Part shown: positions 1-64,000 of the stretch, one piece after another
How the letters are laid out: the number at the start of each line of letters is the position of its first letter
Position numbering within the stretch: the stretch's first letter is position 1
Assembly (NCBI GenBank): GCA_043812955.1
Contig: JBDRLN010000061.1
Coordinates: 7,231-71,230 of the forward strand
Source: Candidatus Omnitrophota bacterium
Lineage (GTDB): Bacteria > Omnitrophota > Gorgyraeia > Gygaellales > Profunditerraquicolaceae
Direction: 5' to 3'
DNA length: 64,000 nt
Made by a program: the position numbers and the translations under genes
Notes under the pieces: generated by a model
Seen by the model: the letters and a program-made list of their open reading frames with translations, nothing else
What the model was told of the DNA's origin: nothing
The model's database searches: none

Positions 1-1630
<1,630 letters not shown>

Positions 1631-1669
1631 TCAATTTTCTCCCACATATATGTGGAAAATTGATTCCGA

Positions 1670-1686
1670 GTCCGCCAAAGGCGGAC
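1670..1686 (-). other. GC hairpin (GTCCGCC-aaa-GGCGGAC) in the groES-groEL intercistronic spacer.
   Basis: Perfect 7-bp inverted repeat with a 3-nt loop at 1670-1686, inside the 84-nt spacer. The palindrome cacatatatgtg is nearby at 1642-1653. Confidence 0.5.
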
Positions 1687-1702
1687 GAAGAACCTTTGCT
1701 TA

Positions 1703-1993
1703 TTATTTGATAATTGCTAAAATGTCTTCTTCGCGCATAATTAATAATTCTTCGCCTTCTTTGGTAGTGATCTCACTACCTGAATATTTACCATACAAAA
1801 CTTTATCTCCAACTTTTACTTCCAATACCTGCACCGCCCCGCTGTCTAATACCTTACCCTTGCCTACAGCTACTACTTCACCCTGCTGGGGTTTTTCTTT
1901 AGCTGTATCAGGTATAACTATCCCGCCCTTGGTTTTGGTTTCAGCTTCCAAAGGCTTTACTACTATCCTGTCACCTAATGGTTGCATCTTCAT
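1703..1993 (-). CDS. groS: Co-chaperonin GroES
   Basis: ORF-track protein [18 protein letters not shown]...; AGGAGG at 2001-2006 lies 7 nt upstream of the ATG at 1991-1993. The track's GTG at 1999 is too close to the SD. Confidence 0.9.
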
Positions 1994-2024
1994 TCTCACA
2001 CCTCCTATTGAGTATTAGGTTTAA

Positions 2025-2051
2025 TTGGCACTCTTTACCGTAGAGTGCTAA
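2025..2051 (-). promoter_or_regulatory. CIRCE element (HrcA operator), TTGGCACTC-N9-GAGTGCTAA
   Basis: Near-perfect match to the CIRCE consensus TTAGCACTC-N9-GAGTGCTAA. It sits immediately downstream of the -10 box and upstream of groES. Confidence 0.85.
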
Positions 2052-2079
2052 TTATAAATAAATAATAAATTTTGTCAAG
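2051..2079 (-). promoter_or_regulatory. sigma70-type promoter of groESL (TTGACA-17-TATAAT)
   Basis: Minus-strand read: TTGACA (rc of 2074-2079), a 17-nt spacer, TATAAT (rc of 2051-2056), then CIRCE. Confidence 0.7.
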
Positions 2080-2103
2080 TACTTTTTTAAATCGCCAGGA
2101 ATA

Positions 2104-2157
2104 GGGTTAGAATTATTTTTTCTATTTTCTACTCTGGTAAAAAATAATTCTGACCCC
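2104..2157. repeat. Family-A long palindromic element, copy 1 (GGGTTAGAATTATTTTTT ... AAAAAATAATTCTGACCCC)
   Basis: 18/19-bp inverted arms around a 17-nt loop. It shares arms with copies at 4409-4463 and 6133-6186. It lies between the lpd stop and the groES promoter. Confidence 0.8.
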
Positions 2158-2160
2158 ATT

Positions 2161-3456
2161 TTAATCGACAATAGTTTCGGGTATTAATTCCGCTAACGTG
2201 GGATGAGGAAAGATCTTTCCCCGTAGCTGGTTAAGGGTCAGTCCGCTATCTATTGCCATCACCAGGATACTAATCAATTCAGTTGCCCGCGGCCCGATGA
2301 TTGACCCGCCTAAAATCCTATTAGACATTTTATCTGATATTAACTTAACAAAACCATCTGTTTCGGCCATTATCCTGGCCATACCTGAACTTAAAAAATC
2401 ACGCTTATAAACTTGTACATCAAATCCTGCTTTCTGCGCCTGATCCTCGCTTAATCCAACGCTGCCTATTTCCGGGTCAGTAAAAACGCAACTTGGGATA
2501 TTATTACTGTCAGCTTTTTTTAAATCCTGGGTAGAGGCAAGATTAACAGCTATACATTTTCCTTGATATGCGGCATAATGGGCCAGCATTACCCCCGCGA
2601 TGCAGTCTCCGGCAGCGTATATATTAGGTATATTGGTTTTCAGGTATTGATCTACTACGATCCTCCCCTTTTCCACAGCGACCCCCGCCTTTTCCAGGCC
2701 TAAGCCTTCGACCCGGGGAATTCTACCCACGCACACCAGGGCCAGATCGTACTTTTGAATATCTGCCATAGAAGCATTAACCGAGGTCTTTATATCCACT
2801 CCCTTCTTCTCAAGACAATTCTTAATTTTATTGGAAACATCTAAATCATATCCGGGAAGGATCTGAGACGTCAATTCCAACATTGCCACCCTTACCCCTA
2901 AGCCGGAAAATAAACTCGCGAACTCGCACCCAATAACGCCTGCGCCAATAATTAAAATTGATCTGGGTAATTCCTTTAAATTTAAAACCTCATTGCTGGA
3001 AACTATTTTTTTATTATCGAATTTTAAACCGCTTAATTCCTGCGGCTCTGAGCCTGAGGCAATAAGAATACGCTTGGCCTGGATCTTATCGCCATTGACC
3101 TTTAGGGTATCCGCAGAAATAAATTCAGCTGAGGCATTAATGATATTTATCCCCTTAAGCATAAATTCCAGTCCCTGGCGCAACTGTTGGATTATTTTTT
3201 CTTTACGGGATTGGATATCGGCAAAGTTAATAGATAAGGTCCCATTATTTTCAATGCCAAAGGTGCGGGATTTCTGAAGCAGGACATATGTTTTCGCGGA
3301 CTGAATCAGTGATTTTGTGGGTATGCAGCCTTGGTTAAGACAAGTGCCTCCGAGCACAGATTTCTCGATGATAACCGGTTCTAAACCAAGTTCCCTGGCT
3401 TTTAACGCGGCATTGAGCCCGGCCCAACCAGAGCCGATTATAGCTAAATCATACAT
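2161..3456 (-). CDS. lpd: Dihydrolipoyl dehydrogenase-like E3 (pyridine nucleotide-disulfide oxidoreductase)
   Basis: 431 aa. N-terminal FAD fold IIGSGWAG, redox-active GGTCLNQGCIPTK, NAD fold IIGAGVIGCEF, C-terminal HPTLAE dimerisation motif. Confidence 0.8.
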   Translation of the reverse strand: MYDLAIIGSGWAGLNAALKARELGLEPVIIEKSVLGGTCLNQGCIPTKSLIQSAKTYVLLQKSRTFGIENNGTLSINFADIQSRKEKIIQQLRQGLEFMLKGINIINASAEFISADTLKVNGDKIQAKRILIASGSEPQELSGLKFDNKKIVSSNEVLNLKELPRSILIIGAGVIGCEFASLFSGLGVRVAMLELTSQILPGYDLDVSNKIKNCLEKKGVDIKTSVNASMADIQKYDLALVCVGRIPRVEGLGLEKAGVAVEKGRIVVDQYLKTNIPNIYAAGDCIAGVMLAHYAAYQGKCIAVNLASTQDLKKADSNNIPSCVFTDPEIGSVGLSEDQAQKAGFDVQVYKRDFLSSGMARIMAETDGFVKLISDKMSNRILGGSIIGPRATELISILVMAIDSGLTLNQLRGKIFPHPTLAELIPETIVD

Positions 3457-3457
3457 A

Positions 3458-4381
3458 TTACTGAATATTTACTTGAGCTATCAGCTGACGGATAGATTCT
3501 GCGGATTCCTGAAATTTGTTTTTTTCTTCCGGGCTTAAACTTAATACCACTATATCTTCTATGCCTTTTTTACCGATAACACAAGGGACTCCGATAGTAA
3601 TATCTTTGCAGCCATATTCTCCGTTTAGATAGGCGCAAACACCTCGGGTGCGTTTTTCATTTGCAATAATCCCCTCTATCAGTTCGACAATTGCCGCTGA
3701 AGGGGCAAAAAAAGCGCTTCCGCTTCCCAATAAAGATATGATCTCTAAACCCCTGCTTTTTGTTTTATTTACCAGATCTTCCATGGTTTTTTCGTCGACA
3801 ATCTCGGAAATCGGTTTTCCCTTAATATAGCTAAACCTGGGCAATGGTATCATCGCTTCGCCATGGCTGCCAATAACCATACTTTCGACATCTTTGGCCG
3901 GAACCTTTAATTCTTTACTGATTATATTATTAAACCTGGCAGCGTCAAGACTTGAACCCATGCCCAAGACTTTGCTGGGATTAAAACCAGTGGTTTTTAA
4001 TGCCAGGTAGGTCATCACATCTAAAGGATTAGTAACTACAATTAAAATCGCTTTAGGAGAGAGTGTTTTTATATTAATGCATACTTCTTTGATTATTTGG
4101 GCATTTTTACTGATTAAATCTTCGCGGGTCATTCCTGGCTTACGGGTGAGGCCGGCTGTTATCACCACTATATCCGAATCCCGGATCTGATTAATATCCT
4201 CGCTCCCGGCTATTTTGTAATCGGATTTGCTCAACGATTTGGAGTCTTCTAAGTCATACGCCTTGCCGCAGGCCAGACCCTTGGCAACATCAACTAGGAG
4301 AACTTCTCCTAAGCCTTTTTGGACGATGCGCAGGGCCGTAAGGCTTCCTACATTACCAGCGCCTATTATTGATATCTTCAT
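3458..4381 (-). CDS. mdh: Malate/lactate dehydrogenase family (likely malate dehydrogenase)
   Basis: 307 aa. MKISIIGAGNVGS Rossmann start. LDH/MDH family layout, and the gene sits with other TCA-type genes. Confidence 0.75.
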   Translation of the reverse strand: MKISIIGAGNVGSLTALRIVQKGLGEVLLVDVAKGLACGKAYDLEDSKSLSKSDYKIAGSEDINQIRDSDIVVITAGLTRKPGMTREDLISKNAQIIKEVCINIKTLSPKAILIVVTNPLDVMTYLALKTTGFNPSKVLGMGSSLDAARFNNIISKELKVPAKDVESMVIGSHGEAMIPLPRFSYIKGKPISEIVDEKTMEDLVNKTKSRGLEIISLLGSGSAFFAPSAAIVELIEGIIANEKRTRGVCAYLNGEYGCKDITIGVPCVIGKKGIEDIVVLSLSPEEKNKFQESAESIRQLIAQVNIQ

Positions 4382-4408
4382 AATTCTCTACCTATACCTG
4401 TAAGATAT

Positions 4409-4463
4409 GGGGTCAGAATTATTTTTTACTTACATTTAGAATAAAAAAAATAATTCTGACCCC
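4409..4463. repeat. Family-A palindromic element, copy 2 (perfect 19-bp arms)
   Basis: GGGGTCAGAATTATTTTTT (4409-4427), a 17-nt loop, AAAAAATAATTCTGACCCC (4445-4463). It lies between the icd-like stop and the mdh start. Confidence 0.85.
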
Positions 4464-4470
4464 ATTATTT

Positions 4471-5553
4471 TTATTTAAGTTTCTTGATGATGGCGTCAGC
4501 CATTTCTTTTGTTCCTACTGCAGCAGGGTCTTTCGGAGATGGCCTTAAATCATAGGTTACGGATTTACCTTCAAACAATACTTCCTTAACCGCTGTTTCC
4601 AATCTATCTGCTGCCTTATCTTCTTTGATGTATCTTAACATTAAAACTCCGGAAAGAATCATAGCGGTAGGATTAACCTTATTCAAACCTTTATATTTAG
4701 GCGCTGAACCGTGGACCGGCTCAAACACTGCTATTTCCTGGCCGATATTCGCTCCCGGGGCAACCCCTAAACCTCCAACTAACCCAGCGCAAAGATCAGA
4801 TAGAATATCACCGTAAAGATTAGGCAAAACCAACAGATCGAAATTTAAAGGTTTTTGAACCAACTGCATAGCCATATTATCGACCAGCGCTTCCTCAAAG
4901 GCTATCCTGCCCTGATAGGAAACAGCTACTTCCCGAACAGTCTTTAAGAATAGTCCGTCGGTAAATTTCATTATATTGGCCTTAGTTACACAGGTTACTT
5001 TTTTACGCTTATTCTTCAGGGCATATTCAAAAGCAAACCTGGCTATTCTGTCGCTGGCAAACCTGGATATCGGTTTAATCGAGATTCCGGAATCAGGACT
5101 GATCTTTTTCTGGGAATAATCTTCTATCTGTTTGATGATTTTACGGGTATAGGGCTCGCCTTCCTCAAATTCAATCCCCGCGTAAAGGTCTTCGCTATTC
5201 TCCCTGATTATTACCAGGTCAACATCCTTATAGAATGACTTAACCCCGGGATAGTATTTCGCCGGACGCACACAAGCATATAAATCTAGCACCTGGCGCA
5301 AGGCCACATTTACCGAACGAAAACCGCCGGCGATAGGAGTAGTAATCGGCCCCTTAATGCAAATTTTATTCTTCTTTATTGACGCGATTGTTTCTTCAGG
5401 TAAAAGACAACCATGCTTTTCTTGTGCAACTTCTCCGGCATATCTTACTTCCCATTCGATTTTTACGCCCGTAGCCTCAATACAGCGCCGGGAGGCCTCG
5501 GTTATTTCCGGACCTGTTCCATCACCAGGTATTATTGTTATTTTATATGCCAT
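4471..5553 (-). CDS. Beta-decarboxylating dehydrogenase; best resembles NAD-dependent isocitrate dehydrogenase (homoisocitrate / isopropylmalate DH family)
   Basis: 360 aa. Motifs [41 protein letters not shown] and HGSAP, as in IDH3-type IDH/LeuB. Confidence 0.7.
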
Positions 5554-5566
5554 CTTTAACCTGCTC

Positions 5567-5597
5567 CACCCCGTAGGTGTATTACACCTACGGGGTG
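5567..5597. repeat. Family-B hairpin, copy 1 (CACCCCGTAGGTGT-att-ACACCTACGGGGTG)
   Basis: Perfect 14-bp stem with a 3-nt loop, 14 nt upstream of the icd-like ATG. A twin lies at 18387-18417. Confidence 0.85.
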
Positions 5598-5619
5598 TAA
5601 ATTAGACTTCTAAATATAC

Positions 5620-6123
5620 TTATACTTTAGGCAGATTTCCATGCCTCTTGATGTATTTCACAATGCCGCCTTCTTTTAATAATTCTTGCATAAATCCCGG
5701 CAACGGTTTAATCTCCAGATAGATATTTTTGGTAGTATTCCAGACTTTTCCGGCATCCAGGTCTAATTCAATAATATCCCCTGGGCTTATCTTGTCGGTA
5801 TCAGTCTCCACTAAAAGCAGGCCTATGTTAAAACTGTTCCGGAAGAATATCCGGGCAAATGATTTTGCCAATATCGCGATAATTCCCGACTCTTTTATAA
5901 CTAAAGGCGCCTGCTCGCGACTTGAACCCATTCCGAAATTATTTCCCGCTACCAGTATAGACTGGCCGGGAATTATCTTTTTTGGAAAATCCGGGTCAAT
6001 ATCCTCCATTATATGTTTGGCTAATTCTTTTAGGTCGGTAATAGAGAATTTATACCTTCCCGAGATAATAACATCAGTATTAATATTGTCGCCTATTTTA
6101 ATTGTCTTGCCTTTGATAATCAT
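5620..6123 (-). CDS. leuD: 3-isopropylmalate dehydratase small subunit (LeuD / aconitase-family swivel domain, short archaeal type)
   Basis: 167 aa, MIIKGKTIKIGDNINTDVIISGRY..., typical LeuD type 2. Confidence 0.8.
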   Translation of the reverse strand: MIIKGKTIKIGDNINTDVIISGRYKFSITDLKELAKHIMEDIDPDFPKKIIPGQSILVAGNNFGMGSSREQAPLVIKESGIIAILAKSFARIFFRNSFNIGLLLVETDTDKISPGDIIELDLDAGKVWNTTKNIYLEIKPLPGFMQELLKEGGIVKYIKRHGNLPKV

Positions 6124-6132
6124 AACTTTATT

Positions 6133-6186
6133 GGGGTCAGAATTATTTCTTCTTTATTATACTTAGAAAAAAATAATTCTGACCCC
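6133..6186. repeat. Family-A palindromic element, copy 3
   Basis: GGGGTCAGAATTATTTCTTC ... GAAAAAAATAATTCTGACCCC, with one mismatch. It lies between the pilT stop and the leuD start. Confidence 0.8.
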
Positions 6187-6193
6187 AATTCCC

Positions 6194-7240
6194 TTATAGT
6201 TGCCTAAACTCTTCAATATTCTTGGCCTTGGACATAGCCATTTCCAAAGTAATAATTCCGCTCTGGTACATCTCTTTTAAACATTTATCCATTGTCCTCA
6301 TCCCGTATTGGCTCCCAGTCTGCATCAAAGTAGGGATTTGCTCGATCTTTTGCTCACGGATAAGGTTTCTTATGCCTGAGGTGGCAATCATTATCTCAGT
6401 GGCTAAAACCCTCCCCCTTCCTGAGGCTTGCGGAAGTAGCAATTGAGAAATTACACCCTGCAAACAATCGGATAACTGTAATTTAACCTGAGCCTGCTGG
6501 TGCGGCGGAAATACATCTATTATCCTTTCTATAGTCTGCGGCGCGTCAGGCGTATGCAAAGTTGCTAAAACAAGATGTCCGGTCTCCGCGGCTGTAAGAG
6601 TAGTGGCGATAGTCTCAAGGTCGCGCATTTCTCCTACTACTATAACATTAGGATCCTGCCGCAACGCATGACGCAAGGAATCAGCAAAAGAGCGGGTATC
6701 AGCATAAATCTCTCTCTGTTTAATAACGGCCTTCTTATTCGAATGAATAAATTCAATCGGATCTTCAATACACATTATTAAGCATTCCCTCTCTTTATTA
6801 ATAAGATCGATCATTGCTGCTAAAGTAGTAGTCTTGCCTACTCCGGTAGGCCCGGTTACTAAAACCAGGCCATTAGGCTTACGGGCTAATTCAATAGCTA
6901 TAGGAGGCAAGCCTACATCTGCCATGATCGGAATTTTAATGGGGATTCGCCTAAAAGCAGCCTCTACTGAATTTTTCTGCATATGTACATTTACCCTGAA
7001 CCTGTCTAAACCCGGTAAGGCCAGAGAAAAATCCAGCTCCAGGTCCCGTTCAAATACTTCTTTCTGGACGTCACTTAAAACACTATAAATTACTTTCTTA
7101 AGGATCTCCTTGTTAAAAACCGGCAGGATTGTCCTTTGCAGTTTTCCGTCAATACGTAATATTGGCGGCTCATTATCGGTGAAATGCAAGTCAGAAGCTT
7201 GTTTTTCTATACATAATTCCAGCAAATCCCGTATTTCCAT
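6194..7240 (-). CDS. pilT: Type IV pilus retraction ATPase PilT/PilU family
   Basis: 348 aa. MEIRDLLELCIEKQASDLHF start, Walker A GPTGVGKTTT, PilT-like C-terminal region. Confidence 0.85.
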   Translation of the reverse strand: MEIRDLLELCIEKQASDLHFTDNEPPILRIDGKLQRTILPVFNKEILKKVIYSVLSDVQKEVFERDLELDFSLALPGLDRFRVNVHMQKNSVEAAFRRIPIKIPIMADVGLPPIAIELARKPNGLVLVTGPTGVGKTTTLAAMIDLINKERECLIMCIEDPIEFIHSNKKAVIKQREIYADTRSFADSLRHALRQDPNVIVVGEMRDLETIATTLTAAETGHLVLATLHTPDAPQTIERIIDVFPPHQQAQVKLQLSDCLQGVISQLLLPQASGRGRVLATEIMIATSGIRNLIREQKIEQIPTLMQTGSQYGMRTMDKCLKEMYQSGIITLEMAMSKAKNIEEFRQL

Positions 7241-7252
7241 TTTTTATCCTCC

Positions 7253-8509
7253 CTATTTAAGATACTTTCGGGGATCAGCTATTCTGCCTTCAATAGCTGA
7301 CGAGGCAACAGTTGCCGGAGAAGCCAGGTAGATATAAGCGTTTGGGTTACCCATTCTTCCCTTAAAATTACGATTAGCGGTAGATATGACTACTTCTGCG
7401 TCTGCCGGCACGCCGTTATGAGTCCCTACACATGGCCCGCAACCCGGGGCAACTACTACTGCTCCGGATTTAACCAATATATCTATAATCCCGGTTTTTA
7501 AGGCTTCCAGGAATATACTCCTGGAAGCCGGAGCGACAATAAATTTAACCCTGGAAGAGACTTTTCGGGATTTTAATATTAAGGCGGCAATTTTTAAATC
7601 AGCCAGCCGGCCATTAGTGCAAGTTCCCAAGAATGCCTCATTTATCTGTATATTTTTTAATTTGTCTACATCCGCAGTTGTATCTACGTTGTGGGGTATA
7701 CAGACTTGGGGTTTAAGTTTAGAGATATCCAACTCTATTGTATGACAATATTCAGCGTCCCGATCAGGAGTAATTATACTGATCGTTTTTTTATTTTTCA
7801 AACGCGGCCTTAACCAGGCAATAGTTTTTTTATCCTGGGGCATAAAACCCGCCTTAGCCCCCATCTCAACCACCATATTACAGAATGTAAAACGGCCATC
7901 AATATCTAATTTAGCGATAACCGGGCCAGAGAATTCCACAGCCTTGTAAGTAGCCCCATTAGCCCCTATTTTGGCGATAATATGAAGAATGATATCCTTA
8001 GCAAAGATACCCCTGGGTATTTTACCTTTAACGATAATTTTTATGGTCTGGGGCACTTTAAACCAATTTTTTCCGGTTGCTAAAGCTACGGCCAAATCCG
8101 TAGACCCTACCCCGGTTGAAAAAACACCTAACGCTCCGTAAGTACAGGTATGCGAATCCGCTCCCAGAACTAAGTCGCCGGGCAATATATTACCGGATTC
8201 AGGTATTACCTGATGGCATACTCCGCAGCCTACATCATAAAGATCGGACTTAAAATCAACAGCAAAAGCGCGCATCTTCTTATGCACCCTGGATACGCCC
8301 GCGTTAGGAGAAGGGGCGCTATGATCAATAACCATACAAAACCTTACTTTTAATTTATTTATTCCCAGTTCTTTTACCCGGTCAATTATGATTGAAGTTG
8401 TGCCATCCTGGCCAAAGGTAAAATCAACTTTGCATACGGCAAAATCCCCCGCCTTTAAATCCCGGCCGGAATGCTTACTTAATATTTTTTCGGCAATGGT
8501 TTTTCCCAT
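7253..8509 (-). CDS. leuC: 3-isopropylmalate dehydratase large subunit (LeuC / homoaconitase-type aconitase family)
   Basis: 418 aa, MGKTIAEKILSKHSG... Fe-S ligand cysteines in CGPCVGTHNG-type motifs. Confidence 0.8.
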   Translation of the reverse strand: MGKTIAEKILSKHSGRDLKAGDFAVCKVDFTFGQDGTTSIIIDRVKELGINKLKVRFCMVIDHSAPSPNAGVSRVHKKMRAFAVDFKSDLYDVGCGVCHQVIPESGNILPGDLVLGADSHTCTYGALGVFSTGVGSTDLAVALATGKNWFKVPQTIKIIVKGKIPRGIFAKDIILHIIAKIGANGATYKAVEFSGPVIAKLDIDGRFTFCNMVVEMGAKAGFMPQDKKTIAWLRPRLKNKKTISIITPDRDAEYCHTIELDISKLKPQVCIPHNVDTTADVDKLKNIQINEAFLGTCTNGRLADLKIAALILKSRKVSSRVKFIVAPASRSIFLEALKTGIIDILVKSGAVVVAPGCGPCVGTHNGVPADAEVVISTANRNFKGRMGNPNAYIYLASPATVASSAIEGRIADPRKYLK

Positions 8510-9684
8510 TATAGACTATTCACCCACTTTTCAATCCGGTTCAGGCCTTCCTCAATCTCTTTGAGTGAGGCGGCAAAACTCAGACGGACATAATCGTTCC
8601 TGCCGAATGAATCACCGGGGATAACAGCTACCAGCATTTCATCCAATAAACGCGCCGAGAAAGTAACCGAATCCAATCCAGTCTTAGAAATATCGCAAAA
8701 GACATAAAACGCACCCGTTGGCTTACAATAACCTATCTTTTTAATTTTGTCCAGCCTGTTGGATAGGTAATCCCTTTTTTTAAGAAACTCTAATCTCATA
8801 GCCTCAGAGAATTCAGCATTCATATTTAAAGCCGCTATTGCCGCTTTTTGAGATATTGAAACAGGACAAGATGTTGAGTGGTCTTGAAATCTGGATACAG
8901 CTTCCACAATATCAGCCGGGCCAGCCAAGTATCCGATACGCCATCCGGTCATAGAATAGCTTTTGGATAATCCGTTAACAGTAATAGTATAATCGTAGAT
9001 ATCTTTTCCCAGCGAGGCTATGGATGTATGTTTTAAATTATCGAAGATGATTTTTTCGTATATCTCATCGCTAATTACAAATATTTTTCTCTCAACGCAG
9101 ATCCGGGCGATCTCTTTAAGCTCATCCTTGGTATATACGCAACCCGCAGGATTAGAAGGTGAGTTTAAAATTAAACATTTGGTTTTGGAACTGATGTGTT
9201 TTTCCAGGTCTTCTAATTTAATCTTAAAATTATTAACCGGGCTGGTATTGATAAACCGCGGGATGCCTCCACAGAGATTAACCATCTGCGGATAGCTGAC
9301 CCAATAAGGGGAAGGGATCAAAACCTCATCCCCGCGGTCAATCATAACAAATAGGCTGTTAAAAATGCTGTGTTTTGCCCCACAGGAGACAACCACCTGA
9401 TTAGGAAAATACTCTAATAAATTATCTTTTTTGAATTTTTCGCAGATTAATTTCTTTAATTCCGGGATTCCGGTGGTAGGCGTATATTTAGTAAAGCCCG
9501 AACGGATAGCCAAAATAGCTTCTTCTTTAATGGGCTCCGGAGTATCAAAATCCGGTTCGCCCGCGGCCAATGTAACTACATCCCTACCTTCACCCTTGAG
9601 CTTTTTGGCTTTAGAGGTGATGGCCAGGGTAGAAGAAGGTTTTACTTTTGATAAGCGTTCAGATAACCGGCTGTCAATACGCAT
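8509..9684 (-). CDS. Class I/II pyridoxal-phosphate aminotransferase (aspartate aminotransferase-like)
   Basis: 391 aa. LAAGEPDFDTP start region and the SKSYSMTGWRIGY PLP-lysine motif. Confidence 0.75.
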   Translation of the reverse strand: MRIDSRLSERLSKVKPSSTLAITSKAKKLKGEGRDVVTLAAGEPDFDTPEPIKEEAILAIRSGFTKYTPTTGIPELKKLICEKFKKDNLLEYFPNQVVVSCGAKHSIFNSLFVMIDRGDEVLIPSPYWVSYPQMVNLCGGIPRFINTSPVNNFKIKLEDLEKHISSKTKCLILNSPSNPAGCVYTKDELKEIARICVERKIFVISDEIYEKIIFDNLKHTSIASLGKDIYDYTITVNGLSKSYSMTGWRIGYLAGPADIVEAVSRFQDHSTSCPVSISQKAAIAALNMNAEFSEAMRLEFLKKRDYLSNRLDKIKKIGYCKPTGAFYVFCDISKTGLDSVTFSARLLDEMLVAVIPGDSFGRNDYVRLSFAASLKEIEEGLNRIEKWVNSL

Positions 9685-9689
9685 CGGTA

Positions 9690-10274
9690 TTAAAGAGAGT
9701 CGCTCTTTTTCTTAAAAATATTCTTAATACCGCTGAAGAATTTCTTGGCAGGTTTTTTGGTAACAGGAGGCCTCTCCTTAACCGCCGTTTCAGCCTTGGA
9801 TTTTTCATCAACCAACTTTTCCGGCATAGATTCGGTCTTTTCCGTAATTTCGCCAGATATTGACGTCTTCGGTTTGGCTTCTTTCACTTTATTCTTCTTG
9901 ACTTTTTTGGCCTTTTCTTTTACCTCAGTCAATTCTAAAATAGCCATCTGGGCGTCATCGCCCCGCCTTTTTCCCAGTAAAAGCAGGCGGGTATACCCGC
10001 CCTGCCTCTGATTAAAACGCGGCGCTATATCATTAAAAAGGATACTGACTAATTTATGGTCGCCTAATAATTTAAAGGCCTGCCTTTTTTTAGCCAGGGT
10101 ATTCTTTTTACCCATGGTTATAAGTTTATCTATTTGAGATCTGGCTGCTTTAGCCCTGGCTAAAGTAGTCGAGATCCGCTGATAGATAAACAGGCTCCTG
10201 ACCAGGCTTAAGATAGTTGCCTTACGCCAGCTGGTAAACCGGTTTAGCTGATTTTTTGCTTTATTATGTCTCAT
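9690..10274 (-). CDS. rplQ: Ribosomal protein L17 with ~70-aa Lys-rich C-terminal extension
   Basis: The conserved L17 core ends at ...LLLLGKRRGDD. The remaining ~70 residues (EVKEKAKKVKKNKVKEAKPK...) are lysine-rich. Confidence 0.85.
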   Translation of the reverse strand: MRHNKAKNQLNRFTSWRKATILSLVRSLFIYQRISTTLARAKAARSQIDKLITMGKKNTLAKKRQAFKLLGDHKLVSILFNDIAPRFNQRQGGYTRLLLLGKRRGDDAQMAILELTEVKEKAKKVKKNKVKEAKPKTSISGEITEKTESMPEKLVDEKSKAETAVKERPPVTKKPAKKFFSGIKNIFKKKSDSL

Positions 10275-10295
10275 TGTTGCATCCTTATCTTGGTA

Positions 10296-11285
10296 TTAGC
10301 TTGTCTTGAGTTTCTTGGAGTCTATCTGCATCCCCAAGTTTAAATTCATCCCGGTCAAAAGCTCTTTGATTTCGGTTAAAGACTTCTTGCCGAAATTCTT
10401 AAAACCCAGCATCTCATCTTCAGCCCTTTTTACCAGGTCCGCTATAGTCTTAATATTCGCCTCTCTTAAGCAATTAGAACTCCTTACTGATAATTCTAGT
10501 TCGGAAATCGGCAACCTGAGTTTTTCATAAAGGGCGATTTCTTCTTTAGTCATCTCCGGTTCATCCTCTTCTTCATCAGGTAACTGCCCGAAGTTAACAA
10601 AAATATCCAGGTGCCTCTGCAGTATATTGGAACCATATAAAAGCGCGTCCTTTGGGTTTACTGCGCCATTGGTCCAGATTTCAAGGATTAGTTTATCATA
10701 ATCTGTTTTCTGGCCTACACGGGTATTTTCAACGCAGAAATTCACTTTTTTCACGGGTGAGAATATGGAATCAATAGGGATAGTCCCGATAACCTGGTCA
10801 TCCCTTTTATTCGCTTCCTGAGGCACATAGCCCCTTCCCTTAGCAACCTCAATCTCCATATTGAATTTAATATCTTCGGTAATAGTAGCGATATGCAGGT
10901 CCGGATTGATTACTTCTACACTCTCGTCAGTCTGAATATCCTTAGCCTTAACTTCGCCCTTGGTATTCTTCTTTATATAAAGCGTCTTCGGTACTTTGGA
11001 ATGCGACTTTAAGATCAGTCCCTTAAGATTTAAGATTATCTCCGGGACATCTTCCATTACTCCGGGAATGACGGAAAATTCATGCTGTACTCCGGATAAC
11101 TTTACTGATGTCACGGCGCTACCCTCAACGGAAGTCAAAAGCAATCTTCTCAAGGCATTGCCTAAAGTAACGCCATAGCCCCTTTCAAAAGGAGCGGCAA
11201 AAAACTTTCCATATTTTCCGTTATAGCTTGACTCTTCGCACTCCAATTTCTTTGGTAGCTGAAAATCTCTCCACTTTATACCCAT
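10296..11285 (-). CDS. rpoA: DNA-directed RNA polymerase alpha subunit
   Basis: 329 aa. NALRRLLL motif and the alpha-operon position. Confidence 0.9.
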   Translation of the reverse strand: MGIKWRDFQLPKKLECEESSYNGKYGKFFAAPFERGYGVTLGNALRRLLLTSVEGSAVTSVKLSGVQHEFSVIPGVMEDVPEIILNLKGLILKSHSKVPKTLYIKKNTKGEVKAKDIQTDESVEVINPDLHIATITEDIKFNMEIEVAKGRGYVPQEANKRDDQVIGTIPIDSIFSPVKKVNFCVENTRVGQKTDYDKLILEIWTNGAVNPKDALLYGSNILQRHLDIFVNFGQLPDEEEDEPEMTKEEIALYEKLRLPISELELSVRSSNCLREANIKTIADLVKRAEDEMLGFKNFGKKSLTEIKELLTGMNLNLGMQIDSKKLKTS

Positions 11286-11367
11286 TTTCTTAGCTCCTTT
11301 ATTTTGAATAGGCTCTCACTAAAACCGTTCCAGCCTAATGATTACATATCAATTTTTTGTATTACTT

Positions 11368-12000
11368 TTATTTTGAATATAACTCGACTATCAACTGTTC
11401 CTGGATCGGCTGCTGGATATCGTCCTTCTCCGGCAAGCGTAAAACCTTAGCCTGATGAAGGTTAATATTAAATTCCAACCACGCAGGTACTGTCCTGTCT
11501 TTGGTAAGTTCAAGATTATCCTTGATCTTAACCATTGCTTTATCCTTGGCTTTTAATTGGACGCTGTCGTCTTTGGCGATCAAATAAGAAGGTATGTTTA
11601 CCCGTTTAGAATTAACCCAAATGAAATTATGCCGGACTATCTGCCTGGCCTGAGCCCGAGAAGAAGCCAATCCTAAACGAAAAACTACATTATCCAGCCT
11701 TCTCTCCAAAAGCTGCAACAATACCTTACCGGTTACGCCTTTGGATTTAGAGGCGATTTTAAAATAACGGCGGAACTGTTTTTCAAAAAGACCGTACATT
11801 CTTTTTACTTTTTGTTTCTCTCTTAACTGCAAGCCGTAATTTGAAAGTTTGATCCGGGCCTTGGCTTCTCCATGCTGTCCCGGGACATAACCCCTTTTAG
11901 CCAGCCCGCATTTTTCAGTATTGCACCTGGTGCCTTTAAGAAATAGTTTTTGTTGATCTCTCCTGCATAACCGGCATACCGGTCCTGTATACCTTCCCAT
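11368..12000 (-). CDS. rpsD: Ribosomal protein S4
   Basis: S4 homology begins at MGRYTGPVCRLCRR (Zn-ribbon CRLC...C..C). The 12-aa track extension is probably not translated. Confidence 0.8.
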   Translation of the reverse strand: MGRYTGPVCRLCRRDQQKLFLKGTRCNTEKCGLAKRGYVPGQHGEAKARIKLSNYGLQLREKQKVKRMYGLFEKQFRRYFKIASKSKGVTGKVLLQLLERRLDNVVFRLGLASSRAQARQIVRHNFIWVNSKRVNIPSYLIAKDDSVQLKAKDKAMVKIKDNLELTKDRTVPAWLEFNINLHQAKVLRLPEKDDIQQPIQEQLIVELYSK

Positions 12001-12005
12001 ATATA

Positions 12006-12449
12006 CTATACTCTCCTTTTCTTTTTCGGACGACAACCATTGTGCGGAATAGGAGTAACGTCTTTAATCGCGGTTATTACTAAACCGGTGGCTTGTAACG
12101 CCCTGATTGCTGATTCTCTACCTGGTCCAGGGCCTTTTACCCATACTTCAACTTCCTGCAAGCCCAGATCCTTTGCCTTTTTAGCCGCGTCACCAGCAGC
12201 TGTTTGAGCGGCAAAAGGCGTAGACCTCTTAGAACCACTATAACCTACAATCCCCGGAGATGACCAGGCAATAGTATTACCCTGTTTATCGGTAATAGTA
12301 ATTACAGTATTATTGAAACTCGCCTGGATATGAGCAATCCCGGAAGTTATACCTTTAAGACCCTTCTTTTTTTTACTGGTTGTTGAGGTTGGAGTTGCAG
12401 TTGTAGTTGATGTAGTTGGTGTAGCTGGTGTTGTTGGTTTTTCGGTCAT
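12006..12449 (-). CDS. rpsK: Ribosomal protein S11 with a Thr/Pro-rich low-complexity N-terminal extension
   Basis: Core [18 protein letters not shown]...[15 protein letters not shown]. The only upstream start is the ATG at 12449, with AAGGA 8 nt upstream. The extension is [29 protein letters not shown]. Confidence 0.8.
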
Positions 12450-12451
12450 TT

Positions 12452-12835
12452 TTATTCCTTTTTAGCTTTAGCTATGGCAATATTGCCTTTACGCGGGCCT
12501 TTTCTGGTCCGGGCATTGGTCCGGGTTCTTTGCCCGCGGCAAGGTAGCCCTCTTTTATGGCGCATACCGCGATATGAGCCTATATCCATTAATCTCTTAA
12601 TATTTTGCGATATATCCCGACGCAAATCCCCCTCTACCTTATAATTGCCTTTCTGGATTATATTGACGATGCGCGATATCTCCTCTTCAGTCAAATCCTT
12701 GGCCCGCTTATCCGGGCTTATCTGGGCTTCTTTGAGTATCTGATTAGCCAGGAATCTACCAATGCCGTAAATATAACATAAAGATATCTCTATTCTTTTC
12801 TCCTTGGGTATATCTATACCTAAAAGCCTGGGCAC
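12452..12835 (-). CDS. rpsM: Ribosomal protein S13
   Basis: GTG start with AAGGAGG 7 nt upstream. Protein [19 protein letters not shown]... Confidence 0.9.
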
Positions 12836-12853
12836 TTTATTTCCTCCTTATAT

Positions 12854-12920
12854 CGGTTTTCGGTTTACGGTTTTCAGTTTACGGTATTGGCCGCTAACCG
12901 ATAACCGCTAACCGATAACC
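12854..12920. repeat. Family-D element, copy 1: tandem CGGTTTACGG-type units followed by complementary CCGATAACCG-type units
   Basis: cggttttcggtttacggttttcagtttacgg ... ccgctaaccgataaccgctaaccgataacc. Left and right halves are imperfect reverse complements. It sits just upstream of the rpsM SD. Confidence 0.75.
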
Positions 12921-12924
12921 TTAG

Positions 12925-13038
12925 CTATCCTTGTCTTTGTTTGTGTTTAGGATTAGAACATATAACCCTAACAATACCTCTACGCTTAATAATCTTACAC
13001 TTATCGCATATCTTCCTGATTGATGCTTTTACTTTCAC
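12925..13038 (-). CDS. rpmJ: Ribosomal protein L36 (GTG start)
   Basis: Not in the ORF track (37 aa). Translates to [43 protein letters not shown] lies upstream of the GTG. Confidence 0.85.
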
Positions 13039-13085
13039 TTGAGTTTTCTCTCCATTCTTTACTATAATCTATACCTCTACCTATT

Positions 13086-13304
13086 TTATTTTACTCTAAA
13101 CGTAATCCTCCCCCGGCCTAAATCATAAGGAGAAAGTTCAAGTTTTACTTTATCTCCCGGTAATATCCTTATAAAATTCATTCTCATTTTTCCGGATACA
13201 TGCGCGGTAACTATATGCCCGTTTTCTAATTCTACCTTAAACACCGCGTTGGGTAACGCCTCTACAACCTTACCCTCAGTTTCTATTAACTCTTCCTTAC
13301 CCAT
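13086..13304 (-). CDS. infA: Translation initiation factor IF-1
   Basis: IF-1 homology from [41 protein letters not shown]... The track's 12-aa extension lies in a perfect palindrome, ATGCGTCTACGACGCAT. Confidence 0.8.
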
Positions 13305-13417
13305 ACTCTCCTCGAACACAATTATGCGTCGTAGACGCATTCAGTGAGATGCCGCTTGCGGCGCGAGCACTATTATGCATCGTAAAACGCATCTAACGAG
13401 ATCCCGCCGTAGCGGGA
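13305..13417 (-). other. GC-rich multi-hairpin leader between map and infA
   Basis: Four consecutive small palindromes: ATGCGTCGTAGACGCAT, GCCGCttgCGGCG, ATGCATCG/CGCATC and CCCGCcgtaGCGGG. The surrounding genome is AT-rich. Confidence 0.5.
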
Positions 13418-14164
13418 CTATAAACAGGTTAAAATTTCAGCTTCTTTTTCAGTAACTGCTACCGTATGCTCGAAATGCGCGGAAGGCATTCCATCAACTG
13501 CAACTGCTGTCCACCCGTCGCTCAAAACCCGGCAATCCAATTTGCCCATATTCACCATTGGCTCAATCGCTAAAACCATCCCGGGTTTTAAAATATCTCC
13601 CCGGTTAGGCTGGCCAAAATTAGGTATTTCCGGTTCTTCGTGAAGCTGCCTGCCTATGCCATGGCCGACAAACTGCCTGACTATTGAAAATCCGTTCTTT
13701 TCCACATATTGCTGAATAGCATAAGATATATCCGAAAGATTATTATTTGTCCTAGCCTGTTTTATGCCGAAAATTAAAGATTTTCTGGTTACATCTATGA
13801 GCTTTTTTGCCTGAGAGCTAATTTTACCTACTCCTACCGTAACCGCCATATCTGAGAAATAACCTTTATACTTTATGCCTACATCTAGGCTTACGATATC
13901 GCCATCTTTTATTTGCCTGTCTTTAGGGATACCGTGAACAATTTCTTCGTTTATTGATATACAAATATCTTCCGGATAACCCCGGTAACCTTTAAACGCT
14001 GAAGCTACCCCTTGTGCTTCTATATACCTGCCGGCTAAATCATTGATCTGTCTTGTGGTTATCCCCGGCTTTACGCTCTCTCGCAATCTATTAACTATCC
14101 CCGCTATTATCCTGCCTGCCTCGCGCATGGCTTGCAAATCTTGAACGGATTTTATCGGGATCAT
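13418..14164 (-). CDS. map: Methionine aminopeptidase type I
   Basis: 248 aa, MetAP-I fold with the metal-ligand D/D/H/E/E pattern. Confidence 0.9.
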   Translation of the reverse strand: MIPIKSVQDLQAMREAGRIIAGIVNRLRESVKPGITTRQINDLAGRYIEAQGVASAFKGYRGYPEDICISINEEIVHGIPKDRQIKDGDIVSLDVGIKYKGYFSDMAVTVGVGKISSQAKKLIDVTRKSLIFGIKQARTNNNLSDISYAIQQYVEKNGFSIVRQFVGHGIGRQLHEEPEIPNFGQPNRGDILKPGMVLAIEPMVNMGKLDCRVLSDGWTAVAVDGMPSAHFEHTVAVTEKEAEILTCL

Positions 14165-14169
14165 TGCTA

Positions 14170-14811
14170 TTATCTTATAACCTTGAAGATCTCATTTAAG
14201 ACCGGCTCTGCCTCAGCATCAGCCTTAATCTTAATTAATCTATCCGTGATGCTATAATAATCAATAAGACAAGTCACCTCCTGGCGATAAACCTCTAAGC
14301 GTTTCTTGATAGTCTCTTCTTTATCATCGCTTCTTTGATAGAGCTCGCCCCCGCAATGGTCGCAAACCATACTTTTTTTGGGAGGCATATTCTTAACGTG
14401 AAAATTAGCTGAGCAAAACCTACAGACCAGCCTTCCGGTAATACGCTGGATTATTACCGGTTCACTAGCATCCAAGTAAATAACTTTATTGATGCTGCTT
14501 CTCTTATCCTCCAACACCTCGTCCAGCCTTTTAGCCTGAGTAAGATTACGAGGATATCCGTCTAATATAAACCCTTTTTCGATATCCGGCTGATCCAATC
14601 TATCAATCAACATTTGAGTAACCAACTCATCCGGTACCAGCGCCCCCTTATTCATAAAATCTTTGGCTTGCGTACCTAAGGAAGTATTATTCGCCACATT
14701 CTGCCTTAATAGGTCTCCGGTAGAGATATGGGGCGATTTAATTTTTTCAGCGACTCTTTTTGCCTGTGTCCCCTTGCCCGCCCCCGGAGGCCCCAGCATG
14801 ATAATATTCAT
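14170..14811 (-). CDS. adk: Adenylate kinase (Zn-finger lid type)
   Basis: MNIIMLGPPGAGKGTQ P-loop. Lid motifs CRFC...CDHCGG. Confidence 0.9.
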   Translation of the reverse strand: MNIIMLGPPGAGKGTQAKRVAEKIKSPHISTGDLLRQNVANNTSLGTQAKDFMNKGALVPDELVTQMLIDRLDQPDIEKGFILDGYPRNLTQAKRLDEVLEDKRSSINKVIYLDASEPVIIQRITGRLVCRFCSANFHVKNMPPKKSMVCDHCGGELYQRSDDKEETIKKRLEVYRQEVTCLIDYYSITDRLIKIKADAEAEPVLNEIFKVIR

Positions 14812-14857
14812 ATATATTAATTGTTTGATTTAAATCTTCAATCTACAATCTGCACTG

Positions 14858-16204
14858 CTATCTTCTACCCTTGATTCTAGCGCCCTTAATAAAACCTTCA
14901 TAGTTGTGCATAACTAAGTGTGATTCAATCTGCTTTACCGTATCCAGCATTACCCCTACCACAATTAATACACTGGTTCCTCCGGCAAAAGAAGCAACTA
15001 AATATGGCACCTTTAGCCAAGCCATAATAAAATCCGGCAGGATCGCTATGATTGCTATAAAAATAGCACCGGCTAAGGTAATTCGGGTCATTACAAAATC
15101 CAGGTATTCCGAGGTTGGATTACCCGGCCGGATGCCCGGGATAAACCCCCCGTATTTTTTCATATTCTCGGAAATATCTATCGGATTAAAGACAATCGCG
15201 GTATAAAAATAACAGAAAAAAATAATTAAAAGCGAAAAAACTACAGTATATAGCAAATGACCCCTAACTAAATTCTGGGCCCACATCTGAAATGCCGGAT
15301 TAGGTATAAATGACGCCAAGGTTGCCGGAAAAAGTATTATTGACTGGGCAAAAATAATGGCGATTACTCCTGAAGTATCTACTTTTAAAGGAATATAAGT
15401 GGATTGACCGCCGTAAATCTTTCTGCCTACCACGCGGCGGGCATATTGAACCGGTATTTTTCTCTGGCCTTGAGTAATCATAATGACCGAGAAAACTACC
15501 GCGCATAATAAAACTGCCATCACCAGAATAGTTAAAGGCTGGATCTGCCTGCGGGCGGGTGAAAAAGGAGAAATTAAAACCCATAACTGAGCGATTGCCG
15601 CCGGGATACGTGAGATTATGCCGGCAGTAATTACTAATGATATGCCGTTACCAATACCTCTCTCCTGTATCTGCTCGCCTAACCACATGATAAAAATAGT
15701 GCCGGTGGTTAAAGTAAATACCGTCAATATCCGAAACCCGATCCCTGGCTGCATCACTATTTTTAATCCTTCAAACCGAGCCGGATTCTCCAACCACATA
15801 GCAATAAAAAAAGACTGAATCAACGCCAGTACCACTGTGCCGCAACGGGTAAACTGGTTTATCTTTTCATAACCAGCTTTGCCTTCTTTGGCAATTTTTT
15901 CCAATTGAGGAATAACTGCCGTCAAAAGCTGCATAATGATTGAAGCTGAAATATAAGGCATGATCCCTAAAGCAAAAATAGTCAGCCTCTCCATAGCGCC
16001 GCCGGAGAACATATTCATTATGCCAAAGAGCGTACCACCCTGGGTCTTAGCTATACGGTTAAAGAATTCACCCAGAGCCACCCCATCAATTCCGGGGGTA
16101 GGAACATAACAACCAACGCGGTAAACCGCGATCAAGATTCCGGTAATAATCAGCCTGCGCTTTAAATCCGGTATTTTAAAAGAATTGACTAACGCGCTAA
16201 GCAT
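14858..16204 (-). CDS. secY: Preprotein translocase SecY
   Basis: 448 aa, ten predicted TM segments. It sits in the spc-operon position. Confidence 0.9.
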   Translation of the reverse strand: MLSALVNSFKIPDLKRRLIITGILIAVYRVGCYVPTPGIDGVALGEFFNRIAKTQGGTLFGIMNMFSGGAMERLTIFALGIMPYISASIIMQLLTAVIPQLEKIAKEGKAGYEKINQFTRCGTVVLALIQSFFIAMWLENPARFEGLKIVMQPGIGFRILTVFTLTTGTIFIMWLGEQIQERGIGNGISLVITAGIISRIPAAIAQLWVLISPFSPARRQIQPLTILVMAVLLCAVVFSVIMITQGQRKIPVQYARRVVGRKIYGGQSTYIPLKVDTSGVIAIIFAQSIILFPATLASFIPNPAFQMWAQNLVRGHLLYTVVFSLLIIFFCYFYTAIVFNPIDISENMKKYGGFIPGIRPGNPTSEYLDFVMTRITLAGAIFIAIIAILPDFIMAWLKVPYLVASFAGGTSVLIVVGVMLDTVKQIESHLVMHNYEGFIKGARIKGRR

Positions 16205-16467
16205 TAATAACCTCTGGTATAATCTTCAGGTATAAATCTTAGGGATTATACCTGATTACTGAGATTAATAAAGATTACTGCGATTAAACCATTAATCGCC
16301 TTATTAGACAACTTTGTTACTAAAGTTTAGTAATAACCCTATCGGTTATAGAGTCTCTATTTTTAATCTCTGTAATCTCACTTTTCCCGCTAGTCGCGGG
16401 ATCCCGCCAGATAAGAGATTATTGAGCGGGATAATCATTGTAATCAGACATCCTTACTTCTTTCTCA
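16205..16467 (-). repeat. Family-C structured spacer (263 nt) between rplO and secY
   Basis: It shares its whole architecture with the rpsL-rpsG spacer at 29797-29961 (8-bp GACATCCT...AGGATGTC hairpin, then AGATTACAGAGAT, then an ~85-nt block). A 100-nt insert with overlapping GC palindromes is unique to this copy. Confidence 0.8.
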
Positions 16468-16980
16468 TTATAGGATGTCTATTTTACCGCCTGTATTTTT
16501 TATCTTCTCCTGAGCCTTTTTAGAAAAGGCATGGGCATAAATTATCTTCGCTGCCTTAAGCTCGCCATTGCCCAGTATCTTTACAGGCAAAGATTTACTT
16601 TTGATAAAGCCTTTTTCCAGCATTAACGCCGGATTGATCATATCTTCTTTGACCTTGGTTAAAACCTCCAGATTAACTACCTGATATACTTTCGGGGATC
16701 TGCTATGGAACCCGCGTTTGGGCATCTTACGGATAAGTGGAGACTGGCCTCCTTCGAATCCCAGATAAGTACCAGGGCCTGAACGCGAAGTCGCGCCTTT
16801 ACTTCCCCGGGTTGAAGTCTTTCCATGCCCCGAGCCTGCTCCCCGGCCTAAAAGCTTTCTCTTCTTATGGGAACCATGAGGCGCTTTTAGGTTATGCAGC
16901 CCGATTTTTTTCAGATCCACATTTGTTTTTTGTTTTATTTCAGGTTGTTGAACCGCTATTGTTCTTTTAGTCTTGAGCAT
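16468..16980 (-). CDS. rplO: Ribosomal protein L15
   Basis: L15 core GRGAGSGHGKTSTRGSKG. The ATG follows the rpsE stop directly (aagggaaaaaaaTAAATG). A ~20-aa N-terminal extension makes the start uncertain. Confidence 0.8.
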   Translation of the reverse strand: MLKTKRTIAVQQPEIKQKTNVDLKKIGLHNLKAPHGSHKKRKLLGRGAGSGHGKTSTRGSKGATSRSGPGTYLGFEGGQSPLIRKMPKRGFHSRSPKVYQVVNLEVLTKVKEDMINPALMLEKGFIKSKSLPVKILGNGELKAAKIIYAHAFSKKAQEKIKNTGGKIDIL

Positions 16981-17439
16981 TTATTTTTTTCCCTTTAAAT
17001 CTCCTAAAGCTACCATAGTAGCCTTGATTACGTTAATAGGATTATTAGATTTTAAAGATTTAGTCAGGATATCCTTGATTCCACAAGCCTCGCATACTGC
17101 CCTGACCGGGCCGCAGGCGATTACTCCTGTTCCTTCGGAAGCCGGCTTTAAAAGAACCAAGGCCCCGCCATACTTACCCAGAACTTCGTGAGGGATACTT
17201 GAGTTTTCCACTCCAATCTTAACTAAATCTTTTTTAGCCCGGCCCAGCCCTTTACGTATGGCATCGGCAACCTCGTTTGCCTTACCTAAAGCAAAGCCCA
17301 CCCGGCCGTTCCTATCCCCGACAACCACCAGGGCGCTGAAAGACATATTCTTCCCGCCCTTAGTTACCTTGGTAACCCTGTTGATCGAAACTATCTTCTC
17401 GCTTAACTCTGATTGCTGTTGAATATTCATTTCGCGCAT
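16981..17439 (-). CDS. rpsE: Ribosomal protein S5
   Basis: 152 aa, S5 dsRBD and C-terminal domain. Confidence 0.9.
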
Positions 17440-17802
17440 TTAAAACTCCAATCCTGCTTTTCTTAAGGAATCGGCAAAAGCCTTGACCCTTCCGTGATAT
17501 AAATAACCAGCCCGGTCAAAAACAATTTTTTTTATCCCCTTTTCAACTGCCCGCCTGGCAAACACTTCCCCGAAAAACTCCGCGGCCTTAATGTTTCCCG
17601 GAGCGGGAAATTTTGCCTTTATTTCTTTATCCAGAGTCGATAAAGAGAATACCGTATTATTTGATGTATCATCGACCAACTGGGCAAATAAATTCTTCAA
17701 ACCCCGGTTTAGCACTAAACGAGGGCGTTCGCTATTGCCTTTTATACGCACGCGAATTCGCTTATGCCTTCCTATTTGTTTTATCAATTTTTTATTTTTC
17801 AT
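17440..17802 (-). CDS. rplR: Ribosomal protein L18
   Basis: 120 aa, ...FDRAGYLYHGRVKAFADSLRKAGLEF. Confidence 0.9.
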   Translation of the reverse strand: MKNKKLIKQIGRHKRIRVRIKGNSERPRLVLNRGLKNLFAQLVDDTSNNTVFSLSTLDKEIKAKFPAPGNIKAAEFFGEVFARRAVEKGIKKIVFDRAGYLYHGRVKAFADSLRKAGLEF

Positions 17803-17803
17803 A

Positions 17804-18352
17804 TTACTTTCCGCCAGATGCCTGGGCCTTTCCTACTTTTTTCTTTACGTATTCTCCCAAATAACGCACGCCTTTGCCCTTATAGGGTTCAGGCGGGTAT
17901 ACCGAACGTATCTCAGCAGCCAGCTCGCCGACTTTTTCCTTGTCAATCCCCCAAATCACAATCTGAGTTAGCTTAGGGGCCTCTAACTTTATCCCCTCAG
18001 GTATATTAAAAATTACCGGATGAGAAAATCCCAAATTCATAGTCAGGGTATTCCCCTGAACTACGGCTTTAAAACCCACACCGTTTATCTCCAGCTCCTT
18101 GACATAGCCTTCAGTCACACCCTTAAGCATGTTCCCAACCAGAGCCCTGACTAAGCCCTGCTGGGCCTTATCCAGTTTTGTATTCCCCGCGCGGGTAACG
18201 AAAACCTGATTATCCTTGACTTCCAGGCCAATCCTATCGCTAAAGGTCCGGGCCAATTTACCTTTTGGGCCTTCAATAGAAATAAAACTCCCTTTTATCT
18301 CTACCTTAGTATCTTTAGGTAGGCTTACTGGCTTTCTTCCGATTCTTGACAT
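17804..18352 (-). CDS. rplF: Ribosomal protein L6
   Basis: 182 aa, MSRIGRKPVSLPKDTKVEIKG... Confidence 0.9.
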   Translation of the reverse strand: MSRIGRKPVSLPKDTKVEIKGSFISIEGPKGKLARTFSDRIGLEVKDNQVFVTRAGNTKLDKAQQGLVRALVGNMLKGVTEGYVKELEINGVGFKAVVQGNTLTMNLGFSHPVIFNIPEGIKLEAPKLTQIVIWGIDKEKVGELAAEIRSVYPPEPYKGKGVRYLGEYVKKKVGKAQASGGK

Positions 18353-18386
18353 GAAGCTTACTCCTTTACCTTTTTATTGAACACTA

Positions 18387-18417
18387 CACCCCGTAGGTGG
18401 AGTCCACCTACGGGGTG
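18387..18417. repeat. Family-B hairpin, copy 2 (CACCCCGTAGGTGG-agt-CCACCTACGGGGTG)
   Basis: Perfect 14-bp stem between rpsH and rplF. It differs from copy 1 by a compensatory T:A to G:C change at the loop-closing pair. Confidence 0.85.
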
Positions 18418-18426
18418 GAAATGGTA

Positions 18427-18822
18427 TTACCAGATATACCCAATGACCTCGCCGCCGGCCCTTTGTTCCCGGGCTTCCTTATCCGTCAAAATACCTTTAG
18501 ATGTCGAAATAATCGCCAAACCTCTGCCCCGCAAAACATACGGAATTTTATCATGGGTAACATATTTACGCAACCCCGGCCTGGATACGCGTTTTATACC
18601 GCTGATTACGCATTTCTTACCGCTGTATTTTAGATAGACCCTTAAAGAACCCTGTTTTTTATCCTCGATTAATTTAAAATTGTCTATGTATTCTTCTCTC
18701 TTTAATATCTCCAGAATACATTTAACAACCTTACAAGCAGGAATATCCAAATTCTCTTTTTTAGCCATCATCGCGTTTCTTATGATAGTAAAAGCATCAG
18801 CTATAGAATCTGTCCTAGACAT
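18427..18822 (-). CDS. rpsH: Ribosomal protein S8
   Basis: 131 aa, [17 protein letters not shown]... Confidence 0.9.
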
Positions 18823-18848
18823 TTATCTTATTTCTCCTTTAGTTTTAC

Positions 18849-19034
18849 TTACCAACTGGATTTCTTGATGCCAGGGATCAAACCCTGCCAGGCTAATTCC
18901 CTGAAACATATCCGGCAGAGCGCAAATCTCCTTAAGTACCCGCCTGAGCGGCCGCAGATGCGGCAACGGTTATATTCCCGGGTAGAAAACTTCTTTTTTC
19001 CCTTCCATCTGTTTATCTGCGATGTCTTAGCCAT
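18849..19034 (-). CDS. rpsN: Ribosomal protein S14 type Z (zinc-binding, 61 aa)
   Basis: [20 protein letters not shown] Zn ribbon. Confidence 0.9.
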
Positions 19035-19112
19035 ATCTTTAAATCATTCTCCTTATTGTTCCTTGCCTTTTCCCGACCCTGACTTTGAATAGTCGGGATC
19101 CCGCTTAATTTT

Positions 19113-19667
19113 TTATTGATCCTTGCGGGAAAAAGGCATTCCAAATAATCTCAAGAATTCTCTGGCCTCTTCTTCGGTCCTGGCATTTTTAATTACAAAG
19201 GTTATATCCATTCCCTGGACCCGGGAAATCCGATCATAATCTATTTCCGGAAAAATACCCTGTTCCGAAAGCCCCAGGGTATAATTACCCGCTTTATCAA
19301 AAGACCTGCTTGGCACCCCCCGGAAATCCCGGATACGCGGAAGAGCTACATTTATCAGCCTATCCATAAATTCATACATCATTGTCTTCCTTAAAGTAAC
19401 TTTACAGCCTATAGGTTGCCCATCCCTAATCTTAAAATTAGCAATAGCCTTCTTGGCCCGGAGCATAATCGGCTTTTGCCCGGTAATAGTGGCTAATTCG
19501 TCCATCGCCTTCTCTAATATTTTAATATCCCCGAGCGCCTCGCCTACGCCCATATTTACCACAATCTTCTCAATCTTGGGGCACGCGTTCTTATTTTTAA
19601 ACTTAAAGGTCTCCATCATCTTCGGAATTATTTCATTGCGATACTTTTCTAGCAATCTCGGCGTCAT
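19113..19667 (-). CDS. rplE: Ribosomal protein L5
   Basis: 184 aa, L5 family. AAGGAGAA lies upstream. Confidence 0.9.
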
Positions 19668-19681
19668 AATATAAGTCCTTA

Positions 19682-19993
19682 TTATATGGTTTCTTTACAA
19701 TTTTTACAAAATCTTATCTTGGTCTTATCTTCTAGGAACTTAAAACCTACGCGGGCCGCCCGACTGCAACCTTTGCAGAAATACATAACATTAGCTATAT
19801 TTAACGGCCTCTCTATAGAAACAATCCCCCCCTGTTGATTGGTCTGAGTCTTACGCATTGCCTTTTTGGCCAGGTTTATGCCCTCAACAATAACCCGGCC
19901 TTCGCCAGCCAATACGCTTAATACCTTGCCTTTTTTGCCTTTGTCCTTGCCTTTAACTACCTGAACAATATCGCCTTTTTTAATCTTTAACAT
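19682..19993 (-). CDS. rplX: Ribosomal protein L24
   Basis: 103 aa, [24 protein letters not shown] (KOW). Confidence 0.9.
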
Positions 19994-20147
19994 GTCTTTT
20001 CCTTATATAGTTATTGCTGAAAAACCCAGCAATAACTTTATTTTGGAGATTTTTAAAAAGATTACAGAGATTTATCCGAGGATGTTTAATCTTGTAATCT
20101 GTATTTTAATCGCTGAAATCAAGTTAACACTGCTTTTTCAGTGTTAA
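19994..20147 (-). repeat. Structured rplN-rplX spacer: twin 10-bp hairpins (GTTAACACTG/CAGTGTTAAC and GTTATTGCTG/CAGCAATAAC) flanking family-C-like GATTACAG motifs
   Basis: Seen directly. The first hairpin follows the rplN stop and is followed by UUGAUUU. The second ends 16 nt before the rplX ATG. Confidence 0.7.
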
Positions 20148-20516
20148 CTATATGACTTCCGGGGCCAGGGAAATAATCTTAGTAAAATTCTTCTCGCGCA
20201 ATTCTTTGGCTACCGGGCCAAACACCCTTGTCCCCCTGGGATTCAACTGGGCGTCAATAATCACAATAGCATTACGGTCAAATCGTAGTATCGAACCATC
20301 AGCGCGCCGAATTGCCTCTTTAGTTCTGACTACTACCGCTTTAGCCACCTCTCCCTTTTTAACCACCGCGTCAGGAGATGATTCCTTAACACTGACATTA
20401 ATAATATCGCCGACCACGGCATTCATTGCGTTCTTTTTTCCCAATACTCCTATAAGGGAAGCCCTTTTTGCTCCGGTATTATCCGCTACGTCTAAAATAC
20501 TGCGCAATTGAATCAT
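20148..20516 (-). CDS. rplN: Ribosomal protein L14
   Basis: 122 aa, [17 protein letters not shown]... Confidence 0.9.
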
Positions 20517-20794
20517 TTTACCTCATCCTTTAATTCAACATTGGGTATCTTGAATTTTTTCAAGATCTCCAGGACCCGGAAACGTTTATCTTTAGATATA
20601 GGCCTGGTCTCTTCGATCTTAACCGTATCGCCTACCTTAGCCATATTATGCTCATCATGGGCCTTAAATTTATTAAACCGTTTCATGATCTTGCCGTACT
20701 TGGGATGCTTACTAAGATGCATAATCTTCACTATAACCGTTTTCATCATTTTGTCGCTGATAACCGTGCCTGTAAATTCTTTGCGCTTACCCAT
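20513..20794 (-). CDS. rpsQ: Ribosomal protein S17
   Basis: 93 aa, S17 OB fold, overlaps rplN by 4 nt. Confidence 0.9.
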
Positions 20795-20828
20795 TTATTT
20801 TCTCTTTCTTTCTTTTGAATAATCCGTA

Positions 20829-21014
20829 TTATTTCTTTTCGCTTAAAATTGTTTTTATCCTGACAATATCCCTTTTAATTAATGAGAACCTGTGCGGTTT
20901 TTCTACCTGGCCGCCGTAACGCTGTAGGTTCATCTTATACAAATCCTCTTTAAGGGTTTTTTCTTTATTTATTAATTCTTCTCTGGATAGATTACGCAGC
21001 TCTTGTATCTTCAC
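20829..21014 (-). CDS. rpmC: Ribosomal protein L29 (GTG start)
   Basis: MKIQELRNLSREEL... The start codon GTG is at rc 21012-21014, embedded in the family-E hairpin arm. Confidence 0.85.
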   Translation of the reverse strand: MKIQELRNLSREELINKEKTLKEDLYKMNLQRYGGQVEKPHRFSLIKRDIVRIKTILSEKK

Positions 21015-21110
21015 CCCGCACCTTCCTTTTTTTCATAATTCTAAAACAGTTTGCCTTAAGGAATCTAATCTTTTGGAAGGTGCGGGGTTCATCCAGCACC
21101 TTCCTACTTA
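21014..21110 (-). repeat. Family-E element, copy 1: 13-bp GC hairpin (CCCCGCACCTTCC / GGAAGGTGCGGGG) plus a third CACCTTCC copy
   Basis: Plus 21014-21026 is the reverse complement of 21075-21087, and the motif recurs at 21097-21104. The mRNA 3' arm contains the rpmC SD and the first base of its GUG. Confidence 0.8.
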
Positions 21111-21518
21111 TTATTTATGCGCCCTGGTTACAAATTTAGTTTTAAATGGTAATTTATAAGCTATTAACCTGAAACACCTGCGGGCATACTCTTCCGGAAT
21201 ACCGCTTAACTCAAATAGTATTCTGCCTCTTTTAATAACACATACCCAATGATCAATATCGCCTTTGCCTTTACCCATACGTACTTCTGCCGGTTTTTTG
21301 GTTATAGATTTATCCGGAAAAACCCTAATCCATAGCCTCCCGCCTTTATGTAATTGCCTGGTCAGAACTACCCGACAGGCCTCAATCGTATTGTTCTTAA
21401 GCCAGCCGTTAACTAAAACCTTTAATCCAAACTCACCAAATGCCAGCTCCGCACCCCTGGTGGCTATTCCCCGGCGCTGTCCTTTTTGCAACTTCCTATA
21501 TTTTACTCTTTTGGGCAT
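21111..21518 (-). CDS. rplP: Ribosomal protein L16
   Basis: L16 homology from [17 protein letters not shown]. The track start at 21527 (MAL...) is also possible. Confidence 0.85.
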
Positions 21519-21556
21519 TAAAGCCATATCAATCTCGCTTTTGGTTTGTTTTTATT

Positions 21557-22252
21557 TTAAATACTCGTTTTTTTATTTATTGCTGTATCGGCCGATATAC
21601 GCAAATCTCTGGCTGCCGCCTCTTTACCCAGAATATCGCCTTTATAAAGCCAAACCTTCACTCCGATCAAACCATAAGTAGTAAAGGCCTCGGAAAATCC
21701 ATAATCAATATCCGCGCGTAAAGTATGCAGGGGAACCTTGCCCTGCTTATAAGTCTCAGTCCGGCACATCTCAGCGCCGTTTAACCTTCCGGCAGTGGAT
21801 ATCTTTACGCCTTTAGCCCCCGCGGACATGGTTTGTTCAATCGCCCTTTTTACCGCCCTGCGGAAAGCCACCCTTTTCTCTAGCTGCATTGTAATATTCT
21901 CAGATACCAGCTGGGCATCCATAGCCGCATTTTTGATCTCCTCTATATCTATAGAGATCTCGCGTTTAACCATACTGTTAATATCTTCCCTTAATTTTTC
22001 AATATCTGCGCCATGGCGGCCGATGATTATACCCGGCCTGGCTGACTGAATCCTAATCTTAACCTTTTCAGTCAACCTCTCAATTATTACTCTGGCAACT
22101 GCCGCTTGTTTAAACTTAGTTTTAATGAATTTACGGATGTTAAAATCCTCAAACACAAACTTAGCATAATCCTTTTTTCCGGCGAACCAGCGGCTATGCC
22201 AATTTTTAGTGAAACCTATCCTTAATAACAGCGGGCTGCATTTCCTTCCCAT
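21557..22252 (-). CDS. rpsC: Ribosomal protein S3
   Basis: 231 aa, KH domain ...[17 protein letters not shown]... Confidence 0.9.
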
Positions 22253-22256
22253 TATT

Positions 22257-22589
22257 TTATCCTTTCAAATCCAGCTCAATTTTAACGTGACAAGTTCTTC
22301 TCTTTATCGGTGTAGCCCTGCCGAATGCCGCGGCCTTATACCTCTTCCAAGCCGGCCCGACATTACAAATAATCATGGATATATATAATTGCCGCGCCTC
22401 GAAACCCTTTATTTTTGCATTAGCGATAGCGCTACGCAATACTTTTATTAAACTTTCTTTAGGTCTTTTATTTAAATTAACCAAGATCGCCTCCGCTTCC
22501 TGAACATCCTTATTCCGGATTAAATTCATGACTTCGCGCATCTTGGGTGGCGAAATTTTTATATGCTTATTTTCAGCTTTTACAATCAT
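22257..22589 (-). CDS. rplV: Ribosomal protein L22
   Basis: 110 aa, L22 family. Confidence 0.9.
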
Positions 22590-22598
22590 TTGATTATT

Positions 22599-22725
22599 AG
22601 ATAGTAGTTAGTAGGCAATATGTAGGAATAACCTAATCCCTTTTTTGCTACTTACATTGTTATTTATTTTTTTTAGTAGGCTTCTTTGGGATACCCTAAT
22701 CCCTACCTACTACATGCTACATACT
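22599..22725. repeat. Family-F element, copy 1 (CCCTAAT...CCTACCTACTACAT[G/A]CTA core with GTAG/CTAC-rich inverted arms)
   Basis: A 140-bp spacer between rpsS and rplV, which are normally adjacent genes. The arms are agtagttagtaggcaatatgtagg ... cctacctactacatgctacatact, and ccctaatccc appears twice. Confidence 0.75.
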
Positions 22726-22729
22726 GTTT

Positions 22730-23017
22730 TTAGGTCTTTTCGGCCGCCTTCTTGGCCTTGACACCGCCGTGCTTTCTGAATATCCGGCTGAAAGAAAACT
22801 CCCCTAATTTATGCCCAACCATATTCTCAGTCACAAATACCGGGATATGTTTTCTCCCGTCATATACCGCAAAGGTAAATCCCACAAAATCCGGTATGAT
22901 CGTTGAACGCCTGGACCAGGTCTTAATTGCCTGGCGTCCGCCGGAAATACGCATCCGGTCAACTTTTTTAATCAACTTCTCTTCTACAAACGGTCCTTTT
23001 TTTAATGAGCGCGGCAT
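22730..23017 (-). CDS. rpsS: Ribosomal protein S19
   Basis: 95 aa, [15 protein letters not shown]... Confidence 0.9.
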
Positions 23018-23023
23018 AGGCCT

Positions 23024-23857
23024 TTATCCTCTCCTTTTAATAATAAATTTATTGGAATATTTAGTCCGGTTGCGCGTCCGGTAACCTTTGGTCGGTTTGC
23101 CCCAAGGAGTTACGGGATGAGGATTACCCTGTCCCGACTTTCCTTCACCGCCGCCGTGCGGATGGTCTACCGGGTTCATCGCTAAACCTCTTACCCTAGG
23201 CATAAAACCTAACCAGCGGTTCCTTCCGGCCTTGCCGATATTAATCGCTCCATTTTCAATATTGCCTAACTGGCCTATTGTGGCATGGCAATCCAAATAA
23301 ATTAATCTTACCTCTCCTGAAGGAAGCTTTAAATGGGCACACGCGCCTTCTTTAGCCATAATCTGAGCGGATGTTCCCGCGCTTCTAACAATCTGCCCGC
23401 CCTTACCAGCAGTTAATTCGATATTATGGATCATTGTTCCTTGAGGAATATGCCTTAAGATCAGACAATTACCCACCTTGATTTCAGCCGACTTCTGATT
23501 AGAAGTAATAACTTCATCCCCGACTTTTAAACCAATAGGCGCCAGTATATATCTCTTTTCTTTATTCGGATATTCAACTAAAGCGATCCTGGCTGTCCGG
23601 TTAGGGTCATATTCAATAGCCAAAACCTTGGCCGGTGTATCCAGTATATTCCTTTTAAAATCAATTAACCTAAGCATCCGCTTATGCCCGCCGCCGCGCC
23701 ATCTGGCGGTAACCCGACCGTAATTATTCCTGCCACCGGTTTTCTTGATCGGCGTGATTAGGGATTTTTCCGGCTCGGTCTTGGTAATATCAGAAAAATC
23801 ATGGCCGTTCATAAAACGTCTTGAAGGTGTGGTTGGTCTGTATTTTTTTATTCCCAT
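23024..23857 (-). CDS. rplB: Ribosomal protein L2
   Basis: L2 homology from [14 protein letters not shown]. The 26-aa track extension overlaps the family-D repeat and is probably untranslated. Confidence 0.85.
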
Positions 23858-23866
23858 GTTTTGTCT

Positions 23867-23933
23867 CGGTTTGCGGTTTGCGGCTTTCGGGTTTCGGCCT
23901 AAAACTTTTCCCGTACACCGAACACCGATAACC
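23867..23933. repeat. Family-D element, copy 2
   Basis: cggtttgcggtttgcggctttcgggtttcgg ... cccgtacaccgaacaccgataacc. It sits between rplW and rplB. Confidence 0.75.
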
Positions 23934-23939
23934 AATTGT

Positions 23940-24218
23940 CTATGCGATTTCTATCTTTTGGCCCTTCTTTAGGGTAACTATCGCTTTTTTAAAATCAGGC
24001 TTCTTCCCATACTGATGCCTGACCCGGGTCAACTTTCCCGGGGATATAATCGTATTTACGCATTTAACTTTTACTTTATAAATCTCTTCTACCGCGTGTT
24101 TAATCTGAATCTTATTACCCGCTTTATCCACCAGAAAGAGGTATTTTCCGCCGGGTTCCTGCAAACTTGATTTTTCAGTCCTGATCAAAGCCTTGATTAT
24201 ATCATAAGAAGATATCAT
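23940..24218 (-). CDS. rplW: Ribosomal protein L23
   Basis: 92 aa. Confidence 0.9.
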
Positions 24219-24850
24219 TTATTGACCCTCTCTATTAATTCCTTAAGACCCTCCCTAGTAATGATTATTTTATCGGCATTCAGGATCTGATAAGTATTGG
24301 TGTTCCTGATCAAATCCAAAATCAAAGAATCTATATTATTAAACGCCATCTTTAATTCTTTATCTATTTTGTTTAATAAAATCAGAATTTTTACATCCGC
24401 TGATTTTAGCTTTAAATTCGTCAAAATCTTTGCTGCTTCCTTAGTCTTGGGCCCCTTAATTTTTAAATCATCCAGCAGCACTAAGCTATTTTCTTTAATC
24501 TTAGCTCCCACTACCGATTTTAAAGCGACTCTCCTAATTTTATCCGGAAGGGTATAAGAAAAATCCCTCGGGTGGGGCCCAAACACTACGCCGCCGTGAC
24601 GCCAGAGAGGCGAACGTATCGAACCTACCCTGGCCCGGCCGGTTCCTTTTTGTTTCCAGGGTTTCCTTCCGCCGCCGGAAACTTCACCTCTGGTTTTAGT
24701 CGAAGCCAGACCCTTGCGTTGATTTGCCAGGTAGCACTTAACCACCTGATGAATAGCGCCTTCGCTATTGCCTTCATTAAAAATTGAATCGTCCAAAGTA
24801 AACGTTTCAATTTCTTTTCCTTCAACATTATATACGGGTAGATTCATCAT
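24215..24850 (-). CDS. rplD: Ribosomal protein L4
   Basis: 211 aa. Confidence 0.9.
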   Translation of the reverse strand: MMNLPVYNVEGKEIETFTLDDSIFNEGNSEGAIHQVVKCYLANQRKGLASTKTRGEVSGGGRKPWKQKGTGRARVGSIRSPLWRHGGVVFGPHPRDFSYTLPDKIRRVALKSVVGAKIKENSLVLLDDLKIKGPKTKEAAKILTNLKLKSADVKILILLNKIDKELKMAFNNIDSLILDLIRNTNTYQILNADKIIITREGLKELIERVNK

Positions 24851-25524
24851 TTCTTTTTAGCTAGTTGTTTTGCTGTTTTTAAAGGAACTACAGGCGTAAC
24901 TTTTACCTTCTTCTTTATGGCGGTTTTGATTAACAAATAATTATCGTTATTCCCCGGCACAGCCCCTTTTATCGCCAATATATTGTTTTGCGCATCTACC
25001 TTGATTATCTCCAGGTTCTGGACTGTAGCCTTACGCATACCCATATGGCCGGGAAGATGATGGCCTTTCCATACCCTTCCCGGAGTAGTCGAAGAGCCCA
25101 TTGATCCTACCCGGCGATGAGAAGTTGAACCATGAGTCATCGGTCCTCCTTGCCAATGCCAGCGTTTCATTCCACCCTGAAAACCCTTGCCAATGCTAAT
25201 TCCAGACACATCCACAAAATCACCCGGCTTAAATATGTCTGCTTTTAATTCGTCTCCGACTTTATATTCTTTACCCGAATCCTTTTTAATATCGCGGATT
25301 AGCTTTTGGCAGACGATATTTAATTTCTTAAAATATCCGGATTGGGGTTTCTTAAGTTTTTTTTCGTTGATGACATCAAAACCCACCTGCAGGGATTTAT
25401 CCCTAACCGCTAAAACTGGACATGGCCCCGCTTCCACAACCGTGACCGGAACCATTACTCCCTCTTCGGTATAGATGTGCGTCATTCCAACTTTTTTTCC
25501 TAGTATGCTAATCATTTTATCCAA
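24847..25524 (-). CDS. rplC: Ribosomal protein L3
   Basis: 225 aa. Confidence 0.9.
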   Translation of the reverse strand: MDKMISILGKKVGMTHIYTEEGVMVPVTVVEAGPCPVLAVRDKSLQVGFDVINEKKLKKPQSGYFKKLNIVCQKLIRDIKKDSGKEYKVGDELKADIFKPGDFVDVSGISIGKGFQGGMKRWHWQGGPMTHGSTSHRRVGSMGSSTTPGRVWKGHHLPGHMGMRKATVQNLEIIKVDAQNNILAIKGAVPGNNDNYLLIKTAIKKKVKVTPVVPLKTAKQLAKKK

Positions 25525-25588
25525 TCAGTATAGGGAAAGAGTAATTGGTGATCTTTTATATTATCACTTAACTCTTATCCCTTAACAC

Positions 25589-25888
25589 TTACTTTATTTC
25601 TACATCCACTCCAGCCGGAAGATTCAACTTCCTCAAGGCATCAATGGTCTTGGATGTCGGTTCATAGATATCGATAAGCCGTTTGTGCGTGGATATCTGA
25701 AATTGCTCCCGCGACTTCTTATCAATAACCGGCCCACGCAAAACCGTATAAACCTCCCTTTTAGTAGGAAGCGGCAAAGGCCCGCAGATAGAAGCCCCTG
25801 TACGTTTTACAGTATCCACTATCTCCTCTGTCGCCTGATCTAATAGGCGGTGGTCATAAGCCTTTAATTTTATCCTGATTTTCTGCAT
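25589..25888 (-). CDS. rpsJ: Ribosomal protein S10
   Basis: 99 aa, [17 protein letters not shown]... Confidence 0.9.
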
Positions 25889-25902
25889 ATTAATTTAGTC
25901 AG

Positions 25903-27108
25903 TTATGCTATAACCTCAATAACAACACCCGCTCCAACTGTACGCCCGCCTTCACGGATTGCAAAACGGGATTCCTTTTCCATAGCAACAGGCTGAATCA
26001 GCTCGACCTCCAAAACCACATTATCCCCGGGCATAACCATCTCCACTCCCTCAGGAAGTTTTGACGATCCGGTGACATCGGTGGTTCGGAAATAAAACTG
26101 CGGCCGGTATCCCGAGAAAAAAGGAGTATGCCTTCCGCCTTCTTCTTTGGTTAAAACGTAAACCTGGGACTTAAATTTGGTATGGGGAGTAATGGATTTG
26201 GGGGCAGCAATAACCATACCGCGCTCAATATCATTCTTATCCACACCTCTTAAAAGCAGGCCTACATTATCCCCGGCCTGGCCTTCTTCCAGAAGCTTAC
26301 GAAACATTTCAATACCCGTAACCACTGTTTTCTTGATCTCTGGTTTTAACCCGATTATCTCTACTTCATCATTGAGTTTGACTTTACCGCGTTCGATCCT
26401 GCCGGTGCCTACTGTCCCTCTTCCTTCGATAGTAAATACATCTTCAACCGCCATCAAAAGGGGCTTATCCAGCTCTCTAACCGGTAAAGGTATAAACTCA
26501 TCACAAGCCTTCAACAAATCCATAATCGGTTTAATATCCGGGCTATTCGGATCGCCGGCTGCCTGCATTGCCTTTAATGAACTACCTCTGATGATCGGAG
26601 TTTTATCCCCTGGATAACCGTACTTGGTCAGAAGGTCTCTTACCTCCATCTCCACCAGGTCAACTAATTCCGGATCAGTAACCAAATCTACTTTATTTAA
26701 AAACACTACCATTGACGGCACATTGACCTGACGGGCCAAAAGGATATGCTCCCTGGTCTGAGGCATCGGGCCATCAACGGCTGAAACTACCAGTATCGCC
26801 CCGTCCATCTGGGCGGCTCCGGTAATCATATTCTTGATATAATCAGCATGGCCTGGGCAGTCAATATGGGCATAGTGGCGATTGTCGGTTTCATATTCCA
26901 CGTGGGCAACCGAAATAGTAACTACCTTGGTCTCATCTCTTACTGTGCCACCCTTAGCGATATCCGCGTAATCACGGGCAGTAGCCTTACCTAACTTGGC
27001 CAATACATGGGTAATAGCCGCAGTCAGAGTAGTCTTGCCGTGATCGATGTGGCCGATTGTTCCAATGTTTGCGTGAGGTTTATTCCTTACAAATTTTTCT
27101 TTAGCCAT
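25903..27108 (-). CDS. tuf: Elongation factor Tu
   Basis: 401 aa. [18 protein letters not shown] and NKVD motifs. Confidence 0.95.
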
Positions 27109-27135
27109 TACGTCACCTCCTGATTTTAATAAGGC

Positions 27136-29232
27136 TTAACGTTGTTTTTGTCCTGAAGAGGCAAAACCCGATATAATTTTTTCAGATATATATAAAGGCA
27201 CCTCAGTGTAGTATGAGGGCTCCATTGTATAAGACGCGCGGCCCTGAGTCAAAGACCTGGATACCGTAGCGTAATTAAATATTTCAGCCAGGGGGACAAA
27301 TGTCTTGATCGCCCGGACATTAGCCCTGGGGTTGATCGAGACTATCTTGGCCCGACGAGAGCTTAAATCACCGATTATCACCCCCATAAATTCTTCAGGA
27401 ACAATTATCTCCATATTCATGATCGGCTCTAATAATACCGGATGGGCCTTGCGCATGCCGTCGGATAAAGCGATACTGGCAGCCATTTTAAAAGCCATTT
27501 CCGAGGAATCTACTTCATGAAACGATCCATCCACTAGTATAACCTTAACATCGGTAACCGGGTAATTAGCTAATACCCCGCTCTTGGCCCGGTCAAAAAT
27601 ACCGTCTTTTACCGAAGGTATAAACTCCTGGGGGATCGCCCCGCCTTTTATTTTATTTTCAAATGTGATTCCGGCGCCCGGTGCCTCCTGAGGCTCTATC
27701 TCAATAACTACATGTCCGTATTGACCCCTGCCGCCGGATTGCTGGATAAATTTTCCGGTAGAGGTAACTTTCTTAGTAATAGTCTCCCGGTAGGCGACTT
27801 CCGGAAACCCGGTCTGGACTTGGACATTAAATTCCCTAAATATCCTATCGGCAATAATCTCCAGATGTAATTGCCCCATTCCTGATATTACAGTCTGCCC
27901 GGTTTCATGGTTATAATTTACCCTGAAAGACGGGTCCTCTTCTACTAATTTATGCAAAGCCATACCCAATTTTTCCTGGTCATTCTTGGTCTTAGGCTCG
28001 ATCGCCTGCTGAATCACTGGCTCAGGAAAACGCATCGCCTCAATTAATATTGGGTTAGACTCTTCACAAAGCGTATCACCGGTTTTAGTGTCTTTTAAAC
28101 CCACGGCAGCTACAATATCGCCGGCAAAAGCCGATTCGATTATCTCTTGGCGGTTAGCGTGCATTCTCAATAATTTAGTAATTCTTTCTTTTTCTCTTTT
28201 GGATGCGTTATAAATATATTTACCTGAATTTAAAGTCCCGGAGTATATCCGGATATAATTGAGTTTACCAACAAAGGGATCAGTAGCGACCTTAAAGCAG
28301 AACGCACAAAAAGGGGCTTTCTCGCTAACCAGGATCTCCTCGAATTCGCCAGTCTTAGGATTGGTCCCTTTGATCGGAGGAACATCCTTAGGAGACGGAA
28401 GGTAATCACCGACGGCATCCAAGAGCATCTGAACGCCTTTATTTCTGAATGAAGAACCACAAAGAACTGGAATAAATTTATTCAAAGACACCGTCCTACG
28501 GATCACTTCTTTAATTTTAAGCGTAGTAATTTCTTGCTGGTGAAGATAAATCTCCAACATCTCGTCATCAACTTCAGCCAACTTCTCAATCAATAGGTTG
28601 CGGTAATGCTGTGCATCTTTCTTCAATTCTTCGGGTATCTCCAAAACCTCAAATTCCTTGCCGGTCTCTTCTTTATAGACTATAAGCTTATTCTCAACCA
28701 GATCGACTAGACCGTTAAAATTCTCTGCCTGGCCAAAGGGAAGCTGAATAGCTGCAGCGTTTGCCCCTAACATTTTATGCATCTGGTTAATTGTTTCTAT
28801 GAAATTCGCGCCGGTTCGGTCCATCTTGTTGACAAATGCGATCCGGGGTACACCGTAACGATCAGCCTGACGCCAGACTGTCTCTGATTGGGGCTCTACC
28901 CCGCCTACTCCGCAAAATACTATAATGGCCCCGTCTAAAACCTTAAGCGACCTCTCCACTTCCACGGTAAAATCAACGTGTCCGGGAGTATCGATAATAC
29001 TGATATAAAAATCCTTCCATAAACAGGTAGTAGCGGCAGCGGTAATAGTGATACCCCTCTCCTGCTCCTGAGCCATCCAATCCATTGTCGCTGTGCCTTC
29101 ATTAACCTCGCCTATCTTATAGGTCCTGCCGGTATAATAAAGGATCCGCTCGGTAGTAGTCGTCTTACCAGCGTCGATATGGGCGATGATCCCGATATTC
29201 CTGATCCTGTCTAATGGTATATGTCTATTCAT
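27136..29232 (-). CDS. fusA: Elongation factor G
   Basis: 698 aa. [13 protein letters not shown] and DTPGHVDF motifs. Confidence 0.95.
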
Positions 29233-29240
29233 ATTTTTCC

Positions 29241-29313
29241 GGGACGGTTCTCAAACCAAAGCTAAAGTGTCCCTTTTTTGGGGACAGTTTAAGATCAGTT
29301 TCAGAACCGTCCC
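29241..29313 (-). repeat. Family-G nested hairpin element, copy 1 (outer GGGACGGTTCT/AGAACCGTCCC, inner TGTCCC-tttttt-GGGACA)
   Basis: It fills the rpsG-fusA spacer (29233-29325) and ends 8 nt before the fusA ATG. Its homologue at 55376-55448 is about 85% identical. Confidence 0.8.
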
Positions 29314-29325
29314 TGCATTTAAAAT

Positions 29326-29796
29326 TTACCACCTAAAATGGGCAAAGGCCTTATTTGAATCTGCCATTTTATGTGTATCATCTCTCTTCTTAATCGCCGA
29401 ACCTTCTCCCTTATACGCTGACATGATCTCGTCGGCCAATTTCTCTTTCATGGTTTTACCTTTTTTATTCTTGGCAAAATCCCTTATCCAGCGTAAAGCG
29501 ATCGATGCCCCGCGGTCCTGCCTTACTTCGATCGGAACCTGATAAGTCGCTCCACCTACCCTACGGGGCTTTACTTCTAAGCGCGGCCGGACATTATCAA
29601 TAGCTTTATTAAAAACCTTTATCACATCTGGTTCATTAAGGTATTTTTTTACGGATTCAAATGCTCCGTAAACTATCCTTTCAGCCACCGATTTTTTACC
29701 TTCCAACATAACCATATTGATAAATTTACCAACTATCTTATTGTTATATTTGGGATCTGATAAAGTTTCTTTCTTGAATACCCTTTTTCTTCTCAT
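29326..29796 (-). CDS. rpsG: Ribosomal protein S7
   Basis: 156 aa. Confidence 0.9.
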   Translation of the reverse strand: MRRKRVFKKETLSDPKYNNKIVGKFINMVMLEGKKSVAERIVYGAFESVKKYLNEPDVIKVFNKAIDNVRPRLEVKPRRVGGATYQVPIEVRQDRGASIALRWIRDFAKNKKGKTMKEKLADEIMSAYKGEGSAIKKRDDTHKMADSNKAFAHFRW

Positions 29797-29961
29797 TTAT
29801 TCTCTTTCCTGGTATAATCATCAGGTATAAATTTTGGGGATTATACCTGATTACTGAGATTAATAAAGATTGCAGCGATTAAACTTCTGTCTTTTATCTC
29901 TGTAATCTGCCTTTTAATCACTGTAATCAGACATCCTCATTACTTCTTATTACAGGATGTC
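29797..29961 (-). repeat. Family-C structured spacer (165 nt) between rpsL and rpsG
   Basis: Homologous to 16205-16467. The last ~85 nt before the rpsG ATG are ~93% identical to the last ~85 nt before the secY ATG. Confidence 0.8.
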
Positions 29962-30339
29962 TTAGGCTGCCTTCGGCATTTTTGCCCCGTATTTTGAACG
30001 GGATTTTTTACGGCTGTTCACTCCTGCCGCGTCCAGGGTCCCTCTAACTATATGATACCTTACCCCGGGAAGATCCTTTACCCTGCCGCCCCTTACTAAG
30101 ACTATAGAATGTTCCTGCAGATTATGCCCTTCTCCTGGTATATACGCAGTTACCTCAATACCTGTAGTCAACCTGACCCTAGCGATCTTTCTTAAGGCAG
30201 AATTGGGCTTCTTAGGAGTCATAGTCTTGACCTGAATACAAACACCTCTGCGCTGCGGACAAGCTTTTAAGGCCATAGATTTGGATTTCTTAATCTTAGA
30301 TCTACGGCTGAACCTGATTAACTGGGAAATTGTAGGCAT
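29962..30339 (-). CDS. rpsL: Ribosomal protein S12
   Basis: 125 aa, ...[10 protein letters not shown]... Confidence 0.95.
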
Positions 30340-30344
30340 AACTT

Positions 30345-33300
30345 TTAATCCTTTTTGGTTTCTTTTGCGGCTACTTTCTCCTTAGTCTCTTTGGACAGCT
30401 TTACTACTTCTATATCTCTATGTATAGGATAGCCTGTGCCCGCAGGAATAAGATGGCCGACAATAATATTTTCTTTTAATCCGAAAAGTTCATCCCGTTT
30501 TCCGGAAGTTGCCGCGTCAGTAAGCATCCGGGTAGTCTCCTGAAAACTAGCGGCAGAAATAAAACTCTCAGTAGTTAATGAGGCCTTGGTTATGCCTAGC
30601 AATAGAGGAGTGGCCTGAGCAGGCTTTCCGCCTTTTTTAATAACCCTGGTATTTTCTTTCTGGAATCTCCACTTATCTACCTGCTGTAAAGCCAAAAACT
30701 CGGTATCGCCTGAATCTTCCACTCTAACCTTTTTCAACATCTGGCGAATGATCAATTCGATATGTTTATCATTTATATGCACGCCCTGGAGCCGGTAAAC
30801 CTCCTGGACTTCATTGACTAAATACTCCTGAAGAACCTTATCGCCGCAGACCCTTAAAATATCCTGTAAAACAACCGGTCCGTCTGTTAACTGCTGTCCG
30901 GCAGTAACCTTATCTCCCTTATAAACATCAGGGTGCTTGCCATGGGGAATAACATATTCTCTTTGCATTCCAGTGGGCGATTTAACCACGATAACCCGCT
31001 GGCCTTTCTTAGTCTCTCCAAATTCGACAAAACCGTCTATTTCACTGATAACCGCCGGATCCTTAGGCCTTCTGGCTTCAAACAATTCCGCGACCCTAGG
31101 CAAACCTCCGGTAATATCCCTGGTCTTTACGGTTAAACGGGGTATCTTAGCCAGAAGATCGCCGGCTTCAATGCCCTGGCCGTCCTTGACTAAGATGTGG
31201 GCGCCTATAGGAATTGGATAAATACCCATAACCTCTTTTTTATTGTCCAGGATAACGATCTGGGGATGATAATCTGCTTTATGCTCTACTACAACTTGTT
31301 CAATTGACTTAGTAACCGGATTAACTTCCTGGACCACCGATACATTTTCCTTTAGATCTTCGAATTTAACAATTCCCGATACTTCGGTAAGTATGGGCGC
31401 GGTATAAGGATCCCAGTGAACAAAAGAAATTCCTTTATTGATTTCTTCTGCGTCTTTAAAACCAATGAATGAGCCCTGAGGTATAAGATATCTTTCTAAT
31501 TCCCGGCCGTCTTTATCGTTAATACTGATTGAGCCGTTACGGTTTAAAACTACAAATTCTTTCTTTTTAGGAGCGGTTCTTAAGTTATGATATTTGATAA
31601 AACCTTTATTCCTGGAACCGATCAAAGATTGCTCAACACTGCGGGAGGCGGTGCCACCGATATGAAAAGTCCTTAAGGTCAGCTGGGTACCTGGCTCGCC
31701 AATGCTCTGGGCAGCTATTACGCCTACAGCCTCTCCTGGCTCAACCAACCTTCCAGTAGCTAAATTCCGTCCGTAGCACTTGATGCATACTCCCCGCTCA
31801 GATTCACAGGTGAGCACGCTGCGAATACGGATTTTCTCAATACCTAATTTATCGATCATATCCGCTTTTTCTTCAGTGATCTGATCGCCCTGTTCAACTA
31901 TAACTTCATCGGTAATAATATCCACTATATTATCCAGGGCTACCCTGCCGACAATACGGTCTTTTAAACTGACCACTAATTCATTGCCTTCGGTAATAGC
32001 CTGGACTGTAATCCCGTTTAAAGTGCCGCAATTATCTTCGGTAATAATTATCTCCTGACAAACATCAACCAGCCTGCGGGTTAGGTAACCAGCATCCGCG
32101 GTTTTAAGGGCTGTATCCGCCAGACCTTTTCTGGCGCCGTGAGTAGAGATAAAATATTCCAAAACCGTAAGCCCTTCCTTAAAATTCGCAGTAATCGGGT
32201 TTTCAATGATCTCACCTGACGGTTTAGCCATTAACCCTCTCATTCCGGCTAACTGCCTTACCTGCATCCGTGAGCCCCTGGCACCGCTATCAGCCATCAT
32301 AAATATAGGATTAAAAGGATCCATTTCTTTAAATAACATATCCGAAACCTTATCCGTCACATGGGTCCAGACATCAATAACCTTATTAAAACGCTCCCGG
32401 TCAGTAATAATGCCTTTGCGGTACTGGTCCTCGATCTTAGCGACGTCTACCCTGGCCTCTTTTAATACTTCTGGCTTAGCTTTAGGTATCACTAAATCAT
32501 CAATACCTATAGATATGCCTCCGATAGTGGCGATTTCAAAACCCAAATCCTTGATATCGTCAAGCAGCTGAATTGCCCTTTCGTGGCCGAACCGTTTATA
32601 ACATTCCGAAACTACTTCTCCTACGTTGCTCTTATTTAATTCCCGGTTTACAAAACCAAAATCCTCGGGTAGAATTTGATTAAATATAACCCTGCCTACA
32701 GTCGTATTTATGATCTGCCTTCCGGAATTAACTTTCTTCTCAGATAAGTCAAACACCGAATATACTCTCAATTTTATCTTAGTATTAAGCTCAACCTCTT
32801 TATCATTATTGGCCACGATAACTTCATCATTATTGGCAAATAGTTTATTTTCACCTTTTGCCCCCGGTTTTTCCTTAGATAGATAAGAAAGCCCTAAAAC
32901 AATATCCTGACTGGGCGTAACTACCGGCCGACCATGAGCAGGAGAAAAAACATTATTAACTGATAACATTAAAACTTTACATTCAGTCTGAGACTCTATA
33001 GACAAAGGCACATGTACCGCCATCTGGTCACCGTCAAAATCAGCGTTAAACCCGGCGCAGACTAAAGGATGGATCTTAATCGCTTTTCCTTCAATCAGAA
33101 CCGGCTGAAAGGCCTGCATACTTAAACGATGCAATGTTGGGGCGCGATTTAATAATACCGGGTGGTCTTTGATTACCTCATCCAGCATATCCCAGACCTC
33201 GATTTTTCCGTGACCGACCATCCTGCGGGCGCCCTTAATAGTATGAACAAAACCTTTTTCTTTTAATTTCTTAATGATAAACGGCTCAAATAATTCCAAG

Positions 33301-34388
33301 GCCATCTGCTTTGGCAGGCCGCATTCATGCAGTTTTAGCTCGGGGCCAACCACGATTACCGAACGGCCGGAATAATCAACCCGCTTTCCTAAGAGGTTCT
33401 GACGGAAACGACCCTGTTTTCCTTTAAGCATATCCGAAAGCGATTTTAAAGGACGGTTATTAGAGCCCACTACCGCCCGGCCATGCCTTCCGTTATCTAA
33501 AAGCGCGTCCACCGCCTCCTGCAGCATACGCTTCTCGTTGCGGACGATTATATCGGGCGCGTTAAGCTCAATTAATTTCTTTAAGCGGTTATTCCGGTTG
33601 ATTACCCTGCGGTATAGATCATTTAAATCAGAAGTAGCAAACCTTCCGCCCTCTAAAGGGACCAATGGCCTTAAATCCGGAGGGATAACCGGCAGGACAT
33701 CCAGGATCATCCATTCCGGTTTGTTAGTGGATTTACGAAAATCCTCAACGATCTTCAAATTCTTTAAAGACTTGCGGTTATTCAGGACTTCTTTGGATTT
33801 TTCCAAGTCCTTGCGTAGCTTCCTACAGGCAACATCAAGATCAACTTCTTTTAGCAGGTCCTGCACTGCTTCGGCTCCCATCTTAGCCTTGAATTTAGAG
33901 CCGTATTTATCAAATGCCTCCTGGTATTTATCTTCGCTAAGCAATTCTCTCTTCTTTAAAGGAGTAGTCCCAGGGTCAATAACCACATACTCTTCGTAAT
34001 ATATCACTTTTTCCAGTTCTCTTAAGTTTATATCCAATAGCGCGGAAAGCCTGCTGGGGACAACTTTAAAAAACCAGATATGCATTACCGCAGCGGCTAA
34101 CTCAATATGGCCCATCCGCTCTCTTCTTATTGAAGAATGATCTACTATAACACCGCAGCGGTCGCAGGTTATCCCTTTGAATTTTATTCCTTTATATTTA
34201 CCGCAGTTACATTCCCAGTCCCGAACAGGCCCAAAAATCTTCTCGCAGAAAAGGCCGTCCTTTTCCGGTTTTAAAGTACGGTAGTTTACGGTTTCCGCTT
34301 TCCGCACTTCTCCCTTAGACCAGGAACGGACAACTGCAGGCGAAGCTAATTTAATGGTTATACTGTCGAATGCTAGATTTTCGCGCAT
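30345..34388 (-). CDS. rpoC: DNA-directed RNA polymerase beta' subunit
   Basis: 1347 aa. NADFDGDQM catalytic motif and Zn-binding CNCGKY...C.RCG. Confidence 0.95.
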
Positions 34389-37300
34389 TATTTGGCTGCT
34401 TTCTCTAAACGGACATCTAATCCCAAACCCTGTAATTCTTTAACTAAAACATTAAAAGATTCAGGCGTGCCGTGAGTTAAATGCTGCTCTCCTTTAACAA
34501 TAGCCTCGTAAATCTTAGTCCTTCCGTTTACGTCATCGCTTTTTACCGTAAGCATCTCCTGCAAGGTAAATGCCGCGCCGTAAGCTTCCAAGGCCCAAAC
34601 TTCCATTTCTCCCAACCTCTGCCCGCCAAACTGGGCCTTGCCGCCTAAAGGCTGCTGGGTTACCAAAGAATACGGCCCTATAGAACGGGCATGTATTTTT
34701 TCATCAACCAAGTGGATCAATTTCATCATATAGATATAACCAACGGTGATCCTCTGGCTAAAAGGCTCCCCCGTATAGCCGTCGAAAAGCGTTGTTTTTC
34801 CGTCTTCAGGAAGACCGGCTTTACTCAACATCTCTTTAACTTCTATTTCTTTAGCTCCGTCAAATACCGGAGTCATAATACTGATCCCTAAAGCCTTGGC
34901 AGCCCAACCTAAATGAGTCTCTAAAATCTGGCCTACATTCATACGTGAAGGCACGCCTAAGGGATTTAAGATCATTTCTACAGGGGTCCCATCAGGCAGA
35001 TAGGGCATACTGTCTTCGGGTAATATCTTGGCTACCACACCCTTGTTTCCGTGACGGCCGGATAATTTATCTCCTACAGCGAGTTTTCTTTTAGTCGCAA
35101 CATAGGCTACAACCCTTTTTAACACTCCCGGGGGCAATTCATCTCCGCGTCTTACCTTATCAATCTCCTGCTGCTGCTCGCTGATTAACTCGCGGATCTG
35201 CTCATCATAAGAATTGGAAACTATTTTTGCTTCTTCATTATCGCTGTCTTCAAAATCTATCTTCTCTGCCTTAGCTTTATCAATGCCTAAAAGATGAGCT
35301 AAACGACTGATCTTCTCGACCTGTAAAAATTCTATCTCCTGTTTATAATAAGCCTTCAGTTCCCGGACCTTGACCAATTCCTTGTTTTTTTCTTCTTTGG
35401 ATTTCCTGCCCCGGTCTTTACGCTGGAATACATGCACATCTACTACTACGCCTTCCACTCCCGGAGGGACTATTAATGAAGTATCCCGGACATCTGAAGC
35501 CTTCTCTCCGAATATAGCCCTGAGCAACCTTTCTTCCGGAGATAATTCGGATTCAGTCTTGGGAGTTACTTTACCTACCAGTATATCTCCAGGCCCTACT
35601 TCCGCTCCGATACGAACTATCCCGTTCTGGTCTAAGTTATTTAAAGAATCCTCACTGACATTAGGAATATCCCGGGTTATCTCTTCATTACCCAGCCGGG
35701 TCTCAATAGCCTCGATCTCAAATTCTTTGACATGAATGGAGGTGAATACATCTTCCTTTACCAATTTCTCGCTAATAACAATAGCATCTTCGAAATTAAA
35801 ACCTCTCCAGGGCATAAAAGCCACAAAAACATTTTTACCTAAAGCCAGTTCGGCGTTTTTGGTACACATACCGTCAGCAATAACCTGGCCCTTTTCCACG
35901 TGTTCGCCCAGTTTAACTATCGGCCTTTGATTTAAACAGGTATCGGCATTGGTGCGCAAGAATTTCGATAACAGATAGGTTCTCTTGCCTACTGTTATCG
36001 CGGCGGCGTCAACTCTAGTAACTTTACCTGATTCCTCGGCAATAACTACAGTGCCTGAATCATAAGCCACCTTTTCTTCCATGCCTGTACCCACAACTGG
36101 AGACTCATTGATCATCAGGGGTACGCCCTGTCTCTGCATGTTTGATCCCATGAGGGCCCGGTTAGCATCATCATGCTCCAAAAAAGGAATTAATGAAGCC
36201 GCAACTGAAACCAGTTGTTTTGGGGAAACATCCATATATTCAACCTGTTTAGGGCTAACTTTGGGAAAATCGCCTTTAAAACGGCAGGATATCTCTTTTT
36301 CAATAAAATAACCCTCGCCATCCAAAGGCACATTAGCCTGGGCAATTATCTTTACTTCCTCAATATCGGCAGTTAGATATTCGATCTTTCTAGTAACCCG
36401 ACCTTCTTCGGTTTTACGATAAGGCGTCTCTAATAAACCTAATGCATTAACCCGGGCATAAGTACTTAAAGAAGCAATCAAGCCGATATTAGGGCCTTCA
36501 GGGGTTTCTATAGGGCAAACCCTTCCGTAATGCGAAGGATGGATATCTCTTACTTCAAAACCAGCCCGTTCGCGGGATAATCCACCGGGGCCTAAAGCGC
36601 TTAACCTGCGTTTATGAGTAATTTCAGCTAACGGATTAACCTGATCCATAAATTGCGACAACTGACTGCGGCCAAAAAAATCATGAAGCTGAGTAGAGAA
36701 TAGCTTGGAATTTATTAGGGTATGCACGTTTAAAGCGTTTAAGTCGCTTAATACGCCGATCTTTTCTCTTATTGAACGCTCTATCCTGCTCATTCCTATC
36801 CTTACCTGATTCTGAACTAATTCACCCACAGTTTTAATCCTACGGTTGCCTAAATGGTCAATATCATCTATCTTTCCAACGCCTTCTTTAAGCTTAATTA
36901 GGTATTCAATAACCCTAATCACGGTAGCAGAATCTAAAATCCGCTTATCCAAAGAAACTTCCATACCCAGTTTACGATTAAGCACAAACCTGCCTGCCCT
37001 TTCCAGATCATAACGGTTAGGATCAAAGAACAAGCGATAAAATAAGCCTTCAGCTGCTTCCTTAGTAACCGGATCAGTCGGCCGCATTTTGCGGTAAAAA
37101 TCTAAATAGGCCTCCTCTTTATTTTTGGTATAATCTTTTTTCAGGGTATTTCGGATTTCGGGGTAATCTTTGGAAAACGCCGATATGATTTCATTATCGG
37201 TAGAATAACCTAATATCCTTAAGATCTGGGTTGCGGGAAAATTCCTACGCCTGTCTACATAAGCTAATATTGTTTCCGAAAGATCATATTTAAACTCCAG

Positions 37301-37804
37301 CCAGGCGCCGCGATAGGGTATGATCCTGCCTTGGTAAACGCTTTTTCCTGTAGGGTGCTCTTCTTCTTCAAACGAAACTCCGGGCGAACGCTGCAATTGA
37401 CTTACTACCACTCGTTCGTCTCCATTAATAATAAAACTTCCAGTATCAGTCATAAGGGGGAGCTCCCCGAAATAAGCATCCTGTTCTTTAATCTCCTGTG
37501 GAGTAGTTAAGCGGAATTTTACTTTAAGCGGAGCGGCATAGGTAAGTGATCGTTTCTTACATTCTCCGACAATATATTTAGGTTTGCCCAGAGTATAATT
37601 GACGAATTCCAAACGGACAGTCCGGTCAACATTCTCAATCGGAAAGGTATCTTCAAAAACCTCCTGCAACCCCTGGGATTTTAAATCCTTGGGCGTTGCA
37701 TTTACCTGAAGAAATTCCCGATAAGATTCAGTCTGGATGTCCAGAAAATTAGGTAGTTCGTATACCTCTTTAAATTTCGCGAAATTTTTACGCTTATTAG
37801 CCAT
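34388..37804 (-). CDS. rpoB: DNA-directed RNA polymerase beta subunit
   Basis: 1138 aa, conserved beta regions. Confidence 0.95.
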
Positions 37805-37835
37805 TTTCTATACTATTATATAGGTAAGGAATCTG

Positions 37836-38225
37836 TTATTTTAATTCTACGGTCGCGCCCGCAGCTTCCAACTTCTTCTTCATATCTTCAGCTTCTTCTT
37901 TGGTAACGCCATCTTTAACCGGCTTCGGGGCAGCATCAACTAAGTCTTTAGCTTCCTTTAATCCTAAACTGGTCATCGCCCTCACCTCTTTAATAACGGC
38001 GATCTTACTTGCGCCAGCGCTGGTCAAGACTACTGTAAATGCAGTTTTTTCTTCCGCAGCTGGAGCTGCTCCACCTGCTGATCCTTGAGCACCTGCCATA
38101 GGAGCTGCCATCATCGGCATATTAGCACAAACCCCAAACTTTTCTTCCAGGGCCTTGACCAAATCTGCCAATTCCAGGACTGTCATCTCTTCGATTGATT
38201 TAATTAATTCCTCTTGCTTTGCCAT
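37836..38225 (-). CDS. rplL: Ribosomal protein L7/L12
   Basis: 129 aa. Ala-rich hinge; AAGGAGG lies upstream. Confidence 0.9.
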
Positions 38226-38241
38226 CTTTACTCCTCCTTAT

Positions 38242-38310
38242 TTACGGTTAGCGGTGTTCGGTTTACGGTTATCGGTGTTCGGTCTAATCGCTCACCCGAT
38301 ACCCGCTAAC
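38242..38310. repeat. Family-D element, copy 3
   Basis: tacggttagcggtgttcggtttacggttatcggtgttcgg ... cacccgatacccgctaacc. It sits between rplJ and rplL. Confidence 0.75.
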
Positions 38311-38320
38311 CTAAAACCTA

Positions 38321-38854
38321 CTAATTATTTTTCTCTTTTTTTTGCTTTATCTGGTCCAGGCAACAGACCAATTTTCTTAAATTCCCATTCAAGACCATGA
38401 CTAATTTTACAATCGGCGCATTTAAAGTCATTACCACCATAGCCCTTAAGACGTTCTTACCCGGAAGTTTAGCCATGGCTTCAATATCTTTTTTTTCCAG
38501 AACCTTATCCTTTAAATACCCGCCTGCTAAAAGCAAATTTTCATAATCCTTAGCAAAATTACACAAAAGTTTAGATACGTTTACCGGCTCATCTTTAATA
38601 AACACCAGGCCGCAGGGCCCTTCTATAAGTTTAATTAAGCTATCCAGTGATTTTTCCTTTAAGGTTCTCTGGGCCACCTTATTCCTGACCACAAAACAAG
38701 ACGCGTTTTCTACTTTTAACGCCTGCCTCAAAGAAGACAAATCGAGCGAGGAGAGCCCGGAATATTTAATCACAAAAAAACTCTCCGAACTTTCCAGGGC
38801 CTTCTTAATACGGTTTGAGGATACTTCTTTAAATATAACCCCTAACTTTTTCAT
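38321..38854 (-). CDS. rplJ: Ribosomal protein L10
   Basis: 177 aa. Confidence 0.85.
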   Translation of the reverse strand: MKKLGVIFKEVSSNRIKKALESSESFFVIKYSGLSSLDLSSLRQALKVENASCFVVRNKVAQRTLKEKSLDSLIKLIEGPCGLVFIKDEPVNVSKLLCNFAKDYENLLLAGGYLKDKVLEKKDIEAMAKLPGKNVLRAMVVMTLNAPIVKLVMVLNGNLRKLVCCLDQIKQKKEKNN

Positions 38855-38856
38855 AA

Positions 38857-39537
38857 TTATATTCCCAATTTAAATCCGGGATTCATGGTTGAGGAAATCG
38901 ATAGCCCTTCGACAAATTTACCTTTTATAGTTGATGGCTTAGCCTCATTGACAGCCGATATTACACAGGAGGCGTTCTCAAATATTTTATCTTCGGAAAA
39001 AGAAACTTTGCCCACTGAAAGATGAATCCCTCCTTGTTTATCCACCCTAAACTCAACTTTCCCTTTTTTTACATCACTGATGGCCTTGACAATATCATTA
39101 GTAACTGTCCCGGTTTTAGGCGATGGCATAAGCCCGCGGGGGCCTAAGACTTTGCCTAATTTACTCAAATCTTTCATCATATCCGGAGTAGCGATAACAC
39201 AATCAAAATCTAAAAATCCTCCAGCAACTTTATCAATTAATTCATTAGAACCTACCAGATCAGCATTGGCTTCCCTGGCCAGCTTTTCAAACTCACCCTT
39301 ACAGAAAACAGCGACCCGGACTTGCTTTCCAGTGCCATGAGGAAGCAGAACAGTGCCCCTGACCATCTGTTCTGATTTTTTGGGATCAATATTAAGCGAA
39401 AAATGCACATCTACTGAAGCGTCAAATTTTGGCGTTGCTACCTTTTTTATACAGGCAATAGCCTCCTTAAGAGAATATACTTGATTTTTATCCACCAATT
39501 TTTGGGATTCTTTAAACCTCTTGCTGCGGGCTTTCAT
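38857..39537 (-). CDS. rplA: Ribosomal protein L1
   Basis: 226 aa. Confidence 0.9.
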   Translation of the reverse strand: MKARSKRFKESQKLVDKNQVYSLKEAIACIKKVATPKFDASVDVHFSLNIDPKKSEQMVRGTVLLPHGTGKQVRVAVFCKGEFEKLAREANADLVGSNELIDKVAGGFLDFDCVIATPDMMKDLSKLGKVLGPRGLMPSPKTGTVTNDIVKAISDVKKGKVEFRVDKQGGIHLSVGKVSFSEDKIFENASCVISAVNEAKPSTIKGKFVEGLSISSTMNPGFKLGI

Positions 39538-39542
39538 AATAG

Positions 39543-39968
39543 TTATCCTTCAACACTTAAGCCCATACTGCGGGCAGTTCCTTTTACAGTCTTTATCGCC
39601 TCATCCAAATCCGAAGTATTTAGATCTTTCATCTTAAGTTTAGCTATTTCTTCCACCTGTTTTAAGGTTACCTTGCCGATCACTTCTTTACCGGCAATCC
39701 CTGAAGCCTTAGCCAGGTTTGCTGAACGCTTTAAAAGCACTGATGAAGGAGGGCTCTTTATAATAAAGGTAAAGGTCCTATCCTCATAAACACTGATCAC
39801 TACAGGCAGGATTAGTCCATCTCTGCCTTTAGTCTGATCATTAAACTGTTTACAGAATTGCATAATATTAACGCCGTGCTGGCCTAAAGCCGGACCTACC
39901 GGAGGAGCGGGATTAGCCTGGGCTGCCGGAACATACAATTTAATCTGAGCGTTAATCTTCTTGGCCAT
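39543..39968 (-). CDS. rplK: Ribosomal protein L11
   Basis: Homology from [30 protein letters not shown]. The ATG at 39966-39968 overlaps the nusG stop (TAATG). The track's TTG-extended start is rejected. Confidence 0.85.
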
Positions 39969-40495
39969 TATATCTTCTCCACCTGCCAATACTCCAATTC
40001 AACCGGAGTTGACCTGCCGAAAATGGAAATACTGACCTTCAATTTCCCCTTTTCAGGGTGGATCTCCTCAATACAGCCGTTAAAATTCATAAACGGACCT
40101 TCCTTGACCCTAACCTGTTCGCCTTTTTCAAAAATTATTCGCGGGGACGGTTTAACCTTAGTCTCTTCTGTTCGTTTTAAAATATTCTCAACTTCTCTGG
40201 GGGGTAAAGGAGTGGGTTTTCGGCCTGAACCAATAAAACCAGTAACTCCGGGAATGCTCTTAATGAAAGAATAAGTCTTATCATCCATTTCCATTTCTAC
40301 CATGACATAACCCGGAAAAAACCTTCTCTCGGAAACTCGGCGCTTTCCAGATCTTACCTCGGATATTTGTTCGGTAGGAATGACTATCTTGGAGATTGAT
40401 TCCTGAAAGCTATTGGAGGCGATCTTTTTCTCCAATACTGTTTTCACTCTATCCTCTAAACCGGTCTGGGTATGAACAACGTACCAATTTTTCAT
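39968..40495 (-). CDS. nusG: Transcription antiterminator NusG
   Basis: 175 aa, NGN and KOW domains. Confidence 0.9.
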
Positions 40496-40686
40496 TTTAA
40501 AATTAAACTTAATCCTTTTGAAAGTAGGACATCAACTATTCCGATAAATATTCCCATTATGGCCGTTATGACTATGACTACTATGGTCGCCCCGATCAAT
40601 TCCTCCCGGGTTGACCAGGCAACCTTGGATAACTCCGCTTTAGCTTCTTTTATAAAATTAATCGGTTTATTAATTATCGCGATCAT
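40492..40686 (-). CDS. secE: Preprotein translocase SecE
   Basis: 64 aa, single TM. Canonical position upstream of nusG. Confidence 0.85.
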   Translation of the reverse strand: MIAIINKPINFIKEAKAELSKVAWSTREELIGATIVVIVITAIMGIFIGIVDVLLSKGLSLILK

Positions 40687-40714
40687 TTTTCCTTTATTTC
40701 CCGGCTATAATTTC

Positions 40715-40785
40715 CAGGAGCGGCAGGAGTCGAACCTGCAGTTACGGTTTTGGAGACCGTTGGTTTGCCATTAACCGACGCTCCT
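40715..40785 (-). tRNA. tRNA-Trp (anticodon CCA)
   Basis: rc read AGGAGCG...GGTCTCCAAAACCG...GGTTCGACTCCTGCCGCTCCTG. Anticodon loop CUCCAAA, T-loop TTCGACT, 7-bp acceptor stem. No encoded CCA. Confidence 0.85.
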
Positions 40786-40805
40786 ATTTACCCGTTTAAA
40801 ATACG

Positions 40806-40955
40806 TTACTTTATCTCCTTGTGCATTGTATGCTTACGGCAACACTTGCAGTATTTCTTGATTTCCAGTTTTTCCTGGTGTTTCTTCTTATTTTTAGTCG
40901 TGGTGTAATTTCTGTTTTTGCAGACCGTACACTCTAAAGTAATAATCTCACGCAT
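40806..40955 (-). CDS. rpmG: Ribosomal protein L33
   Basis: Not in the ORF track (49 aa). [49 protein letters not shown], with paired Zn-ribbon cysteines. Confidence 0.85.
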
Positions 40956-40992
40956 ATTTATTTTCTTCAGTAAACTTCTCTAGAGATCGCTA

Positions 40993-41065
40993 AGCTGGAG
41001 ACGGGAATTGAACCCGTGACCCCGTCCTTACCAAGGACGTGCTCTACCAACTGAGCTACTCCAGC
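40993..41065 (-). tRNA. tRNA-Thr (anticodon GGU)
   Basis: rc read GCTGGAGTAGCTCAGTTGGTAGAGCACGTCCTTGGTAAGGACGGGGTCACGGGTTCAATTCCCGTCTCCAGCT. Anticodon loop UUGGUAA. Confidence 0.85.
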
Positions 41066-41211
41066 ATTATGCTGCACGTAGCCTGAAATAAAAAAAAACC
41101 TCTTCAAGAATTTTAAAAAAATTCTCTTTATATTTACGCCTAGGAATAGCCTGTAGTAAATTGTTTCGCCGACTGTTTGGAAAGGCTACCTATGTTTCAC
41201 GTAGACTAAAG

Positions 41212-41240
41212 AATATACACTATAAATTTAATTTTGTCAA
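41212..41240 (-). promoter_or_regulatory. sigma70-type promoter (TTGACA-17-TATATT) for the tRNA-Thr/rpmG/tRNA-Trp/secE/nusG/rplKAJL unit
   Basis: Minus-strand read: TTGACA, a 17-nt spacer, TATATT. The -35 region overlaps an AT-rich palindrome, CCCTTTTTTTTAAAAAAAGGG (41241-41262), downstream of the coiled-coil gene. Confidence 0.6.
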
Positions 41241-41366
41241 CCCTTTTTTTAAAAAAAGGGCCTGGTTTCAACCTGCCAAACTCAAAGCCTCTTTCTGGGA
41301 CTTAAACTAAAGCTGATTCTTTTTCGTTCTGGACTTTTATCTGGCAGGCCTGCTTATTTAGCTGGC

Positions 41367-42521
41367 TTAATTTTTTCTCTTATTTAAAACCTTAAGCTGT
41401 GTAAATTGAGAGGTCAAATCTTCAAGCTGTTTAAGCAAGCGACTATTATCTTCTTTTATCCGCAGCGATTCCTGTTTTAACTGAGCTATCTCCTGGTCTT
41501 TCAAGAACCTGACAACGCTCAACTCTTCATCTTTTTGATGGTTATAATCTGATAATTGAGCATGTAACTGGACTAACTGGCCGTCTAATAACGTTAATTC
41601 ATCTTCCTTCTGGACCTTAATCGCTTCAATATCTGTATCTTTCTGGGCCTTTAATTCCTTAAACTGAAAAATTAATTCATCTAGCTGTTTCTTTAGCCGG
41701 ACGTTTTCTTCCAAGTCCGAAGCCCTGGACGCCTCAAGCTGGGATGCCTTCTGGGCATCTGCCCGCTTACTCTTTTCAGCCAATAAAGCGTTCTTAAATT
41801 CTAATTCCATAGAAATTTTATTCCTGGCATCCTCGAAAACAGCCAAATCTTTAAGCGCCTGCTGAAGATTGCTATTTAATTCCCTGCCCTGTTTATCCAG
41901 TTCGTCCACTTGAATGATCAGCTTCTGCCTATCCTGATCTGACTGGGATAATTCCTGACTCAATTGTTTTAGTTTCTGGTCGCTTTGAGCAGTTAGGCCC
42001 TGATACCTATCAGTTAATTCGTTCTGCTGCTTTCTGAGTTTGTTTAACTCTTCGCGCTGTTGATCAAGTTGCTTTTGGCTTTCCTGAAGCTGATTGGTAA
42101 AATTATTAGCCTGGTAGGTTTTACCCTGCCCACCTCTAGCATTAGCTAATTGCTCGGAAAGCGCGGCATATTCTTTTTGCAGATTCTTACGCTCTTCTTC
42201 AACCGCCTGTTTATCCTGTTCCAGGGCCAGCCTTAGAGCATGAAGATTTTTTAATTGAGAAAACAACTGCCTCTGCTGATCTTCTAAGGATTCCTGCCCC
42301 CCGATCAACTGACGATTCAATTCCTGCGAAGTCAGCAGGTCTTTTTCTAACTGATTAATTTTAGCCTGAGGGTCATTCTGCTTAGAAGCCTGGCCAGCGA
42401 GTTCAGGCTGAGAAAAAGCCTGCCTGCCGGCAGGCAGGCTAACCTGCTGAAATAATAAACCTATATAAATAAACAACCGGATAAAAATCGGTATGAATAA
42501 ATTGTTTCTTTTTTTATTCAT
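41367..42521 (-). CDS. Signal-anchored Gln/Glu/Lys-rich coiled-coil protein of unknown function
   Basis: 384 aa. N-terminal hydrophobic segment LFIPIFIRLFIYIGLLF. The remainder is a heptad-like Q/E/K/L-rich sequence with no recognisable enzymatic motif. Confidence 0.6.
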   Translation of the reverse strand: MNKKRNNLFIPIFIRLFIYIGLLFQQVSLPAGRQAFSQPELAGQASKQNDPQAKINQLEKDLLTSQELNRQLIGGQESLEDQQRQLFSQLKNLHALRLALEQDKQAVEEERKNLQKEYAALSEQLANARGGQGKTYQANNFTNQLQESQKQLDQQREELNKLRKQQNELTDRYQGLTAQSDQKLKQLSQELSQSDQDRQKLIIQVDELDKQGRELNSNLQQALKDLAVFEDARNKISMELEFKNALLAEKSKRADAQKASQLEASRASDLEENVRLKKQLDELIFQFKELKAQKDTDIEAIKVQKEDELTLLDGQLVQLHAQLSDYNHQKDEELSVVRFLKDQEIAQLKQESLRIKEDNSRLLKQLEDLTSQFTQLKVLNKRKN

Positions 42522-42553
42522 GAATACTCCATTTTTTTAAAAAACTTGCAAAT

Positions 42554-43558
42554 TTAGCTTACCTGCCAGACCTGCCGAATCATGGCCTCTTCTTTCAACT
42601 TCTGGATCCAGGCGCTTAAACCCTCATATTTCTTAAAGATTTGTGCATTTTTATAATACCTATCCCGCACTTTAGTAAAATCATTTTCATCAGCAACTTT
42701 CTTTTTTAAAATACGCAATACCCCATAGCCTTTATATATCGGCGTAGGCGGATAAATAGTATTGTCCTCCATTTTAATCATCCTATACAGATCCTCCGAG
42801 GGAATCTTCCAGGTATCTATAAGGTACTTAAAAGCTACAAACCCCAAGCGCTGGGAAAAATTAGGGTCATCTTTTGCCTTTATTTCCCAGAGCCCGGGGT
42901 CTTTCATTTTAGCGTAAAAATCCTGGGCCCTTTTCAAATCCTCAATCTGGACCAGCTCCAATCCGATAATATTATTCTCGTTGCGAAAATCCTGGCGTAT
43001 CTCATCTTCGCTAATCTCAGGCTTAATACTCTCTACGACCCGCTGACGTAATTTATCCAATTGAATAAAATGGCGCAACTGATTTTCAAATACCTCCACA
43101 GGCTCTTTTAAATTATCCCTGACCCAGATCATATAAGCGTTGCGATTCTGCTTCCAGTTAAAATTAATCTTATAGCCATCCAGAACCTTAGTAATCCGAT
43201 CTTCCAGCTCCTTAGGCTCAACATATATACCCTGTCGAAAAGCCTCAAAAGAAAGCAGTAATTGTTCCCAGATCTGATCCTCCAACTCCTCATCGCTGGC
43301 AACCAAAGAGCTCCGTTTATTAGCGAATGCCAATATGGTGTTTTTAACGAAAATGTAATTGTCAGCCGGGACTTTTATACCCCAGCCTACAAATTCTCCA
43401 GCAAAAATATTATAAAAAATAGGATTCGCTACTAATTTTTTTTTAAGCCCCTGCCCTTGACTGGCCTGAAGAGGTTTGGTTACGTTATCTTGGGCATATA
43501 TTTCGTTACTAATAAAAAATGTCAGAAACATTATAATAAATACGAATTTAATTTTCAT
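42554..43558 (-). CDS. Secreted protein of unknown function (signal peptide; no recognisable catalytic motifs)
   Basis: 334 aa. MKIKFVFIIMFLTFFISNEIYAQD signal peptide. Hydrophilic and Trp/Tyr-rich. No motif I can assign. Confidence 0.5.
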   Translation of the reverse strand: MKIKFVFIIMFLTFFISNEIYAQDNVTKPLQASQGQGLKKKLVANPIFYNIFAGEFVGWGIKVPADNYIFVKNTILAFANKRSSLVASDEELEDQIWEQLLLSFEAFRQGIYVEPKELEDRITKVLDGYKINFNWKQNRNAYMIWVRDNLKEPVEVFENQLRHFIQLDKLRQRVVESIKPEISEDEIRQDFRNENNIIGLELVQIEDLKRAQDFYAKMKDPGLWEIKAKDDPNFSQRLGFVAFKYLIDTWKIPSEDLYRMIKMEDNTIYPPTPIYKGYGVLRILKKKVADENDFTKVRDRYYKNAQIFKKYEGLSAWIQKLKEEAMIRQVWQVS

Positions 43559-43707
43559 TAGTTAAACTCCTAATAATTTTTTTTGATAAGGTCTAAAATC
43601 CTTGCTGGCCACGAAGATTATTACCGGAGGCCTTTTTCTGGCAAGGCCTTCAGCGTAAAACCGAAATTGCTTTTATATTTACCAACCTATCTTAACCGCC
43701 ATAAACT

Positions 43708-43737
43708 AATATATACTAAATATTTTAATTTTGTCAA
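43708..43737 (-). promoter_or_regulatory. sigma70-type promoter (TTGACA-17-ATATAT) for the two unknown secreted proteins
   Basis: Minus-strand read: TTGACA (rc of 43732-43737), then aaattaaaatatttagt, then ATATAT. It lies in a 226-bp spacer downstream of ksgA. Confidence 0.55.
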
Positions 43738-43784
43738 GTCTAGATACTTATTTTCAATAGGATAGGTAAATTCGGACAAAAAAA

Positions 43785-44576
43785 TTAACGGATAAAATCA
43801 GCTAAATACGCGAAATTCTGAAGGCTTAGGTCCTCAGGCCGGATCTTGGGATTAATGCTATATTCACTAAAAAAATCTCTTAATTTATCCTGAGAGGCCA
43901 ATCGTTTAAGTGAATTTCTTAGGGTCTTTCTTCTTTGATTAAAGGCACTGCGGATGACCTTAAAAAACCATCCTTCATCCCTGACTTTTACCGCTGGTAT
44001 CGGCCTTACATCTAACCGCATTAGACAAGAATCAACTTTTGGTATTGGGGAAAAACAAGTCTTCTTTATTTTAAAAACAATTTTCGGGGATGTAAAATAT
44101 TGAACAAAACAACTCCAAGAGCTATAATCCGCCGATCCTTCCGGTGAGACTAACCGTTTAGCGAATTCTTTTTGCACGGTAAGAAAAATTACATCTACCC
44201 TTCCCCGGTTTTCCAATAGATACTCAATGATCGGTGTCGTAATATAATAAGGAATATTTCCAAATGCCTTGATATCAGATTTTACGGATTTAAGGCAATT
44301 TTGTAAATCAAACTTCAGGATATCCTGATTGAATATTTTTATATTGCTGAAGTTTTTTAGGGTTTCTCTGAGCTCGGGTAATAATTCCCGGTCAATCTCC
44401 AAGGCATATACTGAATTCACCCTTTCAGCAATTAAACCGGTCATCTCTCCCCTTCCCGAGCCTATCTCCAGCACAGTATCCGTTGGTAAAAAATTACAGG
44501 CAGCGATTATCTTCCTTTGCACATTCTTATCCACGAGGAAATTTTGCCCTAATCTTTTTTTAGGTTTAAAGCGCAT
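43785..44576 (-). CDS. rsmA: 16S rRNA (adenine1518/1519-N6)-dimethyltransferase
   Basis: 263 aa. GQNFLVD and VLEIGSGRGEMT SAM motif. Confidence 0.9.
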   Translation of the reverse strand: MRFKPKKRLGQNFLVDKNVQRKIIAACNFLPTDTVLEIGSGRGEMTGLIAERVNSVYALEIDRELLPELRETLKNFSNIKIFNQDILKFDLQNCLKSVKSDIKAFGNIPYYITTPIIEYLLENRGRVDVIFLTVQKEFAKRLVSPEGSADYSSWSCFVQYFTSPKIVFKIKKTCFSPIPKVDSCLMRLDVRPIPAVKVRDEGWFFKVIRSAFNQRRKTLRNSLKRLASQDKLRDFFSEYSINPKIRPEDLSLQNFAYLADFIR

Positions 44577-45541
44577 TTTTGGGCTAAGTTAACGGCAGCG
44601 ATCAATGATGCCGGAAAAGCCAGGTTTTTTCCGGCAATATCAAAGGCAGTGCCGTGTAAAGGCGAGGTTCGGACAAAAGGCAAACCTAAGGTTATATTTA
44701 CACCGCTGGAATAACCGGATAATTTCAAGGCGATCAAAGCCTGGTCATGATACATAGCGATAACCGCGTCATATTTACCCTGGAGAGCCTTTAACATTAC
44801 AACATCTGCTGATTCCGGACCAACAACATCAAATTCATCCCGGATTTGATTCAAAACCGGTTTTATAATCGAATTCTCTTCATTGCCGATTATTCCGTTA
44901 TCCGAAGCGTGGGGATTTAATCCGCAGACTGCCAGGCGCGGCTGACTAATTTTAAATAAGCTTTTAAGAGAAGAGGCGCTGATCCGGATAACCCGGCGCA
45001 ATTCCTCTTTATTAGCCATAAAAGAAACTTTCTTAATCGGGATATGCCGGGTAACCAAACTAATCTTTATTTTTTCATTTAAAAGCATCATTACAAAGTC
45101 TTTGGTACCAGTTTTCTTAGTAAGATACTCGGTGTGTCCGCCACAATGAATTCCCGCCAGGTCTATCGACTCCTTAGAGATTGGACAGGTCACCAGGCAA
45201 TCAATTTTTTTATCTCTTATTAATTCCAGGGCTTTATCCAGATATTCAATTGAGGCCCGGCCATATTCCGCCCTGACCTTACCGAATTTGAAATTTTTAT
45301 GATTAACGTTGTTTAGATCAATAAACTCATAACTTGGGTGTCGAATGTCGAATGTCGAATGTCCGTAACGCGCAGCGTTGAATACCTTGCGGTCGCCTAT
45401 AATTACTATATCGGCTTTGATTTTTAGGCGGGAAAGGGCCTTGACGATTATCTCCGGGCCGATACCTGAAGGATCTCCCATAGTTAGACCAATCCTAACC
45501 CTAGAAAATTTTAATGTAGGCCTTTTTGCGCAAACCATCAA
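44549..45541 (-). CDS. pdxA: 4-hydroxythreonine-4-phosphate dehydrogenase
   Basis: GDPSGIGPEI and NITLGLPFVRTSPLHGTAFDIAGK motifs. Confidence 0.85.
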   Translation of the reverse strand: MMVCAKRPTLKFSRVRIGLTMGDPSGIGPEIIVKALSRLKIKADIVIIGDRKVFNAARYGHSTFDIRHPSYEFIDLNNVNHKNFKFGKVRAEYGRASIEYLDKALELIRDKKIDCLVTCPISKESIDLAGIHCGGHTEYLTKKTGTKDFVMMLLNEKIKISLVTRHIPIKKVSFMANKEELRRVIRISASSLKSLFKISQPRLAVCGLNPHASDNGIIGNEENSIIKPVLNQIRDEFDVVGPESADVVMLKALQGKYDAVIAMYHDQALIALKLSGYSSGVNITLGLPFVRTSPLHGTAFDIAGKNLAFPASLIAAVNLAQKCALNLKKD

Positions 45542-46400
45542 TAAATTTAATCATCCCTTCCTGCATCTTTTTATCCCAAAGGACCTTATTTATGCTATCC
45601 TGGACCTCAACTAAACTCTGTTGACGGGACAAAAATATTTCATTTAATTTAAAAATGTAAAAACTTGAGTCTATTCTTAGCGGAGCGGAAATCTCGCCGG
45701 GATTAAGGCTAAATATAACATAATCGATCTCTTTTCTTAATTCGCCGTTCTTCTTACCAGTTAGTCTACTAAGACTATACTGATATTTCTTTGCCGCGAC
45801 TTCCCAATCACTCTCTTGTCTTAATTTAGCATACCCCTCCTTGGCCTGATCTTCATCTGGAAAAATAATATACTCAAACTCACGCTGTTCGGGAAGGTCA
45901 AATTCACCGATATTCTGATGATAAAAATCAGTCACTTCCTCTGGCTGAACAATAACCGAGCTTTTTATTTTAGCTTCCACCAAGGCATACATCAACATCT
46001 GTTCCCTAATCTTGGTCTCTAGATCCGCCTCAACTAAACCCTGTTCTCTTAAAGCAGACTCGTATTCGGCCTGGGTTGCGTAATTCCTCCTGGTAGCGCT
46101 TATTTTATCCTTAATCCTCATTGAATCCACCTTGACGCCTTCTTTTTTAGCCGCCTGAACCAAAAGCCGGTCCTCGATCAATCTATCCAACAGGTCCTTC
46201 TTTATTGTATCCAGCTTCTCTTCTATCTTGGTTTGGTCGTAATTTTCGGTTAGACGCATACGGGTAAAATTTATAAAATCGTTAAGCTCTTTCCGGGTAA
46301 TCGCCTCGTTATTGACGATAGCAATGATCTTATCCTGGGCAAATACAGGAATAGTAGGCAGAATTACAGAAATTAAAAATATTCTAAAAAGTTTAAGCAT
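45501..46400 (-). CDS. surA: SurA-like periplasmic chaperone / parvulin PPIase (single PPIase domain)
   Basis: Signal peptide, then the SurA N-domain DKIIAIVNNEAITRKELN, and a C-terminal parvulin-like region. surA-pdxA-ksgA synteny. Confidence 0.75.
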   Translation of the reverse strand: MLKLFRIFLISVILPTIPVFAQDKIIAIVNNEAITRKELNDFINFTRMRLTENYDQTKIEEKLDTIKKDLLDRLIEDRLLVQAAKKEGVKVDSMRIKDKISATRRNYATQAEYESALREQGLVEADLETKIREQMLMYALVEAKIKSSVIVQPEEVTDFYHQNIGEFDLPEQREFEYIIFPDEDQAKEGYAKLRQESDWEVAAKKYQYSLSRLTGKKNGELRKEIDYVIFSLNPGEISAPLRIDSSFYIFKLNEIFLSRQQSLVEVQDSINKVLWDKKMQEGMIKFIDGLRKKAYIKIF

Positions 46401-48297
46401 TATAACCGGCTCCTATTTTTTTAAAATTAGCAATAGCTTCTTTTAAAAGGCGGCAATATAGATCAAAACCTACCGCATTAATAAACCCGTGTTGCTGGAT
46501 ACCTAAAAGGTTTCCCGCTCCTCTCATCTCCAAATCTTCCATCGCGATCTTAAACCCCGAACCTAAATGGCAGTAATCCTGGATAGCCTTTAGCCTTCTT
46601 TGAGCGTCACTATCCAGGGATTCTTTGCGGGGGACTACAAAATAAGCGTAGGCCGGGCGGTTAAACCTGCCTACCCTGCCCCGCAGCTGGTGTAAATCCG
46701 ACAAACCGAAAGTATGGGCGTTGTTAACAATAATAGTGTTGGCATTGGGGATATCAATACCGGATTCAATGATCATAGTACAGACTAAACAATCGATTTT
46801 TCCCCTTAAGAAATCATACATTACCCGCTCTAACTCTTTCGAGGGCATCTGGCCATGGCCTATGGCTAATCTGGTGCCTGCGGGCAGGCCCTTAGTAATC
46901 TTCTCTTTTATCCTTTCTATATCCTGGACGCGGTTATGCAAAAAAAATACCTGGCCCTTACGGCGGATCTCTCTGAGGATCGCTTGCTGGATTAAATCGC
47001 CATCATATTCTACCACAATGGTCTTGATAGGCAACCTATTTTCCGGCGGAGTATTGATCACTGACAGGTCCCTGGCTCCCATCAGGCTCATATAAAGGGT
47101 CCGGGGTATAGGGGTAGCGGTAAGCGTTATCACATCAATAGTCAATCGTAAAGCCTTTAATTTTTCTTTTGCCCTGACCCCAAAACGCTGCTCTTCGTCA
47201 ATAATTACCAATCCTAAATCCTTAAATTTTACATCATCGGAGAGCAGGCGGTGTGTCCCTATTACTATATCCACCCTACCCCGGCTCAAATCACCGATTA
47301 TCTCTTTTTGTTGGGACAAAGTCTTAAACCTGGAGAGCATCTGAATATTTATGGGAAAACCGGCTAGCCGTAAAGCAAAATTCTGGAAATGCTGTTCAGC
47401 CAGGATGGTGGTCGGCACCAAATAAGCCACCTGTTTATTATTCATCATCGCCTTAAACGCAGCCCGCATCGCCACTTCAGTCTTGCCATAGCCCACGTCA
47501 CCGCAAAGCAGCCTATCCATCGGTTTAGACGATTCCATATCCGATTTTACATCTTCTACAGCCCTTACCTGATCCGGAGTCTCTTGATAGGGAAAGGTCT
47601 TTTCAAATTCTTTCTGCCATTCGCTATCCTTAGAATAATTAAAGCCTGTTGCGCTCAAACGCATAGCCTGTAATGAGAGGAGTTCCCAGGCTAATTTCTG
47701 GATCCCCTTCCTAGCCTTATCTTTGGCCCTAAGCCATTCCTTACTGGATAACCGGTAAAGCTTCGGCCTCCTGGTCTGGAATGAAATATATTTTTGCACC
47801 AAATGCATATCGCTAACCGGCACATAGAGTTTTTCTAGACGGTCATACTCAATGATCAGATGATCTTTGAATCCATCCTTATCTTTTACCTTTTCTAAAC
47901 CTAAAAATCTTCCGATACCATGTAGATTATGAACTACATAATCACCGATATTAACATCCACAAAACTGGACAAAGGAAATTCTTCATTAAAAGACGCGGT
48001 CTTGAAAGTATGGGTTTTTTTTACCGGTAGGATAATTGCTATCTGATGTTCCCAGAGAAGAAATCCGTCAGCGGGAGTAAAAGTCTTTAGGCTAGAAATA
48101 TTATTCTCCAGGCCCAATTCGATTCTTATGGGTAGCTCAAAAGTAAAAGGAAAAATGTCAATAACGTTTCCCCTTAGAGAGAAATCGCCCTCTTCGAGGA
48201 TATTCTCCTGCCTGCGGTATTCAAAATTAATAAGGGTGGTTACGAGGTTTTCCACATCCACATAACCACCCTTATATAGTTTTAAGGATCTAAACAT
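46393..48297 (-). CDS. mfd: Mfd-like transcription-repair coupling factor homologue, short form (RNAP-interacting domain + SF2 translocase; lacks N-terminal UvrA-binding module and C-terminal D7)
   Basis: 634 aa. UvrB-like [13 protein letters not shown]...PIRIELG. Car[28 protein letters not shown]-box helicase [13 protein letters not shown]...DEEQRFG. Helicase-C. It ends right after the translocase. Confidence 0.75.
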
Positions 48298-48458
48298 TCT
48301 GTAAAACTAAAACACCAATAAAACAAATTCCAAACGCCAAATAAGCTCCAATCACAAATAATCAATAACCAGGTCAGTTTGATAAATTGGTTTTGGCCTA
48401 TTGGTTATTATTTGGTCATTGATGCCTGATGTTTTATTTTTCATGGCACACTTATAAT

Positions 48459-50663
48459 TTACGCTTTTGCCCTTTTCTTCTGCCAGGCCAGCACCAGAGG
48501 TGAAGCGATAAAAACAGTAGAGTATATGCCGGAGATGAAACCCGCTATCAGGGTAAACGCGAAATTACTCAATACCTCTCCGCCGTAAAACAAAATGGCT
48601 AAGACCACAAATAATGTCACAACCGAAGTCAGTATGGTCCGAGCTAAAGTCTGGTTTACGCTTAAATTAATCAACTCAGCCAGGCTCATCTTGCGGCTAG
48701 AGCGCATATTCTCCCTGACCCGGTCATAGATGACTATGGTATCGTTAATAGAATAACCGGCGATGGTCAGAAACGCGGTAACGCTTAAAAGGTCTATCTG
48801 GCGTCCGGTCATCACCAAAAACCCTAAAGCCACTAATACGTCATGAATAAGAGCTATAACGCCGGCAACTGCGAAATTAAAATGTTTAAACCTGATAGCC
48901 ACATAAATCAATATACCTATCAAAGACCAGATTATCGCCTGCACAGCCTTACCTTTTAAATGTTGACCTGCGACCGGACCGACATGCTCTATCCTTAACA
49001 TCTGCACGTCTTCCTCAGGAAATACCCCTTTTAATTTAGCCAGCAAAACCTGATTCTTATCAGCTTTAGTGCGGATAAGAATAGTCCTGGGATTATCCCT
49101 GAATTGCTGAATAGAGGCGTCTCCCAAATCTAAATCTTTAAGCAGCTGCCGCACTTTATCAATCTGGGGAGGTTTTTTAAAACTATATTCCTGCAGTTGG
49201 CCTCCGGCAAAATCTATGCCAAAGGCGCTTGAGCCTTTTTTGAAGAAAACAACTAAACCGGCGATAATAACTACCGCAGAAATAACATAAAATATCTTTC
49301 TTTTACCGATAAAATCCAGCTTGGTCTCGCCGATAAACCTAAGCATAGGAAACGATGTAAGCCACCCGAATTTAAGCAAAAGCTCAAAAATGGTACGGGT
49401 GACTACTATAGCGGTAAACATACTGGCCATTAAACCGATAGTCAAAGTTACGGCAAAACCCCTAATAGGTCCGGTGCCAAACTGAAACAAAAGGAAAGCT
49501 GCAATCAGAGAAGTAAAGTTGGAATCAAAAATCGCGCTAAACGCCCGGCTATAGCCATTTGCTATAGCGGCTTTTAAATTCCTGCCCAGGCCCAATTCCT
49601 CCCTTATACGTTCATTAATTAACACGTTGGCATCCACAGCCATACCTAGAGCCAAAGCCATACCCGCAATACCGGGTAGCGTAAGTGTAGCTGATACGCC
49701 GGGAAACAAATAAGGGAGCATTCCCAGGCAACCTGTAATTATCAATAAGTTCAGGACTAAAGCGATATTAGCCACCAACCCGGCAATAAGATAATAAATT
49801 GCCATAAAAATAAAAACCATGGCCCCGCCGATAAGCGTTGCCCTTACTCCCTTATTTATCGAATCCTGGCCTAATAATGGGCCGACAGTCCTCTCTTCTT
49901 CAATAGTCATTGGAGCAGGCAAAGCGCCTATTCTTAAAATCAGGGCCAGGTCCTGAGCTTGCTCAATATCAAACCTGCCGGTTATTATTCCTTCACCTGA
50001 GGGAATAGCGTCTTTTATCCGGGGAGCGGATTGGACTTTCCCGTCTAAAACAATAGCTAAACGCTTCCCGATATTCGCAGCGGTGATCTCGCCGAATTTT
50101 TTTGCGCCCTGGGCATTGAATTTTAGGGACACTACGGGTTCATTGAACGAACTCTGGTCAAAACGCACCTCGGCATCAGAAACAGTATCTCCGGTTAAAA
50201 GGGCCTGTTTCTCAAGAAGTAAAGCTTCATTGTCTTCGCTAGCATACTTTAACTCATGCCCTTCAGGAACCTTGCCGTCGATAGCTTCTTTTAATTTATC
50301 CGGATCCGAGGAGACTAATTTAAATTCCAAGAGCGCGGTTTTTCCGATAATATCAATAGCCCTGTCTCTATCAGTTACCCCGGGTAATTGAACCACTATT
50401 TCATCATGGCCTTGCTTCTGGATTGAAGGCTCCCTGACTCCAAATGAATCTATCCGGTTACGCACCACTTCTAACGCCCTATCCGCTGCATCTGCCTTGG
50501 CTTTATCCGGCAAATGGCTGGTATCTACCTTTAACAATAGATGCATCCCGCCTTTTAGGTCCAGCCCTAGGTTTATCCTTTTATCCAAAGGAAAGGTATA
50601 AAATACGCAGGTACCAAGCACACCCAAAATAAAAACCACCTTGTAAATCAGTTTTCTCTCCAT
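48459..50663 (-). CDS. secDF: Fused protein-export membrane protein SecD-SecF
   Basis: 734 aa. SecD periplasmic domain, then two sets of six TM segments. Confidence 0.9.
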   Translation of the reverse strand: MERKLIYKVVFILGVLGTCVFYTFPLDKRINLGLDLKGGMHLLLKVDTSHLPDKAKADAADRALEVVRNRIDSFGVREPSIQKQGHDEIVVQLPGVTDRDRAIDIIGKTALLEFKLVSSDPDKLKEAIDGKVPEGHELKYASEDNEALLLEKQALLTGDTVSDAEVRFDQSSFNEPVVSLKFNAQGAKKFGEITAANIGKRLAIVLDGKVQSAPRIKDAIPSGEGIITGRFDIEQAQDLALILRIGALPAPMTIEEERTVGPLLGQDSINKGVRATLIGGAMVFIFMAIYYLIAGLVANIALVLNLLIITGCLGMLPYLFPGVSATLTLPGIAGMALALGMAVDANVLINERIREELGLGRNLKAAIANGYSRAFSAIFDSNFTSLIAAFLLFQFGTGPIRGFAVTLTIGLMASMFTAIVVTRTIFELLLKFGWLTSFPMLRFIGETKLDFIGKRKIFYVISAVVIIAGLVVFFKKGSSAFGIDFAGGQLQEYSFKKPPQIDKVRQLLKDLDLGDASIQQFRDNPRTILIRTKADKNQVLLAKLKGVFPEEDVQMLRIEHVGPVAGQHLKGKAVQAIIWSLIGILIYVAIRFKHFNFAVAGVIALIHDVLVALGFLVMTGRQIDLLSVTAFLTIAGYSINDTIVIYDRVRENMRSSRKMSLAELINLSVNQTLARTILTSVVTLFVVLAILFYGGEVLSNFAFTLIAGFISGIYSTVFIASPLVLAWQKKRAKA

Positions 50664-50666
50664 AGT

Positions 50667-50966
50667 TTATTTTCCTTGTTTAGCTGCTTGATCCTTCTTT
50701 ATGTAGGCAACGCAATTCTTCTCCAGCTCAATTTTAACGTTGTCATCGATCCTTAAAGTTATAGTTTTATCTTTTACATTTACAATAGTCCCGTGAATAC
50801 CACTTACAGTCACTACTTCATCGTTTTTCTCTAAACTGTTCAACATTTTTTGTTGTTCTTTCTCCTTGGATTTTTGCGGCCGGATAAGCAAAAAATAGAA
50901 AACAATAAAGATAAAAACTAAGGGTACAAGATTCAATAAAGGATTTACTTGTGCTCCTGTAGGCAT
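50667..50966 (-). CDS. yajC: Preprotein translocase subunit YajC
   Basis: 99 aa, single TM, YajC family. Confidence 0.85.
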   Translation of the reverse strand: MPTGAQVNPLLNLVPLVFIFIVFYFLLIRPQKSKEKEQQKMLNSLEKNDEVVTVSGIHGTIVNVKDKTITLRIDDNVKIELEKNCVAYIKKDQAAKQGK

Positions 50967-51042
50967 TTTTCCTCCCTTTTCATTTTTATTTATAGCCTCT
51001 TAGCTCTTTTGTTGCCAACCACGAACTAATAACTACAAACTC

Positions 51043-51282
51043 TTAAACTGCTTGTTTTTTTACCAGCCTTTTAATTGTTTCGGATACCTGAGCGCCTTTA
51101 CTGACCCAATAATCCAAACGGGCCTTATCGAACTTTACCTGACCATTCACAGGATTATAGAAACCTATCTCCTCAATAAATTTACTATCCCTGCTGCGAT
51201 GGCTGTCAAAAACAGTTATCCTGAAATGCGGTTTTCTCTTAGGATTCTTCCCTATCCGTCTTAACCTGATACGCGCTGACAT
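51043..51282 (-). CDS. rpsP: Ribosomal protein S16
   Basis: 79 aa, MSARIRLRRIGKNPKRKPHFRITVFD...; AGGAGGAAG lies upstream. Confidence 0.9.
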   Translation of the reverse strand: MSARIRLRRIGKNPKRKPHFRITVFDSHRSRDSKFIEEIGFYNPVNGQVKFDKARLDYWVSKGAQVSETIKRLVKKQAV

Positions 51283-51323
51283 AATTACTTCCTCCTTTTG
51301 TTTATTAGCTCACATTCTTCATG

Positions 51324-51352
51324 ATTATAGATTCGACACTATAAACTATGAA
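51324..51352 (-). promoter_or_regulatory. sigma70-type promoter of rpsP (TTCATA-17-TATAAT), its -35 inside a 12-bp direct repeat
   Basis: Minus-strand read: TTCATA, a 17-nt spacer, TATAAT. AACTATGAACTA recurs at 51343-51354 and 51371-51382. Confidence 0.55.
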
Positions 51353-51373
51353 CTATTAACTATTAACAATTAA

Positions 51374-52909
51374 CTATGAACTAATTATTGCCTCAATTAA
51401 GGCTCTTGCCTTATTCTGTGATTCCCGATATTCCCTGTTTGCGACCGAATCTAAAACAATGCCTGCCCCGGCCTGAATATAGGCATATCCGCCTTTGGCA
51501 ATGATTGTCCTAATAGTAATACAAGTATCCAGATTACCGGAAAAGCTAAAATAGCCTACGCACCCGGAATAGGCGCCGCGGCGGGTATTCTCCAGCTCAT
51601 CGATAATCTCCATTGCCCGGATCTTAGGGCTTCCGGAAACAGTCCCTGCAGGGAAACATGCCTTTAGTACATCATAAGAATTGTATTTTTTATCCAGTTC
51701 TGCCGTAACGTCGCTAACCAGATGCATCACATGGGAATACCTCTCTACGTTCATAAATTCGTTTACTTTAACCTTGCCTTTCTGGGAAATCCGGCCTAAA
51801 TCATTCCTGCCTAAATCTACCAGCATCAAATGTTCCGCCCGCTCTTTTTTATCGTTAAAAAGCTCCTGCTCAAGCAATTTGTCTTCTTTTTCATCTTTGC
51901 CCCGCCTCCTCGTGCCGGCAATAGGCCGAGTTTCCACAGCCTGCCCTTCACAGCGGACCAGCATTTCCGGAGATGAACCGATAAGAATAAAATCCTTCAA
52001 TTTTAAGAAAAACATATACGGCGAAGGATTAATGCCCCTTAATCTCCTATAAACATCAAAAGGTGGATTGCGTAAATTTATCCTGAATCTCTGGGACAAT
52101 ACTACCTGGATAATATCCCCCCGCCTGATGTATTCTTTAGCTTTATTTACTATACTGCAAAATCCGGATTTGGTGAAATTAGAGAATACTTTATTTTTAA
52201 GGCTTTTTAAGGTCAAACCCCTGCCCTTATATTTATCAATAACTGATTGATCAAAATCCCGGTGAATCGATTCTATTTTTTTTAAAGCCTCCTGATACAC
52301 CTTATTTTTTTTTAGCCTAGAAACCTTAGAGGTATCATTCGGCAATATTACATTACAGATAATTTTTATGGTATGGTTAATATGGTCAAATGCCAAAACC
52401 GTGTCAGTAAGCATAAATACGCAATCAGGCAGTCCTAGATCATCCGGATTTTTATCCGGTATTCTTTCAAAAAACCTAACCATATCGTAACCCATAAAGC
52501 CGACAAAGCCTCCGTAAAAACGGGGTAGGCCTTTGATTCTGGCAGCTTTAAAATCCGCCATAATATTTTTTAACTCAGCGAGTGGATTTGACCGAGTAGT
52601 AAAACGGCTGACCTTCTTATTTTTATTAAAACATAAATAGTTATAGCCCTGAGATGACGGCTGGTAGATTATCTCGATATTCTTGCCCTTGCTTTTAAAA
52701 ACTAAAGAAGGCTCACTGCCTAAAAAAGAATACCGGGCAACTTTCTCCTGGCCTTCAACAGATTCCAGTAAAAAAGCATAATCATTCTTTTTTACCTTAA
52801 GGAAACTGGAAACCGGAGTATCCAAATCAGCGCTGATCTCCTTGTAAACCGGAATGACATTGCTGGTTTTAGATAACCTTAGAAATTCCTTTAATGATGG
52901 AGTATACAT
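51374..52909 (-). CDS. Chorismate-utilising enzyme: anthranilate synthase component I / aminodeoxychorismate synthase family
   Basis: 511 aa. Chorismate-binding C-terminal motifs PAGTVSGSPK and GAYSGCVGYF. No adjacent dedicated TrpG/PabA. Confidence 0.75.
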   Translation of the reverse strand: MYTPSLKEFLRLSKTSNVIPVYKEISADLDTPVSSFLKVKKNDYAFLLESVEGQEKVARYSFLGSEPSLVFKSKGKNIEIIYQPSSQGYNYLCFNKNKKVSRFTTRSNPLAELKNIMADFKAARIKGLPRFYGGFVGFMGYDMVRFFERIPDKNPDDLGLPDCVFMLTDTVLAFDHINHTIKIICNVILPNDTSKVSRLKKNKVYQEALKKIESIHRDFDQSVIDKYKGRGLTLKSLKNKVFSNFTKSGFCSIVNKAKEYIRRGDIIQVVLSQRFRINLRNPPFDVYRRLRGINPSPYMFFLKLKDFILIGSSPEMLVRCEGQAVETRPIAGTRRRGKDEKEDKLLEQELFNDKKERAEHLMLVDLGRNDLGRISQKGKVKVNEFMNVERYSHVMHLVSDVTAELDKKYNSYDVLKACFPAGTVSGSPKIRAMEIIDELENTRRGAYSGCVGYFSFSGNLDTCITIRTIIAKGGYAYIQAGAGIVLDSVANREYRESQNKARALIEAIISS

Positions 52910-52915
52910 ATTAAT

Positions 52916-53030
52916 CCTAGTAGGTAGTATTTAGGGTTTCCCTAATACCTATCTATTAACTACCCTATACTGAATCAGTAGGTAGTATTTAATAAAAACC
53001 CTAACTCCTACCTACTACATACTAAATACT
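52916..53030. repeat. Family-F element, copy 2
   Basis: agtaggtagtattta repeated directly (52919-52933 and 52977-52991), and it ends with ccctaactcctacctactacatactaaatact. It sits between hisI and the trpE-like gene. Confidence 0.75.
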
Positions 53031-53034
53031 ATCT

Positions 53035-53364
53035 TTATATTGTTCTATAAAAACATGACCTATTGCCGGTGTGACAGGCAACGCCCACCTGCCTGACCTT
53101 GACCAGGAGCGCGTCCATATCGCAATCAAAAGCAATGGATTTTACAAGTTGAAAATTTCCGGAGGTCCCCCCCTTAACCCAATATTCTCTTCTCGAACGC
53201 GACCAAAAACAAGTCTTGCCTAATTTTAAGCTCCGCTGAATCGACTCTTTATTCATATAAGCGACCATCAGCACATCTTTAGTTTTGTAATCCTGGACTA
53301 CCGCCGGTATTAAACCGGTCTTATCAAATTTTAAATCCTTAATCTTAAACTTTTTATCTTTCAT
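53035..53364 (-). CDS. hisI: Phosphoribosyl-AMP cyclohydrolase (HisI domain only)
   Basis: 109 aa. Zn-binding C..C..H..C region ([10 protein letters not shown]...CHTGNRSCF). Confidence 0.85.
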
Positions 53365-53374
53365 TTTTTATGAT

Positions 53375-53420
53375 CCCTAATTTGCCCTACCTACTACATA
53401 CTACCTACTATCTACTAAAT
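53375..53420. repeat. Family-F element, copy 3
   Basis: ccctaatttgccctacctactacatactacctactatctactaaat. It sits between hisF and hisI. Confidence 0.7.
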
Positions 53421-53421
53421 A

Positions 53422-54192
53422 TTATATTCGCATTTCTACTCCCTTACTGCGCAGATATTCTTTAACCTGTTTAATGCTAAATTCTCCGTAATGAAAAAGC
53501 GAAGCGGCCAAACAGGCATCCGCGCCAGCCTTATCTAAAATATCAAAAAAATGCTCCATTTTTCCCGCGCCGCCTGAAGCTATAATCGGGATGTTTACAC
53601 TATCGCTGACTGCCTTGGTTAAATCCAGATCATAGCCTTCCTTAGTGCCGTCATAATCCATACTAGTCAAAAGTATCTCGCCCGCACCTAATTCCGCAGC
53701 CTGTTTAGCCCAATTTACAGCATCCAGGTCAACAGGCGTTCTTCCGCCATTAATAAACACTTCCCACCCAGCCTCTGCGTGCAGGGGCCGGGTCTTTTTA
53801 GCGTCTATAGCGACAACAATACACTGGCTGCCGAATCTATCCGACGCCTCTTTAATCAATCCCGGATATTTAACTGCCGCGCTATTTATCGAAACTTTAT
53901 CCGCTCCGGCATTTAACAGGTCCCGGATATCGTTAATATCCCGTATGCCTCCGCCGACAGTAAAAGGCATAAATATATTTATGGCTATATCTTTCACTAA
54001 ATCAATCAGCGTCTTCCTATTTTCAAAACTGGCGGTAATATCTAGAAAAACCAGTTCATCCGCCTGCTGACAATCATAAACCCTAGCTACTTCTACAGGA
54101 TCACCAGCGTCACGCAGGCCTAAAAATTTTATCCCCTTGACTACCCTGCCATCTTTTATATCCAAACAGGGAATAATACGCTTAGTTAACAT
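53422..54192 (-). CDS. hisF: Imidazole glycerol phosphate synthase cyclase subunit
   Basis: 256 aa, [14 protein letters not shown]... Confidence 0.9.
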
Positions 54193-54625
54193 GCGCCTTT
54201 AACAACTCCCAGGTTTTTTTGCCTACCTTGCCGTCAGCATGCAGATTGTTAGCTTTTTGAAAATTTTTAATCGCCTCTACAGTATTCTTTCCGATCTTCC
54301 CGTCAATATTGCCATTATAAAAATTGGCATTCTTTAAAGCAGTCTGGATCGCCTTAGGGGTGGGGCGAATTTTAATCTTGAGGTCAGCTTTCTCAATAGA
54401 GAAACTTTTGACTGCCACTTCTTTTTCTGCGCTAGCCTTATTCAGGGCTTCTTTTAAATCATAAATCTCTTGATCCTTTTCTTTAAGCCTGGTCTCTAAA
54501 ACCCTAATCTGATTTTTCAAACCCTGTGACTCTAAGCCCGGTTTTCTGCCCATAGTAGCACAGCCACTGATTAAAACTAGAATAAAACCACAGATTAAAA
54601 ACATAACACCTTTCACCCTAAGCAT
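54182..54625 (-). CDS. Small lipoprotein with coiled-coil segment and C-terminal peptidoglycan-binding (PG_binding_1-like) domain
   Basis: 147 aa. LVLISGC lipobox. C-terminal [39 protein letters not shown]. It is embedded between hisA and hisF and overlaps hisF by 11 nt. Confidence 0.7.
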
Positions 54626-54636
54626 ATTCTCACCCC

Positions 54637-55359
54637 CTATTTTAATCTCAAGGCCTGTCTTAAAATAAGCTTCTGCTCATATAAAGCCTTGCCTATTATT
54701 ATTCCGGTCAAACCAAACTTCTCTAGTTTTTTTAAACCAGCTACATCTTTAAGACAGGAAACGCCACCTGAAGCAATAACTCCTATTCTCGATTTTTGCA
54801 TAAGATCTTTTATGCCCCGCGTATTCGGGCCCTTAAGCATACCATCTTTTGATGTATCGGTATAAATAATTTCTTTAAACCGTAAACCTTTTAAATATAC
54901 GGCAAAGGTCAACAGGTCAAATCCCTTACATGTCCCTTTCCACCCCCTAGTTTTTATCCGGCTCCCTTTAGCGTCAATACTAACAATAATCCGGGACCCA
55001 AACTTATTACAAGCTTCTTTTAAGAAATCCCTATCCTCAATTGCCCTGGTCCCTAAAACCACCCGGTATACGCCAAAATTAAGCAATTCTTTTATTGTCT
55101 GAATATTTCTTACTCCGCCGCCAAATTCAACCGGTATATTTACGGAATTTAATATTTTCTTTAATAGCGACTTATTCTTAAGGACGCCGGAAAAAGCTCC
55201 GTCTAAATCCACCACGTGCAATAATTTAGCCCCCTGCCTTTCCCAACCTAAAGCGATCTCACAGGGATCCTGAGAATATTCAACCTTATCTTTAACCTTG
55301 CCCTGGCATAGCCTTACTACACAACCGTCTTTTAAATCTATTGCCGGTATTATTAGCAT
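54637..55359 (-). CDS. hisA: ProFAR isomerase HisA
   Basis: 240 aa, MLIIPAIDLKDGCVVRL... Confidence 0.9.
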   Translation of the reverse strand: MLIIPAIDLKDGCVVRLCQGKVKDKVEYSQDPCEIALGWERQGAKLLHVVDLDGAFSGVLKNKSLLKKILNSVNIPVEFGGGVRNIQTIKELLNFGVYRVVLGTRAIEDRDFLKEACNKFGSRIIVSIDAKGSRIKTRGWKGTCKGFDLLTFAVYLKGLRFKEIIYTDTSKDGMLKGPNTRGIKDLMQKSRIGVIASGGVSCLKDVAGLKKLEKFGLTGIIIGKALYEQKLILRQALRLK

Positions 55360-55375
55360 ATTTCCATATCAGGCA

Positions 55376-55448
55376 GGGACGGTTCTCAAGCCAAAGCTAA
55401 ACTGTCCCCAAAAAAGGGACACTTTAAGATCAAGTTAAGAACCGTCCC
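55376..55448 (-). repeat. Family-G nested hairpin element, copy 2 (central palindrome inverted relative to copy 1)
   Basis: The outer GGGACGGTTCT / AGAACCGTCCC arms match copy 1. The centre reads TGTCCCCAAAAAAGGGACA, against TGTCCCTTTTTTGGGGACA in copy 1. It fills the hisH-hisA spacer. Confidence 0.8.
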
Positions 55449-55454
55449 TGCATT

Positions 55455-56105
55455 TTATAATTCAACGAAGTTTTTCAATATTTTCAGTCCCACAGCCTGG
55501 CTTTTCTCAGGATGAAACTGCACACCGATTATATTATCCTGCCAGACCACAGAAGCAAAATTAATCCCATAATCAGTAGTGGCGGCAACTACGGCTTTAT
55601 CCTCAGGCTGCGGATAATAAGAATGGCAGAAATAAACATAAGGCTTCTCTGACAGCCCCCTTAATAACGGGCATTCCTTTATCCCTGGCCCCTTATCACC
55701 TTCCTGTCGCTGAGGCAGACTTATCCCTGTATTCAACTGGTTCCAACCCATATGCGGGACTTTTAAACCCCTACCAGGAACAAATTTTTTTACCTCTCCT
55801 CTTAATACTCCTAAGCCTTTAACGCCATTAGATTCTTCGCTAGTTTCAAATAACAGCTGCATGCCTAAACATATTCCTAAAAATATCTTCTTATGTTTTA
55901 TAGCATCAATAACAGCTGAAATTAAACCCTGCCTATCCATCTCGGATACAGCGTCAGCAAAAGCCCCCACACCGGGAAGGACTATCTTTTCGCATTTATT
56001 CAATACTTCAGGCTTATTAGTCAATAAAACCTTAGCGCCTAAAGACTTTAGAGCCTTTTGAACGCTATGGATGTTGCCCATTCCATAATCAATTATCCCG
56101 ATCAT
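55455..56105 (-). CDS. hisH: Imidazole glycerol phosphate synthase glutamine amidotransferase subunit
   Basis: 216 aa. GICLGMQLL catalytic Cys and the HPEKS motif. Confidence 0.9.
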   Translation of the reverse strand: MIGIIDYGMGNIHSVQKALKSLGAKVLLTNKPEVLNKCEKIVLPGVGAFADAVSEMDRQGLISAVIDAIKHKKIFLGICLGMQLLFETSEESNGVKGLGVLRGEVKKFVPGRGLKVPHMGWNQLNTGISLPQRQEGDKGPGIKECPLLRGLSEKPYVYFCHSYYPQPEDKAVVAATTDYGINFASVVWQDNIIGVQFHPEKSQAVGLKILKNFVEL

Positions 56106-56130
56106 TTTTTAATTATATTCCACAGATATA

Positions 56131-56200
56131 CACGGATGCAAAGAACGGATAAAAACGGATAATCCGTGGAGATCCGTTAATAAATCAGTGCAAATCCGTG
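56131..56200 (-). promoter_or_regulatory. Nested ACGGAT/ATCCGT palindrome array (3 direct + 3 inverted copies, roughly helically phased) in the hisB-hisH spacer
   Basis: CACGGAT(56131-56137), AACGGAT(56144-56150), ACGGATaATCCGT(56155-56167), ATCCGTT(56172-56178), ATCCGTG(56194-56200). Each 7-mer pairs with its mirror partner. Confidence 0.6.
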
Positions 56201-56210
56201 ACTTAATCAT

Positions 56211-56816
56211 TTAATCAATTATTCCTTTAGTGGAAGGAATACCCTTTCTACGCGGATCAATTTGGGTGGCCTGATCTAAAGCAATGCCCAAAGCCTTAAA
56301 TACTGGTTCTAAAATTGCGTGTAAATCCGGACTCGTGTTCTCTATTTTGATATTAAGATTTGCCCCTAACTGTTGCGCCAGCGATTCAAAAAAATGCTGA
56401 GCATATTCAGCTTTATATTTTTCTTTAATCTGCGCGCCAGTAAGTACGCCCGGAATGTCCGGGGTTAATTCAAGAGAAGACCGACCGCAGATATCAATCG
56501 TAACGTTAGCGGTTATGTTTTCCATCGGCGCCGAAGCAGAACCGATCCTCTTTATACCCTTTTTGTCTCCGAGCGCCCTTTTGAATGCCTGGCCCAAAAC
56601 GATTGCTACATCTTCATTGGTATGGTGTATATCTACTTTTAAATCGCCCTTAGCTTCAATTTCTAAATCAAAAAGCCCCCAAAAGGCAAATAATTCCAAC
56701 ATATGATCCAGAAAACCGATACCGGTATTGATTTTCGATTTCCCTGAGCCGTCGATATTTAACTTTAGGTTTATATCAGTTTCTTTTGTCTTTCTCTTTA
56801 TCCCGGCTTTTCTCAT
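56211..56816 (-). CDS. hisB: Imidazoleglycerol-phosphate dehydratase
   Basis: The start is set at the internal ATG 56814-56816, with AGGAGA 5 nt upstream. The product begins MRKAGIKRKTKETDINLKLNIDG. Motifs HHTNEDVAI and GIGFLDHML. The track's 13-aa extension has no SD. Confidence 0.85.
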   Translation of the reverse strand: MRKAGIKRKTKETDINLKLNIDGSGKSKINTGIGFLDHMLELFAFWGLFDLEIEAKGDLKVDIHHTNEDVAIVLGQAFKRALGDKKGIKRIGSASAPMENITANVTIDICGRSSLELTPDIPGVLTGAQIKEKYKAEYAQHFFESLAQQLGANLNIKIENTSPDLHAILEPVFKALGIALDQATQIDPRRKGIPSTKGIID

Positions 56817-56919
56817 TCTATCTCCTTGAGCACCAATATACGCCGTCAGGCGCATCTAGCGAAATCCTACGAAACCCGTTACATATATAATCCGAATCTT
56901 AGGGCGTAGTAGGATCATA

Positions 56920-58146
56920 TTACTCAAACCTGGCTTTAACCGATTCCAAATGCTGACCTAATCCTTCAATACTGGCAATTTTCTCCAGAGGCTCTCTTAA
57001 TTTCTCTAAATATTTTTTAGAATAGCCAATGACATGACTGCTTTTTACAAAATCCACGGCTGATAAACCGGAGAAAAATCTGGCAGTCCCTCCGGTTGGC
57101 AATACATGGCTTGGGCCGGCAACATAATCACCGATAGCTGTCGGGCTATATGGCCCCAGAAAAATTGCTCCGGCATTACGGATACCTTTTAATAAACGCT
57201 GGTAATTCTTTACTAGGATCTCTAAATGTTCCGGGGCAATCCTATTAGAAATCTCTACTGCTTCATCCAAATTTTTAGTTAAGATTATAAACCCGTTTAC
57301 ATCAACAGCCTTTGCTTTTATCTCCTTAGCTAAACCTTTAGAATTTGTAACCAGTATAGCCAGGCCATTAACGTGCTCGGCCTGGGCTTTTAAGTCAGCG
57401 ATAATGAATTTCGGGTCGCTGGAACGATTAGCGATTATTACCAGCTCAGTTGGTCCGGCGATCATATCAATATCCACCTGGCCAAAAACCTGCCGCTTTG
57501 CTTCATTAACATAAACATTACCAGGGCCGACGATTTTATCTACCCTGGGTATCGTCTTGGTCCCGTAAGCTAAAGCGGCTATCCCCTGAGCCCCGCCTAT
57601 CCGGTAGATCTCATCAACTTTTAAAAGATTAGCTACTACTAAAATATGAGGATTAATAAACCCTTGTTTATTCGGAGGGCTGATTAACACTATTTTTTTA
57701 ACTCCTGCGATTTTAGCCGGAAGCACAGTCATATAAACCGTAGAGACCAAAGGCGCCGTGCCTGCCGGTATATAAACCCCTAATTTATCGATTGGCTGGT
57801 AATTCTCCCCCAGGATTAAGCCTTCGCTGTCTTTTATCCTCCAAGATTTTTTCAGGGTCCTGCGGTAAAAACGATTGATATTATCAATGATTATTTTGAG
57901 GCTAGAGACAAAATTCGGGCTGATATTCTGGTAGGCGCCACTGACTTCGATAGCTGAAACCTTAATCTGACGGCCGGTTAACTTCACCTTGTCAAATTTA
58001 CGGGTATATTTTAAAACCGCTTCATCGCCCAGCAGGCGAACGTCATCGATTATCTGCCTAACCTTGTCTTCTACCCTCCTGGAACGGATTAGCCCCCGGT
58101 TATAAATCTTTTCTAATTTTTGGGAGTTCGAGCGGATTATCTTCAC
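56920..58146 (-). CDS. hisD: Histidinol dehydrogenase (GTG start)
   Basis: 408 aa. Start GTGAAGATA, preceded by GAAGGTGCGGG, the same module as rpmC. Confidence 0.85.
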   Translation of the reverse strand: MKIIRSNSQKLEKIYNRGLIRSRRVEDKVRQIIDDVRLLGDEAVLKYTRKFDKVKLTGRQIKVSAIEVSGAYQNISPNFVSSLKIIIDNINRFYRRTLKKSWRIKDSEGLILGENYQPIDKLGVYIPAGTAPLVSTVYMTVLPAKIAGVKKIVLISPPNKQGFINPHILVVANLLKVDEIYRIGGAQGIAALAYGTKTIPRVDKIVGPGNVYVNEAKRQVFGQVDIDMIAGPTELVIIANRSSDPKFIIADLKAQAEHVNGLAILVTNSKGLAKEIKAKAVDVNGFIILTKNLDEAVEISNRIAPEHLEILVKNYQRLLKGIRNAGAIFLGPYSPTAIGDYVAGPSHVLPTGGTARFFSGLSAVDFVKSSHVIGYSKKYLEKLREPLEKIASIEGLGQHLESVKARFE

Positions 58147-58225
58147 CCCGCACCTTCTTTCTTGATAAGAATTCCAGCACCATTTATCTTATAATCATTT
58201 AATTTTCTAGACGGTGCGATATTCA
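58141..58225 (-). repeat. Family-E element, copy 2 (cttcaccccgcaccttc spanning the hisD start; ttccagcacc; partial complement acggtgcg)
   Basis: An 18-mer identical to 21009-21026, and ggtgctgga also shared with copy 1. The upstream complementary arm is degenerate (6 bp: CGCACC/GGUGCG). Confidence 0.65.
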
Positions 58226-60895
58226 TTATAGCGCCTCAATAATCTTAATTAATTCCGCAAATGCTTGTGAAAAATTTTCAGGCCTAGTTCCGCCAGCCTG
58301 GGCAAAATCACTCCGTCCTCCGCCGCTTCCACCTAATACCGATGCTACCTGTTGCACGAATTTACCGGCGCTTAAACCCTGGTCAACTAAATCTTTAGTT
58401 AAACCGATAACTAGTATTGCCTTGTTATCTCTGACTGACCCTAAAGCAATGATCGCGTTATCAGTCTTTTGCTTGATCAGATCTACGGTTTTCCTCAGTA
58501 TATCCATCGATGAATCCTCGATAACTTTAGTGATGACTTTTTTTCCCTTTATTAACATTGCCTCCTGAACCAAACTGTCAACCCCAGAGGTTGCCACGGT
58601 TAATTTCTGAGAACTAAGCTGTTTCTCCATATCCCTGGCGCTAGAGAGCCTTTTTTGGACTTCCGAAACGATTTTTTCCATAGGCGCAGTTAAAATCGAA
58701 ACCAGCGATTCAATCACCTCTTCCTGTTTTTTAATCTCCTGATATGCCCCTAAACCCGTACGCGCCTCTATCCTTCTTACTCCGCTGGCAACCGAACCCT
58801 CGCTGATTATTTTAAATAAACCGATTGAGCCGGTATTATCCAAATGCGTCCCCGCGCAAAGCTCCTTAGAAACACCCTCAACTGAAACCACCCTGACTTT
58901 ATCATCATATTTCTCGCCAAAAAAAGCCAGGGCCCCAAGTTTTTTAGCCTGGATTAAAGACATCTCTTTCTTTTGCACTGGATGATTCTGGAGAATAAAA
59001 TCATTTACTAATTTCTCAATCCTATCCAACTCTCCTTTATCTATATTTTTAAAATGCGTAAAATCAAAACGCATCCTCTCCTGAGCAACCAATGAACCCT
59101 GTTGCTGCACATGAGGGCCTAAAACTTTTCTTAAAACTGCCTGCAAAAGATGGGTGGCGGTGTGATTCCTGGCTACCGACATCCGAAAATCATTATTCAG
59201 CTGCGCTAAAACTTCGTCGCCTTTTTTAAATTTACCCTGCTTAACTTTACCAAGATGGGCTGTCACTTCGCCTAATTTAACGCTGTTTGAGACTGCGAAT
59301 ATATTTTTACCCTTTACTATTTCACCGATATCTCCGACCTGCCCTCCGGACTCGCCATAAAAAACAGTCTGATCCAGAATAATAACTGCTTCTTCACCAG
59401 GCAATACCTGATTTTTCTCAATATATTCATTATCTAATATAATCAGTATCGAGGCATCAGTTAAATCTTTTGTATACCCCAAGAATTTAGTATTCTTAAC
59501 TCTGAGGGTAACTTGGCCACCAGAAAAAACATCGCCTTTCATTTTACTAAATGATTTTGAAAGGTTCTTCTGTTTATCAAGCTCATTTTGAAAAGATGCT
59601 TCAAAATTTTCGTTTACCTTGATATGCTTTTTATATAGCTCATCCTTGGTTATTTCCAAAGGGATGCCGTTAGTATCATATAATCTATAGCCGGAAATAC
59701 CTAAAGCCCCAGAGGTAGTTGAGCTAGCGCAAATATATCCTTCTATGTTTGGATCATTTTCTAGCCCTGTTTTAACTTTCTTAATTTCACTATCTACTAA
59801 AGCGCTACTCAAACGCAAGGTATTTATAAAATTATTTTCTTCGGCCAGAATAACCTCAGCAATATCTTCCCGGCGTTTATCCAGATCCGGATATGGATTC
59901 TTCATCACCGCTGATAATACCGGCACCAGGGTATAAAGAAATGCGGATTTTAAACCCATACCCCTTAAATGCATAATTGATTTACGGATCAATTTCCTGA
60001 CCACATAACCCCTGCCTTCATTTGAAGGCATGACGCCGTCGTATATAGCAAAAACTATTGCCCGTAAATGATCAGAAATAGCGTATAAATCTTTAGCGCC
60101 GGGTGATTTCTTTGCTGAGTTGCGGATTTCGTTGATTATCGGTTGAAACAAATCAGTCTCAAAATTATTACTTTTACCTTGCATAATCCGGGCTAACCTC
60201 TCTAATCCCATTCCGGTATCAATATTTTTTTTAGGCAAAGGTTCCAGCAGGCCGCCATCTTTACGGTTAAACTGAGTAAACACTAAGTTCCAAACCTCAA
60301 CAAATCTTCCACAGCTGCAAGCAGGCGAACATTCGGTCTTTTTACAGCCAATATCAGGGCCAAAATCCAGGAATATCTCCGAGCAGGGACCGCACGGCCC
60401 GTTAGGCCCTTTTTGTTTAGCCTCTGCCGGCCAAAAATTATCTTTATCCCCAAGTTTAACTATTTTTTTTCCCGGAATCTTAATTTTATCTCTCCAGATC
60501 TTATAGGCTTCATCATCATCCTGGTAAACCGAAACCCAAAGGTCTCCTTCTTTAATATTTAGCTCTTTAGTTAGAAACTCCCAGGCCCAGACAATCGCGT
60601 CTTCTTTAAAATAATCTCCGAAAGAAAAATTTCCCAGCATTTCAAAAAATGTATGGTGAGAATCAGTCTTGCCCACTTTATCCAAATCATCGGTGCGCAG
60701 GCAACGCTGGGAGCTAGCTGCCCGGGTAAAACCCGTAAGCTGACCCAGAAACTGTTTTTTAAACTGGTTCATCCCCGCCGGCGTAAATAAAACAGTCGGG
60801 TCATCCTTAGGCACTAAAGAGTCGCTTTCAACTAGCTTATGCTTTTTGGATTTAAAAAAGGTTAAAAATTTTTCTCTTAATATATCTGTCTTCAT
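58226..60895 (-). CDS. alaS: Alanine--tRNA ligase
   Basis: 889 aa. Class II core, editing domain HxxxH...CxxxH, C-terminal DHHA1. Confidence 0.9.
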   Translation of the reverse strand: MKTDILREKFLTFFKSKKHKLVESDSLVPKDDPTVLFTPAGMNQFKKQFLGQLTGFTRAASSQRCLRTDDLDKVGKTDSHHTFFEMLGNFSFGDYFKEDAIVWAWEFLTKELNIKEGDLWVSVYQDDDEAYKIWRDKIKIPGKKIVKLGDKDNFWPAEAKQKGPNGPCGPCSEIFLDFGPDIGCKKTECSPACSCGRFVEVWNLVFTQFNRKDGGLLEPLPKKNIDTGMGLERLARIMQGKSNNFETDLFQPIINEIRNSAKKSPGAKDLYAISDHLRAIVFAIYDGVMPSNEGRGYVVRKLIRKSIMHLRGMGLKSAFLYTLVPVLSAVMKNPYPDLDKRREDIAEVILAEENNFINTLRLSSALVDSEIKKVKTGLENDPNIEGYICASSTTSGALGISGYRLYDTNGIPLEITKDELYKKHIKVNENFEASFQNELDKQKNLSKSFSKMKGDVFSGGQVTLRVKNTKFLGYTKDLTDASILIILDNEYIEKNQVLPGEEAVIILDQTVFYGESGGQVGDIGEIVKGKNIFAVSNSVKLGEVTAHLGKVKQGKFKKGDEVLAQLNNDFRMSVARNHTATHLLQAVLRKVLGPHVQQQGSLVAQERMRFDFTHFKNIDKGELDRIEKLVNDFILQNHPVQKKEMSLIQAKKLGALAFFGEKYDDKVRVVSVEGVSKELCAGTHLDNTGSIGLFKIISEGSVASGVRRIEARTGLGAYQEIKKQEEVIESLVSILTAPMEKIVSEVQKRLSSARDMEKQLSSQKLTVATSGVDSLVQEAMLIKGKKVITKVIEDSSMDILRKTVDLIKQKTDNAIIALGSVRDNKAILVIGLTKDLVDQGLSAGKFVQQVASVLGGSGGGRSDFAQAGGTRPENFSQAFAELIKIIEAL

Positions 60896-61061
60896 CTCAT
60901 AGACTGGGGACCAGGTCCCTTCGCTCTAACGTTATACACTACAGTAATTTCCAGCAAGTCAGTATTAACTTTTTCAAAGTTATACTTATATTAAAAAAAT
61001 GCAAAGTGACTATCTGTAACTAGTATATGCTGCAATTGGTTATATTGAATGGACCAGTCCC

Positions 61062-61541
61062 CTAGTTCCTCTTAAATTTATTTAAAACATCAATTACCAC
61101 ATCCGGCGAAAAGCCCCGGCGGATCAGAAATCCGTAAACCCGAGCCAGGGCTTTTTGTGGTTCTATTGACCTTAACTTACTTAACTTTGTCTTTGCCAGC
61201 TCAAGGGCTATTTTATCTTGCGGATAATCTTTTTTAACCCGTTCAATCTGTTCATTGATAATATCTTCTTTTATGCCTTTAATTTTTAGCTCGGTTTTAA
61301 GCCTGCGGCAGCCTATTGGTTTTTTTACCCGGCTATCAACCCAAGCCTTAGCAAAAAAAATATCATTAATAAAATCTTTGCTTTTTAAAAAGGTTATAAC
61401 CTTTTGTATATTTTCTTGCGAAAAATCTTTCTTTTTAAGCCGCTGGTAAATCTCTTTCTCGCTGCGCAAGCGGAATTTAAGCAGAAAAAAAGCGTATCTT
61501 TTAGCCTTTTCTAAAGAACTAAGGTTTTTATTTTCCGCCAT
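61062..61541 (-). CDS. recX: Regulatory protein RecX
   Basis: 159 aa, helical-repeat RecX family. It sits downstream of recA with htrA between. Confidence 0.75.
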   Translation of the reverse strand: MAENKNLSSLEKAKRYAFFLLKFRLRSEKEIYQRLKKKDFSQENIQKVITFLKSKDFINDIFFAKAWVDSRVKKPIGCRRLKTELKIKGIKEDIINEQIERVKKDYPQDKIALELAKTKLSKLRSIEPQKALARVYGFLIRRGFSPDVVIDVLNKFKRN

Positions 61542-63075
61542 CTTCTTTAACCAAGAAATAGCCCCTGGCAGTCTTTATTAAACAATTGCCTCTGGCCAGC
61601 TTGGTTATCCGGCTGTAATCCGCGTAATTCTTAATCGACTGCCGGTTTATCTCTATGATCACATCTCCGGAGATAATGCCCGCGTTATCTGCCGAGCTAT
61701 TCGGTTCAACCGAAACCACAACTACCCCTTCTTTTTCCGCTGAATGCATGCGCCGCTTAGATTCAGGACTTAATTCTTCGGCCCTGATACCCCTCCAGGA
61801 GCCAGCTTCGGATATACCTATTTCTTCTTCGGTTTTTTCTACATCCTGAGGCCGCTCTCCGATATCTGCGTTTAAAATTATTTCTTTCTTATCCCTAATC
61901 ACAACAACCTTTATCTTTTTACCTACTTCGGCCTTACCGACATTGCTCAATAACTCCTTAACATTTGCGATCGGCTTGGAATCAAATTGCTTGATTATAT
62001 CGCTTTCTTTCATTCCGGATTTTTCCGCTGGACTGCCTTTTAAAACCTTGGCTACTAAAACCCCGATTTTATCGCTTACACCAAAATACTTAGCCAGGTC
62101 CTCGGTTAGATCCTGAACTGTAATACCCAACCATCCATAAGCTATCTTTTTCCCCTCGATAAGCCTAGAGATTATACTTTTTGCGGTATTAGAAGGAATT
62201 GCAAAACCCACCCCTTGGTATCCGCCGGTTGTAGAAAATATTACTACATTAATTCCGACAATCTCCCCTTTTAAATTTACTAAAGGCCCTCCGGAATTAC
62301 CGGGATTTATCGCCGCGTCAGTCTGAATAAGATCGTTAAAATCCTTATCTCGGGAGAGCGCCCGGCCTAAACTCCTATGCAAGGCGCTGATTACACCCGC
62401 GGTCACTGTTGGCTCAGGATTCTGCATGGCAAATCCAAAAGGATTACCTATGGCTACTACCCATTGTCCTATCCTTAAACTATCCGAATCCCCTAAACTT
62501 GCCACCGGCAAATTCTTAGGAGCCTCAATTTTAATAACTGCCAAATCTGAACGAGAATCTTTTCCTTTTACTTGAGCCTTAAACTCGCGGCCATCAGATA
62601 AAGTTACGGTTATTTTATCCGCATTATCGACTACATGCTCATTGGTTAAAATATAACCGGCATCATCAATTATCACCCCGGACCCTAAAGCTGTCTGCCT
62701 GAATTCCCTCTCCGGAATATCGCCAAAAAACTCATTGAAGAAACGCCGGAATAGTTCATCATTTCCAAAAGGCATCTCTTCGCCTCCACCAAACGGAGAA
62801 TAGCGGTAATATCTTCTCTGGCTACCCCCTATTTTAGTCAACTGCTCAGTGCTAATAGAAACAACAGCCTTTCCCGATGTATCGGCCACTCGGATAATCG
62901 CATCCTCCATATTAAAACCTTCTAATGAAGTAGGCTCGGAATAATTTTTAATTTTTGGCTTGGTCTCCTGACTAATAGCTGTAACCGGAAAATTTAAACT
63001 TCCTGCCACTAGCAAGCCAATGATTAAACCGGACAGCGTAAAAAAAACAGCAAAAAATAATGTTCCTTTCTTCAT
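61528..63075 (-). CDS. htrA: Periplasmic serine endoprotease HtrA/DegP family (trypsin domain + 2 PDZ)
   Basis: 515 aa. Signal peptide. Catalytic triad contexts TNEHVV (His), DLAVIK (Asp), GNSGGPL (Ser). Two PDZ-like regions. Confidence 0.9.
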   Translation of the reverse strand: MKKGTLFFAVFFTLSGLIIGLLVAGSLNFPVTAISQETKPKIKNYSEPTSLEGFNMEDAIIRVADTSGKAVVSISTEQLTKIGGSQRRYYRYSPFGGGEEMPFGNDELFRRFFNEFFGDIPEREFRQTALGSGVIIDDAGYILTNEHVVDNADKITVTLSDGREFKAQVKGKDSRSDLAVIKIEAPKNLPVASLGDSDSLRIGQWVVAIGNPFGFAMQNPEPTVTAGVISALHRSLGRALSRDKDFNDLIQTDAAINPGNSGGPLVNLKGEIVGINVVIFSTTGGYQGVGFAIPSNTAKSIISRLIEGKKIAYGWLGITVQDLTEDLAKYFGVSDKIGVLVAKVLKGSPAEKSGMKESDIIKQFDSKPIANVKELLSNVGKAEVGKKIKVVVIRDKKEIILNADIGERPQDVEKTEEEIGISEAGSWRGIRAEELSPESKRRMHSAEKEGVVVVSVEPNSSADNAGIISGDVIIEINRQSIKNYADYSRITKLARGNCLIKTARGYFLVKEDGGK

Positions 63076-63092
63076 TGCTAACTACCTCCCCT

Positions 63093-64000
63093 TTATAACA
63101 TCACGATCTTTTTCCTGACTTCTTTCTCAATATTATCCTGTAATTTAGGATTTTCTTTCAAGGATTTTATTGCGGCATCCCTGCCCTGCCCGATCTTCTC
63201 GCCTTCAAAAGAAAACCAAGTCCCGGATTTGGTTAATACTTCCAGGTTTGCCGCGGCATCGATCACGCTTCCTGCCCTGGCAATGCCTTCGTCATGAAGT
63301 ATTTCAAATTCACCCTCTTTAAAAGGCGGAGCAATTTTATTTTTAACTACCCTGGCCCTGATCCGGCTTCCGATCACGCTATCACCCGATTTTATAGCGG
63401 CTATCCGGCGCAGGTCTAGCCTTACCGAAGAATAAAACTTCAATGCCCGTCCCCCGGGAGTAGTCTCCGGATTTCCGAACATAACTCCGATCTTCTCCCT
63501 GATCTGATTGATAAAAATAACGCAGGTGCGGGATTTACTGATAGCCGCGGTAAGCTTACGCAAGGCCTGAGACATCAGTCTGGCTTGCAAACCCATATGT
63601 GAATCCCCCATCTCACCTTCTATTTCAGCCCGAGGAGTAAGCGCAGCTACTGAATCCACTACCACTAAATCTACGGCGTTGGAACGAACCAGGGTCTCGG
63701 TGATCTCCAGGGCTTGTTCGCCGGTATCCGGCTGAGACATTAAAAGCTCCTCTAGATTAACCCCTATCTTCTGGGCATAATATGAATCAAAAGCATGCTC
63801 AGCATCGATAAAAGCCGCAACCCCGCCTTTTTTCTGGATTTCCCTGATCACACTTAAGGTAAGCGAGGTTTTGCCAGAAGCCTCAGGCCCGAATATCTCA
63901 ATAACCCTACCCTTAGGTAAACCCCCTATCCCTAAAGCGCAATCCAGCGTAAGTATACCGGTAGAAATGGCTTCAACATCCACCCTGATCTTACCTCCTA
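63093..64000 (-). CDS. recA: Recombinase RecA, N-terminus beyond the window's right edge
   Basis: [12 protein letters not shown] Walker A. The reading frame stays open to position 64000 (…[14 protein letters not shown]…). Confidence 0.9.

Follow-up and report, generated by a model that had tools for sequence, protein, structure and literature searches.

In E. coli, REP/BIME hairpins protect the 3' ends of mRNAs, and an upstream gene yields less product when a REP lies no more than about 15 nt from its stop codon. REPs are reportedly mobilised by RAYTs, or TnpA-REP, as Nunvar is said to have described in 2010. Hairpin-associated inversions and 'flip/flop' forms of palindromes are familiar from chloroplast minute inversions and from parvovirus ITRs.

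REPIN doublets are known with a long-hairpin and a 'clover' fold, and the configurations given for these doublets are just TT-AA and AA-TT (Bertels & Rainey 2011; PMC3116915, PMC3337134). In the TIRYT/TIRtron elements of Di Nocera et al. (2013), the TIRs share the word GGGGWSAS and form dispersed dimers (PMC3733652). Quentin et al. (2018) reported no REP-like sequences for subclass 2.1 of the Y1 transposases (PMC6006769), whose signature consists of NH[VYF]H, W[EQ]/FQ and YIELNP or Y[IV]HLNP at a length of about 238 aa (PMC6006769, Table 1).

Here we analyse a repeated hairpin, Family G, that occurs twice in a 64-kb stretch of DNA (the window), whose organism EF-G and HisA searches place in Candidatus Omnitrophota. 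A sequence-only reading had described it as an 85-nt nested hairpin ahead of fusA and hisA whose inner palindrome is flipped between copies, and had suggested a structured element maintained by selection. In our view, Family G likely represents a mobile but non-autonomous palindromic repeat of the REPIN type, namely an inverted REP-like doublet.

Results

Two copies of a nested hairpin

The element lies between rpsG and fusA and between hisH and hisA, and the minus strand carries all genes around both copies (ORF map).

rpsG-fusA spacer, copy 1: 29233-29325, minus strand, 93 nt, wholly taken up by the inserted element (ORF map)
Copy 1 nested hairpin: 29241-29313, 73 nt, outer arms 29241-29251 and 29303-29313
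Copy 1 core: 29263-29291, 29 nt, TAAAGTGTCCCTTTTTTGGGGACAGTTTA, minimal flipped segment 29267-29287
Copy 1 flank TGCATTT: 29314-29320, 5' side on the mRNA strand, where it reads AAATGCA; common to both window copies and a related contig, L245
hisH-hisA spacer, copy 2: 55360-55454, minus strand, 95 nt, wholly taken up by the inserted element (ORF map)
Copy 2 nested hairpin: 55376-55448, 73 nt, outer arms 55376-55386 and 55438-55448; 79 nt with a GCA/TGC stem extension
Copy 2 core: 55398-55426, inverted relative to copy 1, minimal flipped segment 55402-55422
Copy 2 flank TGCATTT: 55449-55455, overlapping the hisH stop codon (55455-55457)
rpsG: 29326-29796, minus strand, Pfam Ribosomal_S7
fusA: 27136-29232, minus strand, EF-G
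Gene in the hisH position: 55455-56105, minus strand, GATase family
hisA: 54637-55359, minus strand, HisA

The hairpin of copy 1 extends from 12 nt past the rpsG stop codon to 8 nt ahead of the fusA ATG, and that of copy 2 from 6 nt past the hisH stop codon to 16 nt ahead of the hisA ATG. Their outer arms GGGACGGTTCT and AGAACCGTCCC form 11 perfect base pairs and are the same in both copies. The arm 11-mer occurs four times in the window compared with 0.74 expected occurrences, a count reached in none of 100 shuffles, and the 21-nt core is found once per strand where none is expected. The nested hairpin with identical outer arms that the sequence-only reading had placed ahead of fusA and hisA is therefore a real, strongly structured and repeated element, and its copies fill their spacers entirely, as stated there. 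Its length has to be corrected from 85 nt to 73 nt, or 79 nt for copy 2 if the stem extension is included.

Compared in the same direction, the two hairpins are identical at 60 of 73 positions and the mismatches cluster centrally. When one of them is reverse-complemented, hairpin positions 23-51 (TAAAGTGTCCCTTTTTTGGGGACAGTTTA) match at all 29 positions, which bears out the claim of a flipped inner palindrome; the asymmetric bulge regions match in direct orientation only. The sequence-only reading had left open whether the core was inverted or the loop simply free to vary. Beside the inner stem, a G.G versus C.C mismatch flips along with the loop, and the change is therefore a true segmental inversion and not just a free loop.

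Folded as RNA, the two spacers have energies of -39 to -49 kcal/mol whichever strand is used (z-scores -7.3 to -8.7). The mRNA strands of the two copies reach -41.8 and -48.7 kcal/mol (z about -8), the latter value comparing with -39.0 kcal/mol on the opposite strand of copy 2. A very stable mRNA hairpin, located 6-12 nt past a stop codon and 8-16 nt ahead of a start codon, would suit a cis-regulatory structured RNA or a DNA cruciform that is selected to control the expression of fusA and hisA or the half-life of their mRNA. We regard this explanation as unlikely, and evidence from relatives and from the whole family is weighed against it below. In the window itself, no Rfam family matched the element: the search returned only two tRNAs at the gathering threshold and, at an E-value threshold, only sub-threshold, spurious look-alikes of miRNA precursors.

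Occupied and empty sites

Between rpsG and fusA, the relative L121 (EF-G 95% identical) has a spacer of 6 nt (TAA-ATATAA-ATG) and L122 (EF-G 79%) one of 7 nt, and L123 and L124 (EF-G 78%) have another repeat there, as a single copy and as a tandem pair. At the other site, hisH and hisA overlap (ATGnTGA) and leave no spacer in L246 (HisA 84%), and the genes likewise overlap in L247 and L248 (HisA 73%). L245 (HisA 85%) carries the element at the same hisH-hisA junction with the same outer flank AAAATGCA, and its whole interior of 51-53 nt is inverted relative to window copy 2. Since the sites are empty in the nearest relatives, both window copies are, as judged by sequence, insertions and not conserved parts of their operons. 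The insertions are recent in this Omnitrophota bacterium, and the hairpins are not dedicated to regulating fusA or hisA.

The idea of a structured element maintained by selection can accordingly be kept only in part: stem pairing is preserved throughout the family described below, but a role for fusA or hisA finds no counterpart in the closest relatives, whose sites are empty. The sequence-only reading had named a restriction to two copies and a lack of orthologous conservation as evidence that would count against it. Orthologous conservation is indeed absent in the closest relatives; a restriction to two copies is not what we found.

The window insertions are bordered by imperfect 7-nt A/T-rich repeats (GGTAAAT/GGAAAAAT and GAATTAT/GAAATAT; GAATAT in L245), and an extra AAATGCA lies outside the hairpin at both of them and in L245.

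A dispersed family of inverted doublets

A scan of species-representative genomes with both arms and a metagenome scan with one arm plus the inner hairpin each yielded at least 120 loci. As the arm and the inner stem were prescribed by the search patterns, their conservation was judged from the arm outside the pattern only; this second outer arm, which the metagenome pattern did not include, is still perfect in most copies. The family comprises more than 120 copies at unrelated Omnitrophota loci and one in a Planctomycetales MAG. Among the matches listed for the species-representative scan, nested relatives occur in seven MAGs, six of them from Omnitrophota and one from Planctomycetales, and the same arms are found in quite different hairpins and tandem arrays in Clostridia, Bacillaceae, Micropruina/Propionicimonas, Coriobacteriia, Bacteroidales and others.

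The 122 copies that could be parsed have a modal length of 73 nt and are flanked by A at position -1 in 96% and by T at position +1 in 95%. Their 5' half reads A / GGGACGGTTCT / CAA-NN-C-[AAAGC, or AATCG/AATCT/GTTCT/AAAGG]-(A/T)RAA-(C/G), and it is followed by the inner stem TGTCCC(C)-loop-(G)GGGACA, the mirrored arm, AGAACCGTCCC and T. The inner 11-mers AGAACTGTCCC and GGGACAGTTCT are near-copies of the outer arms, so that the 11-mer GGGACRGTTCT is present four times in the element, its orientation alternating (-> <- -> <-). As an inverted doublet, the element is built from two hairpin units of ~33 nt each (GGGACRGTTCT, an 11-nt loop and AGAACYGTCCC) that are joined head to head around a short loop. 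Singleton half-units are present among the arms outside nested copies.

Two folds are possible for such a doublet, one long nested hairpin or two hairpins side by side. In 57 gap-free copies, 83% of the cells are paired in the nested fold compared with 32-52% in slid controls, 14 pairs show compensatory change, and internal loops are conserved at columns 15/59 and 20-22/52-54. The two-hairpin fold with its 11-bp hairpins gives 84% compared with 42-54% in slid controls. Covariation thus supports the structure that the sequence-only reading had proposed, and the compensatory changes in the stems would also be in keeping with a cis-regulatory RNA.

A literature search for the 10-mers of the element returned only unrelated primer matches. 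The arm contains CGTC, and the CGTC-tagged REPs of Di Nocera et al. were considered and rejected, as those have an unpaired tag, stems of 8-9 bp and loops of 4-5 nt. CRISPR and tRNA-like readings were dropped on sequence.

The ends of the element bear on the manner of its insertion. A classical MITE, which derives by deletion from an insertion sequence with a DDE transposase, moves by cut and paste and duplicates its target site, would have terminal inverted repeats like those seen here, which are perfect over 11-14 bp. The imperfect 7-nt A/T-rich direct repeats at both window insertions and in L245 point in the same direction; together with the extra AAATGCA, they are more naturally accounted for by a cut-and-paste DDE mechanism. 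Across 119-120 copies, however, target-site duplications show no excess at fixed or free offsets, and neither a fixed-offset nor an exact duplication emerges; 7-mers that match across the flanks with a single mismatch are marginally over-represented (61 compared with 48.8 +/- 5.4). Furthermore, a DDE transposase was not found between paired arms, which instead enclose ordinary genes, a toxin-antitoxin pair or a Y1 transposase; genes of the latter kind are flanked by the arms in eight contigs. A MITE origin therefore appears improbable to us compared with a palindromic repeat of the REPIN type.

Position between genes and strand preference

Where both neighbouring genes were called (86 copies), they are on the same strand in 81 cases, convergent in three and divergent in two. 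The hairpin typically starts at -1 to +7 nt relative to the upstream stop codon, with a family median of 3 nt, and its TA flank together with the first G of the element often forms TAG. Its end precedes the next start codon by a median of 12 nt (mode 9 nt), so that the ribosome-binding site is left just outside the stem. The downstream flank in sense orientation is purine-rich and C-poor, and it contains Shine-Dalgarno-like words in 22 of 81 copies compared with 0 of 81 on the mirrored side. Because of this one-sided composition, the flanks beyond +/-2 are host features: on the upstream side the surroundings of the stop codon, rich in A, and on the downstream side a ribosome-binding region with many purines and little C. 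No copy-specific palindromic extension was found beyond the A...T flanks.

Relative to transcription, the element shows hardly any preference. The folding energy of the sense strand minus that of the antisense strand averages -0.03 kcal/mol over the family, with a split of 37:43, and the arm type is distributed 35:25. The only orientation bias is that A-rich loops outnumber T-rich ones 2:1 on the sense strand (48:24). G.U wobble as a mark of selection on the mRNA strand was considered and rejected: it fits copy 2 but fails family-wide (37:43), and L245 shows the opposite at the same site. The lack of orientation bias argues against a strand-specific RNA function. For a cis-regulatory RNA, the ribosome-binding site left free of the stem at a median of 12 nt can be added to the points in favour; against it stand the empty orthologous sites in the nearest relatives, the presence of the same element next to more than 100 unrelated genes, the absence of an orientation preference, the opposite orientation of the window copy and L245 at the same his site, and the lack of an Rfam match.

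The loop bias could also be read as a sign of an intrinsic terminator or attenuator inside operons that is toggled by the flip of the core, depending on whether a U-run or an A-run follows the half-hairpin. On the sense strand, a simple scan flags the inner hairpin together with a T-rich tail in both copies; in copy 2, U6 comes after a first half-unit with a folding energy of -9.7 kcal/mol, and the half-units of the family consensus fold at -13 to -18 kcal/mol. If U-runs were selected against, the observed 48:24 excess of A-rich sense loops would be expected. We nonetheless judge a terminator to be very unlikely. T-rich loops are kept in one third of the copies, no more than 3 of the 86 copies with both neighbours called lie between convergent genes, and the products of the downstream genes, fusA and hisA, have to keep pace with the rest of their operons. 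In addition, the loop of the half-hairpin is 15-19 nt long and the full hairpin would out-compete it.

Inversion in place

For sixteen pairs of copies, the flanks on either side are homologous. The interior is inverted between L245 and window copy 2 (45 flipped compared with 27 direct matches of 53 positions), between L174 and L177, whose flanks are about 95% identical (44 compared with 37), and between L143 and L195 (43 compared with 32). The shell is swapped and the loop orientation kept between L148 and L183, and one arm has been converted between L210 and L215 so that a perfect palindrome results. Throughout the family, the orientations of core and shell are nearly independent (45 compared with 32, p = 0.17). 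As the interior, the shell or the core alone is inverted at orthologous sites, the flip is a recurrent by-product of nested inverted repeats, and the sequences compared identify the core flip in the window as one case of a process that recurs at nested levels. Nested inverted repeats would allow whatever lies between a pair of arms to invert in place. Possible routes are template switching during replication, recombination from arm to arm, or re-joining on the opposite strand by a Y1 enzyme. In-place inversion is not described in the REPIN papers PMC3116915 and PMC3337134.

Segments bounded by inverted repeats and present in both orientations at orthologous sites might also indicate a programmed site-specific inversion switch, and an imperfect hairpin with conserved unpaired bases is reminiscent of the attC recombination sites of integrons. 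Both variants seem extremely unlikely. Neither an invertase nor an integrase gene was noticed in the neighbourhood of the copies, the spacing of 29-51 nt between the arms is too short for synapsis as duplex DNA, and the copies are single and scattered in core operons and do not form cassette arrays. The consensus boxes of attC sites are RYYYAAC and GTTRRRY; TCTCAAC/GTTGAGA agrees with this consensus at no more than 6 of 7 positions, and different bases occur after CAA.

Transposase genes bracketed by the arm motif

A tblastn search of the 64-kb window detected no Y1 transposase gene, and the association of the repeat with such genes rests on related genomes. Y1_Tnp genes flanked by the motif were found in eight contigs (L147, L250, L251, L252, L249, L193, L006 and L118), where the motif is inverted around the gene; five of the contigs are from Omnitrophota, and two Clostridia genomes are represented (L006, L118). 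In L193, two inverted ends beginning AGGGACGGTTCT enclose a Y1_Tnp gene (Pfam E-value 8e-13) whose best NCBIfam match is the model of a REP-associated tyrosine transposase. The Y1 gene of L006 (Clostridiales UBA3678) is located between six tandem copies of GGGACGGTTCT and five of AGAACCGTCCC, and that of L118, a Clostridia MAG, adjoins a GGGACGGTTCT hairpin. In L147, an Omnitrophota-type contig that also holds a nested copy, the gene lies between a GGGGACGGTTCT word and a hairpin built of GGGGACGGTTCT. Four further homologs on long contigs were compared. In L250, L251 and L252, GGGGACGGTTCT occurs about 70 nt upstream of the Y1 start codon and its complement at or just past the stop codon, the downstream word being degenerate in L252. 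L249 has the co-varied word GGGGACGCTCCT on both sides of its Y1 gene.

A second Y1 paralog in L250 (36% identical) is bracketed by GGGGTCAGAATTATTTTT. GGGGTCAGAATT, which flanks this paralog, is the arm of another hairpin family that is present in the window.

Other hairpin family in the window, three copies: 2104-2158, 4409-4465 and 6133-6188

Both GGGGACAG, from the inner stem of the nested element, and GGGGTCAG, from the second L250 paralog and the other window family, fit the TIR word GGGGWSAS at 8 of 8 positions, and GGGGACGG fits it at 7 of 8. GGGGACGGTTCTATTTTTC and its complement also flank Y1 genes. The repeats beside the Omnitrophota Y1 genes match the nested family over the 11- or 12-mer only and then continue with ATTTTTC and not with CAANNCAAAGC. 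Between the paired copies in L086, L108 and L002 (Clostridia/Coriobacteriales) and in L190/L229, neither a Y1 nor another transposase was detected, and ordinary genes or a toxin-antitoxin pair were found there.

The Pfam Y1_Tnp matches pass the cut-off. The best NCBIfam match, NF047646, has E-values of 4e-9 to 1e-20 at 36-74 bits, which is under the equivalog cut-off of 80. The L147 protein has 231 aa and the motifs NHTH, WQ and YIELNP, and its homologs number about 1,900, those with a named source being all from Omnitrophota except one from Aminicenantes. As far as such motifs can tell, the Omnitrophota Y1 proteins fit subclass 2.1 (RAYT group 1, 'TIRYT'), but T as the middle residue of NHTH in the L147 protein lies outside the residues listed for the HuH motif of subclass 2.1 (PMC6006769).

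Discussion

The hairpins ahead of fusA and hisA are better described as a mobile palindrome of DNA whose presence between cistrons is merely tolerated and may incidentally be of use. The Y1 genes bracketed by the arm motif in related genomes suggest that the repeat is probably moved by a tyrosine (IS200-like) transposase. Such an enzyme would move the repeats as single-stranded hairpin DNA and would leave no target-site duplication. The gap of a few bases from a stop codon to the following ribosome-binding site may be the only place where copies survive; once inserted, the element would be co-transcribed and give rise to a stable hairpin in the mRNA. This hairpin may in turn uncouple or buffer the expression of the flanking genes, although incidentally, for example through the loss of translational coupling between hisH and hisA or as a barrier to 3' exonucleases.

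A further-reaching proposal would have the flips themselves made by the enzyme. The Y1 transposase would recognise the outer GGGACGG and the inner GGGGACA and re-join the excised strand in the opposite sense, turning the element into an invertible module whose core places either an attenuating U-run or a neutral A-run after the half-hairpin and thereby tunes fusA and hisA heritably and reversibly. We think this very unlikely. If it were true, subclass 2.1 Y1 transposases would have a cognate DNA word that is conserved across phyla.

For a mobile palindromic repeat, several implications follow. For annotation, the structured spacers of Omnitrophota operons, that of the str operon among them, would count as recent insertions of selfish palindromes and not as conserved riboregulators. 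The Y1 genes of subclass 2.1, which have been reported without REP-like partners (PMC6006769), are here bracketed by a 12-mer that also builds abundant, dispersed hairpin families, and the 11-mer recurs with such Y1 genes in Clostridia. The record of nested inversions and arm homogenisation at orthologous sites bears on how palindromes evolve and stay foldable. Finally, an insertion that splits the overlapping, translationally coupled hisH and hisA shows how much structure compact genomes tolerate between a stop codon and a ribosome-binding site.

One of the closest known systems to Family G is REPIN/RAYT. Both consist of short intergenic palindromic units whose inverted pairs form a long hairpin or, alternatively, a 'clover' fold, and both leave singleton remnants. 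The Y1 gene is bracketed by the same repeat, in our case in related genomes, and there are several paralogous transposases per genome, each with a repeat family of its own. Target-site duplications are lacking, and copies persist at orthologous sites across species. Unlike REPINs, the element has no 5' GTAG tag: GT[AG]G is absent from the foot of the hairpin, where the flank (T/C)A is followed by GGGACGG, and the conserved word GGG(G)ACGGTTCT sits inside the stem. Further differences are that the protein fits subclass 2.1 (RAYT group 1) and not the REPIN-associated groups 2 and 3, that the hosts are Omnitrophota and not Proteobacteria, and that nested in-place inversion is documented here.

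The TIRtrons similarly have a RAYT-like Y1 gene between inverted repeats with a GGGG-W-S-A-S word, and their TIR word occurs as moderately abundant dispersed repeats, in dimers or clusters. The families of PMC3733652 come from Stenotrophomonas, Acidobacteria and other groups and not from Omnitrophota or Clostridia, and that paper has no 73-nt nested double palindrome, conserved internal loop of the hetero-arm type or cross-phylum 11-mer. As in chloroplast minute inversions and parvovirus ITRs, a segment inside short inverted repeats occurs in both orientations while the stem is kept; here, by contrast, two nested levels of flipping are found inside a bacterial mobile repeat. With the E. coli REP/BIME elements, Family G has in common a stable intercistronic hairpin located a few bases past the stop codon (6 and 12 nt in the window; family median 3), but an effect on expression in Omnitrophota is only a prediction by analogy. 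In conclusion, the kind of element is already known, and its phylum and architecture are new relative to the descriptions of REPINs and TIR repeats in PMC3116915, PMC3337134, PMC3733652 and PMC6006769.

Insertions in the str operon

The rpsL-rpsG spacer of the str operon spans 165 nt in the window but just 15 nt in L121, a relative whose EF-G is 95% identical. In the window, a repeat that is also present at 16214-16462 recurs in this spacer, in copies of 93% and 87% identity. The str operon has thus taken at least two different insertions.

window 29797-29961, rpsL-rpsG spacer
window 16214-16289 and 16432-16462, repeat common to this spacer

In L123 and L124, related Omnitrophota genomes that share the same EF-G, a different repeat, CTTCTGCTGCGCAGAAGTAAATTGGATGCGATTTAGACT, occupies the neighboring rpsG-fusA spacer, with one copy in L123 and two tandem copies in L124.

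L123 1927-2000, CTTCTGCTGCGCAGAAGTAAATTGGATGCGATTTAGACT repeat
L124 1582-1702, CTTCTGCTGCGCAGAAGTAAATTGGATGCGATTTAGACT repeats

Y1 transposases and associated repeats

The second of the two Y1 transposase paralogs on the Omnitrophota contig L250 (5681-6373) is bracketed by a word of another hairpin family of the window, GGGGTCAGAATTATTTTTT-loop-AAAAAATAATTCTGACCCC. This repeat is probably cognate to a different transposase.

window 2104-2158, 4409-4465 and 6133-6188, GGGGTCAGAATTATTTTTT-loop-AAAAAATAATTCTGACCCC hairpins

In Omnitrophota, the Y1 transposase genes of both paralogs are preceded by the conserved leader GTTAGATTTT-CCTCCTTTTACGTCTATTAATAGTAGAAGGAGG-ATTTTT-ATG. As an anti-SD/SD hairpin, this leader would mask the ribosome-binding site.

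L250 3940-4000 and 5620-5680, leader
L251 and L252 3930-4000, leader

At orthologous loci on three contigs, a Y1_Tnp-like protein of 328-348 aa without obvious HxH motif is encoded at a distance of about 500 nt from a nested Family G copy and may be a domesticated derivative.

L210 8209-9213, Y1_Tnp-like protein
L215 3486-4532, Y1_Tnp-like protein
L224 5128-6114, Y1_Tnp-like protein

On two further contigs, a pair of inverted half-elements about 1.8 kb apart encloses a TPR/membrane-protein gene and not a transposase. The pairs are repeat-bounded cassettes, or else their two copies are independent of each other.

L190 2463-4362, half-element pair
L229 1226-3043, half-element pair

Palindromes in other genomes and in the window

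Among the matches listed (L001-L120), more than 100 genomes carry the 11/12-mer GGGGACGGTTCT as hairpins and tandem-inverted arrays, with hosts from Clostridia, Bacillaceae, Actinomycetota, Bacteroidales and others. A Y1 transposase gene has GGGGACGGTTCT at its flanks in Clostridiales UBA3678 (L006) and a Clostridia MAG (L118), and the L006 protein shares 37% identity with its Omnitrophota counterpart.

L006 4449-4564 and 5689-5783, GGGGACGGTTCT arrays/hairpins
L031 4832-4957, GGGGACGGTTCT array/hairpin
L048 795-900, GGGGACGGTTCT array/hairpin

The window itself holds further palindromes. Hairpins of the type CACCCCGTAGGTG-loop-CACCTACGGGGTG include the GTAG tag that marks canonical RAYT-type REPs.

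window 5564-5619 and 18384-18439, CACCCCGTAGGTG-loop-CACCTACGGGGTG hairpins
window 12851-12921, 23864-23934 and 38249-38319, CGGTTTNCGG palindromes

The CGGTTTNCGG palindromes, in which tandem units of about 10 nt are followed by their complements, are similar to the tandem-then-inverted GGGGACGGTTCT arrays of Micropruina and Clostridia.

What the first reader, a model, noticed from the sequence alone, without database searches (positions are those of the whole stretch)
56131..56200. Helically phased nested ACGGAT / ATCCGT palindrome array between hisB and hisH
The region contains three direct CGGAT cores at 56133, 56146 and 56156 (spacing 13 and 10). They are followed by three inverted ATCCG cores at 56162, 56172 and 56194 (spacing 10 and 22).

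Each 7-mer is the exact complement of its mirror partner: CACGGAT with ATCCGTG, AACGGAT with ATCCGTT, and ACGGAT-a-ATCCGT.

As RNA this folds into a rod of three stacked 6-7-bp helices. As DNA it looks like an iteron-like array of half-sites on one helical face.

It sits inside an operon, where neither a promoter nor an operator is expected. I do not recognise the motif as a known operator.
Basis: seen in the sequence. Interest (0 to 1): 0.6.

Follow-up and report, generated by a model that had tools for sequence, protein, structure and literature searches.

The report
Gene-less copy of a hairpin repeat
The odd palindrome between hisB and hisH is not a histidine operator but an inserted copy of a hairpin-forming repeat found in at least eight bacterial phyla. 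The two arms of the same repeat also bracket genes for a small uncharacterised nuclease (GxxExxY).

Summary
Window 56114-56207 holds 4+4 units (CACAGAT, CACGGAT, AACGGAT, AACGGAT | ATCCGTG, ATCCGTT, ATCAGTG, ATCCGTG), and the spacer RNA folds at -32.6 kcal/mol (z = -5.6).

It is a lineage-specific insertion. Relatives with 76-79% HisH identity have the hisB stop abutting the hisH ATG. Only the nearest relative (81%) shares the element.

The canonical form is an 85-nt palindrome, ATAGAAC-(CRCGGAT)x4 | (ATCCGYG)x4-GTTCTAT. It is intergenic, mostly downstream of genes, several per genome, and 17 of 33 stem pairs covary.

A covariance model built only from other phyla hits the window element full length (37.8 bits, E = 1.5e-6) and nothing else in the 64 kb. 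No Rfam family matches.

The same arms bracket GxxExxY (PF13366, PD-(D/E)XK) nuclease genes, or full palindromes flank them, in about 13 of 15 loci examined.

Best reading: a non-autonomous, MITE/REP-like copy of a nuclease-associated hairpin element that forms a long hairpin in the his mRNA. It is not an operator. How it moves is inferred, not shown.

The parts
56114..56207 (-). The whole element: an imperfect 94-nt palindrome of 4+4 iterated units. It is a gene-less member of the CGGAT-iterated hairpin repeat family.
   Evidence: Full-length match (model positions 1-87) to covariance model R1, built from 24 copies of other phyla: 37.8 bits, E = 1.5e-6 on the minus strand and 33.2 bits on the plus strand. 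It is the only match in the window. Fold.
56121..56127 (+). Unit 1, CACAGAT (degenerate core). It pairs with 56194-56200 through a G.U pair on the transcribed strand.
56131..56137 (+). Unit 2, CACGGAT
56144..56150 (+). Unit 3, AACGGAT
56154..56160 (+). Unit 4, AACGGAT. It forms the apical helix with 56162-56168.
56162..56168 (+). Unit 5, ATCCGTG (inverted)
56172..56178 (+). Unit 6, ATCCGTT (inverted)
56184..56190 (+). Unit 7, ATCAGTG (inverted, degenerate core).
   Evidence: (D1)
56194..56200 (+). Unit 8, ATCCGTG (inverted)
56206..56210 (-). Relic ATGAT: the ancestral hisH start codon still abutting the hisB stop. It is one copy of the 5-nt duplication that flanks the insertion.
   Evidence: Alignment with relatives that lack the element; translation
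56101..56105 (-). The second ATGAT, which is the present hisH start
56109..56210 (-). A 33-codon ORF that starts at the relic ATG, reads through the whole hairpin and stops (TAA) 3 nt before the hisH ATG. Its translation is inferred, not shown.
   Evidence: MIKSRICTDLLTDLHGLSVFIRSLHPCISVEYN*. L001 has a 30-codon counterpart.
56211..56855 (-). hisB (imidazoleglycerol-phosphate dehydratase), the upstream cistron
   Evidence: Pfam IGPD on the L001 and L002 orthologues
55455..56105 (-). hisH, the downstream cistron

Best explanation
**What it is.** Window 56114-56207 is a gene-less copy of a widespread palindromic repeat. Each arm carries about four iterated CRCGGAT units with a 9-13 nt period, and the two arms pair into one long hairpin.

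**Shown.**
- It was inserted at the once-abutting hisB-stop/hisH-start junction in the common ancestor of this Omnitrophota MAG and its nearest relative. The insertion left a duplicated ATGAT.
- The family is dispersed in intergenic DNA, mostly downstream of genes, in many phyla.
- The same arms bracket, or full palindromes flank, genes for the small GxxExxY PD-(D/E)XK nuclease.

**Inferred.**
- The short palindromes are non-autonomous (MITE/REP-like) derivatives or remnants of a selfish unit of the form arm - nuclease ORF - arm.
- The conserved CGGAT units are protein recognition sites, and the arm-to-arm pairing is needed as a DNA or RNA hairpin.
- In the his transcript the element forms a hairpin of about 35 bp after hisB. 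This hairpin may protect or process the mRNA.
- hisH translation is kept going because the relic start codon, which retains the ancestral ribosome-binding region, drives a 33-codon ORF through the hairpin that ends 3 nt before the hisH ATG.

It is not a histidine-specific operator.
For: **Insertion.** L002-L005 (HisH 76% identical) and L006 (79%) have no spacer. L001 (81%) has the homologous element plus a 21-nt central insert.

**Family.**
- The canonical 85-87-nt form is shown.
- 17 of 33 stem pairs show compensatory changes.
- Model R1 contains no Omnitrophota sequence, yet it hits the window element full length at 37.8 bits and nothing else in the 64 kb.
- Other Omnitrophota copies lie between argJ and argB (L034) and between rplL and rpoB (L110).

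**Context.** Flanking gene orientations are tandem 47, convergent 19 and divergent 7. No neighbouring gene recurs.

**Nuclease link.**
- The ORF sits exactly in the loop in L130, L140, L150, L153 and L155.
- Inverted arms bracket the ORF in Treponema and Bernardetia plasmids.
- Full palindromes lie next to the gene in L079, L105, L154, L158, L159 and L161.
- 10 of 15 GxxExxY genes exceed the 95th percentile of 243 control ORFs for an upstream/downstream inverted match.
- The predicted structure has a PD-(D/E)XK fold, and D66, E76 and K78 are invariant.

**Constraint.** Window and L001 elements are 80% identical, against 65% at four-fold degenerate sites of the his genes.
Against: - Only one copy lies in the 64-kb window, and no GxxExxY ORF is in the window or in the Omnitrophota loci held. 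A local partner nuclease is therefore unproven.
- The window copy lacks a clean ATAGAAC tag, and its unit 2-3 spacing (12-13 nt) is longer than the canonical 9 nt.
- Canonical copies show no target-site duplication. The ATGAT duplication may not be a transposition signature.
- Window and L001 differ by one-sided changes that weaken some helices, with no compensatory pairs. Selection on the structure in this lineage looks weak.
- Across the family there is no clear preference for G.U pairs on the sense strand (mean ddG -1.25 kcal/mol, p = 0.08). An RNA-level role is not demonstrated.
- Two of 15 GxxExxY loci (L160, L162) are ambiguous.
Confidence: 0.72

Rival explanations
1. It is a REP/REPIN in the strict sense: a hairpin repeat mobilised by a RAYT (TnpA_REP, HuH-Y1) transposase. 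The ATAG tag would play the role of GTAG.
For: - The location bias matches that reported for REPs (PMC3733652).
- The canonical ends ATAGAMC-RCGGAT resemble the E. coli REP GTAGGCCGGAT...ATCCGGC. I verified that REP at 40 or more copies per genome (the search's counting limit) in all 5,426 E. coli genomes.
- They also resemble RAYT-flanking hairpins listed by Quentin et al. 2018: GTAGCACAGATTAGTAATCTGTGCTAC from Ignavibacterium and GTTCCAGCGGATTTATAATCCGCTG from Bacteroides xylanisolvens.
- Canonical copies show no target-site duplication.
- Tandem clusters exist (L028, L045, L046).
Against: - Stems run to about 35-40 bp built from iterated units, against 6-13 bp for REPs.
- The tag is paired with its own complement and begins with A rather than G.
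- A motif search found no HuH/Y1 ORF in the window or in the ~120 pattern-scan loci, apart from one weak, doubtful motif match in L054.
- The recurrent protein partner found is a PD-(D/E)XK nuclease, not a Y1 enzyme.
- The class 3 hairpins with a CnGA foot, reported for Acidobacteria and Planctomycetes, have a different sequence.
Confidence: 0.15
2. It is an exapted, functional RNA hairpin of the his operon. Whatever its origin, it would now be kept because it sets the hisB:hisH expression ratio, as an RNase III site, a 3'-end stabiliser or a brake on translational coupling.
For: - The fold is strong (z = -5.6).
- The transcribed strand folds better than the other strand: 37.8 against 33.2 bits, -31.0 against -27.4 kcal/mol, and 5 against 1 G.U pairs.
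- The element is more conserved between the window and L001 (80%) than four-fold sites (65%).
- Both spacers are multiples of 3 (105 and 126 nt), with an open relic ORF.
- Other copies sit at classic intercistronic positions (argJ-argB, rplL-rpoB, sdhA-sdhB).
Against: - Close relatives manage without it.
- The substitutions between the window and L001 are not compensatory, and two helices carry mismatches.
- L001 tolerates a 21-nt apical insertion.
- The family as a whole shows no significant sense-strand bias.
Confidence: 0.25
3. It is a scar of a lost GxxExxY cassette. A complete arm-ORF-arm unit inserted between hisB and hisH, and the ORF was later deleted, leaving the joined arms.
For: - In ORF-bearing units the ORF replaces precisely the loop: CGGATTT|ATG...TAA|ATCCG.
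- ORF-less loops read TTA or TAA, which is compatible with a clean deletion of the ORF.
- GxxExxY units insert within operons.
Against: - No ORF remnant is present in the window or in L001.
- ORF-less copies far outnumber ORF-bearing ones in the loci sampled. Only two full GxxExxY ORFs (L079, L105) and one partial one at a locus edge (L013) were found in ~940 kb that holds more than 120 palindromes.
Confidence: 0.2
4. It is a DNA operator or iteron array for a his-specific or global regulator, or an internal promoter.
For: The half-sites are repeated with a period of roughly 10 bp and two-fold symmetry.
Against: - The element is absent from orthologous his operons.
- There is no second site in the 64 kb.
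- No promoter-like hexamers lie within 55000-57500.
- The spacers between units covary to keep the arms paired. That is expected for a hairpin, not for a protein-read duplex site.
- The same array occurs in unrelated contexts in many phyla.
Confidence: 0.03

Closest known systems
REP / REPIN elements (GTAG-tagged repetitive extragenic palindromes mobilised by RAYT transposases)
   Same: - Both are short intergenic palindromes, multi-copy, found mainly between tandem or convergent genes, and sometimes in tandem clusters.
- Both have a tag resembling RTAG next to a stem that contains CGGAT/ATCCG.
- Both form hairpins in mRNA 3' regions.
- Sources.
   Different: - The hairpin here is much longer (85-94 nt) and is built from 2-4 iterated 9-10-nt units per arm.
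- The tag is ATAG and is base-paired.
- No RAYT was found.
- The protein partner found is a PD-(D/E)XK nuclease whose ORF sits in the loop.
MITEs (miniature inverted-repeat transposable elements)
   Same: - Both are non-coding, with terminal inverted arms shared with a longer protein-coding unit.
- Both show presence/absence polymorphism between close relatives.
- The window copy has a 5-nt flanking duplication.
- Sources.
   Different: - The coding partner is not a recognised transposase.
- Canonical copies show no target-site duplication.
- The arms meet, so the whole element is one hairpin.
Free-standing or intron-borne homing endonuclease genes, including the PD-(D/E)XK enzyme I-Ssp6803I (from my own knowledge)
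   Same: In both, a small nuclease ORF is embedded in the middle of a conserved sequence that also exists without the ORF. The gene phylogeny is reported as 'multiple transfers' (PMC3424549).
   Different: - Nothing here shows cleavage of the ORF-less form.
- ORF-less copies insert at sites that held no such sequence before (hisB|hisH). Simple homing does not explain that.
23S rRNA intervening sequences, which have long RNase III-cleaved stems with a small ORF in the loop (from my own knowledge)
   Same: Both have a long stem with a small selfish ORF in the loop, inserted into essential transcription units.
   Different: The elements here are not in rRNA. The ORF family differs, and RNase III processing has not been tested.

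Membership tests
CGGAT-iterated hairpin repeat family (defined here; model R1) | Full-length match to a covariance model built from canonical copies of other phyla | tested here: met
   Window 56114-56207 matches model positions 1-87 at 37.8 bits, E = 1.5e-6. It is the only hit in 64 kb.
CGGAT-iterated hairpin repeat family (defined here; model R1) | 4+4 (or 2+2, 3+3) CRCGGAT / ATCCGYG units, with CGGAT always on the 5' arm, at a period of about 9-10 nt | tested here: met
   Eight units are present, six of them exact. The orientation is >>>><<<<, as in the family. The spacing of 10, 12-13, 10 is looser than the canonical 9-10, 9, 10.
CGGAT-iterated hairpin repeat family (defined here; model R1) | Outer tag (G)AATAGAMC ... 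GKTCTATT(C) | tested here: inconclusive
   The window has TTAAGTC on one side and GGAATAT on the other, which is only a partial resemblance.
CGGAT-iterated hairpin repeat family (defined here; model R1) | Several copies in the same genome | not testable with these tools
   There is one copy in the 64-kb window, and the rest of the MAG is not available. Other genomes hold 4-8 or more copies among the loci fetched.
REP/REPIN with RAYT | Short stem-loop (stem 6-13 bp) with an unpaired 5' GTAG-type tag | tested here: not met
   The element is a 94-nt composite hairpin with no GTAG. Canonical relatives carry a paired ATAG.
REP/REPIN with RAYT | A cognate HuH-Y1 (RAYT) gene flanked by the repeats | tested here: inconclusive
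   A motif search of all ORFs in the window and in the ~120 pattern-scan loci found none, apart from one weak, doubtful motif match in L054. Whole genomes were not searched.
REP/REPIN with RAYT | Location mainly between tandem or convergent genes | tested here: met
   Tandem 47, convergent 19, divergent 7.
MITE | Terminal inverted repeats shared with a longer coding element | tested here: met
   The arms bracket GxxExxY ORFs. That protein is not a known transposase.
MITE | Target-site duplication | tested here: inconclusive
   ATGAT is duplicated in the window, and ATGATA in L001. None is seen at 20 canonical copies.
MITE | Presence/absence polymorphism at orthologous sites | tested here: met
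   The window and L001 carry the element. L002-L006 have an empty junction.
Transcription-factor operator / iteron array | Conserved at the orthologous regulatory position, and recurring at other targets in the genome | tested here: not met
   It is absent in L002-L006. There is no other cluster in the window and no promoter-like site nearby.
Any Rfam family (including TwoAYGGAY and known his leaders) | Match at or near the family's gathering score | tested here: not met
   There is no match with E up to 10 in 55900-56400 and none at gathering score in the window or in 18 canonical loci. A canonical copy gives only generic sub-threshold miRNA-hairpin matches.
CsrA/RsmA binding sites (A(N)GGA in hairpin loops) | GGA motifs exposed in loops or single-stranded stretches | tested here: not met
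   Every ACGGAU is sequestered in a stem by its exact complement.
Intrinsic terminator | GC-rich stem directly followed by a U tract | tested here: not met
   Only the 5-bp apical hairpin is followed by UUUUU. The full rod is followed by GGAAUAUAAUU.

The most novel reading that the evidence does not exclude
The CGGAT-iterated hairpins and the GxxExxY (PF13366/TIGR04256) PD-(D/E)XK nucleases together form a previously unrecognised class of selfish element that spans at least eight phyla.

- The nuclease ORF sits in the loop of a long hairpin whose arms carry its iterated recognition units.
- Gene-less hairpins, like the one in this his operon, are its non-autonomous copies, moved or maintained in trans by the nuclease.

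If true, this would give a function to a large 'unknown' protein family and define a new way of mobilising repeats in bacteria.
Probability: 0.35. Interest if true: 0.8.

Novelty: new variant of a known kind. Interest (0 to 1): 0.6.

Why it matters
For this window, the result removes a tempting false lead. There is no hidden histidine operator. A mobile hairpin split two formerly coupled cistrons.

More broadly, the element led to a repeat family that Rfam does not hold and that I could not find described in the searchable literature. The family has an unusual iterated architecture conserved from Omnitrophota to Acidobacteriota, Planctomycetota, Chloroflexota, Bacteroidota, Gemmatimonadota and Spirochaetota.

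The family is physically tied to GxxExxY nuclease genes, whose function is listed as unknown. That makes a concrete hypothesis testable with purified protein and synthetic hairpins: the nuclease recognises CGGAT-iterated hairpins.

Such elements sit inside operons (his, arg, rplL-rpoB, sdh). They may therefore commonly reshape mRNA processing and translational coupling in poorly studied phyla.

Tried and rejected
- **Rfam.** I searched at gathering and permissive thresholds on the window, on the element and on 18 canonical loci. Nothing relevant came back.
- **Literature searches by motif** (CACGGAT/ATCCGTG, CGGAT with palindrome, ACGGAU with hairpin). They returned only primers and unrelated hits.
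- **Metagenome scan** with an Omnitrophota-specific pattern. It gave one chance hit inside a coding region (L128).
- **Viral contigs.** There was one pattern hit, which I did not pursue, and one GxxExxY locus.
- **CsrA sponge idea.** Rejected because every GGA is paired.
- **DnaA-box resemblance** (TTATCCGTT against TTATCCACA). Considered from memory and dropped, because only ATCC is shared.
- **Class 3 HuH-Y1 'CnGA-foot' hairpins** of Acidobacteria and Planctomycetes. Their sequences are unrelated.
- **Recurrent neighbouring gene.** Clustering 506 flanking ORFs gave no common neighbour. Pfam on 54 adjacent small ORFs showed only housekeeping genes plus PDDEXK_3.
- **Sense versus antisense folding bias** across 65 copies. 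Not significant.
- **RAYT motif search.** Negative, apart from one weak, doubtful motif match in L054.

Full report
**1. The observation**

The window is a Candidatus Omnitrophota MAG: its HisH is 100% identical to an NCBI MAG protein. The genes run on the minus strand in the order alaS, hisD, hisB (56211-56855), a 105-nt spacer (56106-56210), hisH (55455-56105), hisA, a PG_binding lipoprotein gene, hisF, hisI.

Six exact ACGGAT/ATCCGT hexamers fall within 68 bp, while the other 31 in the window are scattered. The Poisson probability is 1.7e-12, or about 1e-7 after correcting for positions.

Two degenerate units were missed: CACAGAT at 56121 and ATCAGTG at 56184. With them the array is 4+4 and nearly mirror-symmetric about 56161. 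The transcribed strand folds into a rod of four helices at -32.6 kcal/mol (z = -5.6 against shuffles).

**2. It is an insertion**

Relatives were fetched through HisH homologues.
- L002-L005 (76% identical) have hisB ending at the base before the hisH ATG.
- L006 (79%) has the two genes overlapping.
- Only L001 (81%) has a spacer, of 126 nt. It is the same element with a 21-nt extra hairpin at its centre.

In the window the hisB stop is still followed at once by ATGAT, which is the ancestral hisH start. The present hisH starts with a second ATGAT after the element. From the relic ATG a 33-codon ORF reads through the hairpin and stops 3 nt before the hisH ATG. L001 has a 30-codon counterpart.

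The neighbouring hisH-hisA spacer is a second lineage-specific insertion (see the items noticed in passing).

**3. It belongs to a large family**

I scanned one genome per species (185,579 species) for the central four units, CGGATN5CGGATN0-3ATCCGN5ATCCG. By my estimate about four hits would arise by chance.

- **Taxa.** The hits come from Acidobacteriota, Planctomycetota, Chloroflexota, Bacteroidota, Verrucomicrobiota, Omnitrophota, Armatimonadota, Proteobacteria and others. They include complete chromosomes, and a BLAST hit lies on a Runella slithyformis plasmid.
- **Outer units.** The search did not require the outer units, yet they are there. The canonical element is an 85-87-nt palindrome, (G)AATAGAMC-RCGGAT-N2-4-CRCGGAT-N4-CGGAT-N5-CGGAT-loop-mirror image.
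- **Covariation.** The CGGAT cores are invariant, while the spacers differ between copies yet stay complementary between arms. 17 of 33 pairs show double changes.
- **Position.** Copies are intergenic, with flanking genes tandem (47), convergent (19) or, rarely, divergent (7). Some form tandem clusters (L028, L045, L046).
- **Objective test.** Covariance model R1, built from 24 canonical copies with no Omnitrophota sequence, hits window 56114-56207 over its full length (37.8 bits, E = 1.5e-6). It hits nothing else in the 64 kb.
- **Other Omnitrophota copies.** They lie between argJ and argB (L034) and between rplL and rpoB (L110).
- **Catalogue status.** Rfam holds no such family.

**4. DNA or RNA?**

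I folded both strands of 65 copies whose sense strand could be assigned. The sense strand is only slightly more stable (mean -1.25 kcal/mol, p = 0.08; G.U pairs 170 against 152). The window copy itself favours the transcribed strand: 37.8 against 33.2 bits, and 5 against 1 G.U pairs.

Between the window and L001 the element is 80% identical, against 65% at four-fold degenerate sites of the his genes. The differences are one-sided and weaken some helices.

So arm pairing is clearly maintained across the family. Whether the relevant hairpin is DNA or RNA remains open.

**5. A protein partner**

Flanking genes are otherwise unrelated, but a PDDEXK_3 (PF13366; NCBIfam TIGR04256, 'GxxExxY protein') gene lay beside the element in L079 and L105. 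I followed this up by fetching GxxExxY genes by protein alone.

- **ORF in the loop.** In L130, L140 and L150 (three diverged versions of a locus between two glycosyltransferase genes), L153 (a viral contig) and L155, the ORF sits exactly in the loop. In L130 the upstream sequence is GGATAGAACGCTGATGACACCGAAAACGCAGATTTAAAACGGATTT|ATG. The reverse complement of the downstream sequence is GGATAGAACGCTGATGACACTGATGAAACTGATTTTAGCGGATTT.
- **Full palindromes beside the gene.** These occur in L154 (between sdhA and sdhB), L158, L159 and L161 (a Gemmatirosa plasmid).
- **Inverted arms around the ORF.** These occur on Treponema and Bernardetia plasmids, where the protein is 36-38% identical to the query.
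- **Control comparison.** Against 243 control ORFs, 10 of 15 GxxExxY genes exceed the 95th percentile for an upstream/downstream inverted match, and 6 exceed the 99th. Most of the remainder have a full palindrome alongside. Two loci (L160, L162) are ambiguous.
- **The protein.** Its model has pLDDT 87.8 and a PD-(D/E)XK fold. The nearest structures are Cas4, lambda-type exonucleases, Hjc and tRNA-splicing endonuclease. D66, E76 and K78 are invariant.
- **Literature.** The family is listed as 'unknown', with 'multiple transfers' (PMC3424549). 'GxxExxY' occurs only incidentally in three papers of the library.

**6. Interpretation**

*Shown:* an inserted, gene-less member of a cross-phylum hairpin repeat family whose arms also bracket a nuclease gene.

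*Inferred:*
- The short palindromes are non-autonomous copies or remnants of an arm-nuclease-arm unit.
- The CGGAT units are recognition sites.
- In the his mRNA the hairpin may stabilise or process the transcript.
- The relic ATG, which keeps the ancestral AAGGA region upstream, lets ribosomes unwind the hairpin and re-initiate at hisH.

No GxxExxY gene lies in the window or in the other Omnitrophota loci, so the local partner is unknown.

**7. Comparison with known systems**

The closest kinds are REP/REPIN elements and MITEs.

The resemblances to REPs are real: the location bias, tandem clusters, and an RTAG-like tag next to a CGGAT/ATCCG stem. The E. coli REP has the same features, and I verified it at 40 or more copies per genome (the search's counting limit) in all 5,426 E. 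coli genomes. Similar RAYT-flanking hairpins from Ignavibacterium and Bacteroides appear in Quentin et al. 2018, Table S1.

The defining features are not met. The stem is not short, there is no unpaired GTAG, and no RAYT was found.

The operator reading fails its tests.

**8. Verdict**

The specific element is an ordinary kind of thing, an inserted repeat, but it belongs to an apparently undescribed and widespread family with an unexpected nuclease partner.

Ratings: interest 0.6; novelty, new variant of a known kind.

Noticed in passing
window 55374-55450 and 29239-29315; L001 3635-3713: A second palindromic repeat family. It is 77 nt long, has 13-nt terminal inverted repeats (CAGGGACGGTTCT...AGAACCGTCCCTG) and an inner hairpin (GTGTCCCTTTTTTGGGGACAG).

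One copy fills the hisH-hisA spacer, where relatives L002 and L006 have overlapping genes, with a GAAWTAT-like duplication at the flanks.

Its inner 51 nt are inverted between the window and L001: 47/51 identical in reverse orientation against 32/51 in the same orientation. After re-inversion the element is 95% identical, against 65% at four-fold sites. The 29-kb copy looks like a nested-inversion chimera.
   Followed up: partly
window 56109-56210 (minus strand); L001 2875-2967: The relic hisH start codon abuts the hisB stop and opens a 33-codon ORF (30 codons in L001) through the hairpin. The spacers are 105 and 126 nt, both multiples of 3, so hisB, the small ORF and hisH share one frame.
   Followed up: partly
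L079 5903-5970, 5993-6388, 6372-6458 (also 4389-4456): In a groundwater Bacteroidota MAG a GxxExxY gene is flanked on both sides by nearly identical full palindromes whose 5' arms are identical. A third copy lies 1.5 kb upstream.
   Followed up: yes
L154 (ERZ26165376), L130/L140/L150, L159: GxxExxY units are inserted inside operons: between sdhA and sdhB, between two glycosyltransferase genes, and between an ABC ATPase gene and its FtsX-type permease gene. L159 carries a tandem partial second copy of arm plus ORF start.
   Followed up: partly
L057 612-726 and 6679-6825, L073 4488-4612, L033; L140/L150 flanks: Many elements are nested inside longer, copy-specific palindromes, with flanks such as CCGGCC...GGCCCGG or 28-nt unique stems. 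This suggests insertion into the loops of pre-existing hairpins, or homogenisation between the two arms.
   Followed up: no
L028 1497-1795, L045 3401-3554, L046 259-435: The element forms tandem arrays with periods of 92-134 nt.
   Followed up: no
L126 3489-3575 and 6458-6544, L030, L068 (OY970189.1); L155, L158; L164: Lineage-specific variants of the iterated unit keep the same architecture: CGGAG in a Planctomycetaceae chromosome, TCATGAT with GCAGAT in some Bacteroidota, and CACAGAGA in Bernardetia.
   Followed up: partly
L001 2173-2253 (hisD-hisB spacer): The relative's hisD-hisB spacer holds three more CGGAT units (CGCGGAT, AACGGAT, CACGGAT) and a CCTGCC...GGCAG-type hairpin like the 21-nt insert in its hisB-hisH element. 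The window's counterpart spacer is only weakly similar.
   Followed up: no
window 54182-54625 (minus strand): A 147-aa PG_binding_1 lipoprotein gene sits between hisA and hisF, overlapping hisF by 11 nt. It is conserved at this position in all relatives fetched.
   Followed up: no
window 56086-56099 and 56212-56225: A 14-nt direct repeat (TAATCAATTATCCC / TAATCAATTATTCC) brackets the spacer. It encodes the GIID peptide that ends HisB and begins HisH, and is also present in relatives without the element.
   Followed up: no
L109 (contig labelled 'uncultured archaeon LFW-280_4'), L129 (IMG/VR contig) 1937-1968: Canonical or partial copies occur on a contig labelled archaeal and on a viral contig. 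The labels were not checked.
   Followed up: no

What the first reader, a model, noticed from the sequence alone, without database searches (positions are those of the whole stretch)
58141..58225. hisD shares an identical 18-nt translation-initiation module with rpmC (both GTG starts, both begin M-K-I)
cttcaccccgcaccttc(c) at 58141-58158 equals 21009-21026. In mRNA sense both genes read GAAGGUGCGGGGUGAAGAUA..., with GUG as the start codon.

ggtgctgga is also shared upstream. Only a 6-bp complement (CGCACC) is present in this copy.

Two functionally unrelated genes, a ribosomal protein and a histidine-biosynthesis enzyme, carrying the same SD/start cassette suggests either a mobile initiation cassette or co-regulation by a common trans-acting factor, an sRNA or protein that recognises GGUGCGGGG.
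Basis: seen in the sequence. Interest (0 to 1): 0.55.

Follow-up and report, generated by a model that had tools for sequence, protein, structure and literature searches.

The report
Start-codon repeat element of Omnitrophota
The identical stretch at the starts of hisD and rpmC is the shared end of two copies of a roughly 80-base palindromic repeat that is scattered through Omnitrophota genomes, sits almost only on start codons, and carries its own ribosome-binding site and GTG start, which probably lets the interrupted gene keep being translated.

Summary
A 20-nt exact repeat (21006-21025 = 58138-58157) covers the SD and GTG start of rpmC and hisD. It is neither chance nor a two-site oddity.

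Both sites are full copies of a ~75-105-nt hairpin element: ATGAA | ACCCCGCACCTTC(T/C) ... AT-rich interior ... (A/G)GAAGGTGCGGGGT | GAA. An HMM built only from copies in other genomes hits the window exactly at these two leaders.

A 19-mer from the right end occurs in at least 115 stretches of Omnitrophota MAGs, against about 9 expected by chance, with up to 11 or more per genome. In essentially every case its GTG is the start of a real, unrelated gene (rpmJ, rpmC, gatB, tig, purA, tsf and others).

The left flank keeps the original SD and ATGAA. This now opens a short ORF (MNPAPS...KKEGAG). In 30 of 59 independent copies it stops at the TGA overlapping the new GTG (3.2 expected).

Near-identical strains differ by presence or absence of the element (99.7% identical flanks).

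Best reading: a MITE-like, start-codon-specific mobile repeat with a built-in RBS and a coupled uORF. It is functionally analogous to mycobacterial MIRUs but unrelated in sequence, and I found no description of it. M-K-I is ancestral in both proteins, and no trans factor is needed.

The parts
21010..21092 (-). Element copy 1 (rpmC leader), full length: ATGAA, left arm, interior, right arm, GTGAA
   Evidence: nhmmer with an HMM built from 61 copies in other genomes: HMM positions 1-87, E = 1.9e-11. Sequence read.
21075..21088 (-). Left arm ACCCCGCACCTTCC of copy 1. It pairs perfectly over 14 bp with the right arm.
   Evidence: element alone folds at -34.9 kcal/mol.
21013..21026 (-). Right arm GGAAGGTGCGGGGT of copy 1. 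It holds the SD-like GGAAGGTG and the G and T of the rpmC GTG start (21012-21014).
21033..21092 (-). Short ORF of copy 1, MNPAPSKRLDSLRQTVLEL*. It starts at the presumed original ATG and stops 18 nt before the rpmC GTG.
   Evidence: The family-wide MNPAPS...
21093..21104 (-). Solo right-arm remnant GGAAGGTGCTGG directly before the ATGAA of copy 1. It is read as the relic of an earlier copy and now serves as the SD for the short ORF.
   Evidence: The same arrangement (right end of one copy abutting the next copy) is seen in L014, L023, L046, L071 and L091. The 21-nt alternative hairpin is I20.
20829..21014 (-). rpmC (ribosomal protein L29), GTG start
   Evidence: PF00831 homologues.
58142..58226 (-). 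Element copy 2 (hisD leader), full length with a decayed left arm
   Evidence: nhmmer HMM positions 9-87 at 58218-58142, E = 7.8e-8. The extension to the ATGAA at 58222-58226 was read from the sequence.
58143..58226 (-). Short ORF of copy 2, MNIAPSRKLNDYKINGAGILIKKEGAG*. Its ATG (58224-58226) overlaps the alaS stop TAA (58226-58228). Its TGA (58143-58145) overlaps the hisD GTG (58144-58146).
58210..58221 (-). Decayed left arm TATCGCACCGTC of copy 2.
58173..58181 (-). Inner arm-like GGTGCTGGA. In the predicted fold it pairs with the decayed left arm and leaves the terminal SD free.
   Evidence: Inner GGTGYGGG copies are common in other members, for example L024, L084, L097 and L118.
58145..58158 (-). 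Right arm AGAAGGTGCGGGGT of copy 2. It holds the SD-like AGAAGGTG and the G and T of the hisD GTG start.
56920..58146 (-). hisD (histidinol dehydrogenase), GTG start
   Evidence: PF00815; 100% identical to an NCBI Candidatus Omnitrophota MAG protein.

Best explanation
The two identical initiation modules are the right termini of two copies of one dispersed, MITE-like palindromic repeat family of Candidatus Omnitrophota.

Anatomy. An element is about 75-105 nt long. It has a 14-nt left arm ACCCCGCACCTTC(T/C), a variable AT-rich interior and a 14-nt right arm (A/G)GAAGGTGCGGGGT. TGAA lies on both sides.

Location (shown). The element sits on start codons. The left flank keeps the gene's original SD and ATGAA. 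On the right, the last G of the element plus the second TGAA makes GTG-AAx, which is the present start of the gene. The right arm supplies a new SD-like AGAAGGTG six nt upstream of that start.

Mechanism (inferred). The old ATG opens a short ORF (MNPAPS...KKEGAG) that runs through the element. In about half of the independent copies it ends at the TGA overlapping the new GTG (GTGA, a -4 overlap). Ribosomes that start at the old site melt the 14-bp stem that otherwise buries the SD and GTG. They terminate on the new start and re-initiate there. The interrupted gene stays expressed, and the insertion is tolerated even in ribosomal-protein operons.

The two window copies. At hisD the chain is complete: alaS stop TAATG, a 27-codon ORF, then GTGA into hisD. 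At rpmC the stem is perfect and the short ORF ends 18 nt before the GTG.

Status of each step. Shown: repeat-family membership, start-codon location, the bias in the frame of the short ORF, and presence/absence polymorphism. Inferred: mobility by transposition into (A)TGAA, and translational coupling. Unknown: the enzyme that moves the element.
For: Family membership. An HMM built from 61 copies in other genomes hits the window only at 21092-21010 (E = 1.9e-11) and 58218-58142 (E = 7.8e-8), plus the reverse-strand image of the first.

Copy number. My arithmetic gives about 9 by chance. Nearly all hits are Omnitrophota MAGs. One MAG (LacPavin_0419_WC90_MAG_41_16) has at least 11.

Start-codon association. 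107 of 118 copies have an in-frame ORF of at least 60 codons from the GTG. The other two frames give 0 and 7. Of the other 11, 5 are rpmJ (37 codons), 4 are the upstream member of a tandem pair, and 2 are non-Omnitrophota chance hits. About 22 of 32 further copies found by the HMM, which were not selected by the 19-mer, also end exactly on an RTG that opens a long ORF. In the window only 19% of non-coding TGAA sites are at start codons.

Original start retained. The left end lies within 170 nt in 89 of 118 copies, and is preceded by A (ATGAA) in 64 of those 89. Purine-rich SD-like sequence lies upstream.

Empty sites carry a single ATGAA: L009 rpmC, L006 and L007 hisD, and the window's hisI.

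Polymorphism. L009 and L010 encode the same L29 and are 712/714 identical, apart from one 96-nt block that holds the element. L001 and L003 carry a copy at hisI that the window lacks.

Whole-element copying. 39 pairs of copies have 80-100% identical interiors at non-orthologous genes.

Short ORF. Of 59 ortholog-deduplicated copies with a left ATG, 38 have the GTGA stop in register (19.7 expected, p = 1e-6). 30 are open up to it (3.2 expected overall; 7.05 expected among those in register).

Stem. 90 of 94 full copies keep at least 13 of 14 arm pairs, and the SD and GUG are paired in the predicted fold.

GTG comes from the element. Only 4 of 65 window ORFs start with GTG. The 97% relative has reverted to ATG (GCGGGATGAAG).

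Precedent. MIRUs 'insert themselves at start codons' with a coupled ORF at -4 (PMC12548453).
Against: No transposase or long element with these ends was found in about 1 Mb of fetched Omnitrophota DNA. Mobility is therefore inferred from distribution only.

The ends are much better conserved than the interiors. That fits selection on function (SD, stem) at least as well as recent transposition.

The L009/L010 difference is not a clean single insertion. It is 96 nt: a 17-nt arm remnant plus one copy. It could equally be a deletion in L009.

TGAA on the right was part of the search pattern. Covarying flanks are few: TGAG/TGAG twice and TTAA/TTAA once.

Half of the copies, including the rpmC copy, do not have the -4 overlap.

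The predicted empty hisD site was not found in close relatives.

The 16S 3' tail of this organism was not available, so the SD pairing assumes the canonical tail.

There are no expression data.
Confidence: 0.8

Rival explanations
1. A non-mobile, selected cis-regulatory leader. In this reading the hairpin with its leader peptide is a translational switch placed in front of many genes, for example attenuation by ribosome stalling on MNPAPS, an RNA thermometer, or the binding site of a protein or sRNA that recognises GGUGCGGGG. Its repeated occurrence would reflect recruitment and selection, not transposition.
For: The arms and the frame of the short ORF are conserved while the interiors drift. 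The SD and GUG are sequestered in about 90 of 94 copies. No transposase was found. Orthologous genes in different species, such as rpmJ in six genomes, carry the element with different interiors.
Against: The genes share no pathway: rpmJ, gatB, purA, tig, pgsA, hisD and others. Strains with 99.7% identical flanks differ by presence or absence. 39 pairs of copies have 80-100% identical, non-selected interiors at non-orthologous genes. Tandem and nested copies and solo ends are typical of repeats. Direct TGAA flanks are present, and empty sites carry a single ATGAA. The complement is in cis, and no separate sense-strand CCCCGCACC locus exists in the window. There is no Rfam family. Domestication after spread remains compatible with the main explanation.
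Confidence: 0.12
2. Chance or convergence. In this reading two genes that both begin M-K-I independently evolved the same SD, spacer and GTG.
For: Both protein families begin MKI ancestrally, so GTGAAGATA can coincide. GAAGGTG is SD-like.
Against: 0.02 matches are expected for the 17-mer. Homology extends across about 80 nt and is detected by an HMM from other genomes. Twenty-two identical nt lie upstream of the start in L003 hisD and L010 rpmC. There are more than 115 further copies. The GC-rich spacer CGGG and the GTG start are atypical for this genome's initiation regions.
Confidence: 0.01
3. A private event in this genome only. In this reading the rpmC leader was copied onto hisD, or the reverse, by ectopic recombination or gene conversion, with no wider family.
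For: Copies do seem to exchange. The interior of the window's hisD copy is closest (79%) to the hisI copy of the 97% relative L001, while L001's own hisD leader has a different interior.
Against: The hisD right end is shared by relatives at 97% and 92% HisD identity. The family is present at dozens of other genes in dozens of genomes.
Confidence: 0.03

Closest known systems
Mycobacterial interspersed repetitive units (MIRUs; Supply et al. 1997, as summarised in PMC12548453 and PMC3184786)
   Same: Both are short (40-100 bp) dispersed repeats inside operons. [quoted passage not shown] This is thought to minimise the effect on expression. Tetranucleotide direct repeats flank filled sites. The Omnitrophota element shows the same logic.
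   Different: The phylum is unrelated, and no sequence relation is expected (AT-rich here, GC-rich in MIRUs); this was not tested. This element is one long hairpin whose 14-nt arms sequester the SD and start. It replaces ATG by GTG and brings a defined SD. The copies seen here are mostly single, not the tandem arrays used for VNTR typing.
Bacterial MITEs (Correia/NEMIS, ERIC, RUP, Nezha and others)
   Same: Both are small, have terminal inverted repeats and short direct repeats at the flanks, and have many copies per genome. Both show filled and empty sites, fold into long RNA stem-loops, occur nested or in tandem, and have ORFs fused to neighbouring genes (PMC3184786; here).
   Different: The location on start codons is near-exclusive, and the non-palindromic 4-nt flank (TGAA) is fixed. 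The interior is far more variable than the ends. No parent IS was identified.
Neisseria REP2 (CREN) and Borrelia IR repeats
   Same: [quoted passage not shown]
   Different: REP2 has no terminal inverted repeats, carries a promoter, and marks a co-regulated gene set. Here no sense promoter was detected, the genes are unrelated housekeeping genes, and the element keeps the old start as a short ORF.
SD-sequestering leaders with a leader peptide, and termination-reinitiation coupling at ATGA/GTGA overlaps (PMC6728339, PMC12548453)
   Same: A stem buries the SD and start codon. Translation of an upstream ORF opens it, and the stop and start codons overlap by 4 nt.
   Different: Those are gene-specific leaders that evolved in place. 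Here the same device is a portable repeat present at many genes.
REP/REPIN elements mobilised by RAYT, and IS200/IS605-type elements with a fixed tetra- or pentanucleotide target
   Same: Both are hairpin-forming, non-coding, multi-copy elements. A fixed short sequence next to the hairpin (here TGAA) recalls GTAG of REPs or TTAC/TTGAT targets. This comparison rests on my own knowledge.
   Different: The arms are not palindromes in themselves. No RAYT or TnpA was seen. TGAA occurs on both sides like a target duplication. REPs lie mostly 3' of genes, not on start codons.

Membership tests
MITE (miniature inverted-repeat transposable element) | Small (less than about 400 bp) and without a transposase gene | tested here: met
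   Elements are about 75-105 nt. Their only ORF is the 18-34-codon MNPAPS... frame.
MITE (miniature inverted-repeat transposable element) | Terminal inverted repeats | tested here: met
   The arms are 14 nt, and at least 13 of 14 positions pair in 90 of 94 full copies. The window's rpmC copy pairs at 14 of 14.
MITE (miniature inverted-repeat transposable element) | Target-site duplication, shown by filled versus empty sites | tested here: inconclusive
   About 75 copies have TGAA on both sides, and empty sites have one ATGAA. However, the right TGAA was in the search pattern. Covarying variants are few (TGAG/TGAG twice, TTAA/TTAA once). The only near-identical filled/empty pair differs by 96 nt, which is a copy plus a 17-nt remnant.
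MITE (miniature inverted-repeat transposable element) | Many dispersed copies per genome at non-homologous sites | tested here: met
   At least 115 stretches were found. Single MAGs have at least 11, 6, 5, 5 and 5. 39 pairs have 80-100% identical interiors at different genes.
MITE (miniature inverted-repeat transposable element) | A related autonomous IS with the same ends | tested here: not met
   No orphan left and right ends lie 400-5000 nt apart in about 1 Mb of loci. This is a small sample of each genome, so it is weak negative evidence.
MIRU-like start-codon repeat | Located at the start codon of a gene, usually inside an operon | tested here: met
   Effectively 116 of 116 Omnitrophota copies are at real starts or in tandem before one. 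The window copies lie between rplP and rpmC and between alaS and hisD.
MIRU-like start-codon repeat | An internal ORF whose stop overlaps the downstream start (-4) | tested here: met
   30 of 59 independent copies, against 3.2 expected. The window's hisD copy has it. The rpmC copy does not.
MIRU-like start-codon repeat | Sequence homology to mycobacterial MIRUs | not tested
None is expected given the composition and the phylum. I file it as 'works like', not as a member.
Neisseria REP2 / CREN | Carries a promoter as well as an RBS and ATG, and marks a co-regulated gene set | tested here: not met
   There is no sense-strand promoter-like site inside either window copy. The genes are functionally unrelated.
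Any curated RNA family (Rfam 15) | Match at or above the gathering score | tested here: not met
   Only two tRNAs pass in the window. The best hits on the two leaders have E = 0.2 at 19 bits, against cut-offs of 65-105.

The most novel reading that the evidence does not exclude
A phylum-wide class of mobile element that homes specifically to translation-initiation sites. It would recognise SD plus ATGAA, not merely TGAA. The host would then have kept it as an obligatory coupling device: a 14-bp stem that forbids independent initiation, so that dozens of housekeeping genes, including ribosomal-protein genes, are translated only by ribosomes handed over from upstream. This would be a natural, portable 'bicistronic design' cassette. 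It would also be a new target-selection principle for prokaryotic transposable elements.
Probability: 0.3. Interest if true: 0.8.

Novelty: new variant of a known kind. Interest (0 to 1): 0.62.

Why it matters
Annotation. In Omnitrophota MAGs dozens of genes per genome would have GTG starts, short upstream ORFs and expanded intergenic spacers that come from one repeat. Gene callers will misplace starts or call spurious small proteins. For example, the window's own L29 was not among the proteins returned by the homologue search (best hit 93% identical), and an exact look-up of its HisD sequence failed.

Biology. This would be a second, independent case after MIRUs of a selfish repeat that survives on start codons by rebuilding the initiation site and coupling translation. 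That suggests a general strategy, not a mycobacterial curiosity. It also offers about 100 natural sequence variants of an SD-sequestering stem with a coupled ORF for studying termination-reinitiation.

Practical use. Presence/absence differences between 99.7%-identical strains could serve as strain markers, as MIRU loci do. The cassette resembles engineered bicistronic expression designs.

Tried and rejected
1. Exact look-up of the window's HisD in the contig index found nothing. Relatives were reached through the homologue search instead.

2. I tested whether the hisD leader forms an SD-sequestering hairpin like the rpmC leader. It does not: z = -0.15. Its left arm is decayed and pairs with an inner arm.

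3. I considered a ribosomal-protein autoregulatory leader or another known RNA family. No Rfam match was found.

4. I looked for a promoter or terminator carried by the element. None was found in sense orientation.

5. I searched the fetched loci for an autonomous parent element. There was no candidate.

6. I searched JGI metagenomes for the predicted empty hisD site (GGCGCTATAATGAARATAATCCGC). There were 0 hits, so a clean filled/empty pair at hisD among close relatives is still missing.

7. I tested for selected secondary structure in the interior. It is not significant: mean z = -0.59.

8. A duplex-energy calculation of the right arm against a canonical 16S tail gave -14.5 to -15.2 kcal/mol, comparable to the window's canonical SDs. 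The predicted pairing was bulged, and the tail sequence was assumed, so I do not rely on it.

9. GGAAGGTGCGG resembles the h45/3' region of Bacillus-type 16S rRNA (recalled from memory). No 16S 3' end from an Omnitrophota genome was among the loci; the one tail-like match, in the Roseicyclus chance hit L038, was not examined, so this stays an unexplained observation.

10. Literature searches for an Omnitrophota repeat or a start-codon MITE found no description of this family. Only the MIRU and REP2 analogies emerged.
Full report
**1. The observation**

The + strand 17-mer CTTCACCCCGCACCTTC occurs exactly twice in the window, at 21009-21025 and 58141-58157. 0.02 matches are expected by chance. 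The maximal exact repeat is 20 nt, 21006-21025 = 58138-58157. In mRNA sense (all genes here are on the minus strand) it reads GAAGGTGCGGGGTGAAGATA.

It covers the start of rpmC (L29, 20829-21014) and of hisD (56920-58146). Both start with GTG and both begin M-K-I. GGTGCTGGA is also found only in these two leaders.

Only 4 of 65 long ORFs in the window start with GTG. The usual initiation region is AAGGAGG, an A-rich spacer and ATG. The two sites are therefore atypical for this genome.

**2. The local anatomy**

*rpmC leader.* This is the 96 nt between the rplP stop at 21111 and the GTG at 21014. It holds an inverted copy of the module, ACCCCGCACCTTCC (21075-21088). This pairs over 14 bp with GGAAGGTGCGGGGT, which is the SD plus the first two bases of GTG. 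The fold is -41.5 kcal/mol with z = -4.2.

Just upstream lies a direct near-copy, GGAAGGTGCTGG-ATGAA. Its ATG opens a 19-codon ORF, MNPAPSKRLDSLRQTVLEL.

*hisD leader.* This is 79 nt and is not significantly structured (z = -0.15). It contains a 27-codon ORF, MNIAPSRKLNDYKINGAGILIKKEGAG. The ORF's ATG overlaps the alaS stop (TAATG). Its TGA overlaps the hisD GTG (GTGA).

**3. Organism and orthologues**

HisD is 100% identical to a protein of an NCBI Candidatus Omnitrophota MAG. MKI is the ancestral N-terminus of both families. 106 of 120 HisD homologues start MKI, and MKIQELRNLS is the commonest L29 start. The element therefore did not bring M-K-I.

Close relatives keep the hisD module with small changes:
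- The 97% relative has ...AAGAAAGAAGGTGCGGGATGAAGATA, with ATG restored.
- The 92% relative has ...ATGAATAAGAAGGAAGGTGCGGCATGAAAATA.

At 81% identity alaS and hisD abut or overlap, and there is no leader.

For rpmC, two contigs encode the same L29 protein and are 712/714 identical. They differ by one 96-nt block. L010 has the hairpin leader, and L009 reads ...CATAAATAAAATGAAAATACAAG.

L003 hisD and L010 rpmC share 22 identical nt upstream of the start. This is homology, not convergence.

**4. A dispersed family**

I scanned the GTDB representative genomes for AARGAAGGTGCGGGGTGAA. My arithmetic gives about 9 chance hits in 596 Gb. Nearly all are in Omnitrophota MAGs, with up to 11 or more in one MAG.

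Read in context, almost every match is the right end of a hairpin element:

(A)TGAA - CCCCGCACCTTCT - AT-rich interior of variable length - GAATAAG - AAAGAAGGTGCGGGG - TGAA

An HMM built from 61 of these copies, none from the window, hits the window exactly at the two leaders. The hits are 21092-21010 (full length, E = 1.9e-11) and 58218-58142 (E = 7.8e-8). Both window sites are therefore ordinary members of this family.

**5. Strict association with start codons**

From the terminal GTG, 107 of 118 copies open an ORF of at least 60 codons. The other two frames give 0 and 7. The 11 exceptions are:
- five rpmJ genes (37 codons);
- four upstream members of tandem copies;
- two non-Omnitrophota chance hits.

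The genes are unrelated: rpmJ, rpmC, gatB, shikimate-kinase-like, RluD-like, tig, purA, scpA, tsf, hom, pgsA, hisD and hisI.

Thirty-two further copies were found by the HMM in the flanks and so were not selected by the 19-mer. About 22 of them likewise end on an RTG that opens a long ORF. The rest are mostly upstream members of tandem arrays or are partial or degenerate.

In the window only 14 of 75 non-coding TGAA sites are at start codons. 'TGAA plus tolerance' does not explain the distribution (binomial p about 1e-72 for at least 110 of 116).

**6. Signs of insertion**

- The left flank is ATGAA in 64 of 89 copies with a recognisable left end. It is preceded by SD-like purines.
- TGAA flanks both sides in about 75 copies. 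A few variants covary: TGAG/TGAG twice and TTAA/TTAA once.
- Empty orthologous sites carry one ATGAA.
- Thirty-nine pairs of copies have 80-100% identical interiors at non-orthologous genes.
- Tandem copies, nested copies and solo right ends occur. This includes the solo arm in front of the window's rpmC copy.
- L001 and L003 have a copy at hisI that the window lacks. The interior of the window's hisD copy is closest (79%) to that hisI copy.

No parent element or transposase was found.

**7. How the gene stays expressed (inference)**

The right arm gives AGAAGGTG six nt before the start. Its last G turns the second TGAA into GTGAA.

The arms pair at 13 or more of 14 positions in 90 of 94 full copies. 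This buries the SD and GUG. The interior shows no selected structure.

The old ATG opens an ORF across the element. Among 59 ortholog-deduplicated copies, the TGA of GTGA is in register in 38 (19.7 expected, p = 1e-6). Thirty of those are open to it (7.05 expected from interior shuffles). Overall this is 30 observed against 3.2 expected.

This is the signature of termination-reinitiation coupling at a -4 overlap (PMC6728339, PMC12548453). Ribosomes from the old site open the stem and are delivered to the new start.

No sense promoter or terminator lies in either window copy.

**8. Comparison with known systems**

There is no Rfam family. Literature searches found no description of an Omnitrophota repeat.

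The closest known system is the mycobacterial MIRU. It is described as mobile, as inserting at start codons, and as having an ORF coupled at -4 (PMC12548453; PMC3184786). In form the element is MITE-like: inverted terminal arms, short direct flanks, many copies, and filled and empty sites.

Neisseria REP2 and Borrelia IR repeats also donate an RBS and ATG. They carry promoters and lack terminal inverted repeats.

I therefore file the element as working like a MIRU and built like a MITE. It is a member of neither by sequence, and its mobilising enzyme is unknown.

**9. Verdict**

The finding is a window onto an apparently undescribed, phylum-wide family of repeats on start codons. It is a new variant of a known kind, of moderate to high interest. 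It has practical consequences for gene calling in Omnitrophota MAGs.

Noticed in passing
window 20005-20153: A 145-nt insertion between rplN and rplX with 20-nt inverted ends (ATATAGTTATTGCTGAAAAA / TTTTTCAGTGTTAACTATAT), flanked by TATA. It is absent from the related contig L009, where the two genes are 9 nt apart. It looks like a second, unrelated MITE inside the ribosomal-protein operon.
   Followed up: partly
window 29241-29313 and 55366-55458: Two copies of another palindromic repeat (GGGACGGTTCTC...GAGAACCGTCCC). Each lies directly upstream of a start codon (fusA ATG at 29232, hisA ATG at 55359). The same motif is nested inside copies of the start-codon element in another Omnitrophota MAG (L017, L031, L044, L080, L113).
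   Followed up: no
window 2100-2160, 4407-4465, 6130-6189: Three copies of a ~60-nt perfect or near-perfect palindrome (ATGGGGTCAGAATTATTTTTT ... AAAAAATAATTCTGACCCCAT) in intergenic spacers.
   Followed up: no
window 12851-12917 and 38241-38316; 52918-53017 and 53365-53421: Further intergenic palindromes or repeats: a CGGTT-rich type and a TAGTAGGTAG type. The second type occupies the hisF-hisI spacer, where relatives L001 and L003 instead carry a copy of the start-codon element.
   Followed up: no
L001 9920-10000 and L003 2950-3030 (alaS-hisD spacer of close relatives): In the 97% and 92% relatives the hisD leader has a different interior: a hairpin CCCCGC(T/A)CTTTTGG ... CCAAAAGGGCGGG(G/A) followed by a free terminal arm. 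The start codon is ATG there, not GTG. This suggests rapid turnover or conversion of the element's interior and reversion of the start codon.
   Followed up: partly
window 21013-21026 / 58145-58158 (right arm): GGAAGGTGCGG in the arm matches, from memory, the loop and 3' strand of helix 45 near the 3' end of Bacillus-type 16S rRNA (GGAAGGTGCGGCTGGATCACCTCC). The solo arm at rpmC (GGAAGGTGCTGGATGAAC) extends the resemblance. No 16S 3' end from an Omnitrophota genome was among the fetched loci, so I could not tell whether this is coincidence.
   Followed up: partly
L024, L034, L050, L056, L060, L072: Full copies of the element occur in MAGs deposited as 'uncultured Planctomycetia/Planctomycetales bacterium', and in 'bacterium UBP18_UBA7526' and 'bacterium CSMAG_2758'. 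Either these bins are mislabelled Omnitrophota or the family extends to neighbouring lineages.
   Followed up: no
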